NCBI GenBank assembly: GCA_050012255.1
Contig: JBEKHN010000002.1
Location: forward strand, 1 to 64,000
DNA from: Candidatus Bathyarchaeia archaeon
GTDB lineage: Archaea; Thermoproteota; Bathyarchaeia; Bathyarchaeales; Bathycorpusculaceae
Length of the DNA: 64,000 nucleotides
Direction of reading: 5' to 3'
The notes under the pieces were generated by a model. That model worked only from the letters and a program-made list of their open reading frames with translations, was not told the DNA's origin and did no database searches. Positions 1 through 64,000 of the stretch are shown in pieces. The translations under genes and the position numbers were made by a program. How positions within the stretch are numbered: the first letter of the stretch is position 1; each line of letters begins with the position of its first letter.

Positions 1-135
1 AACCTTCTTTCCATATTCACGGAACTTTTTCCCGCAACACTCGTACTGCTTAACATGTATCTTTTTGTTCCTGCCCATATCCCACTCCTTTATCGGCGAT
101 TCAACTTCTTTTCCACAGGTCGGACACTTAGCCAT
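1..135 (-). CDS. Cren7-like small zinc-binding chromatin protein (3' end runs off the window)
   Basis: Not in the ORF track. Reads MAKCPTCGKEVESPIKEWDMGRNKKIHVKQYECCGKKFREYGKKV, with GGAGGTGA SD at 143-150. The P-x-K-x-W ... Y-E-C-C-G-K-x-F-R pattern resembles Cren7-family proteins. Confidence 0.65.
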   Translation of the reverse strand, partial: MAKCPTCGKEVESPIKEWDMGRNKKIHVKQYECCGKKFREYGKKV

Positions 136-716
136 TTGTCTGTCACCTCCTTCAAAGGTTTTAAGATTAAAAAACAGGGTATTAAAAACAAGGCGTTGTT
201 TCCGCGTCTATAGGGCTCCGTAGAGCTTGGTTCCACACCTAATGCCCTACCAATCTTCTTCCTCTATTTCCTCTCCCTCTTCTTCTTCCTCTTCGCTCAT
301 AGCGTTGTGCTCCAAAATTAGCGCCCTTGGGTCAAGTCTATAGCGCTATTAATAAGCGTGTGGATAGTCAAGCATGCTCCTTAAAGCGCGCGCTAACACT
401 TTTATTCAGGCACCCTTCAGTCTTGGATGGGTTTTCAGGTTCAATCCAACAAATGCAACTGGTGCCTGTCAGTTTGCTACAGGGTTGGATCATTGGAAAC
501 CCCTCGCGCGCGCTATGCCTTGTTTTCTGATTACAAGATAGCTGCATGAACTTCCACGCTTATGATAACTCAAACAGGGTCACACTAGAAAAAGCCTACG
601 TGAGTTCGTTTCATTATCACCCAACTTGTAGCAAGAAAACTAATCACCGCTGATGAGCCAGAACCTGACCCATCAGAAGGTTTATCAAGTTTACAATGTA
701 ACTACCAGAGATCTTA

Positions 717-1463
717 ATGCAGATACAAGAAATGCAAATTGAAGTCAATCAGTTTTTAGAGTCTTTGAATGTTGACATGCGAGTTATCATTGTTACCAAT
801 TGTCGGGACGACATAGCAAAGGCTATCGGACTACATATTAACGGCACGATTCCTGTCGTGAATCTGAAAGTCAATGTAGCTTTCGGAAACGTGTCCGTAA
901 ACAAGGATTATTTGAACAGAACTCTAACCTACGATGAACAAAGGTTCATGTTGGCACATGAAACTTCCCACATCTATCTTAATCATGTTGTACCTCGTGC
1001 CATTGATGGATTCATAGATGAACTCATGAGAAACTGCAAAAGCGATGTTCACGCCTTCCTAAAGGGGGTACAAGTGTTTTTGTATCTACTCAATATCCCT
1101 CCCCCTTTGTCTGTCATCGCTAAAGAGCAAGAAATAGCTGCCGATGTCAGAGCGATATCTCTAACAGGAAATGAGAATGCTGCTATCAGTTGTTTAACCA
1201 AACTTGTTAATGGAAATCTAGATGACACCTCCCATACTTGGGAAGCACTCGGTGTCAAAATGCCTGTTATGACTATGAAAGGACGTATCCAAGAGATACA
1301 GCGAAGATTATCCAGTCTATATCAATATGTCTCCAAACCATCTTCATGTCTGAAATCATCCGAAATTTCACAGGGAAAACCATTCGACGCAGACTTCACA
1401 GAACCTCAAAAAGCAATACCGCAAAAAATCAAATCATCACCCGACTTGCACCACGAAGACTAA
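717..1463 (+). CDS. M48/HtpX-like zinc metallopeptidase
   Basis: HETSH (HExxH), downstream EQEIAAD third-ligand motif, late SH...RI motif. Confidence 0.75.
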   Translation: MQIQEMQIEVNQFLESLNVDMRVIIVTNCRDDIAKAIGLHINGTIPVVNLKVNVAFGNVSVNKDYLNRTLTYDEQRFMLAHETSHIYLNHVVPRAIDGFIDELMRNCKSDVHAFLKGVQVFLYLLNIPPPLSVIAKEQEIAADVRAISLTGNENAAISCLTKLVNGNLDDTSHTWEALGVKMPVMTMKGRIQEIQRRLSSLYQYVSKPSSCLKSSEISQGKPFDADFTEPQKAIPQKIKSSPDLHHED

Positions 1464-1705
1464 TCACCCGACGATAGACCAGAACCCAGAGCGCGCGCGC
1501 TAACTTCGCTCAGTCTTCAACGCTCCACTAAATATATTTCTGATAGAAGGACTAATCCCTTCTCCCAATATAAGTAGAGGACCATTAAAGTGACCGTGAA
1601 ACTTAGCGCACGCTATCATTTGTAACAACTACCCGCGCTTTTGGAATGACCAGTGATGAGAGTTGAGTGTGCGAGGTGTGAAATTGGTCGAGCTGAAAAG
1701 AGCGT

Positions 1706-1963
1706 TTAAGTGCTAGTGACTATTTCTGCTCCTGCGGCTACAGGTCCTGGTGTCGTGATTTTGATTCTTAAATGGTCTCCGGGCTTTGCGTTACCAATGA
1801 AAACTGGGAAGCCCTTGATTCTGGCTATGCCTTCCCCTTGAGGGCTTGTTTCGGTTATATCCACTTCGTATTCTTTTCCAGTCTCAACTGGGCAGTTTTC
1901 AATGCCTCTGCCACGTTTGCTCTTGGCATTTCTCGGGCTTCTTTTTCGCGGACTCATTGGCAT
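1706..1963 (-). CDS. TRAM-domain RNA-binding protein
   Basis: PVETGKEYEVDI...GEGIARIKGFPVFI..AKPGD, typical of archaeal single-TRAM proteins. Confidence 0.85.
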   Translation of the reverse strand: MPMSPRKRSPRNAKSKRGRGIENCPVETGKEYEVDITETSPQGEGIARIKGFPVFIGNAKPGDHLRIKITTPGPVAAGAEIVTST

Positions 1964-2219
1964 CTTCCTTTTTCTGCTTTTTTGATGATATGATTATCGT
2001 CCCTCAGTGGCTTAAGTGTTCCGCATTTTACTGCTCGCGCTAACCCAATTGAAAGTGCGATAATCTATAGCCGCGCGCCTTACCTCTTTGTTGTCTCAAA
2101 ACCCGAAACAAGCGAAGCCTGCCTATTTCTAACCTCTTAGTTCTCTCAAGACTCTTTGCTATGGCAGTCTGAGCCCCATGGGTTTCATATAATAGGAATG
2201 GAAGAACAATAGTCGGAGT

Positions 2220-2807
2220 GTGGTTGCCGTGTCAGATGATGATTGGTCTGTAGCAGTTTTCAAATGTGCACCAGAGAATGTCAGAAGTGTTCTTCTTGAA
2301 TTCTACGGTTTTGTGGTAGACCTTGTAGGGGTTAAGAATCTTCACTTTTTGATCAGAGATCGCGTTGAAGGCGAGGTTGTTGTCAGCTTTCGCGTGTTGA
2401 CAGAAAAGAAGTACCACGAAGTTGTTCAGAGCAAGATGAACTACAAACTCGGAATTCTTGTTCCCGACAAGTTCGCAGTCAATCCTGACTCACAGAACCC
2501 GTTGAACAAATATGTTGCTTGGGGCACCGAAAAAAGAATATCCAAATCGGGTCTTGACAAGTTTCCAGAATTCTGTAGTCTTCTCAGCAAGATGAGTGGT
2601 TTGGTCATAGAGATGCTGAAGGACGACTATTTTGGTTCCAATGAGAGAGTTGAAATTGCCCATGTGATGTCATGGATGCTTGGCTGTACTGAGTACGGGA
2701 AGATGAGCCCAACACACTGGGAACTTGGGTATTATGACCGCATAGAAGACAAGTGTCGTCCATACCTGAGACAAAACTTTCCACAGACCCAGAAATCTGA
2801 AACATAG
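2220..2807 (+). CDS. Hypothetical protein
   Basis: 195 aa ORF filling one (GC)n-bounded segment, with an upstream TATA-like sequence. Confidence 0.7.
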   Translation: MVAVSDDDWSVAVFKCAPENVRSVLLEFYGFVVDLVGVKNLHFLIRDRVEGEVVVSFRVLTEKKYHEVVQSKMNYKLGILVPDKFAVNPDSQNPLNKYVAWGTEKRISKSGLDKFPEFCSLLSKMSGLVIEMLKDDYFGSNERVEIAHVMSWMLGCTEYGKMSPTHWELGYYDRIEDKCRPYLRQNFPQTQKSET

Positions 2808-2920
2808 CTTCTTGGACAATTGTGTGACGGCTCAACGAGCGCGCGCGTTGTAAAAAAAGTCAAATATATCACGTTATGGTATTCTAAAAAATACTGATAA
2901 AGAAAGGATGAGAATTTAAA

Positions 2921-3482
2921 ATGAATGAGACTTTAAAATTAATAAAAAGCCGGAGGAGCAATCCACCAATTCAAAACGACACAGATCAGTGACGACGAAT
3001 TACGGACAATAATGGAGGCGGCTATATGTGCACCTAATGCGATGAACCAGCAAAAATGGCATTTCGCTGTAATCCAGAATAAAAGTATCCGCGATAGGAT
3101 GGTAGGAATCATCATTGAAAACATGAGAAATTCCGGTGTCGAGTTTTTGGCGGCAAGAGCCAGAACACCTGAGTATAACCCATTTTATGGAGCACCCACT
3201 GTTGTCTTCATTAGTGCTGATGAAAAGACTAAATTCTCTCAAATAGATTGTTCGTTAGCTGCTCAGAATATCGTCCTGGCCGCTGCCTCTTTAAATATTG
3301 GCTCCAATATCCAGACATCACCAGGTTTTCTTTTTGCCTCTGAAAAAGGGAACGAGTTAGGAAAAGAGCTGGGAATTCCGGATGGATACAGCTATGTCTG
3401 CAATATAACGCTTGGTTACCCAGATGGCCCCAATCCCGACGCCAAACCCAGAAGGCAAGAGGTTATTACTTATATCAAATAG
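2921..3482 (+). pseudogene. Nitroreductase family protein with a +1 frameshift near 2960
   Basis: ATG 2921 gives MNETLKLIKSRRS. Removing one A at about 2960 continues IHQFKTTQISDDELRTIMEAAICAPNAMNQQKWHF. RRS and APxxxNxQxW are nitroreductase motifs. Confidence 0.8.
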
Positions 3483-3537
3483 AAACTGCGTCTGGTAATC
3501 GCGCGCGCGGCCCGATTTGATTGAGAGAGAGAAAAAG

Positions 3538-3563
3538 ATAAAACTTTACCCCCCAAACCCAAA
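3538..3563 (+). repeat. 26-bp element, inverted copy at 8817-8842
   Basis: ATAAAACTTTACCCCCCAAACCCAAA versus the reverse complement of 8817-8842, ATAAAACTTTACTCCCCAAACCCAAA (25/26 identical). Confidence 0.85.
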
Positions 3564-3758
3564 CCCAAAGCAGTCCCGTCCTTGGGTAGCGAGCTTTAAC
3601 TCAACGGTTTCTCATAAGACTTAGCTGGTGAAAGTCGAAATAATCACGGCGCCTATGATGACATCACGTCAGCATGAAGGGATTTAAGTTCGGTTCTTTT
3701 TTCCCAAGATGATCTGACATTAAATTGATTCTGAGGCGCCACAACACCATGCGCGCGC

Positions 3759-3867
3759 TACTGTTCCACACTTCTTTAGGCATTAATCTGTAAAGAGAAG
3801 ATTCCCACACTGTCGAAGGAGCAAGCTCAATTGTCAGCTTCAAAATCTCTCGCTTCCTAGACTTCAA
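3759..3867 (-). pseudogene. N-terminal fragment of an HNH-type endonuclease-like protein, cut at the (GC)n run 3751-3758
   Basis: LKLTIELAPSTVWESSLYRLMPKEVWNS resembles the LTIELVPxxxW...W N-terminus of a small HNH nuclease family. The resemblance ends at the GC run. Confidence 0.55.
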
Positions 3868-4043
3868 TAAGAATAAATGCGACTTTTCACAAAAAGGTTT
3901 CTGGGTATTCAGTTGGTTGAACATTATTTTGATATTGAAACTACTGGCTATTGGCTAGCTGTCTTCCCATGATGTCCTAGCATATTTACAGCAGGTTTAT
4001 CTTGAAAAAGGCGATAGACAATTGAAAGTTGAGGTGATAGAAC

Positions 4044-4202
4044 ATGAGTAGAGAACAGAATCCCCGCAGAAAACCTATCAATAGCGCTCGACGTGATAGA
4101 GCTAAGGCCATCAAACGAGAAGAGCTCGTGGTGGAAAGAAGCAGAAGAGAAGATGATAGCCCAATTTTGTCTTTTCACCTCCAAAACATGACTGGCAGAT
4201 GA
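4044..4202 (+). CDS. Small basic protein, 52 aa
   Basis: GAGGTGA SD; MSREQNPRRKPINSARRDRAKAIKRRELVVERSRREDDSPILSFHLQNMTGR. Below the ORF-track cutoff. Confidence 0.55.
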   Translation: MSREQNPRRKPINSARRDRAKAIKREELVVERSRREDDSPILSFHLQNMTGR

Positions 4203-4207
4203 AATAG

Positions 4208-4351
4208 ATGGCTCGAAAAGAACGATGTTCCCAATGTGGAAGTAAGAAAATAACAGTCCAAGCCAGTTCTAAGAAGTGTGAAGTCTGTGGATTTCAGTGG
4301 AGTGGAAAAATGGGAAGGAAGACTTCAAGAAAAGAAAGAACAAGATACTGA
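4208..4351 (+). CDS. Small zinc-ribbon protein, 47 aa
   Basis: MARKERCSQCGSKKITVQASSKKCEVCGFQW..., two CxxC motifs, 5 bp after the preceding ORF. Confidence 0.7.
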   Translation: MARKERCSQCGSKKITVQASSKKCEVCGFQWSGKMGRKTSRKERTRY

Positions 4352-4628
4352 GAGAAGATTAGATGAGCCTCTGTATCCTTTGACTTCCTTCTCCTTGTTC
4401 TTTGGCGCGCGCGAAGTTTTCGCGGGAATAGAGCATCGCTTTTGGCATTTTGGCATTATTCGCAAGAGCCCTTGACCATCGAGCAGTCCTATGGAGAATT
4501 GAGAAAACCAAGTATATAATATAGAATCGGTTTGCCCTGTTTTCCATAGGACAATCTAAGCAGGCTAAGACGTTGGTGCAAGCGCATGTACAAGATGGCA
4601 AAATCGTTGCGTTCGCTCAGCGAGCGAT

Positions 4629-4742
4629 TTAGTATTCTTCCTTCTTCCAGATGTTGTAGGGACATTGTCTCCAGCAGTACGTGCTGCTCTTGTAAATGCA
4701 ACCCTGACATTCAAGTCTGTCAAACCGTCTACGCCTGCTCAT
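4629..4742 (-). CDS. Small Cys-rich protein, 37 aa
   Basis: MSRRRRFDRLECQGCIYKSSTYCWRQCPYNIWKKEEY, CxxC...CxxxC. Confidence 0.45.
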   Translation of the reverse strand: MSRRRRFDRLECQGCIYKSSTYCWRQCPYNIWKKEEY

Positions 4743-4860
4743 AAACAGACTCTCTCAATATTCTTATGACACTTCCTTCTCATTAAGTCTGGCCTCACTC
4801 TGCAGCGCGCGCGATAAACGTAAATATGCAGGACTTCTGATATGTTGTGAGGAGTTTATT

Positions 4861-4965
4861 ATGGTCAAGTGCGCGAAATGTGGTAAAGATATTCCTGCAG
4901 GACAAGAAGTGAAGAAAGGCATCTTAACAAAAAAAAGCTATCATAAGGAATGTGCACCCAAGTAG
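4861..4965 (+). CDS. Micro zinc-finger protein, 34 aa
   Basis: MVKCAKCGKDIPAGQEVKKGILTKKSYHKECAPK (CxxC...HxxC), GAGGAG SD, upstream TATA-like sequence, downstream T-rich tract. Confidence 0.7.
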   Translation: MVKCAKCGKDIPAGQEVKKGILTKKSYHKECAPK

Positions 4966-5185
4966 AGTCAATACTCATCAGTATTGCACAGGCACTTCCC
5001 TAACCTTTATCCTCTGAAGACAATTATTTTCTTTTATCTTTTTTTCTTTAGTGTCTCGACTAATCCGTATGGGTCCAAGCGCGCGCACCAGAAACGTCGT
5101 AAGTGCACGTCAAGACTGTTGTAGTTAAGATTTAAGACAGCCTTAAATATCAGAATGGCGAGCATCCTGAGAAATAGGGATTTGC

Positions 5186-5818
5186 ATGAGTAAGGAATCG
5201 GCAGTCTGTAACCCTGAAGATGTACGGTTTAGGAACATAATTGGAATGGGATTGGACTTTTCTTCTATGATAAGACTCTTCAAAAAAGACTCAGAGACCA
5301 CGTTGTGGGAGAAGATAGTTGAAGATCATGGACCAAGAATCTTCAAAGCCCAATCTAAAGAGGAATTCGACGAAATTCACAAGGAATTTTGTAAATGGGG
5401 ATCGAGAAATATAGTACTGGCTCAAAAAAGAACAAGGAACGGGCGCATCATAAAGGAAGGGCCAGCAACTTACGGCCAGATTGCAAAAACCTTCAACGTT
5501 GCTTTGAAAGTGGCTGTATATTACTGTCATCTGCCTGACTATCAAAGAAGTGCTAAGATTGTGGAGTGGCTGCATGCAGGTGTCGATACCCGTATGATGG
5601 CAATGCTCAAGAAAAGGCTGAAGGGAAAACACCCAGAGTACTTCGAGGGTTGGCCAGAGGCGGTGAAGGATGTGGACAGCGAAAAGAAATACTCGGAGCT
5701 TCAAGAAGTTGTTCGTATATTCATCAGGGAGAAACACGACGAAAAGCTTCGGTTGCCAGTGCAATTTGATGACGTCTATTGGTATAGAATAACACAAGGA
5801 CTCGAAAAGGATTGCTGA
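5186..5818 (+). CDS. Hypothetical protein, possibly HhH/Ogg-like alpha-helical fold
   Basis: 210 aa with a TTAAATA promoter. Motifs GQIAK, HAGVD and C-terminal FDDVYW. Confidence 0.7.
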   Translation: MSKESAVCNPEDVRFRNIIGMGLDFSSMIRLFKKDSETTLWEKIVEDHGPRIFKAQSKEEFDEIHKEFCKWGSRNIVLAQKRTRNGRIIKEGPATYGQIAKTFNVALKVAVYYCHLPDYQRSAKIVEWLHAGVDTRMMAMLKKRLKGKHPEYFEGWPEAVKDVDSEKKYSELQEVVRIFIREKHDEKLRLPVQFDDVYWYRITQGLEKDC

Positions 5819-5831
5819 ACTAGCATGCGCG

Positions 5832-6200
5832 AAATATCACATTGAGGTCAGAGTGACCATCGAGAAAGCCTTCCGGTTGAGGCTTATTGACACTCAGACA
5901 AAGAACGGCCGCAAACACCGCAGGGGTATGGACACGCTGAATGCGATCAAGTTCGCCCCTCAAACTGTGACCAAAGCTGCAGAGGAAATGTTTGGCACTA
6001 GCGAATACAGGAAAGTGCTGGTCGTCTGGGATGTTGAAGACGAGAGCGTGATTGAAAAAGGGAAAAGTCTCTATAGGATTGAAATTTGGAAAATGTCAGA
6101 CCTCATAAACCAGCTAACGCAACGAGTGAACACGAAATCATACCGAGATGATGTTTTGAGGACGATTCAGCTTATTTCAGCAAGAGTCAGAAATTCCTAG
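5832..6200 (+). pseudogene. C-terminal fragment of a PD-(D/E)XK-like nuclease
   Basis: Frame is open from the GCATGCGCG junction as KYHIEVRVT.... It contains an (E)x(K/R)-like motif and a YRKVLVVWD strand. No convincing start or N-terminal half. Confidence 0.45.
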
Positions 6201-6332
6201 CCTTGTTTTGGTTCAAGGTGTTCTCCGACCCCCTCCCCCTAGTCTTTGCTGCCTTTCGCCACCTCTACAAGAAAAACTTTGCGGGTCTGTCACAGTTCTG
6301 GGAGGATAGAGAGGGCAGAAAAAGTCAAAGAG

Positions 6333-7933
6333 CTATTCGTCCATGTGCCCCTCTTTCATGAGCGTTGCCAAAATCTCTATCGTGTTCGAGATGGATGAAT
6401 AGGCAGAGTCGAGCAATTCTTCGTGATTTCCCTTGATCTCAAGAGCCTGTAAGACAGCAAGATCTATGGCACGCCTGACCTGATTTTTAGTTCTCAGTTG
6501 CTCAAGGATAGACGGAAGCTTTACCTTCGCATGTCGCTGGAAGACTTTGATGAGTTGCTCTCTCTGCTCCGGCTTTAGTTTGGTTGAGTCAAGAACGAGA
6601 AACCTCTGAAGTATGTATTGGTCAAGTCCCATAAAGGCCCCTTCTGTTTCTGCTCGTCTCGAAAGGATCTGAGCAATGTTAACTGTGGAATTGAACCATA
6701 ATGCCAGTATTTTGGCATCTTCATCACTCAATCCTCGAATGGCCCAGAACATTTTGCACGGGGCTATTGCTGATTTGCTATAGAAAGCCATGGCAGACGT
6801 ATTTTGTGCCGAGAGATTGAAGCGTCTTGAAACTGTCAGTTTAGTCCTTCTGTTTTCAAGGTATTCTCGCCACTTCTTGACATAATTCGATAGATTCTTT
6901 CCTTTCTCGACTAGTTCTTTTATGAAAAAATATTGGTCGCCTGTGAAGCGAGAAACTATGGCGTAATCCAAGTCGTCTGAAACGTCTATAGACTGGAGGC
7001 CAGCGGGTCTCCTTAATGCAGGGATTAACGCTTTCTTAGGAACGCTTGCCTCCACATCTACAAGTCTGTCTTTAACCAGAATAGAGTCCGTCCCTGCCTC
7101 TTTCAGAATCCACCTGTCATCTTTCTTCATGGCATGCCGTTCTGAGGACAAAATGAACGCAGAAGAGACTGACACTGGCTTCCCTGTCCAATGCTCTATT
7201 CCTCTGACTATCTTTCCCTTCCTAGAATCTAGGAGTGTCTGCAGAGTCTGAAGTTTGTCTCCCGCCTGCTGTGAACAAACGTCTAGCAGAGACTCGGCAG
7301 CTTGCGTTGATATCTTGCCAAACCAGTTCTCAGTCGAAATCTTAAGTTGACTCTGTTCCACAAGCCTTGTCGATAAATCTGCGTCATCTAGTTCCTGAGA
7401 CGTGCTTTTTGATGAAATTATCTCATCTGCTAGAAAATCCGAGTCTGCTGCATCAACAGGGATACGTTTCAAATTGACGAAGAGACATTTGGAGACGTTC
7501 AATCCTTTTTTGGTCTTGGTTGCGATTAGCAGCATCTCTCTAAATCTTGCAGCTTCTGAGAAAGCAGATCTCTGCTCGGTTGTGATAATGTAGTCTAATC
7601 GATAATTCTCAACGAGGAATTTCCGGATTCCTTCCAGGCTCTGGAGTCTAAGGACTGTGGCTGGGAGGACAAAGGCCATTCTTCCATCATCTTTGAGAAA
7701 CGTGTCAGCTAAAAGAATGAAGTAACCATGAAGTCCAACTTGTCCAGTTAGAACATCAGAATACTGTTTGAACCGATCTGCCAACTTGCTCTTGTACTCA
7801 TCAGGAAGACGTTCTTGACGCGTGAAAGGAGGGTTCATTATAACAACATCAACTCGTTCAAGAGGAATAGAGTCCCCACCTACTCCTTCAGAAGTCACAG
7901 AGCCTTTCTTAACGTACGCTTCATCAGAGAACT
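6333..7933 (-). pseudogene. 5'-truncated amino-methyltransferase/specificity part of a type IIG (Eco57I-like) restriction-modification protein
   Basis: VDVVIMNPPF motif IV, LKDDGRMAFVLP and a TRD region with ILALWFNS. Motif I (SAM-binding) and the N-terminus are missing. The ORF begins at the GC run 7934-7943. Confidence 0.8.
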
Positions 7934-8034
7934 GCGCGCGCGCTGGCATTTTATCAAGCTCCCTTAATGTCTTATTTTCTTTTTATCAGCTTTCTTTTTT
8001 ATGTGTTTTTTCTTTCCCATTTTTATCACCTCCA

Positions 8035-8242
8035 TCAATTTTGTTTGGGTGGCTTTTTGTAATGTTTGATGAGTTTGTATGTGCCAATGAATAGTAGTGA
8101 TAATGCTGATACTATGGCTATGAGGTAGACTATTGGAGAAGACGATTGTGTCAGAAGCACATTTGACTCGTGCGAGAGTTGGACAAAAATGAAAAATGGT
8201 TCCTGTAATTGTATGAAGGACTCTTTGAATAAAAGAAGGTAG
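8035..8242 (-). pseudogene. C-terminal fragment of a membrane-anchored protein
   Basis: Open frame without a start from the GC junction at 8243: ...SSPIVYLIAIVSALSLLFIGTYKLIKHYKKPPKQN* (TM helix plus basic tail). Confidence 0.45.
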
Positions 8243-8338
8243 GCGCGGGCGCGAGAGAAAAGAAAAAACTCATCGGCGGGCTATAAACAAAAAAAGAAGA
8301 AGAGTACCTTCTGAAAAGTATCAAATTGTCTTAATGTT

Positions 8339-8662
8339 CTATAGAGTTTCGATCGTTACGCCTAGCTTGTCACTCTTTTTTATGTCTTCAGATGCTTTGA
8401 GATTCTTTGAAAGATCGGCGTATTTTAGAAGATTATAGCAGCTTGTCTTTTCTCCCTTCTTTTTAGAGATGTCGGCTTTAGTTTCAAATGATTCAACTTT
8501 AGCTATGGTGACCTTAATCCCTGTTTTATTGCTTGTAACATCCTCTAATAACTCGAACTGTTTCCTATGCTCATCAGATGTAAAGAGATTGTTGATTTTT
8601 GTTTCCTCTCCCTTCTTGACGTCTGAATCGGCTACTAACTCGATGCTACCCAATTTAACCAT
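8339..8662 (-). CDS. Hypothetical protein
   Basis: 107 aa, AGGTGA SD, AT-rich, fills one segment. Confidence 0.65.
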   Translation of the reverse strand: MVKLGSIELVADSDVKKGEETKINNLFTSDEHRKQFELLEDVTSNKTGIKVTIAKVESFETKADISKKKGEKTSCYNLLKYADLSKNLKASEDIKKSDKLGVTIETL

Positions 8663-8992
8663 AATATCACCTTTCTATTTCGACTTTGTTGAATACGCGC
8701 GCGCTGCTTATAAACAGCACGTCCAAAATCATGAAGCCCAGGCTTCTAAGAATCCAATTCGAGGTCAATAGGAACATTCAACAAGTTGTTTTTTGTGACC
8801 CATGATTCGCGCGCGTTTTGGGTTTGGGGAGTAAAGTTTTATGCAACCAACGCGCGCTAAGAACAGCGACGGCAGCATAACGGTGCGGAAGGCTTAAACT
8901 CCTCTCTTTTTTCGCGCTAAAAGTCTTAAAGTATTGCCTTCTGACCCGTTAGGTATATAAAACCGTGCTTTCTAATCGTCTAGCTCCAATCG

Positions 8993-10339
8993 GTGATGGA
9001 AATGGCCAGTTATCCGAAGATTATTGTTACTCCACCGGGCCCTAAAGCAAGGGAACTGGTTAGAAAAGACGAAGCACTCATTTCGCCTTCCTACGGTCGA
9101 TTCTATCCTCTTGTCGTCGAGTCAGGCAGAGGCTGTATAGTGAAGGATGTCGACGGAAACGAGTACATCGATTTCAACTCTGGCTTGGTGTGCATGAACG
9201 TCGGCCACAACCATCCCAAAGTGGTTGCAGCCATAAAGAATCAGTGCGACCGCTTCCTGCACTACTCAAACACGGATTTCTTCTACAGGGAGGTCGTTGA
9301 GCTCGCCGACAAACTAGCACATGTTACACCTGGAAGCCCCGAGAAGAAGGTCTATTTTGGTAACAGTGGAGCCGAAGCTATAGAAGCTGCTGTCAAGCTT
9401 GCAAAGTGGCATAGCCGCAAACAGCTGTTCATAGCGTTCACCGGCTCCTTCCATGGTCGTACAGTAGGAGCACTGTCCTTCACAGCCAGCAAGCCGACTC
9501 AGAAACGCTATTTCTTCCCGTTGATGCCTGGGGTAACTCATGTTCCTTACGGGTACTGCTACAGATGCCCGTTCAAGCTGGCACTTCCTGAGTGCCACTA
9601 CTGGTGCGTAGACTTTATTGATGAGCAAGTTCTGCAGAAGTACGTTCCCCCCGAGGACACTGCTGGAATCGTGGTTGAACCCATACAGGGTGAAGGCGGG
9701 TACGTTGTGCCACCGCCAGAATACTTCCAGCGACTGAAGAAGCTTGCCGACAAATATGGATTGCTGCTAATAGACGACGAAGTACAATCAGGAATGGGCA
9801 GAACTGGAAAATGGTTTGCAATCGAACACTGGGGCGTTGAGCCAGACATCCTTTGCACCTCAAAGGCACTGGCTTCGGGACTACCTTTGGGAGCAACTGT
9901 AGCCAAAGCCAAAGTCATGGATTGGGTTCCAGGCTCTCACGCAAGCACGTTTGGCGGCAACCCACTGTCATGCGTCGCGGCAAGCGCAGTGATAGATGTC
10001 ATAAAGGAAGAAAAGCTTCTTGAGAACGCGACGAAGGAAGGTGCTTACATCATGAAGCGGCTCACAGAACTGAAAGAGAAGAGTGAAATCGTGGGAGATG
10101 TCAGGGGCAAGGGTTTGATGATAGGCATGGAAATCGTTGAAGACAAGGAAAGCAAGAAGCCCGCACCTCAAAAAGCGAGCGAGATAATGACCCGCTCATG
10201 GAAACGAGGGATCAACGTCATTACCTGTGGGGCTTCAACCATTAGAGTTGCCCCGCCTCTGATCATAACCAGAGAGCTTGTGGATACGGCACTGGACATA
10301 ATTGAAGACGTCACAAAAGAAGTTGAAAAGGAAAGCTAG
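8993..10339 (+). CDS. Class III PLP aminotransferase (acetylornithine/4-aminobutyrate type)
   Basis: EPIQGEGG, DDEVQSGMGRTGK, SKALASG, STFGGNP. Confidence 0.92.
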   Translation: MMEMASYPKIIVTPPGPKARELVRKDEALISPSYGRFYPLVVESGRGCIVKDVDGNEYIDFNSGLVCMNVGHNHPKVVAAIKNQCDRFLHYSNTDFFYREVVELADKLAHVTPGSPEKKVYFGNSGAEAIEAAVKLAKWHSRKQLFIAFTGSFHGRTVGALSFTASKPTQKRYFFPLMPGVTHVPYGYCYRCPFKLALPECHYWCVDFIDEQVLQKYVPPEDTAGIVVEPIQGEGGYVVPPPEYFQRLKKLADKYGLLLIDDEVQSGMGRTGKWFAIEHWGVEPDILCTSKALASGLPLGATVAKAKVMDWVPGSHASTFGGNPLSCVAASAVIDVIKEEKLLENATKEGAYIMKRLTELKEKSEIVGDVRGKGLMIGMEIVEDKESKKPAPQKASEIMTRSWKRGINVITCGASTIRVAPPLIITRELVDTALDIIEDVTKEVEKES

Positions 10340-10357
10340 GGCTGCACGCGTGTTCAA

Positions 10358-10786
10358 ATGGAAATCCGAAGACTAACCGCAGTCGACTACGACGAAATCG
10401 TGAAGTTTTGGTTTATTGCCCAACTGCCCTATAAACCAAGGGGCCGTGACAGCGAACAAGCAATAGCGTTGGAAATGAAAGCTAATTCAGACTTTTTCTT
10501 GGGAGCCTTCGAGCAAGGGCTTCTTATTGGGACAGTAGTCATGAGTTGTGACCTGAGAAAGGGTTGGATAAACCGTTTAGCTGTGCATCCAGCCTTCAGA
10601 ACCCGCGGCATAGCGAGGGCCCTAATCTATGAAAGCGAGAGTATCCTTAGAAAACGCGGTGCGAGACTCTTCTGTGTCTTGATTGAAGGTTCGAATGCTG
10701 CGTCGAAAAACCTCTTCAGGAAGTGCAGCTATGAGGAGCATCATGATATACTGTATTTCAGCAAGCGGGATAGCCGCGATGCCTGA
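10358..10786 (+). CDS. GNAT family acetyltransferase
   Basis: RLAVHPAFRTRGIARAL motif A. Confidence 0.9.
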   Translation: MEIRRLTAVDYDEIVKFWFIAQLPYKPRGRDSEQAIALEMKANSDFFLGAFEQGLLIGTVVMSCDLRKGWINRLAVHPAFRTRGIARALIYESESILRKRGARLFCVLIEGSNAASKNLFRKCSYEEHHDILYFSKRDSRDA

Positions 10787-10857
10787 TCGTTTCTCACAAA
10801 AAAGTCAGATTGAGTCTCCGCGCATATGCCTGCGATGACTTCGAACAGTCTGCTTCT

Positions 10858-11433
10858 TTAGAAGTCGTGCGGTTTCGCTATTACCTGTCTTATCTTTAAA
10901 TCGAAGAATTTTCCAGCGTTTGCCGGGTGTATCCGAAGTGCGGTGTCGGCGCCTCGACCAGTTCCGCCGATAGCGATAATGTCCCCATCGGCTGGAATCA
11001 AACCAGCATCTGCAGCCATCAAACTTATCTCGACGCAGACTTTTGTTCCTTCACCCATGCGGCGGAGCACGTTTGCCATCAGCTCCAAGGGCTGGATTGT
11101 GCCGAAATCTTTGCGCACAGCTCTTTCAGCGCTGCTCAGGGCGTGAGTGCCGGCGAAGATCGTTGCTCCGTTTGCCAGGATTCTTGTCTCATACTCATCT
11201 TGCAGCTCACTCTTTCCAGGCTCTTTGAAACCGAAATAATGTGTGACGATGACAACATTGCGGCCTTTGAACATCTCAGCTGCTTTTGCTCCCGTTTGAC
11301 CGGTTGTTGAGGCAACCACAATGTCTTTTATGTCTTCCTTTTCCACGTATTTCTTCACGACTTCCAGAAGAGTGTCAGTGTTTTGCTCGCCTGCTTTTGC
11401 GAAGTAGACAGTCTTCTCTTCAACGAGACTCAT
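10858..11433 (-). CDS. Pyruvate kinase C-terminal-like (PK_C) domain protein
   Basis: VVASTTGQTG, KVCVEISLMAADAG, GGTGRGADTA. Likely start MSLVEEK at 11433. Confidence 0.85.
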   Translation of the reverse strand: MSLVEEKTVYFAKAGEQNTDTLLEVVKKYVEKEDIKDIVVASTTGQTGAKAAEMFKGRNVVIVTHYFGFKEPGKSELQDEYETRILANGATIFAGTHALSSAERAVRKDFGTIQPLELMANVLRRMGEGTKVCVEISLMAADAGLIPADGDIIAIGGTGRGADTALRIHPANAGKFFDLKIRQVIAKPHDF

Positions 11434-11458
11434 AGTTTCTTCCTCATCGATGACAAGC

Positions 11459-12046
11459 TCATAAAACTGTAGAGTTTGTTTTATAGTTTTGGAATTTCTG
11501 ACGGTCAGCATCCTTTGTTCGGAGAGGTTTTCTCTTCAGCTCTGTTCCGCACACTTCACATTTTGAGGACTTGTAGCCTGCAGGGTATGTCTTGTGGCAA
11601 GCGGGGCAATACCGCAACCATTGCAAGCGGCGACGAATGCCGAAGGTCGCAAGTGGGGCGAACGCTATTTCGACCTGTTTCGCGACGTTCTGTATTGAAT
11701 AATCGTCCGTGGCAATCAACGGGTCCCAGCCGCGTGATCTGAGTTCGAGGGCAAGTGCCAAGACTTGCAAGTCTGCTTCTGAGAGGAAGAAGAGATCACC
11801 TACTTCTTTCGCTGAGTCTTTAGCTTTCTCCAAGTAAGTCTTGTCTGGGTTTTCAACTTTCACTTTACCGTTTTCTTCCGCGGTCTTGAGCCTGAACCCG
11901 AGAATCGAGTTTTCTCCGATCTCGTCTCTGACTGCAGGAACAGTGTACTGGTCGTCATCCATCAGGAAAGGGTCAAGGCCAGCGACGAGGGCAGAGGTGT
12001 CTAAGACGATGACTCTTCTGCCTGTCGGGTTGCTTAAGGCTTTCAC
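11459..12046 (-). CDS. nob1: Nob1-like PIN/zinc-ribbon rRNA processing endonuclease
   Basis: VLDTSA, LSEAD, TDDYSIQNVA, CPAC...CEVCG. Confidence 0.9.
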   Translation of the reverse strand: MKALSNPTGRRVIVLDTSALVAGLDPFLMDDDQYTVPAVRDEIGENSILGFRLKTAEENGKVKVENPDKTYLEKAKDSAKEVGDLFFLSEADLQVLALALELRSRGWDPLIATDDYSIQNVAKQVEIAFAPLATFGIRRRLQWLRYCPACHKTYPAGYKSSKCEVCGTELKRKPLRTKDADRQKFQNYKTNSTVL

Positions 12047-12891
12047 CTCATTCCCTTGAAAAAGAGTCTACTTCTTAATCGGTGGTACAGATTCTCTCGG
12101 AATCTTATGAAAGATGTCTCATATCTTGACCGTGTGACGATGAGGCGTGGAACTCTAGACGTTACAAGTTGTCGATGGTGTCCATCTATCAGTACCTGTA
12201 TTCTTCTCGGTTTTCTAACCTCAATTGCTAGTGTCGAGTTCGCTGGAAAAACGATTGGCCGAAAAATCGTCAGCGGACAAATTGGTGTGAGGACAAAGGC
12301 GTCTACTCCAGGGTCCAAAACGGGCCCTCCAGCAGAGAGCGAATAGCCTGTAGAGCCGGTTTGTGTGGCCACCATCAATCCATCTGACTGGCAGCCTATG
12401 ATTGATTCTTCGTTTCTGAAGACTCGAGCATAAAGTAGCTTTGCTGGCTCATCGGCTGAGATTACAACTTCGTTCAAAGCTTCTGGAAGCTTCAGTCCGT
12501 CTGCAATAACGGAGAGTTTCATGCATTTTTCAATTCTAAACTCGCCACTTAGGCACTTGTCCACGGCTGTGAAAGCCTCTTTCGGTTCCACTTCTGTCAG
12601 AAAACCCCTTACGCCCATGTTTATACCGAGTATCGGAGGCTCTGGCTTGGCGATCGAAATGCAGGTTCTAAGGATTGTTCCGTCTCCGCCTATCGCGACT
12701 ATGAAGTCAGTCTTCATGTGCTCCAGTGTAACAGATTTTTCTTCGATGCCTGTTTTTTTGACCAGCGTCTCTTCTGCATAGACCTCTAAGCCTCGTGCTC
12801 TCAGGTGCTTGGCAAGGTCTTCCGCCAGTCTGACTGCTTTTTTTCTGTCGAACCGTGCAACCAGGCCGACGCTTTTGAACAAGGCTTTCAC
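12043..12891 (-). CDS. nadK: NAD kinase
   Basis: GGDGT, NE, DG...TGSTGYSLSAGGP. Confidence 0.95.
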   Translation of the reverse strand: MKALFKSVGLVARFDRKKAVRLAEDLAKHLRARGLEVYAEETLVKKTGIEEKSVTLEHMKTDFIVAIGGDGTILRTCISIAKPEPPILGINMGVRGFLTEVEPKEAFTAVDKCLSGEFRIEKCMKLSVIADGLKLPEALNEVVISADEPAKLLYARVFRNEESIIGCQSDGLMVATQTGSTGYSLSAGGPVLDPGVDAFVLTPICPLTIFRPIVFPANSTLAIEVRKPRRIQVLIDGHHRQLVTSRVPRLIVTRSRYETSFIRFRENLYHRLRSRLFFKGMR

Positions 12892-12977
12892 CTTCAGCGT
12901 AGTAGCGCCACCTTAAGCTATATATGGATGTTGTTCAAAATTGCTGAGGATAGTGATCGTGGGCTGTTGGTGAGGAT

Positions 12978-13370
12978 ATGAGCAAGCCGGTTGACGTTGG
13001 AAGCCTGCGCGTTGGGGGCTACATGATTATTGATGGTGAACCTTGTCACATCGTTGACATTACGAAGTCGAAGCCTGGTAAGCACGGTTCTGCCAAGTTT
13101 AGAATAGTTGCGATCGGCGTGTTTGACGGTCAGAAGCGGCAGTTTGTTAAACCCGTTGATCTTGGCGCGGAAGTGCCGATGATCGACAAAAGAATGGGCC
13201 AAGTATTTGCTGTCAACCCTTCAGGGGTCCAAATAATGGATTTGGAAACCTACGAGTACTTTGATGCTCCTTTCCCACAGGAAGAAGAGATGAAAGCCAA
13301 GCTCACTCAGGGCGTCGAGGTCGAGTACTGGAAGATTCTTGGCAGAACCAAAATCATGAGAACAAAGTAG
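12978..13370 (+). CDS. eif5a: Translation factor aIF5A
   Basis: SKPGKHGSAK hypusine motif. Confidence 0.97.
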   Translation: MSKPVDVGSLRVGGYMIIDGEPCHIVDITKSKPGKHGSAKFRIVAIGVFDGQKRQFVKPVDLGAEVPMIDKRMGQVFAVNPSGVQIMDLETYEYFDAPFPQEEEMKAKLTQGVEVEYWKILGRTKIMRTK

Positions 13371-13390
13371 ACTGCTGGACCGTTTTTGAG

Positions 13391-13639
13391 CTAGCTTTTT
13401 TTGTCAGGTACACTTTTTCTTTGGCTCCACCAGTCCCAGCCCAGCCTTCCAAAGCCCACGTAGAGAACCAAAAGTATCGTTCCCCAACTCAATGTAATGC
13501 CCGCGATTTTAAGTATCAATTCGAGCAAGTACGTGTTGCATGCCCAAGCGCTCACACTGCCCAAGCCGAGCAGAACAAGTGCAAATATGGCGAAGTGGAT
13601 TGCGCGTTCGGCTGTCAACGATTTTCGCCTGTTTTTCAA
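13391..13639 (-). CDS. Small two-TM membrane protein
   Basis: Two hydrophobic helices. Confidence 0.5.
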   Translation of the reverse strand: MKNRRKSLTAERAIHFAIFALVLLGLGSVSAWACNTYLLELILKIAGITLSWGTILLVLYVGFGRLGWDWWSQRKSVPDKKS

Positions 13640-13789
13640 TCCTTACAACTGAGCATCGTTTTGTCGATAAAAGATTTTCTGTCAACGTTTATCTTCCTGT
13701 CTAGCCACCACGTTGATGAGGCCGATGATGCATAGAAGAGCCGTCTGATCTGTGACGATATTCAAATGCCTGAGGCTTCAGTCCTTTTC

Positions 13790-14224
13790 CTATGTTGCCT
13801 GTTGATGCTTGCGCGGCAAATGTATCTCCAAGATGCCCTTTTTGTATTGAACACGCATTTTTTTCATGTTGACCGAAACTGGAATAAGCATATGACTGTG
13901 GAACTTTTGTAATTCTCCTCTGCAGTAAGTTATTCCAAGGTCGTCAAGTCGTATTTTCCGTTTCATCTTTGCCGTTATTTCGAGGGAGTTGCTGCCTACC
14001 GGCTCAACCTTCACAGTGCTCTTGCTTGTGAAGGGTAGGTCAACAGTGACCAACACTTCTCTTGGAGTTATCATCATGTCGCGGAGGGGTTCTATTGAGC
14101 AGTTGCGAAGGTTCCAACTTGGTCTCTCGGTGAAGACTTCTCTGAAACCTTCAGCCCACTTGTCGAAGTCTGCAAAATACTCGTCAATTATTTCAGAAAC
14201 TGAACGTTTTCTTCTTATCGCCAT
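13790..14224 (-). CDS. Hsp20 small heat-shock protein
   Basis: EP..D, VDLP, YKKGILEIHLP alpha-crystallin motifs. Confidence 0.85.
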   Translation of the reverse strand: MAIRRKRSVSEIIDEYFADFDKWAEGFREVFTERPSWNLRNCSIEPLRDMMITPREVLVTVDLPFTSKSTVKVEPVGSNSLEITAKMKRKIRLDDLGITYCRGELQKFHSHMLIPVSVNMKKMRVQYKKGILEIHLPRKHQQAT

Positions 14225-14238
14225 TCCACTCCTCCTCC

Positions 14239-14985
14239 CTATGAAACATACATTGGAATGTCGTACTCTTGGCCCTTCTTCATCTTGGACATCTCTTCCT
14301 GTGTTCTCCTCATGACATCTCTGGCTCTCAGCCGTATCTCTTCGCCTTTTTCAAGGAGTTTTGCGACATCGACTTTCACTCCTGTGATCTTTCCAAGGTC
14401 TTTCAAAACTTCAGCTGCTGCCTCTGGGTCTGGATAGTTGAAGAAGCACTGGGCAAGCAATGTTAAAGCTGGAGTTCCGGCGTTTGCAGCTCGCTGCAGC
14501 ATGATTGCTTGAGGGCCAACCATGTAGCCTTCCGTCAGAATCTCAATGCTCTTATCTTGGGCTATTTTAAGGGCTTCAAGACTTGAAGCAGCGGCGAAGG
14601 TTTTCAGCTCCTTGGCGTCCTGCCGATCTTGGATAGGGAGCCCGCTCAGTGAAATCATCATCTTGATGTTCTTATTCTTTCCCCAGTCGATTAATGCGTC
14701 CATTATGGGGTAGATGACATCGACGGGTATTGGGGCTTCGGATATTGCTAACAGGATGTTGCCAGCTGCGAAAATCCGTATCGAAGAGTGGGGCAGGCCT
14801 TCATGCAGAACAATGAGGGGCGGTAGAAGCTTGGAGTCTAGATAGGCCACTTCTTCAAGGTTTAGTTCATCAATCAGATGCGAAGCAGCTATCACGCCTA
14901 CGAGTCCAACGTCGGGGAATCCGAAGATCAACGTGGCCCCGGATGGAATCTTCTTCCGCTCGATGATTCTTACTTGTTCGCTCAA
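14239..14985 (-). CDS. PAC2 family proteasome assembly chaperone
   Basis: GFPDVGLVGVIAA, YPDPEAA. Confidence 0.9.
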   Translation of the reverse strand: MSEQVRIIERKKIPSGATLIFGFPDVGLVGVIAASHLIDELNLEEVAYLDSKLLPPLIVLHEGLPHSSIRIFAAGNILLAISEAPIPVDVIYPIMDALIDWGKNKNIKMMISLSGLPIQDRQDAKELKTFAAASSLEALKIAQDKSIEILTEGYMVGPQAIMLQRAANAGTPALTLLAQCFFNYPDPEAAAEVLKDLGKITGVKVDVAKLLEKGEEIRLRARDVMRRTQEEMSKMKKGQEYDIPMYVS

Positions 14986-15098
14986 ATCAAACCCTCACGT
15001 TTCTTAGGGGGTTGTGAATGTAAAAAGCTTATGGAATATGAGCTTGGGTTACGGAACAGCTATTAAAGGCGTGAAAGGTTCTACATACGGATAAGATC

Positions 15099-16433
15099 AT
15101 GTCTCTGGAACGCTTGGGCTCCTCGCTCTATGACGCTCTCAAGAAAGTGTTCAGAGCTTCGGTCGTAGATGAAGCTACCGTTAAAGAGCTCGTTCGAGAC
15201 ATCCAGAGAGCACTGCTTCAGGCTGACGTAAACGTCCAACTTGTACTTGGCATCTCTAAACGAATAGAAGAAAGGGCTTTGAAGGAAAAGGTTCCTCCAG
15301 GCATTTCGAGACACGAACACGTCATAAAAGTTGTTTATGAAGAGTTGACGCGCTTCCTAGGCGATAAGCCAGTGCCGCTGAAGGTTGAGCTTGGAAAAAG
15401 AAAACTAGTAATGCTCGTGGGCATCCAAGGTTCAGGAAAAACAACCGCGGCAGCCAAGCTTGCGAGATATTTTCAGAAAAGGGGGCTGAAGCCAGCTCTG
15501 ATCTGCGGGGACACTTTTCGACCTGGAGCCTATGCACAGCTCCAACAACTCGCAAACAGGATAAACGTGCCTTCGTACGGCGATGTGAAGGCAAAGGATT
15601 CTATCAAAGTAGTGAATGAGGGCCTAAAGCAGCTCAGCGAGAAGGACGTGATCATCGTTGACACATCCGGTCGCCACAAGGAGGAACAAGAGCTGATCAG
15701 AGAGATGAAGATGCTTGAGAAGAGCATCAAGCCAGATGAAGTCATGCTTGTGATTGACGGAACAATAGGCCAGCAGGCATTAGCTCAGGCAAAAGCTTTC
15801 AACGAGGCAACGCCAATCGGCTCTATCATGGTCACCAAACTAGATGGGTCTGCTAGGGGCGGAGGAGCTCTCTCCGCCGTTGCTGCAACAGGGGCCCCTA
15901 TAAAATTCGTCGGAACCGGCGAAAAAACCGAGGACCTAGAGGCTTTTGTGCCTTCCCGTTTTGTTGGTAGACTCTTGGGAATGGGCGACTTGGAGACCCT
16001 TCTGGACAAAGTGCGTGAAGCGGAGATATCTGTTCCAGAAAAGAAGGCCAAGGCCATCCTAAGCGGCAAATTCACGCTGACGGACATGTATGAACAATTT
16101 GAAGCTTTGAAGGGTATGGGCACCTTCAAGAAACTCTTGAAGATGATTCCGGGAATGTCTTACAACATTCCTGACGACATGGTCAACATGGCTGAAGGGC
16201 GTCTGGAAAAGTGGCGTGTCATGATTCAGTCGATGACGCCTGAGGAGAAGGATAACCCAAAGATTTTTAATGCTTCGAGAATGAAGCGTGTGGCAAAGGG
16301 TTCAGGGACCAACGAAAAAGAGGTAAAAGAGCTTCTGAAGCAGTATGTGATGATGCGCCGAATGCTTAAGACGATGCGGCGTAGAAAGAAGTTTCCATTC
16401 TTTGGAAAGGGCCTGCCCGTTGACATGAAGTAG
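15099..16433 (+). CDS. srp54: Signal recognition particle protein SRP54
   Basis: GIQGSGKTT, DTSGR, TKLD, Met-rich M domain. Confidence 0.97.
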   Translation: MSLERLGSSLYDALKKVFRASVVDEATVKELVRDIQRALLQADVNVQLVLGISKRIEERALKEKVPPGISRHEHVIKVVYEELTRFLGDKPVPLKVELGKRKLVMLVGIQGSGKTTAAAKLARYFQKRGLKPALICGDTFRPGAYAQLQQLANRINVPSYGDVKAKDSIKVVNEGLKQLSEKDVIIVDTSGRHKEEQELIREMKMLEKSIKPDEVMLVIDGTIGQQALAQAKAFNEATPIGSIMVTKLDGSARGGGALSAVAATGAPIKFVGTGEKTEDLEAFVPSRFVGRLLGMGDLETLLDKVREAEISVPEKKAKAILSGKFTLTDMYEQFEALKGMGTFKKLLKMIPGMSYNIPDDMVNMAEGRLEKWRVMIQSMTPEEKDNPKIFNASRMKRVAKGSGTNEKEVKELLKQYVMMRRMLKTMRRRKKFPFFGKGLPVDMK

Positions 16434-16458
16434 GCCCGTCGGAACGAAGGTTGCACCC

Positions 16459-17793
16459 ATGGACATTCTGCAAACAGCCTTGAAGATGCTCGAAAAACAT
16501 CCGCTGTGCAACCACTGTCTGGGAAGACAGTTTGCCCTTCTTGGCCATGGGATCGAGAATGACCAGAGAGGAAAGGCGATTAAGCTCGTGTTAGCCCTCG
16601 AGAGTCACATGTCGGCACTTTCAGACAAAAGAAGGGGCGTAAGTACTCTGAGAGTGCTGGCAACGAACGGCCTCTGTGAGACTGCTAGGGAAATTCTCCA
16701 AGGAATGGAAAAACCCAACGCCGCGGACGTTCGACCGACAGAATGTTTCTTGTGCGCCGATAGATTCGCCGCCGAGGACGATTTGGTCAAAATGGCCCTC
16801 CAGCTTCTTCAGGATTTTGAGTACAACACCTTCCTAGTCGGTACAGAACTGCCCGTGCCAGTTGCGGAACGTGAAGACGAGTTTAAGGCCGAGTTTGAAG
16901 TAAGCCACGGCGAAAACATGCGCAACGAGTTCGGAAGGGTTATAGGAAAAGAAATTGCTCAGCGCACTGGAAAGACGGTGGAGTTTCGAAGGCCCGAAAT
17001 AGTCGTGCTTGTCAACCCCTTCCGTGGACAGGTCGGGCTTCAGGTGAACCCCCTTTTCGTCGCTGGAAGATACAGAAAGCTTGTCCGAGGCATACCACAG
17101 TCAAAGTGGTTCTGCTCAAGCTGCCGTGGGAAAGGCTGCAAAAAATGCAACTGGACAGGAAAAATGTATCCAGAATCGGTGCAAGAAATCGTCGAAGGAC
17201 CCTTCTTGGAAGCGACAGGTGGCCTGAAAGCTTCTTTTCACGCTTCCGGGAGAGAGGACATTGACGCGCGCATGCTGGGCAACGGTAGACCTTTTGTTAT
17301 CGAGGTTACAAGGCCGAGAAAGCGTTTCTTGGACCTTGAGAAGCTTCAAGAAGGGGTGAACGCTGTGGGAAGGGGCAAAGTTGAGGTTTCGGACCTGAGG
17401 TTTGGGGACAAGAATGTTGTAAGGAGGTTGAAGAGGGGCGAATCCACTCAGAAAGAATACCGTCTGCTAATAGAATTTGATAATAAGGTCTTGGCCAAGG
17501 ATCTGCAGCTATTGGAAGAGAGATTGAGAAACGCAATGATCAAGCAGCGAACGCCAGTTCGTGTTTTGCATCGACGTGCGGACATGACTCGGGAAAAGTA
17601 CATATACGAGGTGAATGTTAAGAAACTGTCACTTAAAAAGGCCGAAATGAAAATACGCTGTCAAGGAGGACTCTACGTTAAAGAATTGGTGACCGGAGAT
17701 GAAGGAAGAACAGTCCCCAGCGTGTCAGAAATTCTCAACAACAAAGCGAAGCCTATGAAGCTTGATGTTCTGAGCGTAATCATGGAAGCCTAG
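16459..17793 (+). CDS. pus10: tRNA pseudouridine(54/55) synthase Pus10
   Basis: LCNHCLGRQF, GREDIDARMLG, GGLYVKEL. Confidence 0.95.
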   Translation: MDILQTALKMLEKHPLCNHCLGRQFALLGHGIENDQRGKAIKLVLALESHMSALSDKRRGVSTLRVLATNGLCETAREILQGMEKPNAADVRPTECFLCADRFAAEDDLVKMALQLLQDFEYNTFLVGTELPVPVAEREDEFKAEFEVSHGENMRNEFGRVIGKEIAQRTGKTVEFRRPEIVVLVNPFRGQVGLQVNPLFVAGRYRKLVRGIPQSKWFCSSCRGKGCKKCNWTGKMYPESVQEIVEGPFLEATGGLKASFHASGREDIDARMLGNGRPFVIEVTRPRKRFLDLEKLQEGVNAVGRGKVEVSDLRFGDKNVVRRLKRGESTQKEYRLLIEFDNKVLAKDLQLLEERLRNAMIKQRTPVRVLHRRADMTREKYIYEVNVKKLSLKKAEMKIRCQGGLYVKELVTGDEGRTVPSVSEILNNKAKPMKLDVLSVIMEA

Positions 17794-17807
17794 GAGTTGG
17801 CGGAAAA

Positions 17808-18104
17808 GTGAGAAAATCAAAAGGTTATCGTTCTGGTACGCGTCGCCTTTTCAAGAAGGAACCCAGAGAGCGTGGCAAGATGAAGCTTAGCAAGCTGCTC
17901 TACGAGTATCAGCCTGGGACTCAAGTGGTTGTCAAGATCGACTCAAGCGTTCACAAGGGAATGCCGCACAGACGGTATCATGGTAGAGTTGGCACTGTAA
18001 TCAATAAAAGGGGAAGAAGCTACGTGGTAAGCGTTTCACAGGGAGACGCTATCAGGGAGATCATCGCTAGGCCTGAACATTTAGAACCGTACAAGAGCGA
18101 TTAA
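17808..18104 (+). CDS. rpl21e: Ribosomal protein L21e
   Basis: SKGYRSGTR, HKGMPHRRYHG. Confidence 0.96.
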   Translation: MRKSKGYRSGTRRLFKKEPRERGKMKLSKLLYEYQPGTQVVVKIDSSVHKGMPHRRYHGRVGTVINKRGRSYVVSVSQGDAIREIIARPEHLEPYKSD

Positions 18105-18105
18105 A

Positions 18106-18444
18106 ATGTCTAAAGGAAATATAACAGAAAAGAAGCTCACGCTGCCACAGGTCAAGAAGATGATGGAGACTATTGGCGAAGAAAACCTTGACCAGCTCCA
18201 GCGCCGCACGTTCGATTACGTATCCAAATTTGCAAAGGTTGACGCCGAGACAGGCGAAAAGCTCGTGGAAAAGCTCATGACAGATTTCGGTTTGGAAGAG
18301 GTAGAGGCCATCGAAATAGTCAACTGCATGCCGAAAAGCATCGAGGAATTGAGGGTTTTTCTGGCTGGTGGTCGCAAAATCATTGAAACCGCAAAGTTAG
18401 AGGCAATAGTCAACCTGCTGAATGAACATCGAAAACTGAAATAG
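18106..18444 (+). CDS. rpoF: RNA polymerase subunit Rpo4/F
   Basis: IVNCMPKSIEELR HRDC-like motif; conserved position after rpl21e. Confidence 0.9.
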   Translation: MSKGNITEKKLTLPQVKKMMETIGEENLDQLQRRTFDYVSKFAKVDAETGEKLVEKLMTDFGLEEVEAIEIVNCMPKSIEELRVFLAGGRKIIETAKLEAIVNLLNEHRKLK

Positions 18445-18506
18445 TTAATAGCTAATCCTAACCCCAACTAGATTTTTAAACAGTAAGAGACTATCTATAG
18501 GCGATT

Positions 18507-19082
18507 ATGACTATGATGGAGAAGCGGTACGAAGAGTACGCTTACATACTGGACTTCCTGCTCCACGGGCGCCCCGGCGTACACGTCTCAGGCCGGGCTG
18601 GTTACCGAGCGGGAGCCTTGGTGCAACTAGTGGGGGAGGAATTCTTCACCCTCTTGGAAGCACTGGTCAAGGAGGGCGTGACGCTTAAGCCTAACGACCG
18701 TGTTTTCGTCGGGAAGGAGGCGCGTGAGGAAATCACCTACATAATCGGGCGGATAGGTTATGAGGAATTGACGGCTGCTGCACGAACAGAGCTCCCGACT
18801 GTGATCGGCAGAATAGTGTTGAACCGTGAAGAATGGTTCGTTCAATTCTTCAACACGGCACGGGCTGTGACGCCAAGAATGCACGCGCTGGAGTTGGTTC
18901 CTGGTATTGGCAAGAAATACATGTGGCAAGTCATAAACGAACGCGAGAGAAAACCCTTCGAAAACTTTGAAGACCTGCAGAAACGCACAGAGCTGCCGAA
19001 TCCCGTTAAACTGATCACGAAGCGGGTTATGGAAGAACTGAGCAGCGACGGCAAGTATCGGTTGTTTACGAGGACCCAATAG
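18507..19082 (+). CDS. DUF655 RNA-binding protein
   Basis: EEYAYILD, GEEFFTLLE, RMHALELVPGIGKK. Confidence 0.9.
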   Translation: MTMMEKRYEEYAYILDFLLHGRPGVHVSGRAGYRAGALVQLVGEEFFTLLEALVKEGVTLKPNDRVFVGKEAREEITYIIGRIGYEELTAAARTELPTVIGRIVLNREEWFVQFFNTARAVTPRMHALELVPGIGKKYMWQVINERERKPFENFEDLQKRTELPNPVKLITKRVMEELSSDGKYRLFTRTQ

Positions 19083-19103
19083 CGCGGTTAAATCAATTAA
19101 CTG

Positions 19104-19931
19104 GTGGATATGAGTCTCTTAGAAAAGACGAAGTCACTACTTCGAAGCCATCGAAGCCTGCCGAAAAGGGCTTTTGGACAAAACTTCATGATCGAACCTT
19201 CAATCTATCAACTAATGGTCTATTACGCTTCACTGGACCAGAACGACACGGTGCTGGATATTGGCGCAGGGTTAGGCTTCTTGACGCGTTTTGTGGCGGA
19301 CAAGTGCAGAAACGTTGTAGCTGTTGAGGCTGACCCGGAACTCGCAACTGTTTTGCGTCGACAACTTTCTCACCTCTTCAACGTGAAAATCATTGAGGGT
19401 AATATACTCAGAGTCAATATTCCGCGGTTCAACAAGATTGTTTCGACCCCACCCTACAACATCTCTTCACGTCTGCTTCTATGGATCTTGAACCAAGAAT
19501 TTGACCTTGCCGTGTTGGTCTTCCAAAAAGAGTTTGCAAATCGTCTTGCAGCTTCAGTGGGAAATCGAAAATACGGGTGGCTTACGGTCTTGACATCCTT
19601 TCAGGCTGAGGTTGAGCTTCTAGACGATGTTCCCAAATCCATGTTCTATCCGCCGCCAAAGGTAGATTCTGTCGTCACTCGTTTGACGCCGAGAAGATCG
19701 AGGCTGTATAAGCTGGAAAATGAAGCCGCTTTCAAAAGAATTGTGCAACTGCTCTTCACGCAACGGAATAAAAAAGTCAGGACCGCAGTTTTGCCGTACC
19801 TGAAACATGTACGGATTCTATCCAAAGAAGAAGCGTGTAAGGTTGCTGAAACACTTCCTTTTCATGACAGGCGGGTTAGGGAACTGGCGCCTGAGGATTT
19901 TGGAGCCTTAGCGGATGTCCTCACAGAATAG
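19104..19931 (+). CDS. rsmA: 16S rRNA dimethyladenosine transferase
   Basis: GQNF, DIGAGLG, FYPPPKVDS. Confidence 0.95.
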   Translation: MDMSLLEKTKSLLRSHRSLPKRAFGQNFMIEPSIYQLMVYYASLDQNDTVLDIGAGLGFLTRFVADKCRNVVAVEADPELATVLRRQLSHLFNVKIIEGNILRVNIPRFNKIVSTPPYNISSRLLLWILNQEFDLAVLVFQKEFANRLAASVGNRKYGWLTVLTSFQAEVELLDDVPKSMFYPPPKVDSVVTRLTPRRSRLYKLENEAAFKRIVQLLFTQRNKKVRTAVLPYLKHVRILSKEEACKVAETLPFHDRRVRELAPEDFGALADVLTE

Positions 19932-20541
19932 GCGAATCTTCTTTGCGAACTGCGTTTTCCAAGTTGGAGAGAACGTGTATGAACCCGCTGAAGATTCGTT
20001 CCTCTTCGCTGAGAATCTACAAGTCAGGGAGAAGGAAAAAGTTATTGACATGGGAACAGGCTGCGGAATATTGGGCATTCTGGCGGCAGCGAAAGCGGAC
20101 GAAGTGCTAGCGGTAGACATAAACCCGTATGCTGTCGCGTGCGCGAAAGAAAACGCCAAGCTGAATCACGCCTCTGGCAAGATCTTTTTCACGCAGGGAG
20201 ACTTGTTTGGACCAATAAGAGTCGGGGAGGGGTTCGACCTGATCCTCTTCAACGCTCCATATCTCCCGTCGGAAGAAGTTGGAGAGAGCTCTTGGCTTGT
20301 CCGAGCTTGGGCAGGAGGCGTCTCTGGACGAGACGTAATTAACGGTTTCATCCGCGAGGCTCCGAAATATCTGAAGCATGACGGTGAAATCTTGCTGATG
20401 CAGTCAACGCTGTCAAACGTTGAAGAGACCTTTCGCATGTTCGGGGAGAGAGGTTTGACGGCAAACGTTGTTGCGAAAAGGGACATGCCGCTTTTTGAGA
20501 CAATAGTCCTTCTCAAGGCAAAGTTCGCGAATGGAAAATAG
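19915..20541 (+). CDS. HemK2/MTQ2 family protein methyltransferase
   Basis: VYEPAEDS, DMGTGCG, NAPY. Confidence 0.9.
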   Translation: MSSQNRRIFFANCVFQVGENVYEPAEDSFLFAENLQVREKEKVIDMGTGCGILGILAAAKADEVLAVDINPYAVACAKENAKLNHASGKIFFTQGDLFGPIRVGEGFDLILFNAPYLPSEEVGESSWLVRAWAGGVSGRDVINGFIREAPKYLKHDGEILLMQSTLSNVEETFRMFGERGLTANVVAKRDMPLFETIVLLKAKFANGK

Positions 20542-20738
20542 TTGGGCTAGCGGGTGGTCGACCCTATCTCCAACAGGTCGCATTAGATGATTGATGCCGC
20601 GAGCACAAAGCGAGGAGGGTCATCACTGGGATCACGTTCTCAAGCGAAGGTTCCGTTGTGTTCCTGGCTGGTTTCGTAGAAAAGAATATATTTTCTGGCC
20701 AAAGTCATTGGCTCTGCAGGGACTGGAGAAGCGTTTAG

Positions 20739-23504
20739 TTGTCGTCAGAATCTTGGCATGCGATGAATCTGGAAGAAACACTGAAAGCGTTGAACTCTAC
20801 TAAAGCCGGCTTGAGTCAGGGAGAAGCGCAAAAACGCTTGACCGAATATGGTCTGAATGAGCTGCGAAAGGAAAAGCGTACCTCTCCGACAAAGATGTTT
20901 GCTGAGCAGTTCAAGGACATACTTATCGTCATATTGCTGATCGCCACAGCACTCTCAGTAGCCATTGGCGAATTGATAGACGCAGTAGTCATAATTGCCA
21001 TAGTGTTGGCCACAGCGATCTTGGGTTTTGCAGAGGAGTTTCGTTCCGAAAAGGCGGTTGAAGCTTTGAAGAAGATGACAGCGCTAACTGCAGCGGTGCT
21101 GCGCGATGGTAAAGAAGTCAAGGTTCCGGCGAGCGAAATTGTTCCTGGAGATATCGTGCTTTTGTACACTGGGGATAAGGTTCCAGCTGATGCACGACTA
21201 ATCGAATCCATTAATCTTAAGGTGAATGAAGCTCCGTTGACAGGAGAATCGTCTCCTGTGAAAAAGAACGTTGACGTGTGCGTTGAGAAAACCTCGCTTA
21301 ACGATCGTCGAAACATGGTCTTCGCCGGAACGGTTGTCGTTTACGGCCGAGGTGAAGCAGTTGCTACATCGATAGGTATGAACACGGAGTTTGGAAAGAT
21401 CGCTAGGATGGTGCAGATGGCTGAAGAAGAGGAAACTCCGCTTGAGAAGAGAACTCGATCCGTCGGCAAATGGATCGGTATATTGTGCGTGGCGATCTGT
21501 CTGGGAGTGGCCGGTTTAGGCATCGTTGAAGGCAGTAATATCATTGACATGATGTTGTGGGGAATAAGCTTGGCAGTGGCTGCGGTTCCCGAAGCGTTGC
21601 CAGCCATTGTGACAGGGACACTTGCAGTGGGCATGTATCGCATGGCCAAAGTTAACACGATAGTTAAGAAATTGCCAGCCGTTGAAACGCTGGGCTGCGT
21701 CAGTGTCATATGCTCTGATAAGACGGGAACGATGACGAAAGGCGAAATGACGGTGCAGAGAATCTACGTGGATAATCAGATCATTAAAGTTTCAGGGGTC
21801 GGCTATGAGCCAAAAGGCGAATTTCTCTTGGAAAACCGCAAAGCCGATTCGGAAAGTGAAGGACTCCGCACAATTCTGACTGCTGCCGCACTATGTAATG
21901 ACGCGAAACTAGAAAGAGACACTGCCACGGAAAGATGGGTCATTAGGGGAGACCCCACAGAGGGAGCGTTGATCGTCGGGGCGGCGAAAGCTGGGTTGTG
22001 GAAGAAGGACCTGGAAGAGCAGCAGCCCCGTGTAGGGGAGATCCCGTTCTCTTCAGAGACAAAACGTATGACGACCATACACGTCGTGTCTGGCAAGAAG
22101 AAAATCGCCTACTTGAAAGGAGCGCCTGAAATAGTATTAGACAAATGTACAAAGGTTTTGGCGAGTGGCAAAGCTTCTAGTCTGACTGAAAGTGGTCGGG
22201 CGCGAATCCTTGAAGTGAATGAGGCCATGGCAAGACAAGCCTTAAGGAACTTGGGCTTTGCTTTCAGGGAACTGCCTGAAACAGTGAGGGTATGCGATGA
22301 GAAGATTGAGAGAGACTTTGTTTTTGTCGGCATTATTAGCATGATTGACCCGCCGCGCGAAGAGGTGAAAGATGCGATATACACGTGCAAAAAAGCTGGG
22401 ATAGACGTTGTGATGGTGACGGGTGATCATAGGCTTACGGCAGTGGCAGTGGCTAAGGAGCTCAATCTGCTCGGTGAGGACGAAGAGGAGGAAAAGGTGT
22501 TAACAGGCAGTGAGCTGGGAAAGTTGAGCGATGAACAGTTAGCTGACATCGTTGAGAGAGTTGTGATCTATGCACGCGTTTCGCCCGAGCACAAGGTGCG
22601 GATAGTTAAAGCTTGGAAAGCGAAGGGCCGCGTCGTGGCCATGACTGGTGATGGTGTTAATGATGCACCAGCTCTCAAGATGTCAGACGTAGGCGTTTCT
22701 ATGGGCATAACGGGAACTGACGTGACCAAGGAGGCGTCGGACATGGTCTTAACGGACGATAACTTTGCCTCGATAGTCAAGGCGACAAAAGAAGGACGCG
22801 AAATATATGACAACATCAAGAAGTACCTCACATACCTTATGCGCTGCAACATAATGGAAATCCTGGTCATCTTCATAGCGGTGGTCTCTGTTCCAAGTCT
22901 CGCAAGGATCTATTCGCCGAACGCCCGCGCCGACGACATCGGTATCGCAACGATAGCTTTGACTGCGACACAATTGCTCTGGGTGAACCTTACTACAGAT
23001 GGCTTGCCGGCGATAGCGCTGGGCATTGATCCGGGTGACCCTGATATAATGGAGAGGAAACCGCGTGATCCAAACGAGAGTGTCTTCACACTCGATGTCA
23101 AACTCTATCTGTCGCTGATTCCGATACTAATGACTGCTCTTCTTCTGTTTGGATACTTTTTCTATCGACCTTGGGAAAGCTCAACTCAACTACTGGAGGC
23201 TCGAACTCAGCTGCTGACCGCCATGGTTATGATGGAGCTGGCCAATGCTATTTCTGCCCGGTCACTGAAATATCCAGTGTGGAAAATAGGCGTGTTCAAG
23301 AACAAATTCCTGTGGTACGCTGTGCTCTCGTCGTTCTTCCTCCAGCTTATTGTGCTCTACACACCAGGTCTAAACGCTGTCTTCAGCGTGTCAGCGCCTG
23401 AACCACTTGATTGGGCATTTGCAGCACTGTTCACCGCGATAACCTTCGGTTCAGTGGAGACTGCAAAGTGGATAACAAGCAGCAGAGGCAAGAAGCATGT
23501 TTAG
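20739..23504 (+). CDS. Type II (Ca2+-like) cation-translocating P-type ATPase
   Basis: TGES, PEAL, DKTGT, KGAPE, GDGVND, QLLWVNL.TDG. Confidence 0.95.
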   Translation: MSSESWHAMNLEETLKALNSTKAGLSQGEAQKRLTEYGLNELRKEKRTSPTKMFAEQFKDILIVILLIATALSVAIGELIDAVVIIAIVLATAILGFAEEFRSEKAVEALKKMTALTAAVLRDGKEVKVPASEIVPGDIVLLYTGDKVPADARLIESINLKVNEAPLTGESSPVKKNVDVCVEKTSLNDRRNMVFAGTVVVYGRGEAVATSIGMNTEFGKIARMVQMAEEEETPLEKRTRSVGKWIGILCVAICLGVAGLGIVEGSNIIDMMLWGISLAVAAVPEALPAIVTGTLAVGMYRMAKVNTIVKKLPAVETLGCVSVICSDKTGTMTKGEMTVQRIYVDNQIIKVSGVGYEPKGEFLLENRKADSESEGLRTILTAAALCNDAKLERDTATERWVIRGDPTEGALIVGAAKAGLWKKDLEEQQPRVGEIPFSSETKRMTTIHVVSGKKKIAYLKGAPEIVLDKCTKVLASGKASSLTESGRARILEVNEAMARQALRNLGFAFRELPETVRVCDEKIERDFVFVGIISMIDPPREEVKDAIYTCKKAGIDVVMVTGDHRLTAVAVAKELNLLGEDEEEEKVLTGSELGKLSDEQLADIVERVVIYARVSPEHKVRIVKAWKAKGRVVAMTGDGVNDAPALKMSDVGVSMGITGTDVTKEASDMVLTDDNFASIVKATKEGREIYDNIKKYLTYLMRCNIMEILVIFIAVVSVPSLARIYSPNARADDIGIATIALTATQLLWVNLTTDGLPAIALGIDPGDPDIMERKPRDPNESVFTLDVKLYLSLIPILMTALLLFGYFFYRPWESSTQLLEARTQLLTAMVMMELANAISARSLKYPVWKIGVFKNKFLWYAVLSSFFLQLIVLYTPGLNAVFSVSAPEPLDWAFAALFTAITFGSVETAKWITSSRGKKHV

Positions 23505-23570
23505 AAAAACTTAAATTCGGAGCAATGTGAAAAGAGGCTCTAACAGTAGAAACTGAAGGATTGAAAAGAA

Positions 23571-24140
23571 ATGAGCGAAAAATTGGCAAATCCTGCACCG
23601 CTTGGGCTGTTAGCCTTCGGACTCACAACCGTTCTATTGAATCTAGCCAACGCCGGCTTCTATAAGATGGATAGCATGATCTTGGCAATGGGCTTAGCCT
23701 ATGGTGGATTAGCTCAAATCATAGCAGGTGCAATGGAGTTTAAGAAGGGCAACACCTTTGGCACAGTTGCATTCTCGTCATATGGCTTCTTCTGGTGGTC
23801 TATCGTTGGTTTGATCCTACTGCCTAACGCGGGTCTCGGAGTTTTGGCATCTGAAACAAACGCCATGGCATCATACTTCTTCATGTGGGGCCTATTCACC
23901 TTCGTAATGTTCTTTGGCACACTGAAAGCAAACCGGGCAATCCAATTTGTTTTCATGAGTCTGGCAATTCTGTTCTTCCTTCTAACTGCTCATGAGTTGA
24001 CTAATAACTCAATGTTATTCACGATAACTGGATACGAAGGGGTCATCTGCGGACTGAGCGCGGTTTACTTGGGCTTGGCTGAAGTACTGAACGAGGCCCA
24101 TGGAAAGGCTTTCCTGCCAATAGGTCCTATGAGCAAATAG
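23571..24140 (+). CDS. satP: Acetate uptake transporter (SatP/YaaH/GPR1-FUN34)
   Basis: [20 protein letters not shown]. Confidence 0.92.
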
Positions 24141-24224
24141 AAGCCTTTACCCTTTCTATTTTCTACCAAAAACGTTTATATTTTCGAAAGGAGGTCTTTC
24201 CACGAATTCACCGAAGGTTAGAAG

Positions 24225-26165
24225 ATGTCAGAGGCAAGCTTACCGTTTAATGAGAAGGTCTACCCTGGGAAAATCCTTAAAAATGAGTGGGAGAAGTCGA
24301 TAAAGAACCCTCAGGAGTTTTGGGCAGAAAAAGCAAAGGCTATAGACTGGTTTAAGACTTGGGACAAGGTTTTGGATGATTCGAACAAGCCGTTCTACAA
24401 GTGGTTTTCAGGCGGCATTTTGAACATATGTTACAACGCGCTTGACAGGCACTTGGAAACGTCCAAGAAGAACATGCTAGCGTACATTTGGGAAGGCGAG
24501 AACGGAGAGGTCAGAACCTTCACGTACTATCAGCTTTATCGGGAAGTGAACAAGCTCGCAAAAATCTTCCAGAATCTGGGGCTTAAGAGAAGCGACAGAG
24601 TGGCCGTCTATCTGCCCATGATCCCTGAACTTCCGATCACGTTGCTTGCGTGTGCTCGATTAGGCGCCGTGCACACGGTGGTTTTCTCGGGTTTCAGCGC
24701 GGAGGCCCTTGCAGACAGGATAAACGACTGTGAGGCAAAGATTCTGGTGACGGCTGACGGCGCCTACCGACGCGGAAAAACGGTCGCACTGAAAGACACT
24801 GCGGACCGTGCGGTGCAGAGCACGCCGAGCGTCCAAAAAGTCGTTGTGGTCAAGAGGACTGGACAGAACGTTCTGATGAGAGAAGGCCGCGATGTCTGGT
24901 ACAATGAAGCGATGAGCAAGGTGGAACCAAATGCTTACGTTGCCCCTGAGCCGATGGAAGCCACTGAGCCCCTGTTCATACTTTACACGTCTGGAACTAC
25001 GGGCAAGCCTAAGGGGGTTCAGCATGGTATCGGCGGCTACTTGGTCTGGGGATACTGGACGCTGAAGTGGGGTTTCAACCCGAATGAGGAGGACATTTGG
25101 TGGTGCACGGCCGATATAGGCTGGATCACTGGCCACACGTACAACGTTTACGCTCCGCTGGCCTTGGGAATAACATCATTCATTTTTGAGGGGACGCCGG
25201 ACTATCCCGCCCAAGATCGATGGTGGGAAATGATCGAGAGACACGGGGTGACGATACTCTACACCACGCCGACGGCGATCAGGATGTTCATGAAGTTCGG
25301 TGAACAGTGGGCAACGAAGCATGATCTGAGCACGCTCAGGCTCTTAGGGACGGTTGGCGAACCCATAAACCCCGAGGCCTGGAGATGGTACTACCGTGTC
25401 ATAGGGAAAGAGAAACTCGCGGTCATAGACACTTGGTGGCAGACTGAAACAGGCGGTTTCATGATAGCTCCTGTTCCAGGCATAGAGCTTGTGCCGCTGA
25501 AACCGGGTTCTGCGACGAACCCCCTGCCAAGCGTCTACCCAGAAGTTTACGATGAGAAAGGGCAACAAACGCCTACGGGTGTCAAAGGGTTCTTGGTGAT
25601 CAAGACACCGTGGCCTGGGATGCTGGAAACGATATGGAAGGATCCCGACAGGTATAAGCAGACGTACTTCGGAAGATGGCCCAACATTTACTACACTGGA
25701 GACTACGCGGTGAGAGATCCCGACGGTTACTTCTGGCTGCTCGGAAGAGCTGATGAAGTTTTGAAGGTTGCTGGACACAGAATAGGCACTGTGGAGCTTG
25801 AAAGCGCGCTTGTTTCGCACCCGGCGGTTTCAGAAGCTGCCGTTATGGGCAAGGAAGACGCGCTGAAAGGCGAGGTTCCCGTGGCCTTTGTCACGCTGAG
25901 AAGCGGTTTCCAACCATCAGACCAACTGCGCGCGGACCTGGTGAAGCACATAAGGGAAACGATAGGTCCGATCGCAACTCCAGACGCAATCGTGATCGTC
26001 AACAAGCTGCCGAAGACGCGCAGTGGAAAGATCATGCGAAGACTGTTGAAGGCGGTTTTGGCCGGAGCGGCTTTAGGTGATGTGTCGACGTTGGAAGACG
26101 AAGCTTCGGTTGACGAGATCAAGGCGACCTACGAAGAGCTGAGGAAACAGCTGGATAAGAAATAG
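24225..26165 (+). CDS. acs: Acetyl-CoA synthetase (AMP-forming)
   Basis: YTSGTTGKPKG, DTWWQTETG, PKTRSGKIMRR. Confidence 0.96.
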   Translation: MSEASLPFNEKVYPGKILKNEWEKSIKNPQEFWAEKAKAIDWFKTWDKVLDDSNKPFYKWFSGGILNICYNALDRHLETSKKNMLAYIWEGENGEVRTFTYYQLYREVNKLAKIFQNLGLKRSDRVAVYLPMIPELPITLLACARLGAVHTVVFSGFSAEALADRINDCEAKILVTADGAYRRGKTVALKDTADRAVQSTPSVQKVVVVKRTGQNVLMREGRDVWYNEAMSKVEPNAYVAPEPMEATEPLFILYTSGTTGKPKGVQHGIGGYLVWGYWTLKWGFNPNEEDIWWCTADIGWITGHTYNVYAPLALGITSFIFEGTPDYPAQDRWWEMIERHGVTILYTTPTAIRMFMKFGEQWATKHDLSTLRLLGTVGEPINPEAWRWYYRVIGKEKLAVIDTWWQTETGGFMIAPVPGIELVPLKPGSATNPLPSVYPEVYDEKGQQTPTGVKGFLVIKTPWPGMLETIWKDPDRYKQTYFGRWPNIYYTGDYAVRDPDGYFWLLGRADEVLKVAGHRIGTVELESALVSHPAVSEAAVMGKEDALKGEVPVAFVTLRSGFQPSDQLRADLVKHIRETIGPIATPDAIVIVNKLPKTRSGKIMRRLLKAVLAGAALGDVSTLEDEASVDEIKATYEELRKQLDKK

Positions 26166-26199
26166 CTCCACTTCCTTTTTCTCAATTCCTTTCAAGCGT

Positions 26200-26247
26200 G
26201 CCAACAGTAACGCCAACAGTAACGCTAACAGTAACGCCAACGGTAAT
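26200..26247. repeat. 12-bp tandem repeat, 4 copies
   Basis: GCCAACAGTAAC GCCAACAGTAAC GCTAACAGTAAC GCCAACGGTAAT between convergent genes. Confidence 0.9.
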
Positions 26248-26282
26248 CTAGGAAAAACTTTTTTGATGGTGTAAGCGTCGCT

Positions 26283-27605
26283 TTATGGGTAGAATCGTCT
26301 GGTTGTCCTCGGGAAGGGTATGGCGTCTATTATGTTCTTTAAGTCGAGCATCCATATTAGCACCCTTTCTACACCCATTCCGAAGCCCATGTGTGGAACG
26401 GTGCCGTATCGTCGCAGGTCAATGTACCAATCGTAATCTTCGGCTTTCAGGCCTTGTTCTTTGATTCTTCTGATCAGTTCCTCTTTGTCGTCTTCTCTTG
26501 CTCCTCCTGTTGAAATCTCGCCTATTCTTGGGACGAGCATGTCTGTTGACATGGCGATTTCCGGCTTGTCTCTGTATGTTTTGCAGTAGAAGGCCTTGAT
26601 CTGTTTTGGGTAGTCGTACACGAAGAAGGGTTTGCCAAACTCGTCTGCCAGGGCTTTTTCATCCTCGTAGCCTAGGTCGTCGCCCCATTTTGTTTTAAGA
26701 CCTTTGGCGTGCAGCTTCTCAATGGCCTCCGTGTAGGTTATTCTTGGGAACGGCGTCTTGACCATTTGGAGTTTCTTCATGTCGGAACCCAGCTCTTCAA
26801 ACTGAGGTCTGCAACTCTGCACGGTTCTTTTGCAGACGTAGGTCAGGAGTTCTTCCTCGAGTCGCATCAGGTCGTTCATGTCGGCAAATGCCTGTTCTGC
26901 TTCGATGTGCCAGTATTCGCTTAGGTGTCGTATTGTCCGGCTTTTTTCAGCTCTGAAGGATGGAGCGATGCAGTAGACTTTCTCCAGCGAGTATATCAGA
27001 ATCTCAAGATAGAGCTGCGCGCTCTGGGTCAAGTACATGTTCTCGTCGAAGTACTTCAAGCCGAAGAGCGTTGACCCGCCTTCGACAGCGCTCGTGACGA
27101 ACATGGGAGGAGAGACCTCAACGAACTCTAGTTTTCTGAAAAACTCGTGCGTGAACCTCAGCAAATCATTGCGGACTTTCATTATAAGGGTCATGTCTCG
27201 ACTTCGAAGCCACAAGTGTCTAACATTCCGCAGGAAATCCTCGGTGTCCGTTTCTTCCTCCTGTTCTCCTCCTACGGTTACTTTTGTGCCTTTGGTTATT
27301 GGGAAGGGATCTGCCAATCCGATGATTGAGAGTTTCTCAGCCGACACTTCATATCCGCCAGGAGCTCGTGCATCCATCCTGACGGTGCCCTCGAGCGCAA
27401 CTGAGGATTCGATCGTGGCTTTTTCAGCTTCAGGCCAAGCCTTGCTTTCTTTCTTTACCGGGCACTGAATGATTCCTGTCGAGTCACGAACAAGCAGGAA
27501 AATCGTCTGCTTCTCTCCTCTCTTGCGGTAGACCCAGCCTCGGACTGCCACTGTTTTGCCTTCAAAGTGGCCTTCCAAGACTTCTTGAATGGGAACAATG
27601 CGCAT
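26283..27605 (-). CDS. asnS: Asparagine--tRNA ligase
   Basis: OB fold (VRGWV), TQSAQLYLE, FRAEKSRT.RHL.EYW, PH.GFGMG.ER. Confidence 0.88.
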   Translation of the reverse strand: MRIVPIQEVLEGHFEGKTVAVRGWVYRKRGEKQTIFLLVRDSTGIIQCPVKKESKAWPEAEKATIESSVALEGTVRMDARAPGGYEVSAEKLSIIGLADPFPITKGTKVTVGGEQEEETDTEDFLRNVRHLWLRSRDMTLIMKVRNDLLRFTHEFFRKLEFVEVSPPMFVTSAVEGGSTLFGLKYFDENMYLTQSAQLYLEILIYSLEKVYCIAPSFRAEKSRTIRHLSEYWHIEAEQAFADMNDLMRLEEELLTYVCKRTVQSCRPQFEELGSDMKKLQMVKTPFPRITYTEAIEKLHAKGLKTKWGDDLGYEDEKALADEFGKPFFVYDYPKQIKAFYCKTYRDKPEIAMSTDMLVPRIGEISTGGAREDDKEELIRRIKEQGLKAEDYDWYIDLRRYGTVPHMGFGMGVERVLIWMLDLKNIIDAIPFPRTTRRFYP

Positions 27606-27999
27606 GCGGGTCAACCTTTCCCTCTCAATACTGTTTCCGAACCTAAATACCTATCCTGAATCTCATACTTCTTTGGCGCTAGGGTCGGAGATTTTGAGGA
27701 ACGCGACGATTGACAGGGGGATGGCGCCCAAGACAAGCAGGATAAAGGGCAGTTGCGGCGAAACATAAGTGTAGAGTGCGCCGGGGAGAAGCTGGGCAAA
27801 CGCTTGACCTACGTACATGAAGAACCGGCCGCATCCGATGACTTTTCCTCTGGGGAACGAGTAGTGGTTTTAACGACGTAGATTTCGCTTCATCGTTCAA
27901 GTGCCACAGGAAACATGCGTGTAAGCTGTAAGACGCGAAGCATTTTGATGCGTCATAATTCTTAAATCTTCGGCTCTTGAGAATTATAGCGAGACTGTT

Positions 28000-29367
28000 T
28001 TGGAAACCTTGGAAAGCGGTTATAAACTCAGAACGCTTATGCGTTCGACGATTGCCATTTCGAGCGTCATTCTTGTGGAAGTTATTCTCGGCCTAATGGT
28101 GAACAGTCTGGCAATCGTGAGCGACGGTTTGCATGCCCTTCTTGACGCGCTGACGACGTTCATGCTTTTTGTTGCAACTCGCATGTCTGTTAAGCCTCCT
28201 GACGAAGAGCACATGTATGGACACGAGAAGTTTGAATCAATAGGCGGTCTTGTCGGTGGTTTTGCGCTAATAAGCGTTGCGCTGTTGATATTGTACGAGG
28301 CCGTTTTGAAAACAGTGACCCATCAGACTGTCAACATAGGAATAGAGTACGTTGGTTTCATAGCCATTGGCTACACGTTCTGCATTGATTTCTTCAGGGT
28401 GGGAACGCTCATGAGGGCGAGGAGGAGTGAAAGCTCCACGATGAGGGCAGGGTTCTACCATGCCATAGCGGATCTGAGTTCGACGGTGATAGCATTTGTA
28501 GGGTTTGGGCTGGCGACGCTAGGATTGAACTACGGGGATTCGTTGGCATCGATGTTTTTGGGCGTTTTGTTAACCTATCTTAGCGTCAAACTCGTTTGGA
28601 GCAGCGGAATGGAACTCACCGACACGGTTTCGAAGGGCTTAGCAAACAAGGTCAGCAAAGAGATTCTTGGTACGGATGGTGTCTTGAGGTTCGAGGACCT
28701 GAAGATCAGGAAGGCAGGCGAGAAGACCTTTGTCAGAGCTACTTTGCAGGTCCCAGATTACATGGGCCTTGAAGAGGCTCACGATCTGGCCTCAAAGGTT
28801 GAGGCAAAGATAAAGAACATGCTGGGCAACGCGGAGGTTGCGATACACACCGAGCCTTGTGTGACAGAAATGCCGACCGAGAAGCTTGTGGAGAAATTGG
28901 CGACAGAAGTTGCGGGTGTAAAGGAGGTGCATGAGGTCAACGTGGCGTTCGCGAAGAGTAGGCTGTACGTAACGTTGCACGCGTACGTGGATCCGAAGCT
29001 GTCGGTTAGGGAGGCTCACGAAATAGCTGAGATGATTGAGATGAGAATAGAGCAGGGATTAAGAAACGTTGAGGACGTGGCAGTGCACATGGAGCCTTTG
29101 AGTCTCGTGAAGAGAAGAGGGACAACAGTGGACGAGGGTGAGATCAGGAGAATTGTTCACGCAGTAGCTGATAGTTATCAGCAGGCGTTTCGTGTCAAGG
29201 GAATGGTCACCTACGTTGCCGGCAGGAAGCGTTACATAAACATTGATTGCAGTTTCACAGAGCAGATTTCGATTGAAGAAGCGCATGGGATCGCTTCGCA
29301 GATTGAAGAGCAGGTCAGAGAGCACTTTGCGGAGACGACGGTTACGGTTCACGTTGAGCCTAGTTGA
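28000..29367 (+). CDS. CDF metal efflux transporter with three C-terminal ZT-dimer domains
   Basis: PPDEEHMYGHEK; three EAH...HxEP repeats. Confidence 0.9.
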   Translation: METLESGYKLRTLMRSTIAISSVILVEVILGLMVNSLAIVSDGLHALLDALTTFMLFVATRMSVKPPDEEHMYGHEKFESIGGLVGGFALISVALLILYEAVLKTVTHQTVNIGIEYVGFIAIGYTFCIDFFRVGTLMRARRSESSTMRAGFYHAIADLSSTVIAFVGFGLATLGLNYGDSLASMFLGVLLTYLSVKLVWSSGMELTDTVSKGLANKVSKEILGTDGVLRFEDLKIRKAGEKTFVRATLQVPDYMGLEEAHDLASKVEAKIKNMLGNAEVAIHTEPCVTEMPTEKLVEKLATEVAGVKEVHEVNVAFAKSRLYVTLHAYVDPKLSVREAHEIAEMIEMRIEQGLRNVEDVAVHMEPLSLVKRRGTTVDEGEIRRIVHAVADSYQQAFRVKGMVTYVAGRKRYINIDCSFTEQISIEEAHGIASQIEEQVREHFAETTVTVHVEPS

Positions 29368-29426
29368 ATGTCTGCCTCGGTTGGCTCTCTATTTTGAAGA
29401 GTGAAAAAAGATGGGAGGAGAAGGGA

Positions 29427-31550
29427 TTAGCCGATCTCGATCTCTTTTATGAAGGCCAGGTCGTCTAGGCTGTTCAGTTTTACCTTCGCGTTAGACACTG
29501 TATAAAGCACGTTTTCGATGTAAAGCGACCGTTGCACGTAGTAGTTGCTGTCCCATATGCTCGTGCCGTCATCGATGTGTGTGATTCCGCCTCTGAAGAC
29601 GAAGCCTCCGCTCAGCGTCAGGTTGAACACGTAGGCGCCTTGCCAAACAGGTTGGCCGTAAGCACTTGGGGGAACCGCGCTTGCGTTGGGATATTGACTC
29701 TGGTCGACTTTTGCGACGAGGACTGGTATGACGAGCAGATTCTTTGACTTGTCGAAGAGAAATGCTTTGGGGTCACTCAGCACGGGGGAGTTTGAGCCTC
29801 TGTCTCCGATCGTGTAGTTAGCCATCTGAATCGGGTTGCTGACGTTGCTTACGTCGAAGAGTGCCACTTTTATTCCTTGATACCAAGCGAAGTATCCTTG
29901 CTCTGCTTCCACGGTTTCTTTGCCTACCCCTATCAAATGGTTCTCGTCGTACGGATACAGATAATCTGAGAATCCTGGTATCCGCAGTTCGCCTAGGACG
30001 GCTGGTTCAGTCGGGTCGGTGAGGTTGATCACAAGAAGCGGGTCCGTCTTTTGGAAGGTGACGAGGTAGCATCTGTCGCCAACGAACCTTGCTGAGTGGA
30101 GGTTCTCGTTCGGGGCTAGGTTTTCAAGTCTGCCAACGATGGTCAGGTTCATGCTTAGCACGTACACGTTGTGCTCAGCGGTCGAAAGAACAATCGGTGT
30201 GCCGACCAGCCATGGGGATATAACAATAGGCGTTGACAACGAAGCAGTCCCATTTAGTGCCGGCATTAAGGGACTTACGTTATTTGTCGCACTTGGCATC
30301 TTAATTGGGCCTGGCAAAATTCCAGTCGCGTTTGTGATTGGCTGCTGTGCAGTTGCGTTTATCTGAGTTGTCATCCACGTTGTCGTGGCTATTCTGAAGT
30401 AGTCGTTGTATTCGTCCATTGAGTACTGGTTGAGCACGCTTCCTGGTACTTCTCCCTGGGCTTCAGGGTTGACCGTGCTGTTCTCTACGTGTAGCCTATA
30501 GATCAGTGTGTTGCCTTCTTTTGGAAAGGTTATGTAGATGTTCCTCGTAGAAACGTACATCGTGCTCGTTCCGCCAAGCGTCAGAGTCTTGTAGCTTGGG
30601 CTTTCCAACGTGTTTTGAATGTTGAGCGCAACGATCGTTGTGAACTGGAAATAGTCGTCGGAGGTGTTGGAGTAGTAGATTTCGGAGGGCTGTACCTCTG
30701 CCGTGAGGCCGTTGATTCCGAGCGTGGGAATGTTGAATTTGTCAATCGTAACGTTCGGAGAGGCTTCAACAACGTAGTAGGCAGGCTGGCTTGCGACGAC
30801 GTAGACGTATTGCCCTATCATTCTTGAGCTGAAGTAGTCACCGCTTGCGGTGTAGGTTGTCAGCAATTCTGGGTGTGCCCTGTCAGATATATCATAAACC
30901 TCCACGTATGTTGCGATGTTCATGGAGTAGGGGACACTGTAGAACGTGAAATTCTGCCCATTATAATAGGGTATCATAGTAACGTTAGAATGAGTTCCTA
31001 GCACGGCCAGTCTGCCGCCGTTAACGAAGATTTCGACAGGTGTCATATCGCTCACTACTATGGTCGAAACAAGCTGTGCCTCATCCGAAGGATACGCTTT
31101 CAGAATTGAGACGTTGTTTCCGGTTAACAGGTAGATGTATTGGCCATCGCTCTTCACGGTGTCTGCCTCATCAACTCCGGCGACTTGAATGTTGGTGGTT
31201 GAATACTGTGGAGTTGAATACCCCGGAGCAGCGGCTATTCCTGGGGTGAAGGGAACGGCGGTAAAGCCGGCAATTCCAGGGGTAGCCTGGATTGAATATA
31301 TGTTAAATGAATTTCCAGAGGTTGCAAAATACGCGTACGTCAATGGGTTTTGGGTTCTGTTTTTCAAGAAGTTTTGGAGTTCATCGTAGGAAGAGAACGT
31401 TGACATGGAAGGAACAGATTTTGGGGTCAGCTGTGTCAGCGGTATCTGGGGTATGTAGCCAAGCTGGTAGCACAGTGAGACTAGTATTGTGGCGAGGAGG
31501 GCGGCGGCGATGCCGTAGAGTTTTGCGCGCCTTTTGATTTCTTTTTGCAT
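29427..31550 (-). CDS. Secreted or anchored beta-propeller domain protein
   Basis: STTNIQVAGVDEAD.VKSDG, LNQYSMDEY, VTF..TDPL, LRIPGFSDYL; N-terminal hydrophobic helix. Confidence 0.88.
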   Translation of the reverse strand: MQKEIKRRAKLYGIAAALLATILVSLCYQLGYIPQIPLTQLTPKSVPSMSTFSSYDELQNFLKNRTQNPLTYAYFATSGNSFNIYSIQATPGIAGFTAVPFTPGIAAAPGYSTPQYSTTNIQVAGVDEADTVKSDGQYIYLLTGNNVSILKAYPSDEAQLVSTIVVSDMTPVEIFVNGGRLAVLGTHSNVTMIPYYNGQNFTFYSVPYSMNIATYVEVYDISDRAHPELLTTYTASGDYFSSRMIGQYVYVVASQPAYYVVEASPNVTIDKFNIPTLGINGLTAEVQPSEIYYSNTSDDYFQFTTIVALNIQNTLESPSYKTLTLGGTSTMYVSTRNIYITFPKEGNTLIYRLHVENSTVNPEAQGEVPGSVLNQYSMDEYNDYFRIATTTWMTTQINATAQQPITNATGILPGPIKMPSATNNVSPLMPALNGTASLSTPIVISPWLVGTPIVLSTAEHNVYVLSMNLTIVGRLENLAPNENLHSARFVGDRCYLVTFQKTDPLLVINLTDPTEPAVLGELRIPGFSDYLYPYDENHLIGVGKETVEAEQGYFAWYQGIKVALFDVSNVSNPIQMANYTIGDRGSNSPVLSDPKAFLFDKSKNLLVIPVLVAKVDQSQYPNASAVPPSAYGQPVWQGAYVFNLTLSGGFVFRGGITHIDDGTSIWDSNYYVQRSLYIENVLYTVSNAKVKLNSLDDLAFIKEIEIG

Positions 31551-31613
31551 TAAGCTTTCACCTATGTAGATGATGGTTTGCGTTGGATTTTATGCTAAGC
31601 CTTAGGACAAGGT

Positions 31614-31630
31614 GTTCCAGAAGTTAGAAC
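31614..31630. promoter_or_regulatory. Putative operator TTCCA-N5-T(A/G)GAA upstream of the beta-propeller gene
   Basis: GTTCCAGAAGTTAGAAC, 14/17 identical to the reverse complement of 32118-32134. Confidence 0.45.
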
Positions 31631-32070
31631 GGTCGCATTGACCATACGCGGGCGGCTTCGTACCAGAAGATGGCTGTGACTATGGCTCCGAAGGAGAGTA
31701 TGAACAGGCTTTCTCTTGTGAGTCCTTGCATCAGCACTAGGATGTAGGCGGCGTAGAACGTGGTGGAGAACACGGCGTAGAAGAAGTATCTTGGGAACAG
31801 CAATTTTCCGAGTTTGACGAAGTGTCGGAGCACGCCGATTTTGACCTCGCTGACCAGGGAGTAGTTGCCTCCTACTTCCTGTTTTGTGACCAGTCCGAGC
31901 GCGCGTAGCTGTTCAAGATGATGTTGCGCCACGCTTGGACTGCTGAAGTGCAGGGTTCTCTGAACTTCGCGAACACTCATGGGGCGACCGTTCTTTAGTA
32001 GTAACCAGTAGACTTTCCAATCCTTGCCTCGGAGTGCGTACTCAAACTCGGTTTCGCCCTCAGTGTTCAA
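31624..32070 (-). CDS. Winged-HTH transcription regulator with two C-terminal TM helices
   Basis: VREVQR.L.FSSPSVA.HHLE.L followed by hydrophobic helices. Confidence 0.85.
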   Translation of the reverse strand: MNTEGETEFEYALRGKDWKVYWLLLKNGRPMSVREVQRTLHFSSPSVAQHHLEQLRALGLVTKQEVGGNYSLVSEVKIGVLRHFVKLGKLLFPRYFFYAVFSTTFYAAYILVLMQGLTRESLFILSFGAIVTAIFWYEAARVWSMRPF

Positions 32071-32117
32071 GGCTCAGCACGCTTCAGCAGCATAGTACTA
32101 GTTAGACGGTGCTTATA

Positions 32118-32134
32118 ATTCCAATTTCTGGAAC
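32118..32134. promoter_or_regulatory. Putative autoregulatory operator abutting a TATA box
   Basis: ATTCCAATTTCTGGAAC (TTCCA-N5-TGGAA) next to TTATAA 32113-32118. Confidence 0.45.
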
Positions 32135-32251
32135 ATGCACCATTGCAGCCTAGCGTGACAGAGTTACTAAGGTCTATTTTTGCTGTTTCGCGCGGGTAGC
32201 ATACGCTGCATCCCTGTATTCGCGTTTTCACCTCGTCTATTTCACCCTCCC

Positions 32252-32399
32252 CCTAGGGTACTAGTACTACACGCAGGCGCTGGTGAAGGTCCTACGGGAT
32301 TTGTAGGGGCATGAAGCTGAGCACGTGCCGAGGACTCGAAGAAGAGCCTAGGCAAGGTAGTTCCTGAGCAATGCTGACACGTCTGCCCTTCCTCCTAGG
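32252..32399 (+). ncRNA. Candidate structured RNA
   Basis: Nested stems CCTAGGG/TCCTAGG, GCAGGCG/CGTCTGC and CCTAC/GTAGG, with several TGAAG and CTGA k-turn-like motifs. Confidence 0.4.
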
Positions 32400-32569
32400 T
32401 GTGCTCCTCGCTGGTCCTTCTTTTGCGACAAGTACTGCTGAGGCGGGCTTAAGCTTAGGTTGATCGAGTTTTGTCGCTGGTTGTGTCGTCATTTCCATAT
32501 GATGAGTGTAAGTGTCACGGAGGAGCATCATTAGTGTGTTTTTGAAAATCTCCCTTAGTCAGCTTCTTG

Positions 32570-33430
32570 TCACCTTGCAGCGCCGATAATGAATGCCAGC
32601 AACCCGATGATGAACCATAGGAGCACGGTGTTCTTGATTCTTCTGCTGTTTTCTCTTGAATGGTTTCTGAGCAGCATGAGAGACGACGCTGCGAGTCCGA
32701 TGTCTGTGACAGCGACCAGTGGAATGAACCAGATGGAGACGATGCCGAGAAGCCACGGCGTCGGGCTCAAGCCTACTGCGGAGAGATAGAACAGTGCTGC
32801 GGCAACGGCTGCGTTTTTTTCTCCGTACTGCACGGCGAGGGTTTTCACGTTCTGCGTCCTGTCGCCTTGCACGTCCACGATGCCCTTGGTTATCTCCCTT
32901 CCAGTGATTGAAAGAAAGACTATGGAAGCGAAGAGGAGCACGTTCAACCTAAGTCCGTTAGATATGGCCACGCTTCCGTATACAAACGGTATTGATACGC
33001 AGAGGCTGACGAGGAGGTTGCCGGGCAGTCCGCTTCGTTTTCCGACAGTTGTGTACCCTACTGAAATGATCCAGGCAATTATGGCCGTTGGAAGACAGAG
33101 GGGGTACGCTGTGTTCGTCAGGTACGCCGTGACGAGACCTACCATGGTAAGGATAAGTGCAAAGACCAAGGCTTCTCTCGGTTTGACCAGACCGCTTGGA
33201 ATGGGGCGGCTAGGCTCGTTTATGGAGTCTATCTTCCTGTCGTAGTAATCGTTTATTGCCATCGAGGCCGCGGTAAGCGTGAAGCCGGTGATGAAACCGT
33301 AGACAAGGCTCGGCCAAGCTGCGTTCATGCTCCTTAGGCTGGCAAGGCTTGCACCGACTATTACGGCGAGGCCCATCATGAAGCAGTTTATGGGCCGCAT
33401 TAGACGCAGGTAGCCGCCGAGTTTTCTCAT
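32570..33430 (-). CDS. Digeranylgeranylglyceryl-phosphate synthase (UbiA family)
   Basis: NDYYDRKID.IN.P.RPIPSG, REITKGIVDVQGD. Confidence 0.92.
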   Translation of the reverse strand: MRKLGGYLRLMRPINCFMMGLAVIVGASLASLRSMNAAWPSLVYGFITGFTLTAASMAINDYYDRKIDSINEPSRPIPSGLVKPREALVFALILTMVGLVTAYLTNTAYPLCLPTAIIAWIISVGYTTVGKRSGLPGNLLVSLCVSIPFVYGSVAISNGLRLNVLLFASIVFLSITGREITKGIVDVQGDRTQNVKTLAVQYGEKNAAVAAALFYLSAVGLSPTPWLLGIVSIWFIPLVAVTDIGLAASSLMLLRNHSRENSRRIKNTVLLWFIIGLLAFIIGAAR

Positions 33431-33519
33431 GTTCTCAAGTCTCGCAGTAACATAATGGTTTTCTTCTAAGGTAAGTTATAAAACTCGCGTCTGGCCTCAA
33501 AAGTTTAATACGCTTAGCG

Positions 33520-34827
33520 TTGATAACTCATTCAAAAGCTTGTTGGTGTAGATCCTTGCGCGACAACTACGCTCTGGAAAGGTTAAGGGTGATAATACCG
33601 GTTGGGGGAAAAGCCACGCGTCTGTTGCCCCTCACGGCCGAGACGAGCAAAGCGTGCATTCGTTTGCTGAACAGGCCTCTGATAGATTTTTCGCTGCTGC
33701 CCCTTGCGCGTCAAGGTATTAGAAACTTCATTTTCGGTGTTAAGGGTTACACGAACTACAGGGATCTGCACGATTATTTTGAGTCGGGTTACGGTTTTTC
33801 TGCGAGGTACGGTCTAGAGCCGCGTGTTCACATAAAGTATCAGCCGAACGTTGAAGACCTTGGCAGCGCCGACTCTGCGAGCATAAACATGGAGTACTAC
33901 AGCGTCGAAGACCCAGTGTTTGCGGTGCAGGGCGACAACATTTTTGACGTGAACGTGAAGGAGCTCGTGGATTTTCATCAGAAGAAGGGCGCAGTGATGA
34001 CCATCGCGTTGAGGAAGGTTGAGAACGTCGAAGGATACGGCATAGCTGACATAAACAAGGACATGAGAATCTCCAGATTCGTCGAGAAACCGGCGCCTAA
34101 GGATGCTCCCTCAGACCTCGCCAACACAGGTCTGTACATGGTTTCTCCCGAGATAAGGAAAATATTCAAGGAGAAAGGGGTCAAGCAGTTAATCAAGGAG
34201 ACGCATCGTCTCGACTTTGGCTACGACTTCATACCCTACCTGATCAGCACCGGGCGGCCAGTGTACGGTTACACGCTGGAAGGAAGCTGGTACGATGTTG
34301 GCACTCCCAGACGCTACCTCGAAGCGATGAAGGACATGCTTGACGGAAAGTTCGCTTCACTAACCGACTTCGGCGGAAGACTAAGCGAGGAGAAGAGAAT
34401 ATGGGTTCAGGGGGAAAGCGTCGAATCGATGAGAAGAAGGCAGGAAATAATCAGGAAGATCAAGACGGGCAAGATCGAGGTTGAAGGCTCTGTCCTCATA
34501 GGCAGACACTGCAAGATCAGCGACGGCGTCAGAATAGTGAATTCGTGCATCGACAACTACACGCAGATAGGCAAAGACGTTGAGATAGAGGACTCTGCAG
34601 TCATGGACCGAGTCATAATCGGGGACAAGACGACCATAAAGGACAGCATCGTGGGGCGGCATGTGACAGTTTCTTCAAGCTCTCGAAAACCGACAAAGAT
34701 ACAATCTGTCTCGGTCATAGCTGACGACGTAATAGTTGATCAGGGTTGCACATTGACTGCAACGAAGATCTACCCACACCAATACGTCAGAGGGCAATTC
34801 GAAAACCAGACTTTGATGACAGGCTGA
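33520..34827 (+). CDS. NDP-sugar synthase / nucleotidyltransferase with left-handed beta-helix
   Basis: GGKATRLLPLT, FVEKP, WYDVGTP, hexapeptide repeats. The true start may be slightly downstream. Confidence 0.9.
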   Translation: MITHSKACWCRSLRDNYALERLRVIIPVGGKATRLLPLTAETSKACIRLLNRPLIDFSLLPLARQGIRNFIFGVKGYTNYRDLHDYFESGYGFSARYGLEPRVHIKYQPNVEDLGSADSASINMEYYSVEDPVFAVQGDNIFDVNVKELVDFHQKKGAVMTIALRKVENVEGYGIADINKDMRISRFVEKPAPKDAPSDLANTGLYMVSPEIRKIFKEKGVKQLIKETHRLDFGYDFIPYLISTGRPVYGYTLEGSWYDVGTPRRYLEAMKDMLDGKFASLTDFGGRLSEEKRIWVQGESVESMRRRQEIIRKIKTGKIEVEGSVLIGRHCKISDGVRIVNSCIDNYTQIGKDVEIEDSAVMDRVIIGDKTTIKDSIVGRHVTVSSSSRKPTKIQSVSVIADDVIVDQGCTLTATKIYPHQYVRGQFENQTLMTG

Positions 34828-34905
34828 AAACCGTGCTTCCTAAACATTCTACGACATGACGCTTGATAACCGTTCAAAGTCAGCGGCAGCTCTATTTATT
34901 GGAAG

Positions 34906-35403
34906 TTGCCTCAAGAATTGTTGGACCGAAGAATGAACTTTGACCTGTCAGAGATCAGAAAGAAGACGGTTTCCGTAGGTCAGTATATCGATAGCTTGGA
35001 GCAGCCGTTTAAGGAGAAGTTCTTAAAGAGAAAACAAGCGTACAAGTTGCAGCCGCAAGCGGTTGGTCAGCTGAGAAGATTCGCGGAAAAGTACGTGGCA
35101 ATCGTCTTTTCAGCCTCATGGTGCAAGGACTGCGCGGAATACATCCCCGTGTTATCCTTGATATCTGAAGCCACGGGGTTGGAAGTCAGAGTGTTCGGAG
35201 GGCTAATGAAAGACCCGCTCAGCCAGGTTTGTAAATGGAGGATTCCACCTTCTCCGCCTGAAGTCGTAACGTTTGAAGTTGACAAGATTCCATTGATAAT
35301 AATAGTTGACCTTTACGGTAAAGAAATAGGCAGAGTAATTGAGTCTCCCAAGAGATGGCCCACTCTAGAACAGGAGCTTTACGAAATCATTAAATCCCAC
35401 TAA
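34906..35403 (+). CDS. Thioredoxin-family protein
   Basis: WCKDC, IP, GR.IE.P. Confidence 0.85.
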   Translation: MPQELLDRRMNFDLSEIRKKTVSVGQYIDSLEQPFKEKFLKRKQAYKLQPQAVGQLRRFAEKYVAIVFSASWCKDCAEYIPVLSLISEATGLEVRVFGGLMKDPLSQVCKWRIPPSPPEVVTFEVDKIPLIIIVDLYGKEIGRVIESPKRWPTLEQELYEIIKSH

Positions 35404-35572
35404 CCTTCGCTTCTCGCAATACTGCCCAAGCTTCGCCTCGGTAGTAGTGAAGATCAGTGCCGCAGATGCTGCAAGCTTTAAACCTCACCAAGACATCGTT
35501 CTGACCTGACGTTGGCTCAGGTACATCATCGACTCCTATGGTTTTTCGTTCCGTGTAGACAACGGCTTTCAT
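35390..35572 (-). pseudogene. N-terminal stub of a Zn-dependent alcohol dehydrogenase
   Basis: MKAVV...VPEP...DVLV....ICGTDLHYY, then ends. GHE motif and the remainder are absent. Confidence 0.8.
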
Positions 35573-35866
35573 TTAAGGCCATGCTATCCTATGCACAGAA
35601 TCTCTGCCCTTGAAGGCATTCCCAGGCATCACTTAAGTATTTCTTTGGTCGGTTCTGTAACTCTTCGGGTTCTAAAGATATTTTGGGGAGATCTGTTAGC
35701 TGGCAGGGTTTTTTCGCATGAACGAGCCAAAACGTGAGTCTTTTGCAATTTTAAACGATAGTACCCAATGGCTGAATCCCTTGAAAAAAAGTTCCTCAAA
35801 ACTTAAATATTAGAAAAGAAAGATTATTCTAATGCTGGGAGTCAGTATAATCAGGGGATCCCTAGC

Positions 35867-37228
35867 TTGTTCAAACACAAGTTTGGCAGAGCTGCGCTTA
35901 TCATTGCACTCCTGGTGGGAGCTGTGTTTTGCTATGCCCCAAGTTCACGCCTAGTTTATGGCTCCTCGGACAACTCCCTTTTCAGAATTGCCCCATGGCC
36001 TTCACATGAGGCACAACTATTCGGGGATTCCGTGTTACTCAGCGACCGCGTTTTTCCCTTAACGGTATACATCGTAAGCTTGCCAGACGTTGGAAACGTC
36101 GTACTAACAAACCATTCGGCAATCCTGGACGGAGTACTCAGGGCAGTGCAGATTCATCCCAGCAACAGCAGCGTCCAGGAACTCGTCTTGCTGCTGGGTG
36201 AAGTCGGGCTGGGTGTGGGTGAGGGGCTAAAGGCGGCACTCAACGTCAGCGTCTCCTACGTCCTGGTCCAGGACTGGGCCACCTACAAGACGATCCTGGA
36301 ACAGGGAAACGACACGATTATAGTCAACACCCACGACCAGTACCTGCCCGTCCCAGACGGGTACACGAAGGAGCAGTGGGTCGGCGAGATCGCTGACTTC
36401 ATGCTGAACCGCTGGGGAACATGGGTTCACATCGGCGGCTACCCCTTCTACAACGTCTGGTACCAGAACGGAACAACCGAACAATGGGGCCCAGCAGGCT
36501 ACTCAAGAATGATGAGCCACATAGGAGAACCGAACGCCACGTGCTACCCCGCCGAGACGTACGCTACTTCGACTGACCCAGCCCAGTTGCGCGAGAAAAC
36601 CTACCTGATGAAGTCACTCGAAGGCAGTTGGGATTTCTTTCCCGCCGGATGCGGTGAGGCTGATGTGGGGTATCCGGTAAAGTTCGCTGACTTCAACGAC
36701 AGCCGTTTCGATGGTTCCATGTTCGGCTATGCAGTTGATGGTCATGCGGCTGAGGCTTTTGCCCAAAGCGCTTCGAGCTTCAACTTCGGCGTGTACGTCC
36801 ATCTTGGGACTTCCACTTTCTACGGCGATACGGGCCTCAAGACGAAACCAGACTTCCCAGCAGGCTTTATTCCGACGGCCACCGCTATCTCCGTTGAATA
36901 CAGGCTCATAAACATGTTGTACGGGTCTCAAGGCAACAGTGCATCCGAACAGATACAAAAGGCTATTAACGAAGGCAGAACGTTCGGACTGGACACAGCG
37001 ACGGAACTCTTTCAGAAGGCTCAAGACTGCTACGCGGCTGGAGAATACAAGATGGCATGGTCCTACGCTTCCGAAGCTGCGAGTGCCGCTGCCTCCTCTT
37101 CAAAAGGATCCATCATGCCGTTGGCATTTGTCGGCGTCTCTTTAATCCTTACGGGCGTAGTAATCGTGACTGCTGAGGCGTATCGTAAACATAATGGGAA
37201 GAAGCCGCGAAGCGACGAGGAGACGTAA
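35867..37228 (+). CDS. Secreted, C-terminally membrane-anchored hypothetical protein
   Basis: Signal-like N-terminus, C-terminal TM, domain shared with the next gene. Confidence 0.8.
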   Translation: MFKHKFGRAALIIALLVGAVFCYAPSSRLVYGSSDNSLFRIAPWPSHEAQLFGDSVLLSDRVFPLTVYIVSLPDVGNVVLTNHSAILDGVLRAVQIHPSNSSVQELVLLLGEVGLGVGEGLKAALNVSVSYVLVQDWATYKTILEQGNDTIIVNTHDQYLPVPDGYTKEQWVGEIADFMLNRWGTWVHIGGYPFYNVWYQNGTTEQWGPAGYSRMMSHIGEPNATCYPAETYATSTDPAQLREKTYLMKSLEGSWDFFPAGCGEADVGYPVKFADFNDSRFDGSMFGYAVDGHAAEAFAQSASSFNFGVYVHLGTSTFYGDTGLKTKPDFPAGFIPTATAISVEYRLINMLYGSQGNSASEQIQKAINEGRTFGLDTATELFQKAQDCYAAGEYKMAWSYASEAASAAASSSKGSIMPLAFVGVSLILTGVVIVTAEAYRKHNGKKPRSDEET

Positions 37229-40200
37229 ATTGAGGGGAACAAGGTGTCTTTTCTTGGTTGCACTGATCCTCATTCCCATTTTTGTCCCCTTTGCAGTAAT
37301 TCTTCCAGAGGCTAAGGCTTCTTCCGGCGAAGCAGATGTGTACATACTTGAATTGAGTAGCGTCCCAGCCGAAGCCGATGGGGTCGCGATTAATCAAACG
37401 CAGGTCCAAATGGGAGCCATCAACGCTTGTTTGCCAAACGGCCCAACTATAAACTTGAACCTTCCGGCAGTTCATCCGGAAGCCAATGGCTATAACCCTT
37501 ACTATCAGGCGACTGCCGAAGTGGTCACGACATGGACCGAGTACGAGCAGATAGTGCTCAGCTCCGTCGGCAAGATAATCGTCAACACTCACGGGGATTA
37601 CCTGCCGGTTCCCAGCGACTACAACAAGAGGGCGTGGGTTGACACGATAGCAGAAGCCATGGCAACCAGGCGACTCTCATGGGTACATTGTGGGGGATAC
37701 ACGTTCTACGAGGTCTACGACGAAAACGGCACCAACGAAGGCAACTGGACTGAAACAGTGAATGGAGCGGTGCTGGGAGCCGGGTTCGACCAGCTTATGA
37801 GTCACATAGGAATTCAAAACGCCAATATCACCACACCGCCAGGCGCGGGTATCGGTGGTGGTACAGCTGCGGAGGTTGGGATAGACACAACGCAGGAACC
37901 CGCAACGGATTGGGCAGGACTTGGCGGTGGGATTTCCGAATATGTTGAGAACCCCCTCAGAGAGGACCAATTTCTCAACCGCGTGAACTCGACCTTTTTT
38001 CACCCTTGGCCGGGAAAAGACGGCCAGATATACATGCCAGGGGGAGTCGTGTCTTTTGCTGAAACGAACGTGAGGAACGCCTCAGCTCAAGGAGCGGGAG
38101 TCTACGTTCATCTAGGAGTCGGAGGAGAAAGTAGTAGTGACTACTGGAACGGATATATCGGGACGGCCGCGGCTTTATTGCCAGAATGTTGGACTTTTGG
38201 AGGACAGACGGATGCCAAACAAGTGAACTATGGTGTTTCAATCTTCAACGCGACAATAGGTGTGGAGCCCGTTATCACTCGTGTGCAGCATGACAACACC
38301 GACATCTCGTTTGATATGGTGTTCGGAATTTATGGAGCGACACAAAATGATCAGGTGCAGTTCTCCGGATGGTGGTTCGCCTGGGCGCAGGGGAGCCATT
38401 CATATGAGCCAAGCTTTTGGTTGGACCTACCAGATAACAACTGGTCAGATGTTTGGACGCAAGCTGATGCAATCCAATCAGGAGGCTCCGGAGGAGGTGG
38501 ATTGGGTATATTACCTCCTTTGATTGATGGCACAATGTGGTTCGTGAGTTTGCCTGGTTTGTTGACTGGTCCGATTGGCGGCATTGCCTCAGGTATTCTG
38601 TGGGGGATTGGCGGTTTGCAGCTGTTGGCCCAATGGGCCATGCAAGGGGCTGATTACACACAGGGAGTCAACCAGCCCGATCATGGGTGCTATTTTAATT
38701 TTTGGCCAGGTGAGACCGATACCGTCAACAATGGGGTTGATTACTATGAGTTTGAGACATTTGTGGGAGTCCATGTCACGATACCGCGCGCACACAGTCC
38801 GGCAAGAACCGGATGGATGACTTTTCCCCTTCACTATAACATTTCAGCATGCCCAAATTGGCATGATGCGGGCCCAACGCTCTCAGTGGCCGACACTCTG
38901 CAGATAGCAGTCTATTTCGGTAACGGCGGTCAATCAGACGCAGGAAGTGGCCGCGATACTGGCCACTCCTACAACGATCCCAACGTCGTAAATGTGATGC
39001 CCAATACGAACTTCCACGGGTATCTAGAGGGCTACCCGCCGGACAATGAGGATTGGTACAGTTTCAGCTTCAGCGACAGCAACAAGAAGGAAATCTACTT
39101 TGACATGACTCCGCCGAGCTACGTCGATTTCAATCTTCAACTCTACAATTCGGATGGTTCGCCCAATGGGCTCGTTGCCTCGTCGAACAACCCAGCTGGC
39201 CAGGCAGAACACGTGGAGACGTACAGCAACTTGACTGGACCTTGGTACGTCAGGATCTACCCTGGTTCAGACCCTGATTCAATATCCCACTCAGGTGTAT
39301 ACTCATGCTCGTTAAGCAGCCTCAAGGGTGACATAAACCTTGACGGCACAGTTGACATCTACGACGCCATCAAACTTGAAGGAGCGTTCAACTCCAACAG
39401 CGGTGATCCGCGTTTTAGCCCCTGCGCAGACATCAATGGCGACGGCACGGTAGACATTTATGACGCTATCATACTAGCTGCCAATTTTGGAAAATCCTAC
39501 CAAGCTGGGAAAGGCATGTCTAGTCAAAAGTTGCTTGCCGGGACAATGACTCAAGGCGGAGCTAGTGTCCTCGTGAACCCGAGCCAGCTCACCGTGTTCA
39601 AGGGCGAAGTCTTCGCGGTCAACGTGAAAGTAACGGGCGTTACAGACCTGCAGGGCTGGGAGTTTAAGCTCTACTGGAACAGCACCGTGCTCAACTGCAC
39701 GAACGTCGTCGTCCAAACTCCATCCGAGTGGCAGAACAACACGCAGAATTACGGTTCAGGCCTAGAGCCCACCTACAACGCTACGCACGCGCGGTATTGG
39801 CAGGCTCAAGCCGCCGCTTACCCAGCGTCGTCATTCAACGGGTCCATGACAATCGCAACCCTAACGTTCCAAGCACTGCAGCCCGGAACCACGTCTCTGA
39901 CACTGGCAGACGTCAAGCTCGGAAACAGCACGGCCGAACCCATAGCCTGCAGCGTGTCAAGCGGCTCCGTAAACGTCTACTATGGCCGGTACATGCGCAG
40001 CGACACCCAAACCGTCAACGGCCTAAATGCCTACGTCCTGAACATTCCAGAGTCAACCAGCAGCGCCTCCTTCACGCAGTCTGGAAGCGGACATGGAGCC
40101 TCTTGGGGCATAAGAGCTTGGGTCCGTCACTCGAACGGCGTTGAACAGGAGATAAGCTTGGACGGTCAGACGGGAACGCCGAAGGCCGTGGTGGGGAGAA

Positions 40201-40490
40201 GCAGTGGGTCGGGCATAGAGAGCGGCACGGTCTCAGTGGCTCAAACAGCCTTGCAGCAGACAGACTCCCTCGTCATACGCGTCTACGTGCAAGTCGGCGG
40301 GTCAGGCTGGACTCTGTGCGCAACCTTCACAACCGAACAGCTCCAAGCCACAACCCTCCAAGCAACAACCGGGACAGTCTACTACTACACGTACGCCTCC
40401 TACCTCCGACCTTACAACTGGACAACATCCACGTTCTACTGGGGAACCACCACCTACAACAGCCAAATACAAAACCTCCAATACACTTAG
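37194..40490 (+). CDS. Large surface protein with PPC-like, dockerin and cohesin domains
   Basis: DWYSF...DFNLQLY...WYVRI (PPC); DINLDGTVDIYD and DINGDGTVDIYD (dockerin); FAVNVKV..VTDLQGWEFKLYWN...IATLTF (cohesin). Confidence 0.85.
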   Translation: MGRSREATRRRKLRGTRCLFLVALILIPIFVPFAVILPEAKASSGEADVYILELSSVPAEADGVAINQTQVQMGAINACLPNGPTINLNLPAVHPEANGYNPYYQATAEVVTTWTEYEQIVLSSVGKIIVNTHGDYLPVPSDYNKRAWVDTIAEAMATRRLSWVHCGGYTFYEVYDENGTNEGNWTETVNGAVLGAGFDQLMSHIGIQNANITTPPGAGIGGGTAAEVGIDTTQEPATDWAGLGGGISEYVENPLREDQFLNRVNSTFFHPWPGKDGQIYMPGGVVSFAETNVRNASAQGAGVYVHLGVGGESSSDYWNGYIGTAAALLPECWTFGGQTDAKQVNYGVSIFNATIGVEPVITRVQHDNTDISFDMVFGIYGATQNDQVQFSGWWFAWAQGSHSYEPSFWLDLPDNNWSDVWTQADAIQSGGSGGGGLGILPPLIDGTMWFVSLPGLLTGPIGGIASGILWGIGGLQLLAQWAMQGADYTQGVNQPDHGCYFNFWPGETDTVNNGVDYYEFETFVGVHVTIPRAHSPARTGWMTFPLHYNISACPNWHDAGPTLSVADTLQIAVYFGNGGQSDAGSGRDTGHSYNDPNVVNVMPNTNFHGYLEGYPPDNEDWYSFSFSDSNKKEIYFDMTPPSYVDFNLQLYNSDGSPNGLVASSNNPAGQAEHVETYSNLTGPWYVRIYPGSDPDSISHSGVYSCSLSSLKGDINLDGTVDIYDAIKLEGAFNSNSGDPRFSPCADINGDGTVDIYDAIILAANFGKSYQAGKGMSSQKLLAGTMTQGGASVLVNPSQLTVFKGEVFAVNVKVTGVTDLQGWEFKLYWNSTVLNCTNVVVQTPSEWQNNTQNYGSGLEPTYNATHARYWQAQAAAYPASSFNGSMTIATLTFQALQPGTTSLTLADVKLGNSTAEPIACSVSSGSVNVYYGRYMRSDTQTVNGLNAYVLNIPESTSSASFTQSGSGHGASWGIRAWVRHSNGVEQEISLDGQTGTPKAVVGRSSGSGIESGTVSVAQTALQQTDSLVIRVYVQVGGSGWTLCATFTTEQLQATTLQATTGTVYYYTYASYLRPYNWTTSTFYWGTTTYNSQIQNLQYT

Positions 40491-40576
40491 ACGCCAATTT
40501 AGACAGAATAGATGGAACGGAAACAGCCAAAAACAATCGGGTGGACAGAAAATAGCCATCTGAACAAGTGGGGCAC

Positions 40577-40637
40577 CCTTTTGCTGGTAAATTGGTGCTG
40601 AAATCCCTTCCCCGGCACCATTTTACCGTTTGAAAGG
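40577..40637. other. Long imperfect inverted repeat at the right edge of the surface-protein island
   Basis: GGTAAATTGGTGCTG ... CGGCACCATTTTACC, extendable to CCTTT/AAAGG. Confidence 0.6.
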
Positions 40638-40794
40638 CGATTCTAGACTATTTTGGGTGCTGGGCTTTCTAGGTTTTGCCGTGCCGCCTTAAGTGACCAG
40701 TGGGATCACTCTCACAGATGCTGTGTTTTACTAGTATCTTGTGCGGGCGTCGATATCGCCTAGTTGTTGACAAGCACAAGTTCTCTGGGGGTTG

Positions 40795-40986
40795 TCAGCA
40801 ACAGCAACAATCATCGTCGTCCTCGGAATCTTTGTCAGCAAATCTTCGCGGGTTTTTTTCAAACACTTCCTTGCAGGATTGATTACAGAAGTAGTAGGTT
40901 TTCCCATCGTATTCAGATTTCAATGTTGCTGTTTTCTCATCTACGTTCATTCCGCAAACTGGATCCTTTACCATGCTTATCTTCAC
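40795..40986 (-). CDS. YHS-domain metal-binding protein
   Basis: DPVCGM, YYFCNQSC, C-terminal DDDDCCCC. Confidence 0.88.
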   Translation of the reverse strand: MKISMVKDPVCGMNVDEKTATLKSEYDGKTYYFCNQSCKEVFEKNPRRFADKDSEDDDDCCCC

Positions 40987-40996
40987 CTCCCTCAGT

Positions 40997-43111
40997 TCAT
41001 TGCTTCACGGTTTTTTGATCAAGCTTCTCGAATTCGAATCGTGACAGCTTCAACAGTGCAGAGTTGCTGACCACTGTGAGAGAGCTGATTGCCATTGCTC
41101 CTGCCGCGAACATTGGGTTCAGCAATCCGATGGCGGCTACTGGGATCATGACCGTGTTGTATATGAATGCCCAGAACAGGTTGGTGTTGATTTTCATCAT
41201 TGTTTTTTTGCTTAGCTCTACCCCGAGCGCCACATCTCGCAAGTCATCTTTTATCAGCACTATGCCGCCTGTTTCCTTCGCGATGTCGGTTCCGCTTCCT
41301 ATGGCTATGCCAATGTCTGCTTGAGCTAGTGCTGGAGCATCGTTTATGCCGTCGCCGACCATTGCCACTGTTTTCCCTTCTGCTTGCAGCTTCTTGATCG
41401 CGTTAACCTTCTCCCACGGCAGAACGTTGGCTATCACTTGGTCTATTCCTGCTTGTTTTCCAATTGCTCTTCCCGTCCTTTCGTTGTCGCCTGTCAGGAT
41501 AATCACTTCTAGCCCCAAGCTCTTCAACTTGCTAACGGCCTCGATTGCATGGTCCTTGAGAGTGTCCATGGCTGCAACTACGCCCGCGGGTCCGCGGTTA
41601 ACGGCAAGGATCATCACTGTCTTGCCTTGCTCCTCCAGCCTCTGGAGATCTGGCTCCAGTGGTTCAACTGAAACATTCTCACTCTGCATGAGTTTCCGAT
41701 TTCCAAGAAGTATGACCTTGTTTTCATAAGTGCACTTTACTCCCTGTCCGGGAACTGCCTCGAATGATTCTACGTCAGGAATGTTAGGCGCAATCTGTTG
41801 GGCTTTGTTGAGTATTGCCTCTGCCAGTGGGTGTTCAGAGCTCTTCTCAGCTATGGCAGCAAGTTTCAGCACGTCTTTTTCAGTGTAGTCATTGTACGTT
41901 AGTACGTCAGTGACTGATGGTTCTCCTTTCGTCAGCGTTCCGGTCTTGTCAAACACAACCGTTTTCAGTTTTCTAGCTCTCTCAACGTACTCGCCGCTAC
42001 GGAGCAGCACACCATATTCTGCGCCTTTGCCCACTCCCGCCAATATAGCCGTGGGAGTTGCGATGCCCAAGGCACATGGACAGGCGATGAGCAATACCGC
42101 GAGCAGCGCGAAGAAGGCGGCTGAGAATCCGCTTGCGATGTACCAGTAAGCAAAGGAGACTGCCGCAACAGAGAAAACTATGGGCACGAATTTCCCGACA
42201 ACCCGATCCGCAAATCTCTGAACAGGCGCACTTGAGGCCTGCGCTTCCTCAACGAGATGCACAATCTGAGCGAGCGCTGTCTGTTCTCCGACCTTCGTTG
42301 CCTTGATCCTGAGGAGCCCAGTTTTGTTCATTGTTGCGCCTATGACTTCGCTTCCAACATCCTTCTCAACGGGTATGCTCTCGCCGGTGATGATTTTCTC
42401 ATCAACCGAAGAGTATCCTGATATCACAACTCCGTCTGTTGGTATTTTTTCGCCAGGCTTCACTATCAGAATGTCGTTTGCCTGTACTTCATCGATCGGA
42501 ACTTCGATTTCTTTTCCGTCTTTGAGGACTCTGGCCGTTGTCGGTTGAAGTTCAAGCAGTTTCCGGATGGAGGCGGCTGACCTTCTGCGTATACTTTCTT
42601 CGATGTACTTCCCCAAGAGAACAAAAGCCAGTATGCCAACGGATATCTCTAGATATCCTTCTCCTCCACTGGCTGCGCTGGGGAAGAAAGCGTATGCCGC
42701 GCCGTAGGTCCATCCTGCCACTACTCCTGCAGATATCAACACATCCATGTTGACCGCACGGTTTCTGAGGGAACGGTAGGCTCCTACGATGATGCTGCGA
42801 CCAGCCCACCACACGACAGGAGTTGATACGATGAAAAGCGCTAATTCGTAGACTTTGAGCCCGCCAATGAGGGTGGAAGACATCAACACGGCCACAATGC
42901 TGAACAAGGCTAGCACTCGGAGTCCAGCCACAGCGACTACGCCTGCGAGCGTGATCGCGACCCTTCGCTTCATTGCCTTCAACTCTCGTTCGGGCTGCTC
43001 GTAGATGTCGGCGCATGATTGACTGCAGAAGTAATACGTGCGGTCTCCAATCTTCTTCTTGATCGCCTTGCCTTTGTCTACGTCCATACCGCACACGGGG
43101 TCTCTTGGCAA
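40997..43111 (-). CDS. copA: Cu(I)-type P1B ATPase with N-terminal YHS domain
   Basis: CPCALG, DKTGT, SEHPLA, YN, MAISS. Confidence 0.92.
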
Positions 43112-43166
43112 GATTTTCTCCTCGATTATGATATTTGTAATCGGTTGTAGATGCCGAAGTATTTAA

Positions 43167-43187
43167 ATATATCTTTTTCAGATATAT
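43167..43187. promoter_or_regulatory. Palindromic operator between divergent copA and PadR genes
   Basis: ATATATCT-N5-AGATATAT flanked by TTTAAA boxes. Confidence 0.65.
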
Positions 43188-43213
43188 GTTTTAAAGATAC
43201 GTCTGGTGAATAC

Positions 43214-43666
43214 ATGTCTAGCAAGGAAATAGACGAAATTGTGTCGGACTTCTCGCGCTTCTATATCCTGACCATTCTATACGAAGGACCGCAGCATGGC
43301 TACAGTATCATCAGCAAATTCAGAAAAAGGATAGGCAAGGAGATCAGCCCAAGCTTAGTGTATCCGTTCCTAAGTCAACTTGAGAAAAAAGGCCTTGTGG
43401 AACACTCGTTAAAGCCGGTCGGCGAGAAAAAGAAGAAAGTCTTCGAATTGACGAAAAAGGGCACGGAGCTCTGCAAGCAATTGTTCAAGCGTTTCTCAGC
43501 TCTCGTTTCAGTTGCCATCGAACCAAACCTAGAAGTGTGTGCGAGCTGCGGCTGCAAAGTGTACCAAGGCGGACACAGAGAGATCATCCATGGGAAGGAA
43601 ATGACCTTCTGTTGCGTGCATTGCGCGGCATCTTACAAAAGAGAAGTGCCGAGAAAATCTATCTAA
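43214..43666 (+). CDS. PadR-family regulator with C-terminal TRASH-like metal-binding domain
   Basis: HGY.I...SP..VYP.L..LE..G; CASCG...FCCVHC. Start MSSKE preferred. Confidence 0.88.
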   Translation: MSSKEIDEIVSDFSRFYILTILYEGPQHGYSIISKFRKRIGKEISPSLVYPFLSQLEKKGLVEHSLKPVGEKKKKVFELTKKGTELCKQLFKRFSALVSVAIEPNLEVCASCGCKVYQGGHREIIHGKEMTFCCVHCAASYKREVPRKSI

Positions 43667-43719
43667 ATCCCATAGCAGAATCACCTTAGCAAATGTAATC
43701 TATTAAGAAAAATCGGTTT

Positions 43720-44277
43720 TTACGCTTTGAACCATTTGAATATTACGTATTTTGTCTTTGTTTTCTCTGAGTTGGGCACTGCGATTATGAATCTCTTTCT
43801 AACGGTGGTCGCGAGTCTTCCGGCCTTGACTATTTCGGTGGCTGTCATCTCGGATTTGGCTTTTTTGACTGAGACCATGTAGGGGGCGTGTTCGACTCCT
43901 GGGCCGTGCTTGTAAACGGCGAAGTCGCAGCCAAACTTTATGCCGGGTGTGACGATTAGCTGGCTGTCTCTTAGGTCGCGGTAGACGGTGTACTTGTCGT
44001 CAAACTCTTCGTACAGCCGCTTGGCCACCTGGCGGAGCTTTCTTGGGCCGACTTTGATTTTTTTGGGGCCTTCGTGCACCGTTATGATGCCTTCTTCAAC
44101 CAGGTAGAGGCCTTCCATCAGGTCTAGAATGAGTGGAACGTTGAATTCTGGGATCTTGGGTTTGGCGATTCCGAGGGGTTTGCCGTAGAACCCTTTTCTG
44201 TAGAGTTCTGAGCCGTCTGTGGGGTTCCATACTACTAAGAAGTTTTCAATCAGTTCTACGCTTATTTTCTTGGGCAT
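43720..44277 (-). CDS. endA: tRNA-splicing endonuclease, catalytic subunit
   Basis: VYRDLR, GIKFGCDFAVY, HAPY, GRLATTVRK. Confidence 0.93.
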   Translation of the reverse strand: MPKKISVELIENFLVVWNPTDGSELYRKGFYGKPLGIAKPKIPEFNVPLILDLMEGLYLVEEGIITVHEGPKKIKVGPRKLRQVAKRLYEEFDDKYTVYRDLRDSQLIVTPGIKFGCDFAVYKHGPGVEHAPYMVSVKKAKSEMTATEIVKAGRLATTVRKRFIIAVPNSEKTKTKYVIFKWFKA

Positions 44278-44291
44278 CAGCTTGTTCGCCT

Positions 44292-44969
44292 TTACATCAT
44301 GAAGGAAAGGATTCGCACAGCGTCAGCCGCGTCTTCTGCTTTGTCTGCAGAATCCTCAAGAAGCTGCAGCACGTCTCTTAATAGTATTAAGGCGGGGAAG
44401 TCCATTTTGCTGCTGAGGAGTCTTATCTCGAGTTCGCGGTAGATCTCATCGACCTTTTGTTCGGCGATCTCAACGTCTTTGGCTTTTTCCATAGTTTTGC
44501 TTGCACCGTAGTTTAGGACCATCACTGTTTCTTTGAGCTTCACAATTGTCTCCAAAACGGCTTCTGAGAGCGTCAGCAGTTCCTTCTTTATGTCCGTGGG
44601 GACCTTCCAGTTGTGGTTCGTGATTTCGTTCAGTCGGAAGGCTATGCCCTCTGAGAAGTCTGCGATTTCGCTCGTTAGGTTAGTGAACCTTAAGAAATCT
44701 TCTCTGCTGAACAGGATGGCTCCTATTTCAGCCAGCTCCTGTGAGACTAGTCTTCTTGCCTTGTCAACCTCGTCTTCGCCGCTTCTAATTTCGCTGAAGA
44801 GCTGTTTTGCTCCGTCCTTGTCGTTCTTGTTGAAACAGTCTATCATCTGGGGAACCTTTCTGGTAACGTCTACGACTTTGCGCAGATGGTCTTGACAGAC
44901 GTTGAGCGCTCTGCGTTTTACTCGTTCTTCTGTTTCTGCTGGAAGGACCAAGTTTTTTCCCGCCCGCAA
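44292..44969 (-). CDS. DUF47/PhoU-like phosphate transport regulator
   Basis: EDEVD..RR, REDF, ADKAEDAAD. Confidence 0.85.
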   Translation of the reverse strand: MRAGKNLVLPAETEERVKRRALNVCQDHLRKVVDVTRKVPQMIDCFNKNDKDGAKQLFSEIRSGEDEVDKARRLVSQELAEIGAILFSREDFLRFTNLTSEIADFSEGIAFRLNEITNHNWKVPTDIKKELLTLSEAVLETIVKLKETVMVLNYGASKTMEKAKDVEIAEQKVDEIYRELEIRLLSSKMDFPALILLRDVLQLLEDSADKAEDAADAVRILSFMM

Positions 44970-45035
44970 AATAGGGCACTTTCTTCTATCCTTAGATGTG
45001 CTGAAGTCTTAAAAAAGTTAGCGAAACAAGAGTTT

Positions 45036-46817
45036 TCAAACGGGTTTGCCTAGCTGTTCAAATTCCATTATTCCCCTGAAATATCCGTGCAGAAACGTTT
45101 TCAGGTCCGAAATACGTGTTCTAACTTGTTTCCACGAGTCACGGTCACGGATCGTAACAGTGTCATCGCTCAGCGTGTCGTAATCAACCGTGATGCCCAG
45201 TTGCGCTCCAACTTCGTCTGCACGGGCGTATCTTCTGCCAATAGAGCCTGCCTCATCATACTCCGCTATAAAGCCTTCATCAATCAGCATCTTGTGCACT
45301 TCCAAAGCCTTCTGGGGCAGTTTGTCCTTGCTTATGAGAGGGTAGACTCCAACCTGAATAGGCGCAATGTCACGCGGGAAACTCAGCATCGCCCTGCCGT
45401 CCTTAACCCGATAGGCATACTCAAGAGCTACGTACAGAAGCCTGTCTGAGCCAAAACTGGGCTCAACGACATGAGGAATGAAATGTCTTCCACGCTCTAC
45501 GGTTTTTTCGCGTTGAACGTCAACGTGTTCAGGTAGGATCTTGTATTTTCCAAGCATGTAGTGGCCGTTCCTCTTCAAGGATGCTTCGAGTTCTTGTGGA
45601 TCGGCTTTTAACAGTTCTTCCGCAACTTTTGCTGCTTCTCCTTTGAAGCTTGGTCCAAGTTTAGCCATGATGGGTTTTATGGCAAGGTGTTCCCTCTCAA
45701 CTGGCTTTTCGTATTCCTTGAAAACTTGCATGTCCTGACCGCTGTGTTCCATGTGACTTTTGAGGTCGTAGTCCGTTCTGTCAGCGTGCCCAGAGACTTC
45801 AACCCAGCCCCATCGTTCAACCAGAACCTGCTGGTCGAAGGTTTGGCGCGCATAATGGGCCTTTTCCCACGGCAGCTTTTCGATGAACCTTTGTTTCTCC
45901 GCTGGAACACCAAGTTCGACCAAGAGTCTCTTAGCATATGCCATGAAGGTTGCATGCCACCCCGACTGGATAATACCTCTTTTCAACGCATCTCCCACCG
46001 TGGCTTCCGTGATGTCTTCTGAACCTTTCTGTCTTGTTTCTGCCAGAAGAATCCGAAGCTTTTCGTCTTCAACATCTTTCAAGAGATAACAGTTGGGTTC
46101 TTCAGGGTCGAAGAAAAATTCCAAGTCTGCTATCGTGAATTCTCTCACTCTTATCAGGCCCTGTCTGGGTGAGATTTCGTTTCTTAAGACGTGCCCTATC
46201 TGGAGGACGCCGAAGGGAAGCTTTTCTCGTGCCATTCCGTACAGGCGATTGAATTCTACGAATATGCCCTGCGCGGCTTCCGGTCTTCCGTAACCCACAG
46301 CTTTTGAATATGGGCCTATGGTGGTTTTGAACATCGTTAGGAAAGTCTCTGCTTTGCCGAAGACGCCGCCGCAGTCTGGACATTTAATCTTGTTCCTCTT
46401 GATCGCTTCGTCAATCTCGGTTAAACTTAGTTTTTCAGCATCTGTCTCACTCATCTTCGCAAATTCCTCGAGCAAGTGGTCTGCACGGAATCTTTTGTCA
46501 CACTTAGTGCATTCAACGAGGGGTTCTTTGAAGTGGGTGATGTGGCCTGAGGCTTCGAAAACCTCTGCTGGAGCGATCACAGGTGATTCGATCTCCAAGA
46601 CTCCGAGTTTGTTCACGAAAAGCTCTCGCAGTTTCTTCTCGATGTTTTGTTTCAGCCTTGCACCCAATGGACCGTAGGTTACGAAACCGCTTACGCCGCC
46701 GTAGATCTCGTATGATTGCCAGAAAAAGCCGCGTCGCCGTGCAAGTTCGTTGATGATCGTGAACTTGTCTGGGGCTTTCTCACCTTTCATTTCCTCAGCC
46801 TCCTCTAAAGTAAACAT
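45036..46817 (-). CDS. glyS: Glycine--tRNA ligase (alpha2 type)
   Basis: RPEAAQG, RNEISPRQGL.RVREF, EPSFG.DR, anticodon domain. Confidence 0.95.
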   Translation of the reverse strand: MFTLEEAEEMKGEKAPDKFTIINELARRRGFFWQSYEIYGGVSGFVTYGPLGARLKQNIEKKLRELFVNKLGVLEIESPVIAPAEVFEASGHITHFKEPLVECTKCDKRFRADHLLEEFAKMSETDAEKLSLTEIDEAIKRNKIKCPDCGGVFGKAETFLTMFKTTIGPYSKAVGYGRPEAAQGIFVEFNRLYGMAREKLPFGVLQIGHVLRNEISPRQGLIRVREFTIADLEFFFDPEEPNCYLLKDVEDEKLRILLAETRQKGSEDITEATVGDALKRGIIQSGWHATFMAYAKRLLVELGVPAEKQRFIEKLPWEKAHYARQTFDQQVLVERWGWVEVSGHADRTDYDLKSHMEHSGQDMQVFKEYEKPVEREHLAIKPIMAKLGPSFKGEAAKVAEELLKADPQELEASLKRNGHYMLGKYKILPEHVDVQREKTVERGRHFIPHVVEPSFGSDRLLYVALEYAYRVKDGRAMLSFPRDIAPIQVGVYPLISKDKLPQKALEVHKMLIDEGFIAEYDEAGSIGRRYARADEVGAQLGITVDYDTLSDDTVTIRDRDSWKQVRTRISDLKTFLHGYFRGIMEFEQLGKPV

Positions 46818-46921
46818 CTCAGAAACATTAACCTTACTAACCTGCGTATTCTGGAAAACAGAAATTGTGGGGACAAAACTTAACTTCGTTGATGACGTAA
46901 AAAAGACGATTGGTGAATCGT

Positions 46922-47965
46922 ATGCCTGCAGAGGTTAAGCTTCTCGAAAAATTATCAAATGCCTTCGGGCCTTCTGGAAACGAGGAAGATGTGACTGAGA
47001 TTCTGAAGAAAGAGCTCAAAGGATACGCTGATGAAACGCATATCGATAAGCTTGGGAACGCACTTTTCTACCACCACGGGAAAAAGGGCTATCCTAAGAT
47101 CATGCTTTCAGCTCACATGGACGAGGTCGGCTTCATAATCACATTCATAGAGGAAAATGGCTTTCTACGTTTTGACATACTCGGAGGCATAACCAACAAC
47201 ATCATGCCTGGACAGAGGATACTCTTCAGGGGAGACAAAGGCTACCTTAAGGGAATCGTAGGAACTAAGCCTCCTCACATTATGACGCCTGAAGAACAGA
47301 ACAAGATAATACCCAAAGAAGATCTTTTCATCGACATAGGCGCTGAGAGTCTCTCTCAGGCGCAGGGAAAGGGCGCAGACGTAGGGACCATGGGCGTCTT
47401 CGACGTAGAGTTCGCAGACTTGGGAGATGGATACTTTAGGGGCAAGGCGCTTGATGACAGAGCTGGGTGCACCGTCCTTGCAGAAGTATTCAAGACTCTG
47501 AAAGACTCCCCTTACAACGTTGTTGCCGTCGGATCGGTCCAGGAAGAACTCGGGATGAGAGGGGCAAGAACTGCAGCTTGGCAGGTAGACCCCGACTATG
47601 GGCTCGCTGTGGAGGGAACCTTCGTGGCAGACGTTCCAGGCACGAGGCCAGACAGAGTTTCCTCCAAGATCAAGGGCGGCCCTGTTGTAACAATAATGGA
47701 CAGAACAGCTTTTACGCATCCTCATGTTCTCAAGGCATTGATCAAGGCCGCGAAGCAGAAGCCGATACCTTTCCAGTTCAAGAAGGTGCCGGTGGGCGGA
47801 ACAGATGCGGGTGCGATCCATCTCACGCGGGCAGGTGTGCCGAGCGGAACCGTGGCCGTGCCCTGCAGGTATATTCATGGACTGGCCTCAATCATCCACG
47901 CTGACGATCTGCGGAACACCATAAGACTGGTAACAGAGTTTGTGAAAACGATATCCGTAAGATAA
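46922..47965 (+). CDS. M42 (TET) aminopeptidase
   Basis: AHMDEVG, ALDDRAG, QEELG, GGTDAG, RYIH. Confidence 0.93.
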   Translation: MPAEVKLLEKLSNAFGPSGNEEDVTEILKKELKGYADETHIDKLGNALFYHHGKKGYPKIMLSAHMDEVGFIITFIEENGFLRFDILGGITNNIMPGQRILFRGDKGYLKGIVGTKPPHIMTPEEQNKIIPKEDLFIDIGAESLSQAQGKGADVGTMGVFDVEFADLGDGYFRGKALDDRAGCTVLAEVFKTLKDSPYNVVAVGSVQEELGMRGARTAAWQVDPDYGLAVEGTFVADVPGTRPDRVSSKIKGGPVVTIMDRTAFTHPHVLKALIKAAKQKPIPFQFKKVPVGGTDAGAIHLTRAGVPSGTVAVPCRYIHGLASIIHADDLRNTIRLVTEFVKTISVR

Positions 47966-48069
47966 GCCGGTGTCAAGTTTTTGGACAGAGCATCTGCAAT
48001 ATGCGGAAGAGACAGCGTAGGCTTTTTTAAGATACTCCATGTAAAAGCTTTCCAGTAAGGTGTCAGGGT

Positions 48070-49131
48070 TTGTCAAAGATAAGAGTGGCCGTAGTCGGGG
48101 TCGGCAACTGCGCGTCAGCCTTGATGCAAGGGTTGCAATACTACGGCAACTGCGTCAAAGAGGCAGAATGTATTGGCTTGCGAAACGCTGTTTTGGGCGG
48201 TTTTCGCCCGAATGATGTTGAAATCGTTGCCGCTTTCGACATTGACGACCGAAAAGTCGGGAAAGACCTGTCTGAGGCTGTTTTTGCCCAGCCTAACAAT
48301 GCTCCGAAGCTGGCTGATGTGCCACCTTCTAACGTTATCGTCAACAAAGGGCCCGTTCTGGACGGTGTGGGGGAGTACACGAGACATGTTGTTCACGTGA
48401 GCAGCCACGATGACGCGAACGTTGCTATGGTTCTAAAGGAAAGTGACGCGGAAATTGTGCTGGACTTGCTTCCGTCTGGCGCCGTGAAGGCTTCTCAGTG
48501 GTATGCCGAGCAATCACTGTTATCGGGTTGCGCGTTGGTTAACGTGACGCCCAATTTCATCGCTAGCGATGCTTCATGGGCCCAAAAGTTTGAAACGGCT
48601 GAGCTTCCACTAGTGGGTGATGACCTAGTGGACCAAGTGGGCGCGACCACTCTGCACAAAACTTTGCTCAACCTTCTTTCGATGAACGGCGTCCGAGTCA
48701 CCGAAACGTACCAGCTTGACGTCGGCGGAGGCACGGAGTCTTTGGACACGTTGGAGCGAACAAAAGATGTTAAACGCGTTGTCAAGACAAAGTCTGTTGA
48801 GGCTGCGTTGCCTTACTCCGCGGCGGTTGTAGCTGGGTCCACAGACTACGTTGACTTTCTGCAGAACAAGCGAGACAGCTACTTCTGGATCAAGGGGTTG
48901 TACTTCTGCAACGTGCCAATGCAGATGGATTTGAAGCTCTCGACGGTCGACGGGCCGAATGCCGGTTCGGTGCTGCTGGACGTGATAAGAGCTGTCAGGG
49001 TGGCCGAGGAAAGAAAACTGAAAGGCTCAATACTGCCAATCTGTGCGTACGCTTTCAAGCATCCGCCTCAACTCTTGTCCCTTGAAGCTGCCGAGAAGTT
49101 GTTTGCCGACTTCATTGCGGGCGAGGCCTGA
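48070..49131 (+). CDS. myo-Inositol-1-phosphate synthase family protein
   Basis: GVGNCASAL.QG, GDD...QVGAT, D.PNAG. Confidence 0.88.
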   Translation: MSKIRVAVVGVGNCASALMQGLQYYGNCVKEAECIGLRNAVLGGFRPNDVEIVAAFDIDDRKVGKDLSEAVFAQPNNAPKLADVPPSNVIVNKGPVLDGVGEYTRHVVHVSSHDDANVAMVLKESDAEIVLDLLPSGAVKASQWYAEQSLLSGCALVNVTPNFIASDASWAQKFETAELPLVGDDLVDQVGATTLHKTLLNLLSMNGVRVTETYQLDVGGGTESLDTLERTKDVKRVVKTKSVEAALPYSAAVVAGSTDYVDFLQNKRDSYFWIKGLYFCNVPMQMDLKLSTVDGPNAGSVLLDVIRAVRVAEERKLKGSILPICAYAFKHPPQLLSLEAAEKLFADFIAGEA

Positions 49132-49141
49132 GACAAAACTC

Positions 49142-50290
49142 TCACTTTTTCACAAGTCTCTGTAGTTCCTGAAGGGTCTTCTTCTTGACTCCAGTTTTCT
49201 TCAGCCTTTTTTTCAGCAACAGTATCGTTCTAACAGGCGTCGGGTCTATGCCTCGCAGCACAGCGAGGTACACGCTTGTGAAGTCTCCGACGCATATTAC
49301 AGACGACATTCTGGTTAGGTTGCTCTTGCCGCTGCTCCACACTTCGAACAGTTTGACTCCCTCCTTGCCGATTATTTCCTTGGTGACTTCGATTCTCTCC
49401 CTTATCTCCTTCGGCTCCTCAGCGTCGCGGATGAAGATTACGGAAAAGAGTTTTGCGAATTCCCTCGCTGCCTCCCAGCCTACGATCTCGTTGTGGTTGA
49501 GTTCTGGAAAAGATTCCCACTTTGCCGGGTTCTTGCTGTTTTCGTTGAACTGTGTCTTGAGGCGCTGGGCAACAGCTCGGTAGAATCCAAAACCGTAAAC
49601 TGTCGGAACTGTTCCGTTGACGTTTGACGCCAGCTTCTTAGACAAGTTGTCGCTCAACGGTCTTTCAGGAGAATTCTCTGAGCTAACCTGCTTCAGCACT
49701 CTTACAGTCTCAGAGAACTCGGTGTCCACGCCTGGTGCTAGCCCCATTTTCTCCAAGATCCCGATTAAAGGCATGAACAGGTACGGCAGAGTTGCGCGCG
49801 GAGCCATTCCGCTGGGTACAAGCAGATGAGGGATGCTGAGTTTTTCGGCGAACTCTGTTAGTGCTCCACCTGAGCTTATGCAGATTATCATGCATTTCCT
49901 CTTGAGAGCTTCCAGAAACACGCTTAAGGTCTCTTCAGTTTCTCCTGAGTAGCTTGTGGTAAACACCAGCGTGTTCTTGTTCGCATAAGAAGGCAGATGG
50001 TACTCTCTGCACACGTCAACCGGCACGGCCAATCTGTCTCGAGCCCAGTCTTTCAGAAGCTCTCCGCCGATGGCTGATCCGCCCATGCCGGCCACGATTA
50101 TAGCTTCAGGCTTGAGATAGCTAATTTTGAATTGACTAGCCAATCTAGCAGCGTTTCCATAGTGCTTGGGCGCTTCGACGCAGAAAGAGAGCATGTCACT
50201 CTTGTCAATTTTCTTGATTTCATCTATGCTATCCAAAATCTTTAGCTTTGACAACTGCTCACTACCGCTCTGATACGCCGTCAAGACCAT
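49142..50290 (-). CDS. Bifunctional phosphoglucose/phosphomannose isomerase
   Basis: GMGGSAIGG, SYSG.TEET, NENSK, PELNHNE. Confidence 0.93.
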   Translation of the reverse strand: MVLTAYQSGSEQLSKLKILDSIDEIKKIDKSDMLSFCVEAPKHYGNAARLASQFKISYLKPEAIIVAGMGGSAIGGELLKDWARDRLAVPVDVCREYHLPSYANKNTLVFTTSYSGETEETLSVFLEALKRKCMIICISSGGALTEFAEKLSIPHLLVPSGMAPRATLPYLFMPLIGILEKMGLAPGVDTEFSETVRVLKQVSSENSPERPLSDNLSKKLASNVNGTVPTVYGFGFYRAVAQRLKTQFNENSKNPAKWESFPELNHNEIVGWEAAREFAKLFSVIFIRDAEEPKEIRERIEVTKEIIGKEGVKLFEVWSSGKSNLTRMSSVICVGDFTSVYLAVLRGIDPTPVRTILLLKKRLKKTGVKKKTLQELQRLVKK

Positions 50291-50362
50291 ATCACACGTT
50301 CAGCTTTTAAACCAAATGCACAATAACACCCTTTCAACGCGCATGGCCAAAAGAGAGCTTGG

Positions 50363-51223
50363 TTGAACATGAAGAAGCTGTCCATAGCTATTCCCGCTTC
50401 GGTTGTCTCGGACACTCCGCATCTGCGTGAAAAGACGTCCAAGATAGGTCTCATTGGAAGAGCAGCCGCCATTTTCAGAGTCAATGAGATCATAATCTAC
50501 CCGGATTGTCCTGGTGTCGACCAGAGGTCCGACGTGGACCTGGTTGCGACTTTGGTCGCTTACATGGAGACGCCGCAGTATCTTCGGAAAACGCTGTTCA
50601 AGCTGAAGCCAATTCTCCAGTATGCGGGAATACTTCCACCGTTGCGCACACTGCATCATCCACTTAACCGCCGAAGCAAGGATCTGAAGGTCGGCGAATA
50701 CCGGGAAGGAGTAGCCCTGTCAAAAACAAGAGAGGGCACCCTCGTAGACATCGGTGTTGAGTCGCCTGCGCTGGTGATGAACTCGCAGTTGGCTGCTGGT
50801 AGACGCGTCACGGTGAGAATTGTGAGGACTGGCAAACCTGTGAAGGCTGAGCTGGTGAATCGTGATGCGGTGCCCACTTATTGGGGCTATTCGGTCACTG
50901 TGGAAAAGCATTGCTTTGGGGAAATTGTCAAGAGTGGTGATTTCGACTTGACGATAGCCACGTCGAAGTATGGTTTGCCGTTTGCTCAGGTTGCAGGGCA
51001 GATCGTTGAAGAATGGGTTCGAGCGAGCAGCGTTCTCTTGGCTTTCGGTGCCCCAGCCCTTGGGTTGAATGAGATCGTTGCGCGTGAAGGGCTTCGTTTA
51101 GAAGACATTGTCGATTTTGTGGTCAACACTATTCCATCGCAGGGAACTGAAACCGTAAGGACTGAGGAAGCACTCATTGCTTCTTTGGCAGTTTTCAACA
51201 TCACTTTGACAGCTAGGATGTGA
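50363..51223 (+). CDS. SPOUT RNA methyltransferase (DUF171/C9orf114-like)
   Basis: ETPQYLRK, LPPL, QGTETVRTEEA. Confidence 0.9.
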   Translation: MNMKKLSIAIPASVVSDTPHLREKTSKIGLIGRAAAIFRVNEIIIYPDCPGVDQRSDVDLVATLVAYMETPQYLRKTLFKLKPILQYAGILPPLRTLHHPLNRRSKDLKVGEYREGVALSKTREGTLVDIGVESPALVMNSQLAAGRRVTVRIVRTGKPVKAELVNRDAVPTYWGYSVTVEKHCFGEIVKSGDFDLTIATSKYGLPFAQVAGQIVEEWVRASSVLLAFGAPALGLNEIVAREGLRLEDIVDFVVNTIPSQGTETVRTEEALIASLAVFNITLTARM

Positions 51224-51308
51224 CTTCAAAACAGGTCCAACTGGCTGAGGCAGAAAAGCGGGTTGCTGGGACAAAGGGATAAATGTTCGTTCTTCTAATG
51301 TTGGGTGC

Positions 51309-52184
51309 ATGTATTTCGACATCACGATGCCGTTGACACTCTTCGCGGTTACCCTTGTGGCGTTGTTTGCGAATCAGAAGACTGAGGGCAAGCTGAAAGA
51401 GAATCTGCAGGAGAGGCAGATGGGTGTTTGGGACGCTGCTCTGCTGGTCGGTGTGATGTCCGTTATGATATATCTGATCGTCTTCGTCAGAGAGATAACT
51501 TACGTTCTGATGGTGTTGTATCTGTTCGCTTATTCGATGCTTCTTTTCACTTTTACGTACCTGTTTTCAAAGAGTCGTTGGTACTTGGGCATTTTGCCTC
51601 CGGCAGTCTTCATTCTGTTATACGTTTTTTTAGGTGTTCTTCGAGACGATCCATTGTGGACCTATTATTTAGCCAACATTTTTGGCCTGGTCTTTGCGGT
51701 GCTTATTACTCTTTACCTTGTAGGTCTGTTCACGTGGAAAACCACGGCAATTTTCGGCGTTCTGATAACCGTTATGGACATAATTCTGGTCCTGGTCACT
51801 CGAACTATGGTCGAAGCTGCCAAGGTTGCTGTAGGTCTTAAACTTCCTGTGATGGTCTCGCTTCCCTTGATTCCACCGGCGTCTGAGTTGGGCGTTTCGA
51901 TGATGAGTCTGGGTTTAGGCGACTTCTTCTTCGCCGGGTTGTTGGGCATACAGACCTTCAAGAAATACGGCAAACGATTCGCAATTGTTTGTGCGGCGGC
52001 GATGACTGTTTCTTTCTTTAGTTTCGAAACAGCCTTGCTGAACTATTGGCGAATCCCGTTTGCGGGTACGTTGATGATCATCTGTGGATGGGCGCCCCTA
52101 GTGATTTGGAAACAGTTGACAGTGAGAAAATCAACTGTGCCAGAATTGAGGACTCCAGCTGTGAGACAAATAACCAGTGGTTAG
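51309..52184 (+). CDS. Presenilin/signal-peptide-peptidase-like GxGD intramembrane aspartic protease
   Basis: Multi-TM protein; VMD (YD equivalent), LGLGD. Confidence 0.75.
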   Translation: MYFDITMPLTLFAVTLVALFANQKTEGKLKENLQERQMGVWDAALLVGVMSVMIYLIVFVREITYVLMVLYLFAYSMLLFTFTYLFSKSRWYLGILPPAVFILLYVFLGVLRDDPLWTYYLANIFGLVFAVLITLYLVGLFTWKTTAIFGVLITVMDIILVLVTRTMVEAAKVAVGLKLPVMVSLPLIPPASELGVSMMSLGLGDFFFAGLLGIQTFKKYGKRFAIVCAAAMTVSFFSFETALLNYWRIPFAGTLMIICGWAPLVIWKQLTVRKSTVPELRTPAVRQITSG

Positions 52185-52226
52185 AACTGGAATTTCAGAT
52201 AACAACGTGGAAAAGTTGAGATGTGT

Positions 52227-52550
52227 TTAACCGAAGAGGGCGCCTAGGCCTTCGAGCGCTGCTTCTTCCTTCTGTTTTTCTTCTTCTTTCTTCTTCTTCT
52301 CGTCTTCCTTCGGCTTCGCTTCTGCTGCTGGTGCAGCTGCGGCTACCGGGGCTGCGACTGGTGCTGCCATCATCGTTGGAGCAGACTTAATCGCTTCATC
52401 TATCTTCACTTCAGTCAGAGAAGCCACTAAGGCTTTGACGCGAACTGTGTCGGCGTTTATTCCCGCGGCTGTTAAAACCTGTGTCAGGTTTGTCTCGTTT
52501 ATCTCCTTTCCTGCCTTGTGGAGAAGCATTGCAGCGTAAATATATTCCAT
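52227..52550 (-). CDS. rpl12: Ribosomal stalk protein P1/L12
   Basis: [11 protein letters not shown]...GLGALFG. Confidence 0.97.
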
Positions 52551-52869
52551 ACCCTTTCACCTCTCACATCGACTATTTTAAGTTTTTTCAGTTGGCGCGG
52601 CCCTTTCCCTTAACGTTGGGACCCTAATACTTTATTCAATCCTATTAGCTAGGCTACTGTGCCTTGCTGCTACGCACTGCCTAACTTGGGCAGTCTTCCT
52701 TCACATACAAAATCCCATGATTTAAACTTTCTGTGCATAAAAAACTATGGAAGCTGGTATTTCGAGGAAAAGCTTCACTAAATGATAGCGCATTTTCTGT
52801 TTTCGAAGTCACAAACACTGAGAACTCGAGCGAATAATGTTTGGTAATTCCTGTTCTAAGGTGATTGGC

Positions 52870-52977
52870 CTAAAAGTCTTCTTCTCGTTCCATCGTGCTG
52901 TATGCCTTGTCTTCCTCTATGATCTTCTCTGTATCAGTCTGCGTTTCTTTTCTTTGCTTCTTTTTCTTTCTGCTCAT
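52870..52977 (-). CDS. Possible 35-aa charged peptide
   Basis: MSRKKKKQRKETQTDTEKIIEEDKAYSTMEREEDF, in the rpl10-rpl12 gap. Confidence 0.35.
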   Translation of the reverse strand: MSRKKKKQRKETQTDTEKIIEEDKAYSTMEREEDF

Positions 52978-53311
52978 CTATCTTTCCAGCTTGCTTCCGA
53001 TCTAGACTGCAGCGATCGTTGTTTGATGATTGCCAACAAAATAAAGATTGTCATTTTGGATAGATCTATGACCGCAAATCAATGTCAAAAGAAATATTTG
53101 GGTCAGCAAAATACTGGCAGACTGTGAGCCGGCGGAGGCTGGAACTGGTTACGCTGTCTTGCCAGAGTTTTCACCCAGAATTGTTGCATCAAGTATGTTT
53201 GTGATATCATCGTTATTGAGATCTCTGTTGGGATTCCATGATTGCTGATTCTGTTTCAAGCGTGCGGTATGAAGGAATCGTCGATTGAAAAGCGCATGAG
53301 GTAGGTCCTGA

Positions 53312-54163
53312 CTAGTGAGTTACCTTACTGTTTAGGCTTAGCATTTGAGCGTTTGCCTTCCTGAGCAGATCCTCTATTGTTTCTTTCGTGGGTATTGCCG
53401 CGCCCACTGAGAGAGCGTATGCTTCTCTGTGAGCGAGTTGTACCAGTATGACCATGTTTTCCTTGGTGGGATAACTGATGCTTAAGGACAGGGCAAAGGA
53501 TTCGGCGTAGGCACTTTCGACCTCATGTTTGGTTCCGTCAATATCAAGCTTGAGCTGTTCCTGTGTCACGATTAAGCCGTCGTCGAACGCTACGGTCAGC
53601 GCGAGTCCTGTTTCAACGGGTTTTATTCCGAGCTTTGACAGTATGCTGGCTAGCCTTTCGTTGATCTGTTCTCCTTTTCTGGCTACTAGCGTGTCCTTGT
53701 TTATCCAGACGCTTCCCGACTCGATTCGCGTTGGCAGGCCTACTGCGTTTAGTTGGCTGATTATGGGGCCTGGAGGTTGTCCAGTGTTTCCCGCTGGGAC
53801 TACAACGTCGAAGGCTGCTACGTCGCCTGACTTGGCGGTCGTTTTGACCTTTCCTCTTGCAAGGATCAGTGACAGCTTGAACGGGTTTAGGTTCGTGAAC
53901 ATGAAAACGTTTGACCCTTTGACGTGTTCTTCGAGTTTCTTCAGGTCGGGTCTTTCCTTACAGTTCTCGATGGCCAGCTTGATCAATGTGTTCTTCAAAA
54001 CTCGCATGTACACTTTGTCCGCCAGGTTTCTCTTGAACTCCTGCAGTTGAGCCGCTCTGACTTTCTGCAGGCTGGCGATTCCGATGATGCTGTAACCTTT
54101 GATGAGGTTGGTTATCTCTTCGACTTCCTTGGTCTTCTGTTGCAGAGCTTGTTTGGACGGCAT
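53312..54163 (-). CDS. rpl10: Ribosomal protein L10/P0
   Basis: KNTL, FT.LNPF, NTG.PPGP. Confidence 0.95.
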   Translation of the reverse strand: MPSKQALQQKTKEVEEITNLIKGYSIIGIASLQKVRAAQLQEFKRNLADKVYMRVLKNTLIKLAIENCKERPDLKKLEEHVKGSNVFMFTNLNPFKLSLILARGKVKTTAKSGDVAAFDVVVPAGNTGQPPGPIISQLNAVGLPTRIESGSVWINKDTLVARKGEQINERLASILSKLGIKPVETGLALTVAFDDGLIVTQEQLKLDIDGTKHEVESAYAESFALSLSISYPTKENMVILVQLAHREAYALSVGAAIPTKETIEDLLRKANAQMLSLNSKVTH

Positions 54164-54175
54164 CGGTTTTCCCTT

Positions 54176-54826
54176 CTATGGTTTGATCTTCACGGGCGCG
54201 CCCATGGCCGTTTTTATGTAGGCAAACTTGATGTTTTTCATTCCTTTCTTGAGTTTTCCCTCTACGACCCTTAGAACCGCTTGGATGTTCTCAGATATTT
54301 CCTCTTCCTTCATGTTTTCCATTCCGACGCGGTTTTGCAGGATGGGCTGGTTGCGCATTCTAACAATGATCGTCTTGCGGTGTTTAGCCAACAAGCCTGC
54401 AATGTCTGCTGACGGCGGGACGGGTATGGGCATCTTGCCCCTCGGACCTAGAACGGAGCCTAATGTTCTGCCTACCAGCGGCATCAGCGGCGCTTCGGCG
54501 ATGAAAAAGTCGTACGTGTTGGCTATCTTTCGCATCTCTTGTTTTTTGCCGGCCATGGCTTCAAGGTCGCTCTTTTCGACGACGCGGTCTGCGTTTGCCT
54601 TTCTCGCCTTCATCGCTAGTTCGCCGGAGGCGATGACGCAGATCGCGTTGGGTTTTTCGAGTGCGTACGGGAGTTCTACAACCTCTTGGATCTTGCTTTC
54701 AGGTGCTTTCATGTCGATGTCTTGCAGCTTCAGGATGAGCTCTACCGATTGGTTGAATTTTCTCTTCTGAGACTTTTCTTTTGCCTCTTTTACTGCAGCG
54801 AGGATCGTTTTTTGGTCTAAAGGCAT
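54176..54826 (-). CDS. rpl1: Ribosomal protein L1
   Basis: RKFNQSVEL, LGPRGKMP, KTAMG. Confidence 0.96.
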   Translation of the reverse strand: MPLDQKTILAAVKEAKEKSQKRKFNQSVELILKLQDIDMKAPESKIQEVVELPYALEKPNAICVIASGELAMKARKANADRVVEKSDLEAMAGKKQEMRKIANTYDFFIAEAPLMPLVGRTLGSVLGPRGKMPIPVPPSADIAGLLAKHRKTIIVRMRNQPILQNRVGMENMKEEEISENIQAVLRVVEGKLKKGMKNIKFAYIKTAMGAPVKIKP

Positions 54827-54878
54827 CTAGAGGCCTCGTGCCATTGAGGAAATGATACGCGGTTATAAAAGTATTCTC

Positions 54879-55373
54879 TTATGCTTGGCTCTTGCTCAGC
54901 ATTTCGTCGTACTTGCCTTCGTCGAGCTCTCGTTGGACTTCGCGCGGGTCTTTGCCTTCAGCCGTCACTCCCATGCTGACGCAGACTCCTAGGATCTCCT
55001 TGGTTGCTCCTTTCAGGGTTTTTGACAGCAGTTCTGGACGCTTCATCTTGGCTATTCGTATCACTTGGTCTATGGTGAGGTTTCCAACCTTCTGCGTGCT
55101 CGGTGTGCCTGAGCCTTTCTCGACCTTGAGTTCGCTAACGATCAAGGCGGACGCCGTGGGTGTTCCAATGGTTACTTCAAACTGTTTGGTGTCAGGGTCG
55201 ACGATGACTTTGACTGGAACCTTCATTCCAGAATAGTCTTTTGTAAGCTCGTTTATCCTGTTCACGATTGCCATGACGTTTACGCCCAGCGGTCCGAGCG
55301 CTGGTCCCAGCGGGGGTCCTGCGTTTGCTTGTCCTCCGCTCACAAGCAGTTCTGTGACTTTCTTGTCGGCCAT
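54879..55373 (-). CDS. rpl11: Ribosomal protein L11
   Basis: GPPLGPALGP.G, G.CVSMG. Confidence 0.97.
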   Translation of the reverse strand: MADKKVTELLVSGGQANAGPPLGPALGPLGVNVMAIVNRINELTKDYSGMKVPVKVIVDPDTKQFEVTIGTPTASALIVSELKVEKGSGTPSTQKVGNLTIDQVIRIAKMKRPELLSKTLKGATKEILGVCVSMGVTAEGKDPREVQRELDEGKYDEMLSKSQA

Positions 55374-55861
55374 TATGTTCCACCACGAGCAGCGGCCTTT
55401 GCTCTCTCCACCAGTTTAACGTACTCCGCGCTCACCGTTATGGGCAGGGTGAAAGTTGCTTCCAGCAGCTCAAGCGTGACTTCTTCCTTCGTCTTGTCAA
55501 TCCTGGTTATTTTTGCGCGCATGCCCTTGAAGGGTCCGCCGGTTACTTCGACTATGTCGCTTTCGTTCAACTCTTCTATGATCGGTTTCTTGACTATGTA
55601 TCTCTCAACTTCAGCAAAACTGACGATGCCTGGAACCCTTGAGCGCACGTGTTTTATGCCTCCTATGGCTTCCTCGACGAAGTGCGGGCCCTCAGCCTCT
55701 AAGAAGACGTATCCCTTCAGTGTTTCGGGCGCGAGAATTGCCTTTATCGGTATCTTGTTCATGGCAACCTTGGCTGCGACGAGTCTGGCAACGTTTCTTT
55801 CTTGACCCGTGGTTGTTTTCACTGCAAAGATCTTTGTGGTGTACTCCTCGGGTTTTTCCAT
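55373..55861 (-). CDS. spt5: Transcription elongation factor Spt5
   Basis: TT.GQE..VA, KGYVFLEA, KOW GPFKG. Start MEKPEE. Confidence 0.95.
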   Translation of the reverse strand: MEKPEEYTTKIFAVKTTTGQERNVARLVAAKVAMNKIPIKAILAPETLKGYVFLEAEGPHFVEEAIGGIKHVRSRVPGIVSFAEVERYIVKKPIIEELNESDIVEVTGGPFKGMRAKITRIDKTKEEVTLELLEATFTLPITVSAEYVKLVERAKAAARGGT

Positions 55862-55875
55862 CGAGTTTCTTCCTT

Positions 55876-56058
55876 CTAAGCCGCGGGGGTTCCTGGCTGC
55901 AGAACAGAGGACAACAGTTTGATGACAAAACCGATTAGTCCTATCGCTGCTATGCCCAAAAAGCATATTTTTATGGATAGCCAAAGCTCGCTTCTTCCAG
56001 GCTTAATAGCCAGCTTCAGCGTTCTTCCGCATTGAGCCAGGAAATCTCTCAAGCCCAT
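55876..56058 (-). CDS. secE: Protein translocase SecE/Sec61-gamma
   Basis: R.LKLA.KP...E, G.IGF.I; position upstream of spt5. Confidence 0.9.
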   Translation of the reverse strand: MGLRDFLAQCGRTLKLAIKPGRSELWLSIKICFLGIAAIGLIGFVIKLLSSVLQPGTPAA

Positions 56059-56181
56059 GTTTCATCGCACTCTCAGTATTTCAATTTGATATAAGGGTTA
56101 CTGTAGGCTCTGCTAGATAAAGACGCACATTTCTATTAACCTTTGCCTCTGGCTGACCCTTGCTCAAGAACGTGTTCAGTG

Positions 56182-57006
56182 CTAGGACTTCAGGAACGGC
56201 GTGCCCATTTCGTTCAGCATCTTGACCAATGGCGGTTTGTCTTCTCCTCTTATTCCCTTCCAGTCGAGAATCACAGTTTCGACCTTTTCCATCGTTCTTT
56301 CAACGCATTGTCTAAGGATGTTTGTATCGATCTTTGAAACCGAATACTTTGGAATCATGTGTCCGAAAGCCAACTCTTTCTCCAACGCCATTCGAGTGAA
56401 CCTGCTATTGTAGTGTGGTCCGCCTATGCCCACGACTGCTTTGACTGAATGTTGGTCGAACCTTTGAACCGTTTCTATCGTCGCATGTGCGACGGCTTCA
56501 GCGGCTCTCGTGTCACTCCACTGTTTAGGTGAGCTGCCAAGCTCGGCGAACATCGTGGGAACGTCTAAGGAGGGTCCGTGATGCGTGCACTCGTAGGATA
56601 CTTCATAGTCGAGCTGCATCTCTTCCTTGAGTTTCATCATGGTCTTCAAAGCTTCTCTCATCGGGTTCGCAGGGGAGACAGACACTTTTCTCGGGATTCC
56701 GCCTAGCTCTGCTTCGGCTAGGTTGCCCGGCGTGTGCACCGACAGTGTTGGGGTTCCGCTGACGCTGCTGTGTCTTGAGACAAAGATAATGAGTTCCAGT
56801 CTGTTGAACGCGTTTGGCAGGGTTTGTGCGCGGACCGATTCCTCGTTCAAGGTTATGAGTTCTACGTTCTTGTTATCGATTGTAGCCTCGTACGTTGGGT
56901 TTGCCTGAAATCTTCGAGTTGTTTCTCTGAAATCGTAATGAGTCAAGATCTGTTTTTGGATGTTTAGACTTGCCACGTCCTTGTTTGAGGCGACGATCAG
57001 TATCAT
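56182..57006 (-). CDS. dtdA: D-aminoacyl-tRNA deacylase (archaeal DTD2)
   Basis: SRH, VHTPGN, ECTHHGP, ELGS, GGPHY. Confidence 0.93.
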   Translation of the reverse strand: MILIVASNKDVASLNIQKQILTHYDFRETTRRFQANPTYEATIDNKNVELITLNEESVRAQTLPNAFNRLELIIFVSRHSSVSGTPTLSVHTPGNLAEAELGGIPRKVSVSPANPMREALKTMMKLKEEMQLDYEVSYECTHHGPSLDVPTMFAELGSSPKQWSDTRAAEAVAHATIETVQRFDQHSVKAVVGIGGPHYNSRFTRMALEKELAFGHMIPKYSVSKIDTNILRQCVERTMEKVETVILDWKGIRGEDKPPLVKMLNEMGTPFLKS

Positions 57007-57114
57007 TCGTTGCGCTTCCGGAATACGATGCGAGTTTCTAGAGATATGGTTTCCATAAAGCTTATAATAGTTGAAGGTGGTTCAACGCTTAAAAGTTTGG
57101 AAACGGGTGGAAAC

Positions 57115-58029
57115 GTGCATTTACTTAATTTCAAAGAATTGACTGGTCAAAAGCTGGCAGAGATGATAGATAAGGGTATTGAGGTTAAACATGCTTCAGA
57201 ACATTATCGAAAGGCCTTGAAAGGCAAGTCGTCAGCCTTGATCTTTCAGAAAACTTCGACCAGAACTCGAGTTTCCTTCGAGGTGGCCATGACCCAGCTT
57301 GGCGGTCACGCACTCTTCATCGATTGGAGAACGACGAACTTTGCTCTGGCGGACCTGAGTGATGAGACTCAGTATCTGTCCCGAAACGTTGACTGCATCA
57401 TGGCTAGGCTGATGAGAAACGCGGACTTGCAGACTATGGCCAAGGCTTCCAGGGTTCCGGTGATTAATGGTTGTGACGAGAAGTACCATCCAAGCCAGGC
57501 GGTAGCCGACTTAATCACGGTGAAGGAAAAGAAGGGAAAGTTCAAGGGCGTCAAGCTTGTTTACGTGGGAATCCACAACAACGTTTGCAATTCACTCATC
57601 GAAGGTTGCACGAAGACCGGTGTCAAAATAACCACTGTGACGCCCGTGTTCAATGAGCCAAGCAGGGACGATGAGCTTCTGGAGAACGCTAGGAAGACGG
57701 GGCTTTGGGAAACCTCGACGGATGTGAATGAAGTTGTCAGAGACGCGGACTTCGTTTACACTGACACGTGGGTTGACATGGAGTTCTTCACTGACCCGAA
57801 GTTTGCGGCAGAGAGGGAGAAACGCGTCAAACTGATGATGCCCTGCCAGATCAACAAGGAGTTGCTGAAGAACAGCAGTGCCTACGTGATGCATGACATG
57901 CCTATTCACAGAGGATACGAAATAACCGGGGATGTTGTTGAAAGCTCAAAGTCGGTGATATACGAGCAGAGCGAGAACAGGCTTTACTCTGCGAAAACCA
58001 TTCTGTTGAAACTGTTGGGGAAATACTAG
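57115..58029 (+). CDS. argF: Ornithine carbamoyltransferase family protein
   Basis: STRTR.SF, HPSQ, HDMP, ENR. Start GTG 57115 preferred. Confidence 0.85.
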   Translation: MHLLNFKELTGQKLAEMIDKGIEVKHASEHYRKALKGKSSALIFQKTSTRTRVSFEVAMTQLGGHALFIDWRTTNFALADLSDETQYLSRNVDCIMARLMRNADLQTMAKASRVPVINGCDEKYHPSQAVADLITVKEKKGKFKGVKLVYVGIHNNVCNSLIEGCTKTGVKITTVTPVFNEPSRDDELLENARKTGLWETSTDVNEVVRDADFVYTDTWVDMEFFTDPKFAAEREKRVKLMMPCQINKELLKNSSAYVMHDMPIHRGYEITGDVVESSKSVIYEQSENRLYSAKTILLKLLGKY

Positions 58030-58065
58030 CTATTCGATGATTCGCACGTGGCGAACCTGTCTTCT

Positions 58066-58974
58066 CTATTGTTTCAGAATCATCTGCACGAAGGTTTCCG
58101 GCTTAAACTCTTCCAGGTCGTCGTATTTTTGTCCAGTTCCGATGAACAGTATTGGCTTTTGAGTGACGTACGTGACGCTTAAGGCTGCGCCGCCTTTAAC
58201 GTCGGCGTCCACTTTGGTCAGTATGGTGCCGTCTATTCCAACGCATTTCTGAAACTCTTCTGCCTGCGTGACGGCGTCGTTTCCGATAAGCGAATCCACG
58301 GTTAGTATCGTTAGGTCTGGCTTCACGACGCGCTTGATCTTTGCAAGTTCGTTCATCAGGTTCTGATTTGTCTGCATTCTTCCCGCCGTGTCGATTAGGA
58401 CGACATTTATTCCGTAGGCCTTGGCGTGGTTGATGGTGTCGTAGGCCACGGCTGCGGGGTCCGCGCCGTACGCGTGTTTTATCATCTTTGTGCCGAGCCT
58501 CTTTGCGTGTTCTTCTAGCTGTTCGATCGAGCCAGCTCGGTACGTGTCGCTGCAGGCTATGACGGCTGAATATTTGTTCTTGTTGAGGAAGCGGCAGACT
58601 TTGGCGATGGTTGTGGTTTTTCCGGTGCCGTTTATGCCGACGAAGACTATGACGAATGGTTCTGCTTTCTTGCGTTTATCCTCGATGGCCTTCAACAAGT
58701 CGATCTTGTTGTTTGTCTGCATAGTCTCCAGGAGCACCTCTCGCAGGTTTTTCTCCACGATCTTCTTTCGGTCTTCTATCCTTTTGACTTGAACGTTGTT
58801 CAGCCGTTGCTCCATCTCACTGCATATTCGTTCGGCCACTGGAAAAGCCACGTCGTTCTCCACGAGGTTCATTTTGAAATCAGAAAGTATCGGGCGCACG
58901 TTTTCGGGTTTCAGCTCGGTTGTGGTCACTTTGGTTACAAGTCCCTTCAGCCCGGACTTGAGTTTTTCAAACAT
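58066..58974 (-). CDS. ftsY: SRP receptor FtsY
   Basis: GINGTGKTTT, DTAGR, TKVD. Confidence 0.96.
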   Translation of the reverse strand: MFEKLKSGLKGLVTKVTTTELKPENVRPILSDFKMNLVENDVAFPVAERICSEMEQRLNNVQVKRIEDRKKIVEKNLREVLLETMQTNNKIDLLKAIEDKRKKAEPFVIVFVGINGTGKTTTIAKVCRFLNKNKYSAVIACSDTYRAGSIEQLEEHAKRLGTKMIKHAYGADPAAVAYDTINHAKAYGINVVLIDTAGRMQTNQNLMNELAKIKRVVKPDLTILTVDSLIGNDAVTQAEEFQKCVGIDGTILTKVDADVKGGAALSVTYVTQKPILFIGTGQKYDDLEEFKPETFVQMILKQ

Positions 58975-58975
58975 T

Positions 58976-59434
58976 TTACTGAGGTTTCCCTTCTCTCATC
59001 GTTGCAACCAGTGCATCGGCTTTTTCTCTGTCCAGGTTGATCTTTTCTGCGACTTGGGTGAACTGCTGCTGTATTGAGGCTCTGGTTTTTTCCAGGTCTT
59101 CTAGACGCTTTTTGATGATTTCTTTTGCCTCTTCCCTTGTTTTTTCAACCGAGACTCCTGCGCCCATCCCCACGATTATCTTGTCCGGATTTTCGAGTCT
59201 TGCCCTGACGTAGGACGTGCCGCCTATCGGCACGAGAAGCTCTGATTTTTCACTCTCTTTTTCGAGTCCTTCCAGCGTCATACGGGCGTAGGACAGGTCG
59301 GAGGTGACGGCGTTTATCATGTTTGCTCTTGACTGCAATGCTTCGGCCGTCTGTTCAAGAAGTCGCATTTCCACGGTCAGTCTTCGAAGCTCTTCTTCAC
59401 TTTTGCTTGCCAACTTCTTCTTCTCCCGTGACAA
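58976..59434 (-). CDS. pfdA: Prefoldin alpha subunit
   Basis: LLVPIG, GMGAGVSVEK between coiled coils. The true start is possibly TTG about 24 nt downstream. Confidence 0.92.
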   Translation of the reverse strand: MSREKKKLASKSEEELRRLTVEMRLLEQTAEALQSRANMINAVTSDLSYARMTLEGLEKESEKSELLVPIGGTSYVRARLENPDKIIVGMGAGVSVEKTREEAKEIIKKRLEDLEKTRASIQQQFTQVAEKINLDREKADALVATMREGKPQ

Positions 59435-59654
59435 ACTTCTTCAACAGTGGGTTCTCAATGTTCTCGGGCGAAACCTCTTCAACGCTTGTTATCTTGATGT
59501 GAAAACGCTTCACCCGGTGTTTGCTGCCCAACTCTGCGTAAACTTTTTCCCTGGCGTGCTCGGGCTTCTCAGCCAATATCTCTTTTCTGAACGAGCTCTT
59601 CAGGTTGGGCTTCAGAATTTCACCGGTGACTCTGTAGACTTTCAACCTGGTCAT
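59397..59654 (-). CDS. rplX: Ribosomal protein LX (L18a/eL20)
   Basis: EKVYAELGSKHRVKR..I.I. Confidence 0.92.
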   Translation of the reverse strand: MTRLKVYRVTGEILKPNLKSSFRKEILAEKPEHAREKVYAELGSKHRVKRFHIKITSVEEVSPENIENPLLKKFVTGEEEVGKQK

Positions 59655-60327
59655 CCTCTTTTACAACATCCAATGCATTGCCTATTATAAATATCTCGGG
59701 TCCGGTTGTGAGTAACCCTGCGATGGCCGCGTGTTGGTTGCAGATCAAACCTGTGCCGACATACGGAATGCCGCAGTTGACGGTGCCGACGTCGACTGGG
59801 ACCTTCAGCAAGTCTTCAAGAAGCTTGCGCTCCGAGTCTTTCAACAACGGATGTGCTAAAACTCCCTTGTTCGTTGCAACGGCCAACGAACCTACGTAGG
59901 GCAGGCCTGCGATCTCGCCTCGTGCAACTTCGACGCCCAGAGTTTCGGAAATCTCCTGTATTTCTGGGCTTTTGAACTGGGGGTCCACTATGGCACCATG
60001 GTCGTTGGCGAGGACAAGGTTTCCATACGCGGTTTTCTTGGTGTCCATCACGGTTATGTTTCCTTCAAAACATCGTCGTATAACCGTGAGTTCTTCTTCT
60101 CTCATGAAGTTTGGGAGCAGAATTCCGTTGGAGTTTGCGCACGCGAGTGCTCCGGCGAGGATTGATCCCCCGATTGACGTGCGCACCAGCTTTGTTTTCA
60201 ACCATTGACTGAGCCTTTCGGCTTTCTTAAACGGCACTGAGCATGGAGCTATGAAGATTCTGTCGGTGACGAGGGAGTAAACACCTATGCTTGCGCTACT
60301 CAAAAGGCTTGACAGGTAAATGGCCAA
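59620..60327 (-). CDS. eif6: Translation initiation factor aIF6
   Basis: GNLVLAND.GA, GTVN.G, TTGPE. Confidence 0.95.
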   Translation of the reverse strand: MAIYLSSLLSSASIGVYSLVTDRIFIAPCSVPFKKAERLSQWLKTKLVRTSIGGSILAGALACANSNGILLPNFMREEELTVIRRCFEGNITVMDTKKTAYGNLVLANDHGAIVDPQFKSPEIQEISETLGVEVARGEIAGLPYVGSLAVATNKGVLAHPLLKDSERKLLEDLLKVPVDVGTVNCGIPYVGTGLICNQHAAIAGLLTTGPEIFIIGNALDVVKEDDQVESLQSHR

Positions 60328-60330
60328 GGA

Positions 60331-60870
60331 CTAATCTCCTTCAGCCAAATAAACCGTCACGTTTCCTTCTTTGTCCTTTGCGGCTCGAACCCGGATTTTT
60401 CTCGGAGGTTTCTCTATCCCCCTCTTCCACATCTTCTCGTTAACTTCATTGCTTATGATGAGCTGCTTGGGCTCTTCCTCTTCTGCCTCTCCTTCCTTGC
60501 GTGCCTCCAGCTTCATGTGCTTGATTATGAAGCTCCTGAGCATCCGCACTGCCCTTGAGGCCCTCTTGTTAGGAGGCACGATTCGAGCTTTGCCCAGCGG
60601 AACCGTGTATATTCGCTCCTCAACTATCTCTTCTTCAGGCTTCTTTTTTTCAGCGGGCGGCTTTGCTTTTTCTTCTTCGGCAGGTGCAGGCACCTCTTCT
60701 TCTTTTGCTTCGGCGCCAGCTTCTTCCGGTGGAACCGGCTGCACTTCTTCTTCAGGTGCTTCTTCGGCTTCTTCTGCCTCTTCCTCCAGCTCCTGCTCTT
60801 CCATGGTTTCGGCAGGTTCTTTTTGCTTCTCCTCGGTCTTCAAGGCTTGTTTTTCGTTCTCTTTCTCCAT
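60331..60870 (-). CDS. rpl31e: Ribosomal protein L31e with a long acidic N-terminal extension
   Basis: ERIYTVPL, KRA.RA, NE..W.RG..KPP.KIRVRA. Confidence 0.92.
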   Translation of the reverse strand: MEKENEKQALKTEEKQKEPAETMEEQELEEEAEEAEEAPEEEVQPVPPEEAGAEAKEEEVPAPAEEEKAKPPAEKKKPEEEIVEERIYTVPLGKARIVPPNKRASRAVRMLRSFIIKHMKLEARKEGEAEEEEPKQLIISNEVNEKMWKRGIEKPPRKIRVRAAKDKEGNVTVYLAEGD

Positions 60871-60881
60871 GAAGCGTTCTC

Positions 60882-61037
60882 CTACGCTCTTATTTTCCTT
60901 GTTCGCCACTGTCTCCTCTTGGGGTGGACTCTGAACTTTCCGGCTGTTCTGGCTATGGCCCATGAGGGAACGGGTTTCTTCTGCTTTCCCGCTTTGGCAA
61001 GCCTGCGTTTTTTTGCTGTCGGTTTGTTTCGAGTCAT
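60882..61037 (-). CDS. rpl39e: Ribosomal protein L39e
   Basis: Not in the ORF track. MTRNKPTAKKRRLAKAGKQKKPVPSWAIARTAGKFRVHPKRRQWRTRKIRA. Confidence 0.93.
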   Translation of the reverse strand: MTRNKPTAKKRRLAKAGKQKKPVPSWAIARTAGKFRVHPKRRQWRTRKIRA

Positions 61038-61039
61038 CT

Positions 61040-61369
61040 TCATCTTCTCGTTATCGTAGTCTCACGCTTGCGAGCTTGGAGTTGAATGAGTATCTTCTTC
61101 AGCTGCTCGTCCGTTAAGGGTATCGGCACTTTTCTCTGCTGCGCCAACTGGATCAGTTGAAGCTCCAGCTGTGCAGTGAAATCCGGCCTGACCATCTTAA
61201 GGTTCGCCAGTCTCTGTCTGGCTTCCGGCGTCAGTATGCTTCTCAGCAGTGCTTGCTTCTGTTGTTCCAGCTGCTGCTCAGCCTGCATGCCCCGCTGTTC
61301 ATCACCCATCTGCTTCTGCAGGGCTGAAAGTCTTCTTCTGCGAAGCTCCTCCAGCTCTTCCTCTGACAC
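61040..61369 (-). CDS. PDCD5-like dsDNA-binding protein
   Basis: LTPEARQRL.N...RP; conserved position after rps19e. Confidence 0.92.
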   Translation of the reverse strand: MSEEELEELRRRRLSALQKQMGDEQRGMQAEQQLEQQKQALLRSILTPEARQRLANLKMVRPDFTAQLELQLIQLAQQRKVPIPLTDEQLKKILIQLQARKRETTITRR

Positions 61370-61837
61370 TCACTCACCTTTCAGATACTTCTGGAGTTCC
61401 GGAAGCTCCTTGACCATTTCTCTGCCGAGCTCTTCAGTCAATTCCTTCAAAAGTTTCAATCCGGCAGGCGTCACCTTTCTGCCGCGCGGCCTCACCGTTT
61501 CAACATAGCCTGCAGCTTCAAGCTGCTGCAGTGCTTTTCTTATTATCGAACCGCCTGCCTTTGCTGCACGCCGAGGTTTGACGCCTCTGCTCTTTCTCCC
61601 ACCATAATTCGCCCTCAGTTCTTGGATGCCCACAGGGCCGTGAACGTAGAGCTTTCGCAGTATCGAGGCGCACCTAACGTACCACCAGTCTGGGTTCTGA
61701 GGCTGCTGCTGCACGTGAACACCCGTCTTCACGATGGTCGCCCATGGTGGCGGCGTTACGGCGTCCACGTTTTCCTTCAGGTACTTGGCTAGTCTTTCGA
61801 TTAGTTTGGATGCTGGGACGTCGTTTGGGGTGACCAA
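61370..61837 (-). CDS. rps19e: Ribosomal protein S19e
   Basis: PPWA..VKTG, WWYVRCASILRK, RKALQQLE. TTG start preferred. Confidence 0.95.
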   Translation of the reverse strand: MVTPNDVPASKLIERLAKYLKENVDAVTPPPWATIVKTGVHVQQQPQNPDWWYVRCASILRKLYVHGPVGIQELRANYGGRKSRGVKPRRAAKAGGSIIRKALQQLEAAGYVETVRPRGRKVTPAGLKLLKELTEELGREMVKELPELQKYLKGE

Positions 61838-61963
61838 TGCTTCTTGTCCTCTTGAGGTTTCCTTCAGTAAAATCATGACGCCGAATATAAATATTGTCTG
61901 GTCGACGACTTACGTCGCTTGGCTATCTTCACAACTCCCCTTTTCATATTCGTTTTTTGATGA

Positions 61964-62072
61964 TAGGCAGTGGGTGATGGACCTCAGTTTGCCTTCGCTG
62001 ATGATGAAGGCCCGTGTGAGATGTGGGGATGAACTCCGATGGGGCGAGCGGTGAGGGAGCCCACCCTGCTTA
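61964..62072 (+). ncRNA. Candidate long-hairpin RNA enclosing C/D-box-like motifs
   Basis: Stems TAGGCAG/CTGCTTA, GGGTG/CACCC, CCTCA/TGAGG, GTTTGCCTT/GGGGCGAGC. ATGATGA 62001-62007, GGATGAA 62027-62033, CCGA 62036-62039. Confidence 0.6.
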
Positions 62073-62309
62073 TGTCAGATGGTAACGTTCTGTGATTGTT
62101 TCTTGTGTTCTAGGCATGCGCGTCGACGTTTAAGGAGACTCCATGTTACTCGTTGTGTGAGGCGAAGAAAGATGCAGAAAGAATAGGAAAGGGAAAAATG
62201 CTGGATGATTGTCTACGAGAAGCGGGTTCGCATTTTACCAGCGTAAGCAACCTTTTTTTCTATTTGGATCATCGTGTCCGCCATATGGCCTTTTCATTGA
62301 GAATCTGGC

Positions 62310-62642
62310 GTGACTCGTGTTCCAAAAGCCAGCATTGTTTCTGGAATAGAAAATATTGTGAGGTTGGGAAGAACCCCTTTTATTCGGAATTACGTCATCA
62401 ACGTGAAGGAGAAGGAGAAGGCGAACGAAACAATGAGCGAGGATAAGGCGAGAGACTTAGACCAAGAGGTTCTTGGGACTTTTGTAAAGTCGTTCCATAG
62501 GCGTTACGAACGGTGGAAGAAGCAAGACCTTCTTTCAGTAGCGCTTCAAACGTTTCCTAAACAGGTCAAAAAGGAGAAGGTGATCGACAACCTAACAAGC
62601 TTGAAAGCTGAATTCGAGAAGAAGCTCTCAGGTGAAGGCTAG
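62310..62642 (+). CDS. Hypothetical protein or gene fragment
   Basis: 110 aa, opposite strand to the surrounding cluster, weak start. Confidence 0.4.
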   Translation: MTRVPKASIVSGIENIVRLGRTPFIRNYVINVKEKEKANETMSEDKARDLDQEVLGTFVKSFHRRYERWKKQDLLSVALQTFPKQVKKEKVIDNLTSLKAEFEKKLSGEG

Positions 62643-62667
62643 TTCGCAAGTGCCGATAGACCAAATA

Positions 62668-62958
62668 CTAGGGCTTTTCTTTGTCGCGCGGTCTGCAAAG
62701 TGCGAACGTGTGGCCCTTGGCTTCTACCAAAGATGCTCCCGTCTGGTCAGCGATTCTTGAGGCAACCTGCTTGGCTTCATGTTCAGACAGGGCGCTCTTC
62801 AAGATTCTTGTCTTTGCAGTCTCCTTTTTCGCCAGTTGTTTGTCGATTTCCTTAAGCAACTCTGCTGAGGCTCCTCCCTTGCCAATCCACACCGTGGGTT
62901 TTTCCTCGCTGAGCTTCCTTTTTATTAATCGTTTCTTCGCAGCAGTCGGCTTGCTCAC
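62668..62958 (-). CDS. YhbY/CRM-domain RNA-binding protein
   Basis: KPTVWIGKGG....EI..QL...E..K, GHT. GTG 62958 overlaps the rnp4 stop. Confidence 0.88.
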   Translation of the reverse strand: MSKPTAAKKRLIKRKLSEEKPTVWIGKGGASAELLKEIDKQLAKKETAKTRILKSALSEHEAKQVASRIADQTGASLVEAKGHTFALCRPRDKEKP

Positions 62959-63296
62959 GTTTTCAGCTTCTCCTTTCTCTTCACTAGCGGTATTCTTGTC
63001 TGTCCGCCGCATCTTAGGCAGGTGATCACCACGTGGGGTTCCCGCCTCTGTTTCAGTCGCACACGACAGCTTACACCCGGCAGCATAAAGCCTTTGCAAT
63101 GCTTGCAGACTTGCCGTCTGTACCCGTTCGGTAGGCGAATCTTGGCGGCCATGGCTATCTTTCTGGCCGTGTCCACGTAATGTTGGGCTAGGGCAGGGTC
63201 ATCGTGAACGATTTCCCTTGCTAGGTTGAAGAGCGTCTGGATGCGCTGCCTTGCTATTTGCCTTGTTTCTGCGTTCAATCTGCCCTCTTGCCCCAT
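62955..63296 (-). CDS. rnp4: RNase P protein Rpp21
   Basis: IA.QRI..LF, CKHC...PG....R, CLRCG...R.P. Confidence 0.93.
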   Translation of the reverse strand: MGQEGRLNAETRQIARQRIQTLFNLAREIVHDDPALAQHYVDTARKIAMAAKIRLPNGYRRQVCKHCKGFMLPGVSCRVRLKQRREPHVVITCLRCGGQTRIPLVKRKEKLKT

Positions 63297-63696
63297 AAGC
63301 CTGTGGTTATCCCCTTATGGAATTGGTTTTTCACAACGTAAAGCTTCTGCTATTGGCTAGTCGGGTTCTCGGTCCACTTGTGGTAACAACTGTTGCACTC
63401 AAAGTTTGCTGCACACTGGTTTGAAATCTGCGTTGAAACGTCAACCAGTGACATTTCAGACAGGGTTCTCCCAATTCTGGCATCTCAGTTACAAAATGGT
63501 CAATCAGAATGCGCTTGAACAGGTCTGCAATTCTGGAGGCAGTCTTCAGTGCTCGTTCAGCGTCTTCTTCGCCGCACAGTGGTGTCTGCCTGCTGGTTCT
63601 AACGGCTACGTCTACTCGAGCAACATCGTCAGTGGCTTTTTCCAATTCCTCTTATTCGTTTCCCTCGAATCTTCCTCGCCGCAGTTTCAGTGCTTA

Positions 63697-63705
63697 GCGC
63701 GCGCG
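63697..63705 (-). repeat. Isolated (GC)n junction motif 70 bp 3' of tRNA-Leu
   Basis: Minus strand reads CGCGCGCGCTAAG, the same form as the 1-8.9 kb junctions. Confidence 0.7.
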
Positions 63706-63774
63706 ACGGTGCCGCGCCCGCGAGCGTACGTCAGATGGAGAGACAGAGAAACGGACCCCCGTTTTTTTTCCATG

Positions 63775-63888
63775 TGGTGCGGGGGGTGGGATTCGAACCC
63801 ACGGAGGCCTTCGCCAGAGGATCTTAAGTCCTCCCCCTTGTCTTAGGCTTCTGGCCCGCCTATTTAGACCTGGCTTGGGTACCCCCGC
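63775..63888 (-). tRNA. tRNA-Leu(UAA) with a 26-nt D-arm intron and encoded CCA
   Basis: GCGGGGG/CCCCCGC acceptor, GAGGA-CTTAAGA-TCCTC anticodon arm, long variable arm, GTTCGAATC. Intron 63838-63863 with BHB motif. Confidence 0.95.
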
Positions 63889-64000
63889 AGCAGCGAATAA
63901 GGTTGATATTTGTGTGCAGTTAAACTTTTTTGCAGAGGCTGGCACTAGGTTAAAATCTACATTGCATCAGATTACTCTCGGCTTAGTGAAGTGTTGGGCG

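Follow-up and report, generated by a model that had tools for sequence, protein, structure and literature searches.

Perfectly alternating G/C runs are a genus-wide class of dispersed palindromes, not a feature particular to the island in which they were first noticed, and our comparisons support the conclusion that they mark junctions where DNA has been gained or lost. The best explanation we can offer, which we hold tentatively, is that the runs may be joints which remain at insertion sites of IS5-family elements and then serve again as such sites.

Abundance, phase and natural origin of the GC runs

The window is the whole 64,000-nucleotide stretch analysed. G000 denotes its genome, that of a peat Bathyarchaeia archaeon (2,351,129 bases), contig numbers without a prefix are those of G000, and the genus comparison comprised G000 and 10 sister genomes (11 in all). 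Positions 1-8917 contain 12 perfectly alternating G/C runs of 8-10 nt each, starting at 386, 505, 1491, 2839, 3500, 3751, 4405, 4805, 5079, 7934, 8696 and 8808, which confirms the count made in the sequence-only reading; two more runs, of 7 nt, start at 2072 and 8851. The remaining ~55 kb of the window holds five runs of 7 nt and one of at least 8 nt (63697-63705), which lies beyond the 9.0-63.6 kb said earlier to be free of such runs. G+C is 0.40-0.45 in 1-9000 versus 0.45-0.55 in the rest of the window. Genome-wide, G000 has 393 runs of at least 8 nt, or 0.167 per kb; at this rate ~1.5 would be expected in 8.9 kb, against 12 observed (Poisson P ~6e-8, calculated by hand).

The length histogram in G000 is not a simple decay, with 517 runs of 6 nt, 171 of 7, 201 of 8, 123 of 9, 63 of 10, and two each of 11 and 12. 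The phase is fixed, both for 8-nt runs (GCGCGCGC 176 vs CGCGCGCG 25) and for 10-nt runs (GCGCGCGCGC 55 vs CGCGCGCGCG 8), and the runs are mostly G-first, C-last and flanked by A on the left and T on the right. GCGCGCGC is the commonest 8-nt palindrome in G000 (434 copies; CGCGCGCG has 236), and the next commonest outside alternating G/C words has 129 copies. It occurs 29-464 times in each of the 10 sister genomes, 0-14 times in eight other genera of the same family, and 53 times in one other family of the order.

By crude ORF-based gene calls, which assign 83% of G000 to coding sequence, 292 of the 393 runs fall outside genes or at contig edges, and of the 101 "genic" ones 62 lie no more than 60 nt from an ORF end. 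The claim that runs fall between genes thus broadly holds, the runs at 3751 and 7934 being exceptions in the window. Runs concentrate in accessory islands, but single runs are also present in core regions, and the idea that they are a property of a local array has to be given up.

Orthologous sites in three species at ~8% divergence (G000, G001 and G007) keep individual runs. Moreover, those at 2072, 2839, 4805, 5079 and 7934 are bridged by contigs from sequencing runs X2, X3 or X4, which come from two studies other than that of X1. We conclude that the runs are real, natural sequence found throughout the genus. An artefact of assembly or library preparation, in which filled-in BssHII ends or a chimeric contig made the runs, had been raised as a danger, and re-joined G^CGCGC ends would indeed give 6, 8 or 10 nt in the G-first phase. 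We consider this reading refuted and its probability negligible, given the enrichment in all 10 sisters (the records that were named represent several differently labelled isolate series), the identical runs at orthologous sites and the independent bridging contigs; runs also avoid genes, which random ligation would not do.

GCGCGCGC resembles HIP1, which two papers describe as a lineage-specific, hyper-abundant octameric palindrome in cyanobacteria (PMC5861425, PMC4390886). By this likeness, the runs could be a selected functional site, either bound by a dimeric protein or related to methylation or repair, whose link to breakpoints is secondary to an intergenic position; the strong intergenic bias and the persistence of some runs at orthologous sites agree with it. 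We regard such a site as unlikely. Promoter-side or terminator-side spacers are not preferred in G000 (70 runs in 5'/5' spacers, 66 in 3'/3', 77 and 62 in tandem ones), runs are concentrated in accessory islands, they come and go with indels instead of substitutions, and C5-cytosine methyltransferases, the only methylase class searched, occur in just 2 of the 11 genus genomes.

The mosaic island and its integrase

Positions 1..8953 of the window are the right-hand 8.9 kb of a ~10.4-kb strain-specific island. As had been suspected, the island continues off the left edge: its left 1.5 kb is the reverse complement of C3:1-1500 and overlaps window 1-90. The aminotransferase flank (window 8954 onward) is joined without a gap, in G001 and G007, to sequence corresponding to C3:1501 onward. 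To the left of the window-1 homologue, G001 and G008 have the sequence of C3:91 onward. The island is inserted at TATATAA upstream of the aminotransferase gene, which is syntenic in 9 of the 10 sister genomes; this motif is likely the TATA box of that gene. The features are as follows (strand given for genes and the boundary motif).

1..135, minus strand: small zinc-ribbon ORF continuing into C3, no Pfam match; part of a ~500-nt module whose limits are GCGCGC at C3:116-121 and run 386
386..393: GC run GCGCGCGC; alignments end at 385 and start at 384-388, loose read ends at 385/386
505..513: GC run CGCGCGCGC; copies of a 120-nt module end at 502-505, other copies continue without a run
717..1463, plus strand: M48-like peptidase gene, 248 aa (Pfam PF01435, E 4.5e-7)
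1491..1500: (GC)5 run that is conserved in G001 as part of the common 2.2-kb block; an X1 contig spans it
1706..1963, minus strand: TRAM-domain gene, 85 aa (Pfam PF01938, E 1.9e-12)
2072..2078: 7-nt GC run, also conserved in that G001 block; an X2 contig spans it
2220..2807, plus strand: 195-aa gene, no assigned family; paralogue at C5:58859-59522, 94% identical
2839..2847: GC run, right break of the 195-aa gene module; alignments end at 2834-2840; bridged in X1, X2 and X4
3012..3482, plus strand: nitroreductase ORF without the ~23 N-terminal positions of the family model (PF00881, E 2.9e-21, match from position 24)
3500..3509: GC run 18 nt past the nitroreductase stop codon; bridged in X1
3751..3758: GC run within a doubtful 86-aa ORF, right break of a widely repeated module (~3534-3750); at least 10 alignments end at 3748-3750, and copies in C12 and C9 continue past or break 6 nt further
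4405..4413: GC run; loose end at 4405 in X1
4805..4813: GC run separating the repeated modules 4468-4804 and 4804-5050; spanned by X1 and X2 contigs
5079..5086: GC run; bridged in X1 and X2
6333..7949, minus strand: 5'-truncated Eco57I/N6-adenine methylase-like ORF, C-terminal part only (PF07669 from position 76, PF02384 from 123); also matched by PHROG methyltransferase families
7934..7943: GC run where the methylase gene is cut off, within codons 2-5 of the truncated ORF; bridged in X1, X3 and X4
8696..8704: GC run; an alignment starts at 8702, loose end at 8702
8808..8857: pair of GC runs (8808-8815, 8851-8857) enclosing a 35-nt dispersed motif copy beginning TTTTGGGTTTGGGG
8954..8960, plus strand: TATATAA, right island boundary from the junction sequences, repeated at the left boundary (C3 ~1501-1507)
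8993..10339, plus strand: class-III aminotransferase gene, conserved flank outside the island (PF00202, E 3.8e-128)

The peptidase, TRAM, incomplete nitroreductase and partial methylase matches bear out the unrelated cargo seen earlier. The modules and gene fragments of the island turn up again, differently ordered, in further islands and in other species; the island is a real mosaic, a patchwork of both.

A look left of position 1 for an integrase, ligase or nuclease had been proposed, and a tyrosine integrase gene does lie at the left end of the island, on C3. Together with cassette-like modules that occur in either orientation with one run per junction, this could suggest an integron-like array in which a site-specific tyrosine recombinase uses the GC run as its crossover core; a symmetric core would permit both orientations. 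We find this very improbable. The boundary beside the integrase is TATATAA and not a run, and the gene was found with this query in only 3 of the 11 genus genomes (G001 having fragments only), while runs are present in all 11; a gene of such patchy occurrence cannot account for the runs. No attC-like long imperfect palindromes were seen at the junctions. The view that the system is neither integron nor CRISPR is upheld. Finally, the breakpoints of one module vary by a few nt between copies, as those of conservative site-specific recombination would not.

Runs as breakpoints and indel marks

Self-BLAST alignments in G000 end at 64 of the 393 runs and pass through 8, versus 77 and 166 of 1572 control positions, obtained by shifting the runs by 120 or 200 nt. 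Alignments to sister genomes end in clusters at 385/386, 502-505, 1486/1487, 1502, 2834-2840, 3748-3750, 4804-4813 and 8702, and pieces of the mosaic recur elsewhere, starting and ending at runs, as had been predicted. Segments between runs are nevertheless not always the units: homology with G001 across the 2.2-kb block 626-2834 crosses two runs unbroken, so some mobile units span more than one inter-run segment. The peptidase module has three different left ends in three genomes, with a run at each. Some short gene fragments have a run at each end: 103 nt at window 1502-1604, a 152-nt methylase piece at C1:108705-108856 and an integrase fragment in G001.

Between species, runs stand at insertion/deletion differences and are gained or lost with them. 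At C2:65893, a run replaces ~300 nt that both G001 and G007 keep. A footprint-like event is seen at C3:19943, where A(GC)5T and a 3-nt duplication occur only in G000; G001 and G007 are uninterrupted there. At C3:27536, cargo without inverted ends is inserted at runs in G001, giving n cassettes and n+1 runs. Changes between run and segment in the G000 lineage go in both directions, so recombination between lineages may have obscured their polarity.

Arbitrary breakpoints like those of the peptidase module, the doubly bounded fragments and the cargo at C3:27536 would also suit a separate process of break joining or recombination in which a self-complementary (GC)n linker is written wherever DNA ends are joined, possibly by adding short GC tails to 3' ends that then pair, with IS5-like elements only targeting the resulting palindromes. 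This is essentially the idea of the sequence-only reading. It gains from 8 of 18 simple indels with a run in the short allele, whose long allele has no run-like edge word or element; C2:65893 is one of these. However, the short allele of 23 of 46 simple indels lacks any run-like word, which means that this would not be a general repair route. No candidate enzyme was found, the sole nearby recombinase being the sporadic integrase; G000 has no resolvase, Y1 transposase or TnpB, and no polymerase or ligase activity is known to write alternating GC. We judge this process somewhat improbable, though it is the strongest competitor.

IS5-family elements with GCGCGC ends

Element ends follow the pattern GCGCGC-(A/T)(T/A)GC-N-TGT(T/C)CC-N-AAAT, with 133 termini and 44 complete pairs, and GCGCGC brackets both sides of every copy found. 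The superfamily includes putatively autonomous IS of ~1.1 kb, MITEs of 160-310 nt and transposase-less cargo carriers. One decayed copy has DUF772 and DDE_Tnp_1 domains, the IS5-family architecture, and ~330-aa open frames matching DUF772 adjoin such ends in G003 (an 1123-bp element with both ends) and G009 (one end in the sequence examined). In G001, one copy of 1765 nt has two passenger ORFs but lacks a transposase, and no intact transposase of the superfamily was found in G000. The terminal pattern is present in G000 and 7 of the 10 sisters; outside the genus it has only three matches, all in G026, and a control pattern has none anywhere. The superfamily is genus-restricted.

Runs and elements share their surroundings and their sites. 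Immediately outside the hexamer or run lies an A (a T at the opposite end) at 74% of element ends and ~60% of solo runs, and TA stands there at 47% and ~22%, respectively, versus 4% in the background. TA flanks both sides in 10 of the 44 pairs, with 10 expected under independence, and the pairs showed no direct repeats of 3 or 4 nt in their flanks; simple target duplication is therefore not supported. At four allelic sites, a sister without the element has a solo run or run-like word instead. At C2:86879, an 8-nt run in G000 and G007 corresponds to the TIR-bounded 1765-nt element between GCGCGCGC and GCGCGC in G001; the outgroup has the solo run, which favours insertion into an existing run. 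At C2:185364, G000 and G001 have a run and G007 a 186-nt TIR element; at C3:43050, a MITE in G000 faces TA-TCGCGAGC-TA in G007; and at C7:91888, a run in G000 faces a partial TIR plus run in G007. The few resolvable cases included no clean empty MITE site.

Several results weigh against the element-joint reading: the missing clean empty sites, the solo run shared by the outgroup, the lack of an intact transposase in G000, the uncorrelated TA flanks, the long alleles free of run-like edges and the changes in both directions described above. Solo runs (385) are also far more numerous than element ends (133). G008, G009 and G004 have 254, 359 and 128 copies of GCGCGCGC but 0, 2 and 0 terminal-pattern matches, and the words after TAGCGCGC in these genomes show almost no conserved end. 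Runs so abundant where element ends are rare fit the linker process, as does the arithmetic 8 + 4 = 6 + 6 expected if elements insert at the centre of an octamer with a 4-bp duplication. IS5-family elements typically make a 4-bp duplication, and some bacterial IS target REP sequences, which elements aiming at abundant palindromes would resemble.

The preferred reading is that the runs are insertion joints of IS5-family elements. The lengths of 6, 8 and 10 nt, with almost none longer, and the G...C phase would follow if two GCGCGC ends pair over 2 nt or more and are joined. The ~400 palindromic joints in G000, with consensus A-GCGCGCGC(GC)-T, would be boundary sites of the superfamily. On loss of a copy, its two self-complementary hexamers would merge in 2-nt steps to leave a joint of 6, 8 or 10 nt, always G-first and C-last, which new insertions could strike again. 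A precedent comes from ISApl1/Tn6330 and IEE, for which one preprint describes IS loss via microhomology at the IS ends that leaves passenger genes with small scars (bioRxiv 10.1101/2023.06.07.543989). The direction (scar, target or both), the mechanism of merging and the transposon origin of most solo runs are the parts of this account that we infer.

Taken together, the earlier interpretation is partly supported. Comparison of the locus across relatives showed a strain-specific island whose flanks are directly joined in G001 and G007, and the runs behave as marks of gain and loss of DNA; the link to IS5-family IS and MITEs had been missed. A dedicated DNA-capture system is possible. If the runs are element joints, cargo insertion, recombination between copies, adjacent deletion and copy collapse would together produce islands of unrelated pieces lying between joints.

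Alternating G/C runs in the window and across the genus

Window 1-8917 contains 12 perfectly alternating G/C runs of 8-10 nt, together with two of 7 nt; a direct count agreed with the 12 given by the sequence-only reading. The other 55 kb of the window hold one run of at least 8 nt, at 63697. G+C content is 0.40-0.45 in the run-rich region, below that of the rest of the window. The window runs are spaced about 35 nt to 2.8 kb apart and their conserved word has 8-10 nt, compared with 24-48 nt for CRISPR repeats, whose spacers are uniform in length, so the earlier statement that the array is not a CRISPR holds.

The source genome (2.35 Mb, 38 contigs), in which the window makes up the first 64 kb of contig C2, carries 393 GC runs of at least 8 nt. 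Runs of 6, 7, 8, 9, 10, 11 and 12 nt number 517, 171, 201, 123, 63, 2 and 2, respectively, a histogram with a bump at 8-10 nt followed by a hard stop. The phase is fixed G-first: GCGCGCGC, the most frequent 8-nt palindrome of the genome, occurs 176 times versus 25 for CGCGCGCG, and the next form behaves likewise (GCGCGCGCGC 55 versus CGCGCGCGCG 8). Microsatellite slippage as the sole cause was rejected on account of the bump, the stop at 10 nt and the fixed phase. The base immediately outside the run is T (A on the opposite side) in 59% of cases, and the flank logo shows no conservation past 2 nt. With 83% of the genome called coding by our own crude ORF and codon-bias caller, which is not a curated annotation, 292 of the 393 runs are intergenic or lie at contig edges. 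No spacer type is preferred, the runs being spread evenly over divergent, convergent and tandem spacers; this evenness, together with the conservation of only 2 flanking nt, led us to reject a promoter or terminator element. The runs are clustered at many places in the genome, often at contig ends. All 10 sister genomes of the genus contain GCGCGCGC in 29-464 copies, whereas eight other genera of the family have 0-14 copies and G024, from another family, has 53.

The word recalls cyanobacterial HIP1 (GCGATCGC), which is likewise an octameric GC-rich palindrome that is many-fold over-represented and lineage-specific and whose function has long been debated. However, HIP1 lies within genes, with about one copy in each, and is associated with orphan methyltransferases that are conserved, whereas the present word is intergenic, island-rich and changes together with indels, and a PF00145 search of 11 genus genomes, confined to the C5 class, found methyltransferases only in the source genome and the sister genome G007. 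A HIP1-like selected site is therefore improbable, and a link to C5 methylases is unsupported by this distribution. The two C5-cytosine DNA methyltransferase genes of the source genome, absent from most sister genomes, lie at C7:4931-5887 and C6:37304-38281. HIP1 itself has reportedly been seen at the borders of a deletion in Synechococcus. A review of HIP (PMC4390886) mentions neither GCGCGC nor archaea.

The worry that the junctions are ligation or assembly artefacts, raised in the sequence-only reading, was not borne out. Runs occur at orthologous sites of the source genome, the closed sister genome G001 and G007 (for example C2:186782 and C2:86879). In addition, the runs at 2072, 2839, 4805, 5079 and 7934 are bridged by contigs of the metagenome sequencing runs X2, X3 and X4, which come from studies other than that of X1, and most remaining window runs are bridged by X1 contigs; window parts without contig cover in X2-X4 were excluded from this evidence. 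The probability that the runs are artefacts is thus negligible. Contigs of X1-X4 also have loose ends at 385/386, 502/505, 1502, 3750, 4405, 5075 and 8702, which shows that in the community these places are also joined to other neighbours. X1-X4, all containing the stretch, are peat and freshwater-sediment metagenomes; the habitat rests on these four, the small-share metagenomes X6-X20 being left out.

Architecture of the mosaic island

In G001 and G007, the aminotransferase flank (window 8954 onward) is directly joined to the counterpart of C3:1501 onward in the source genome. The first 90 bases of the window recur at the end of C10 (86489-86578) and, as the reverse complement, at C3:1-90; three contig ends thus carry the same 90 bases, a repeat that broke the assembly. 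These bases lie in a small zinc-ribbon gene, and a further copy of its module probably adjoins the end of C10. Copies of the first module in G001 and the sister genome G008 continue into the sequence of C3:91 onward, and the island therefore consists of the reverse complement of C3:1-1500 followed by window 91-8953, about 10.4 kb, with TATATAA at both borders. The sequence-only reading had the island running off the left edge and proposed looking there for an integrase. It does continue, on C3, which carries the following gene:

C3:193-1455, tyrosine integrase (PF00589, 27.3 bits, cut-off 27.1; PHROG_1, E 2e-11)

Used as a query, this integrase was present in only 3 of 11 genus genomes, in G001 as fragments only, and this sporadic occurrence rules it out as the agent of the runs. 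Integron gene-cassette arrays, which have also been reported in Archaea, resemble the island in that unrelated, often single-gene modules are lined up, separated by recombination sites, and shared among arrays. Unlike integrons, the island has imprecise breakpoints, sites dispersed genome-wide and no IntI-type integrase beside attI, as judged on the C3 gene, which borders a TATATAA junction, and its occurrence in the genus. An inverted-repeat scan of window 1-9000 revealed no imperfect palindromes of 60-140 nt with R/L boxes at the junctions, only GC words and chance pairs, in agreement with the earlier view that these are not attC sites. We consider an integron-like system very unlikely.

Homology ends at the runs. 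When the source genome was compared with itself, an alignment ended at 64 of the 393 runs and passed through at only 8, versus 77 and 166, respectively, of 1572 control positions offset by 120 or 200 nt. Eight of 10 sister genomes contain pieces of the island, with alignment ends accumulating at GC runs, and its modules recur, differently ordered, in islands of G001 (27 kb with 21 runs) and G008. The breakpoints of copies of one module lie a few nt apart, each with a run; on its left side, the peptidase module ends at a different point in each of three genomes, with a run in every case. Short gene fragments with GC runs on both sides also occur. The proposal of a mosaic joined at the runs was thus sustained, but not that of strict one-segment cassettes, since window 626-2834, common to G001 at 97% identity, crosses the runs at 1491 and 2072, both also found in G001.

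Several further observations concern the contents of the island. Window ORFs 2220-2807, 5186-5818, 5853-6200 and 8339-8662 had no Pfam or PHROGs match, and no Rfam family was found in window 1-9000 at E up to 0.1. A module of about 120 nt (window 386-505), likewise without an Rfam match, has copies at C20:32056-32175 and C2:205036-205143 of the source genome and in G001, G003, G004, G007, G008 and G009 (88-96% identity), often beside a GC run; an additional small mobile element and a gene for a non-coding RNA are both possible. A motif of 30-45 nt, rich in CCCAAACCC (TTTGGGTTTGGGG on the opposite strand), is dispersed near GC runs, at window 3523-3569 and 8816-8850 and at about 10 more places in the source genome (C8, C9, C10, C16, C21, C28, C34). 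In the peat metagenomes X3 and X4, a contig links window 3569 to 4812 via 40 other letters and is an island variant without 3570-4811. Beside the island, the aminotransferase orthologue contains one in-frame TGA in three sister genomes (G005:C1:12423-13757, G006:C61:905-2239, G008:C18:6420-7463); possible explanations are an assembly error, a pseudogene and recoding. Elsewhere, at C3:27400-27543, a GC run lies about 50 nt 3' of what by eye appears to be a tRNA gene 3' end; the G001 counterpart has two inserted cargo genes (by eye, acetyltransferase-like and hydrolase-like ORFs) and an internal run.

IS5-family elements and indels at the runs

Many of the GCGCGC words form the outer edge of a conserved end of about 22 nt. 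The source genome has 133 such ends and 44 complete pairs, with inverted terminal repeats common to autonomous and short non-autonomous copies, and most copies are 160-310-nt MITEs. Such ends also flank the sole DUF772 match in this genome, which has the IS5-family transposase architecture of DDE_Tnp_1 with an N-terminal DUF772:

C24:15248-16332, decayed transposase copy, 1085 nt (DUF772, E 1.1e-9; DDE_Tnp_1, E 1.3e-4 for the ORF and 4.5e-12 for the genome)

Open frames of about 330 aa in G003, G009, G006 and G011 match DUF772, the one domain compared. The G003 frame (locus L066) lies between both ends of a 1123-bp element, and in the part of G009 examined (locus L067) one such end stands beside the frame. 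G001 has a 1765-nt copy with two passenger ORFs and no transposase, whose interior gave no BLAST match in the source genome. Of the 10 sister genomes, 7 share the end pattern with the source genome; beyond the genus there were only three matches, in genome G026. In one MITE subfamily, a (GC)4 run lies inside the element at a distance of 31 nt from the end (…AATTCGCTGATA-GCGCGCGCG-TRAGAGCATATA…; source-genome copies at C2:95436, C3:116594, C12:11219, C34:2791 and C1:159576). Paralogous G001 copies read GCGTGCGTG at this position, and runs thus seem to decay via C-to-T changes.

These elements resemble IS5-family IS, MITEs and mobile insertion cassettes (MICs) in their decayed two-domain transposase, their inverted ends, their short non-autonomous copies and the passenger-bearing copy. 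Unlike IS5-family IS, their outermost 6 nt form the perfect palindrome GCGCGC, they show no clear target duplication, and unoccupied alleles have a GC run instead of a clean site. No 3- or 4-nt direct repeats flank the 44 pairs, and if GCGC or GCGCGC were the target duplication, sequence alone could not separate it from the inverted repeat.

The GC runs could well be joints of this GCGCGC-bracketed superfamily, although we hold this reading tentatively. Element ends and solo runs, which carry no element, have an A/TA flank in common. At four sites (C2:86879, C2:185364, C3:43050 and C7:91888), one genome has an element where another has a solo run or run-like word, a small sample compatible with either direction of change. 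At C3:19943, otherwise continuous sequence contains A(GC)5T plus a 3-nt duplication in the source genome only, which looks like a footprint. A joint would be left on loss of a copy, its two self-complementary hexamers pairing in registers of 2 nt, and joints would be used again as insertion sites; cargo insertion, recombination between copies and adjacent deletion would then produce the mosaic. Loss of an IS through microhomology, with passenger genes and scars left behind, has been described (bioRxiv 10.1101/2023.06.07.543989).

Several data do not fit a simple scar model. The sister genomes G008, G009 and G004 are run-rich with 0-2 matches to the end pattern. TA adjoins 47% of element ends but is found on both sides of 10 of the 44 pairs, with 10 expected if the sides are independent. 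Among the few cases that could be resolved, no MITE had a clean empty site; the MITE pairs of the part of G001 compared with the source genome had only two two-sided orthologues, both occupied, and the complete-looking G003 IS has a left flank without counterpart in the other 10 genomes. Moreover, among 46 simple indels between the source genome and about 0.85 Mb of G001 and G007, the short allele matched GCGCGCGC in at least 7 of 8 positions in 18, and for 8 of these 18 the long allele consists of unique DNA that lacks an element and has no run-like word at either edge. Cutting at existing GCGCGC with re-joining is ruled out for these 8, whose long-allele edges have no such site.

Direction was judged on three genomes with the tree ((G000,G001),G007), G000 being the source genome, from mean identities of 93.5, 92.0 and 92.0%. 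At C2:65893 the source genome has a run in place of about 300 nt kept by G001 and G007, and at C2:161961 a short run common to G001 and G007 is replaced by 1402 nt in the source genome. Change thus goes both ways, and lineage recombination may blur or upset the polarity. At C2:86879 the outgroup has the same solo run, which makes insertion into an existing run the simpler reading there.

Alternatively, a separate process may write the GC word at junctions, with the IS as its exploiter. We rate this as somewhat unlikely; a search of the source genome found no resolvase, Y1 transposase or TnpB. A more specific proposal, that dedicated end-joining or cassette exchange in the genus writes a self-complementary (GC)4-5 linker at junctions and that the IS5-like elements are passengers or exploiters and not the cause, is unlikely. 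If it were true, any run could pair with any other in either orientation, and accessory islands would be freely re-sortable archives of genes and gene fragments.

Relation to known repeats and implications

REP/BIME and the neisserial dRS3/NIME are short intergenic repeats that bound variable segments, build mosaics and are IS targets. They have 20-40 nt, are conserved beyond the core, and REPs are linked to RAYT (Y1) transposases. In contrast, only 8-10 nt are conserved here, and PF01797, the Y1 transposase family, had 0 matches in the source genome, which is 98.5% complete.

The joints of the tentative transposon reading also resemble IS-loss scars. Nearly precise excision, as in ISApl1 loss from Tn6330 or with IEE, leaves short remnants at former IS sites, and passenger genes occur without flanking IS, with deletions between microhomologies at or near IS ends (bioRxiv 10.1101/2023.06.07.543989). 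Unlike such scars, a constant self-complementary (GC)3-5 word occurs here hundreds of times per genome across a whole archaeal genus, often at sites without an element in any compared genome. Open-access papers and bioRxiv yielded no description of the GCGCGCGC word or such elements for Bathyarchaeia. As palindromes at transposon boundaries, or as one highly iterated palindrome located at indel junctions, the runs would be of an already known kind, and there is a real chance of something more unusual.

Bathyarchaeia are abundant uncultured archaea of peat and sediments, whose gene gain and loss are hardly known. In this genus, one palindrome of 8-10 nt marks a large share of between-species structural differences as well as the seams of accessory islands. 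If the runs are transposon joints, they would document with unusual clarity how transposons build islands in archaea and would provide a ready marker of accessory DNA in metagenome bins. They would represent a new kind of DNA joining if a separate process writes them.
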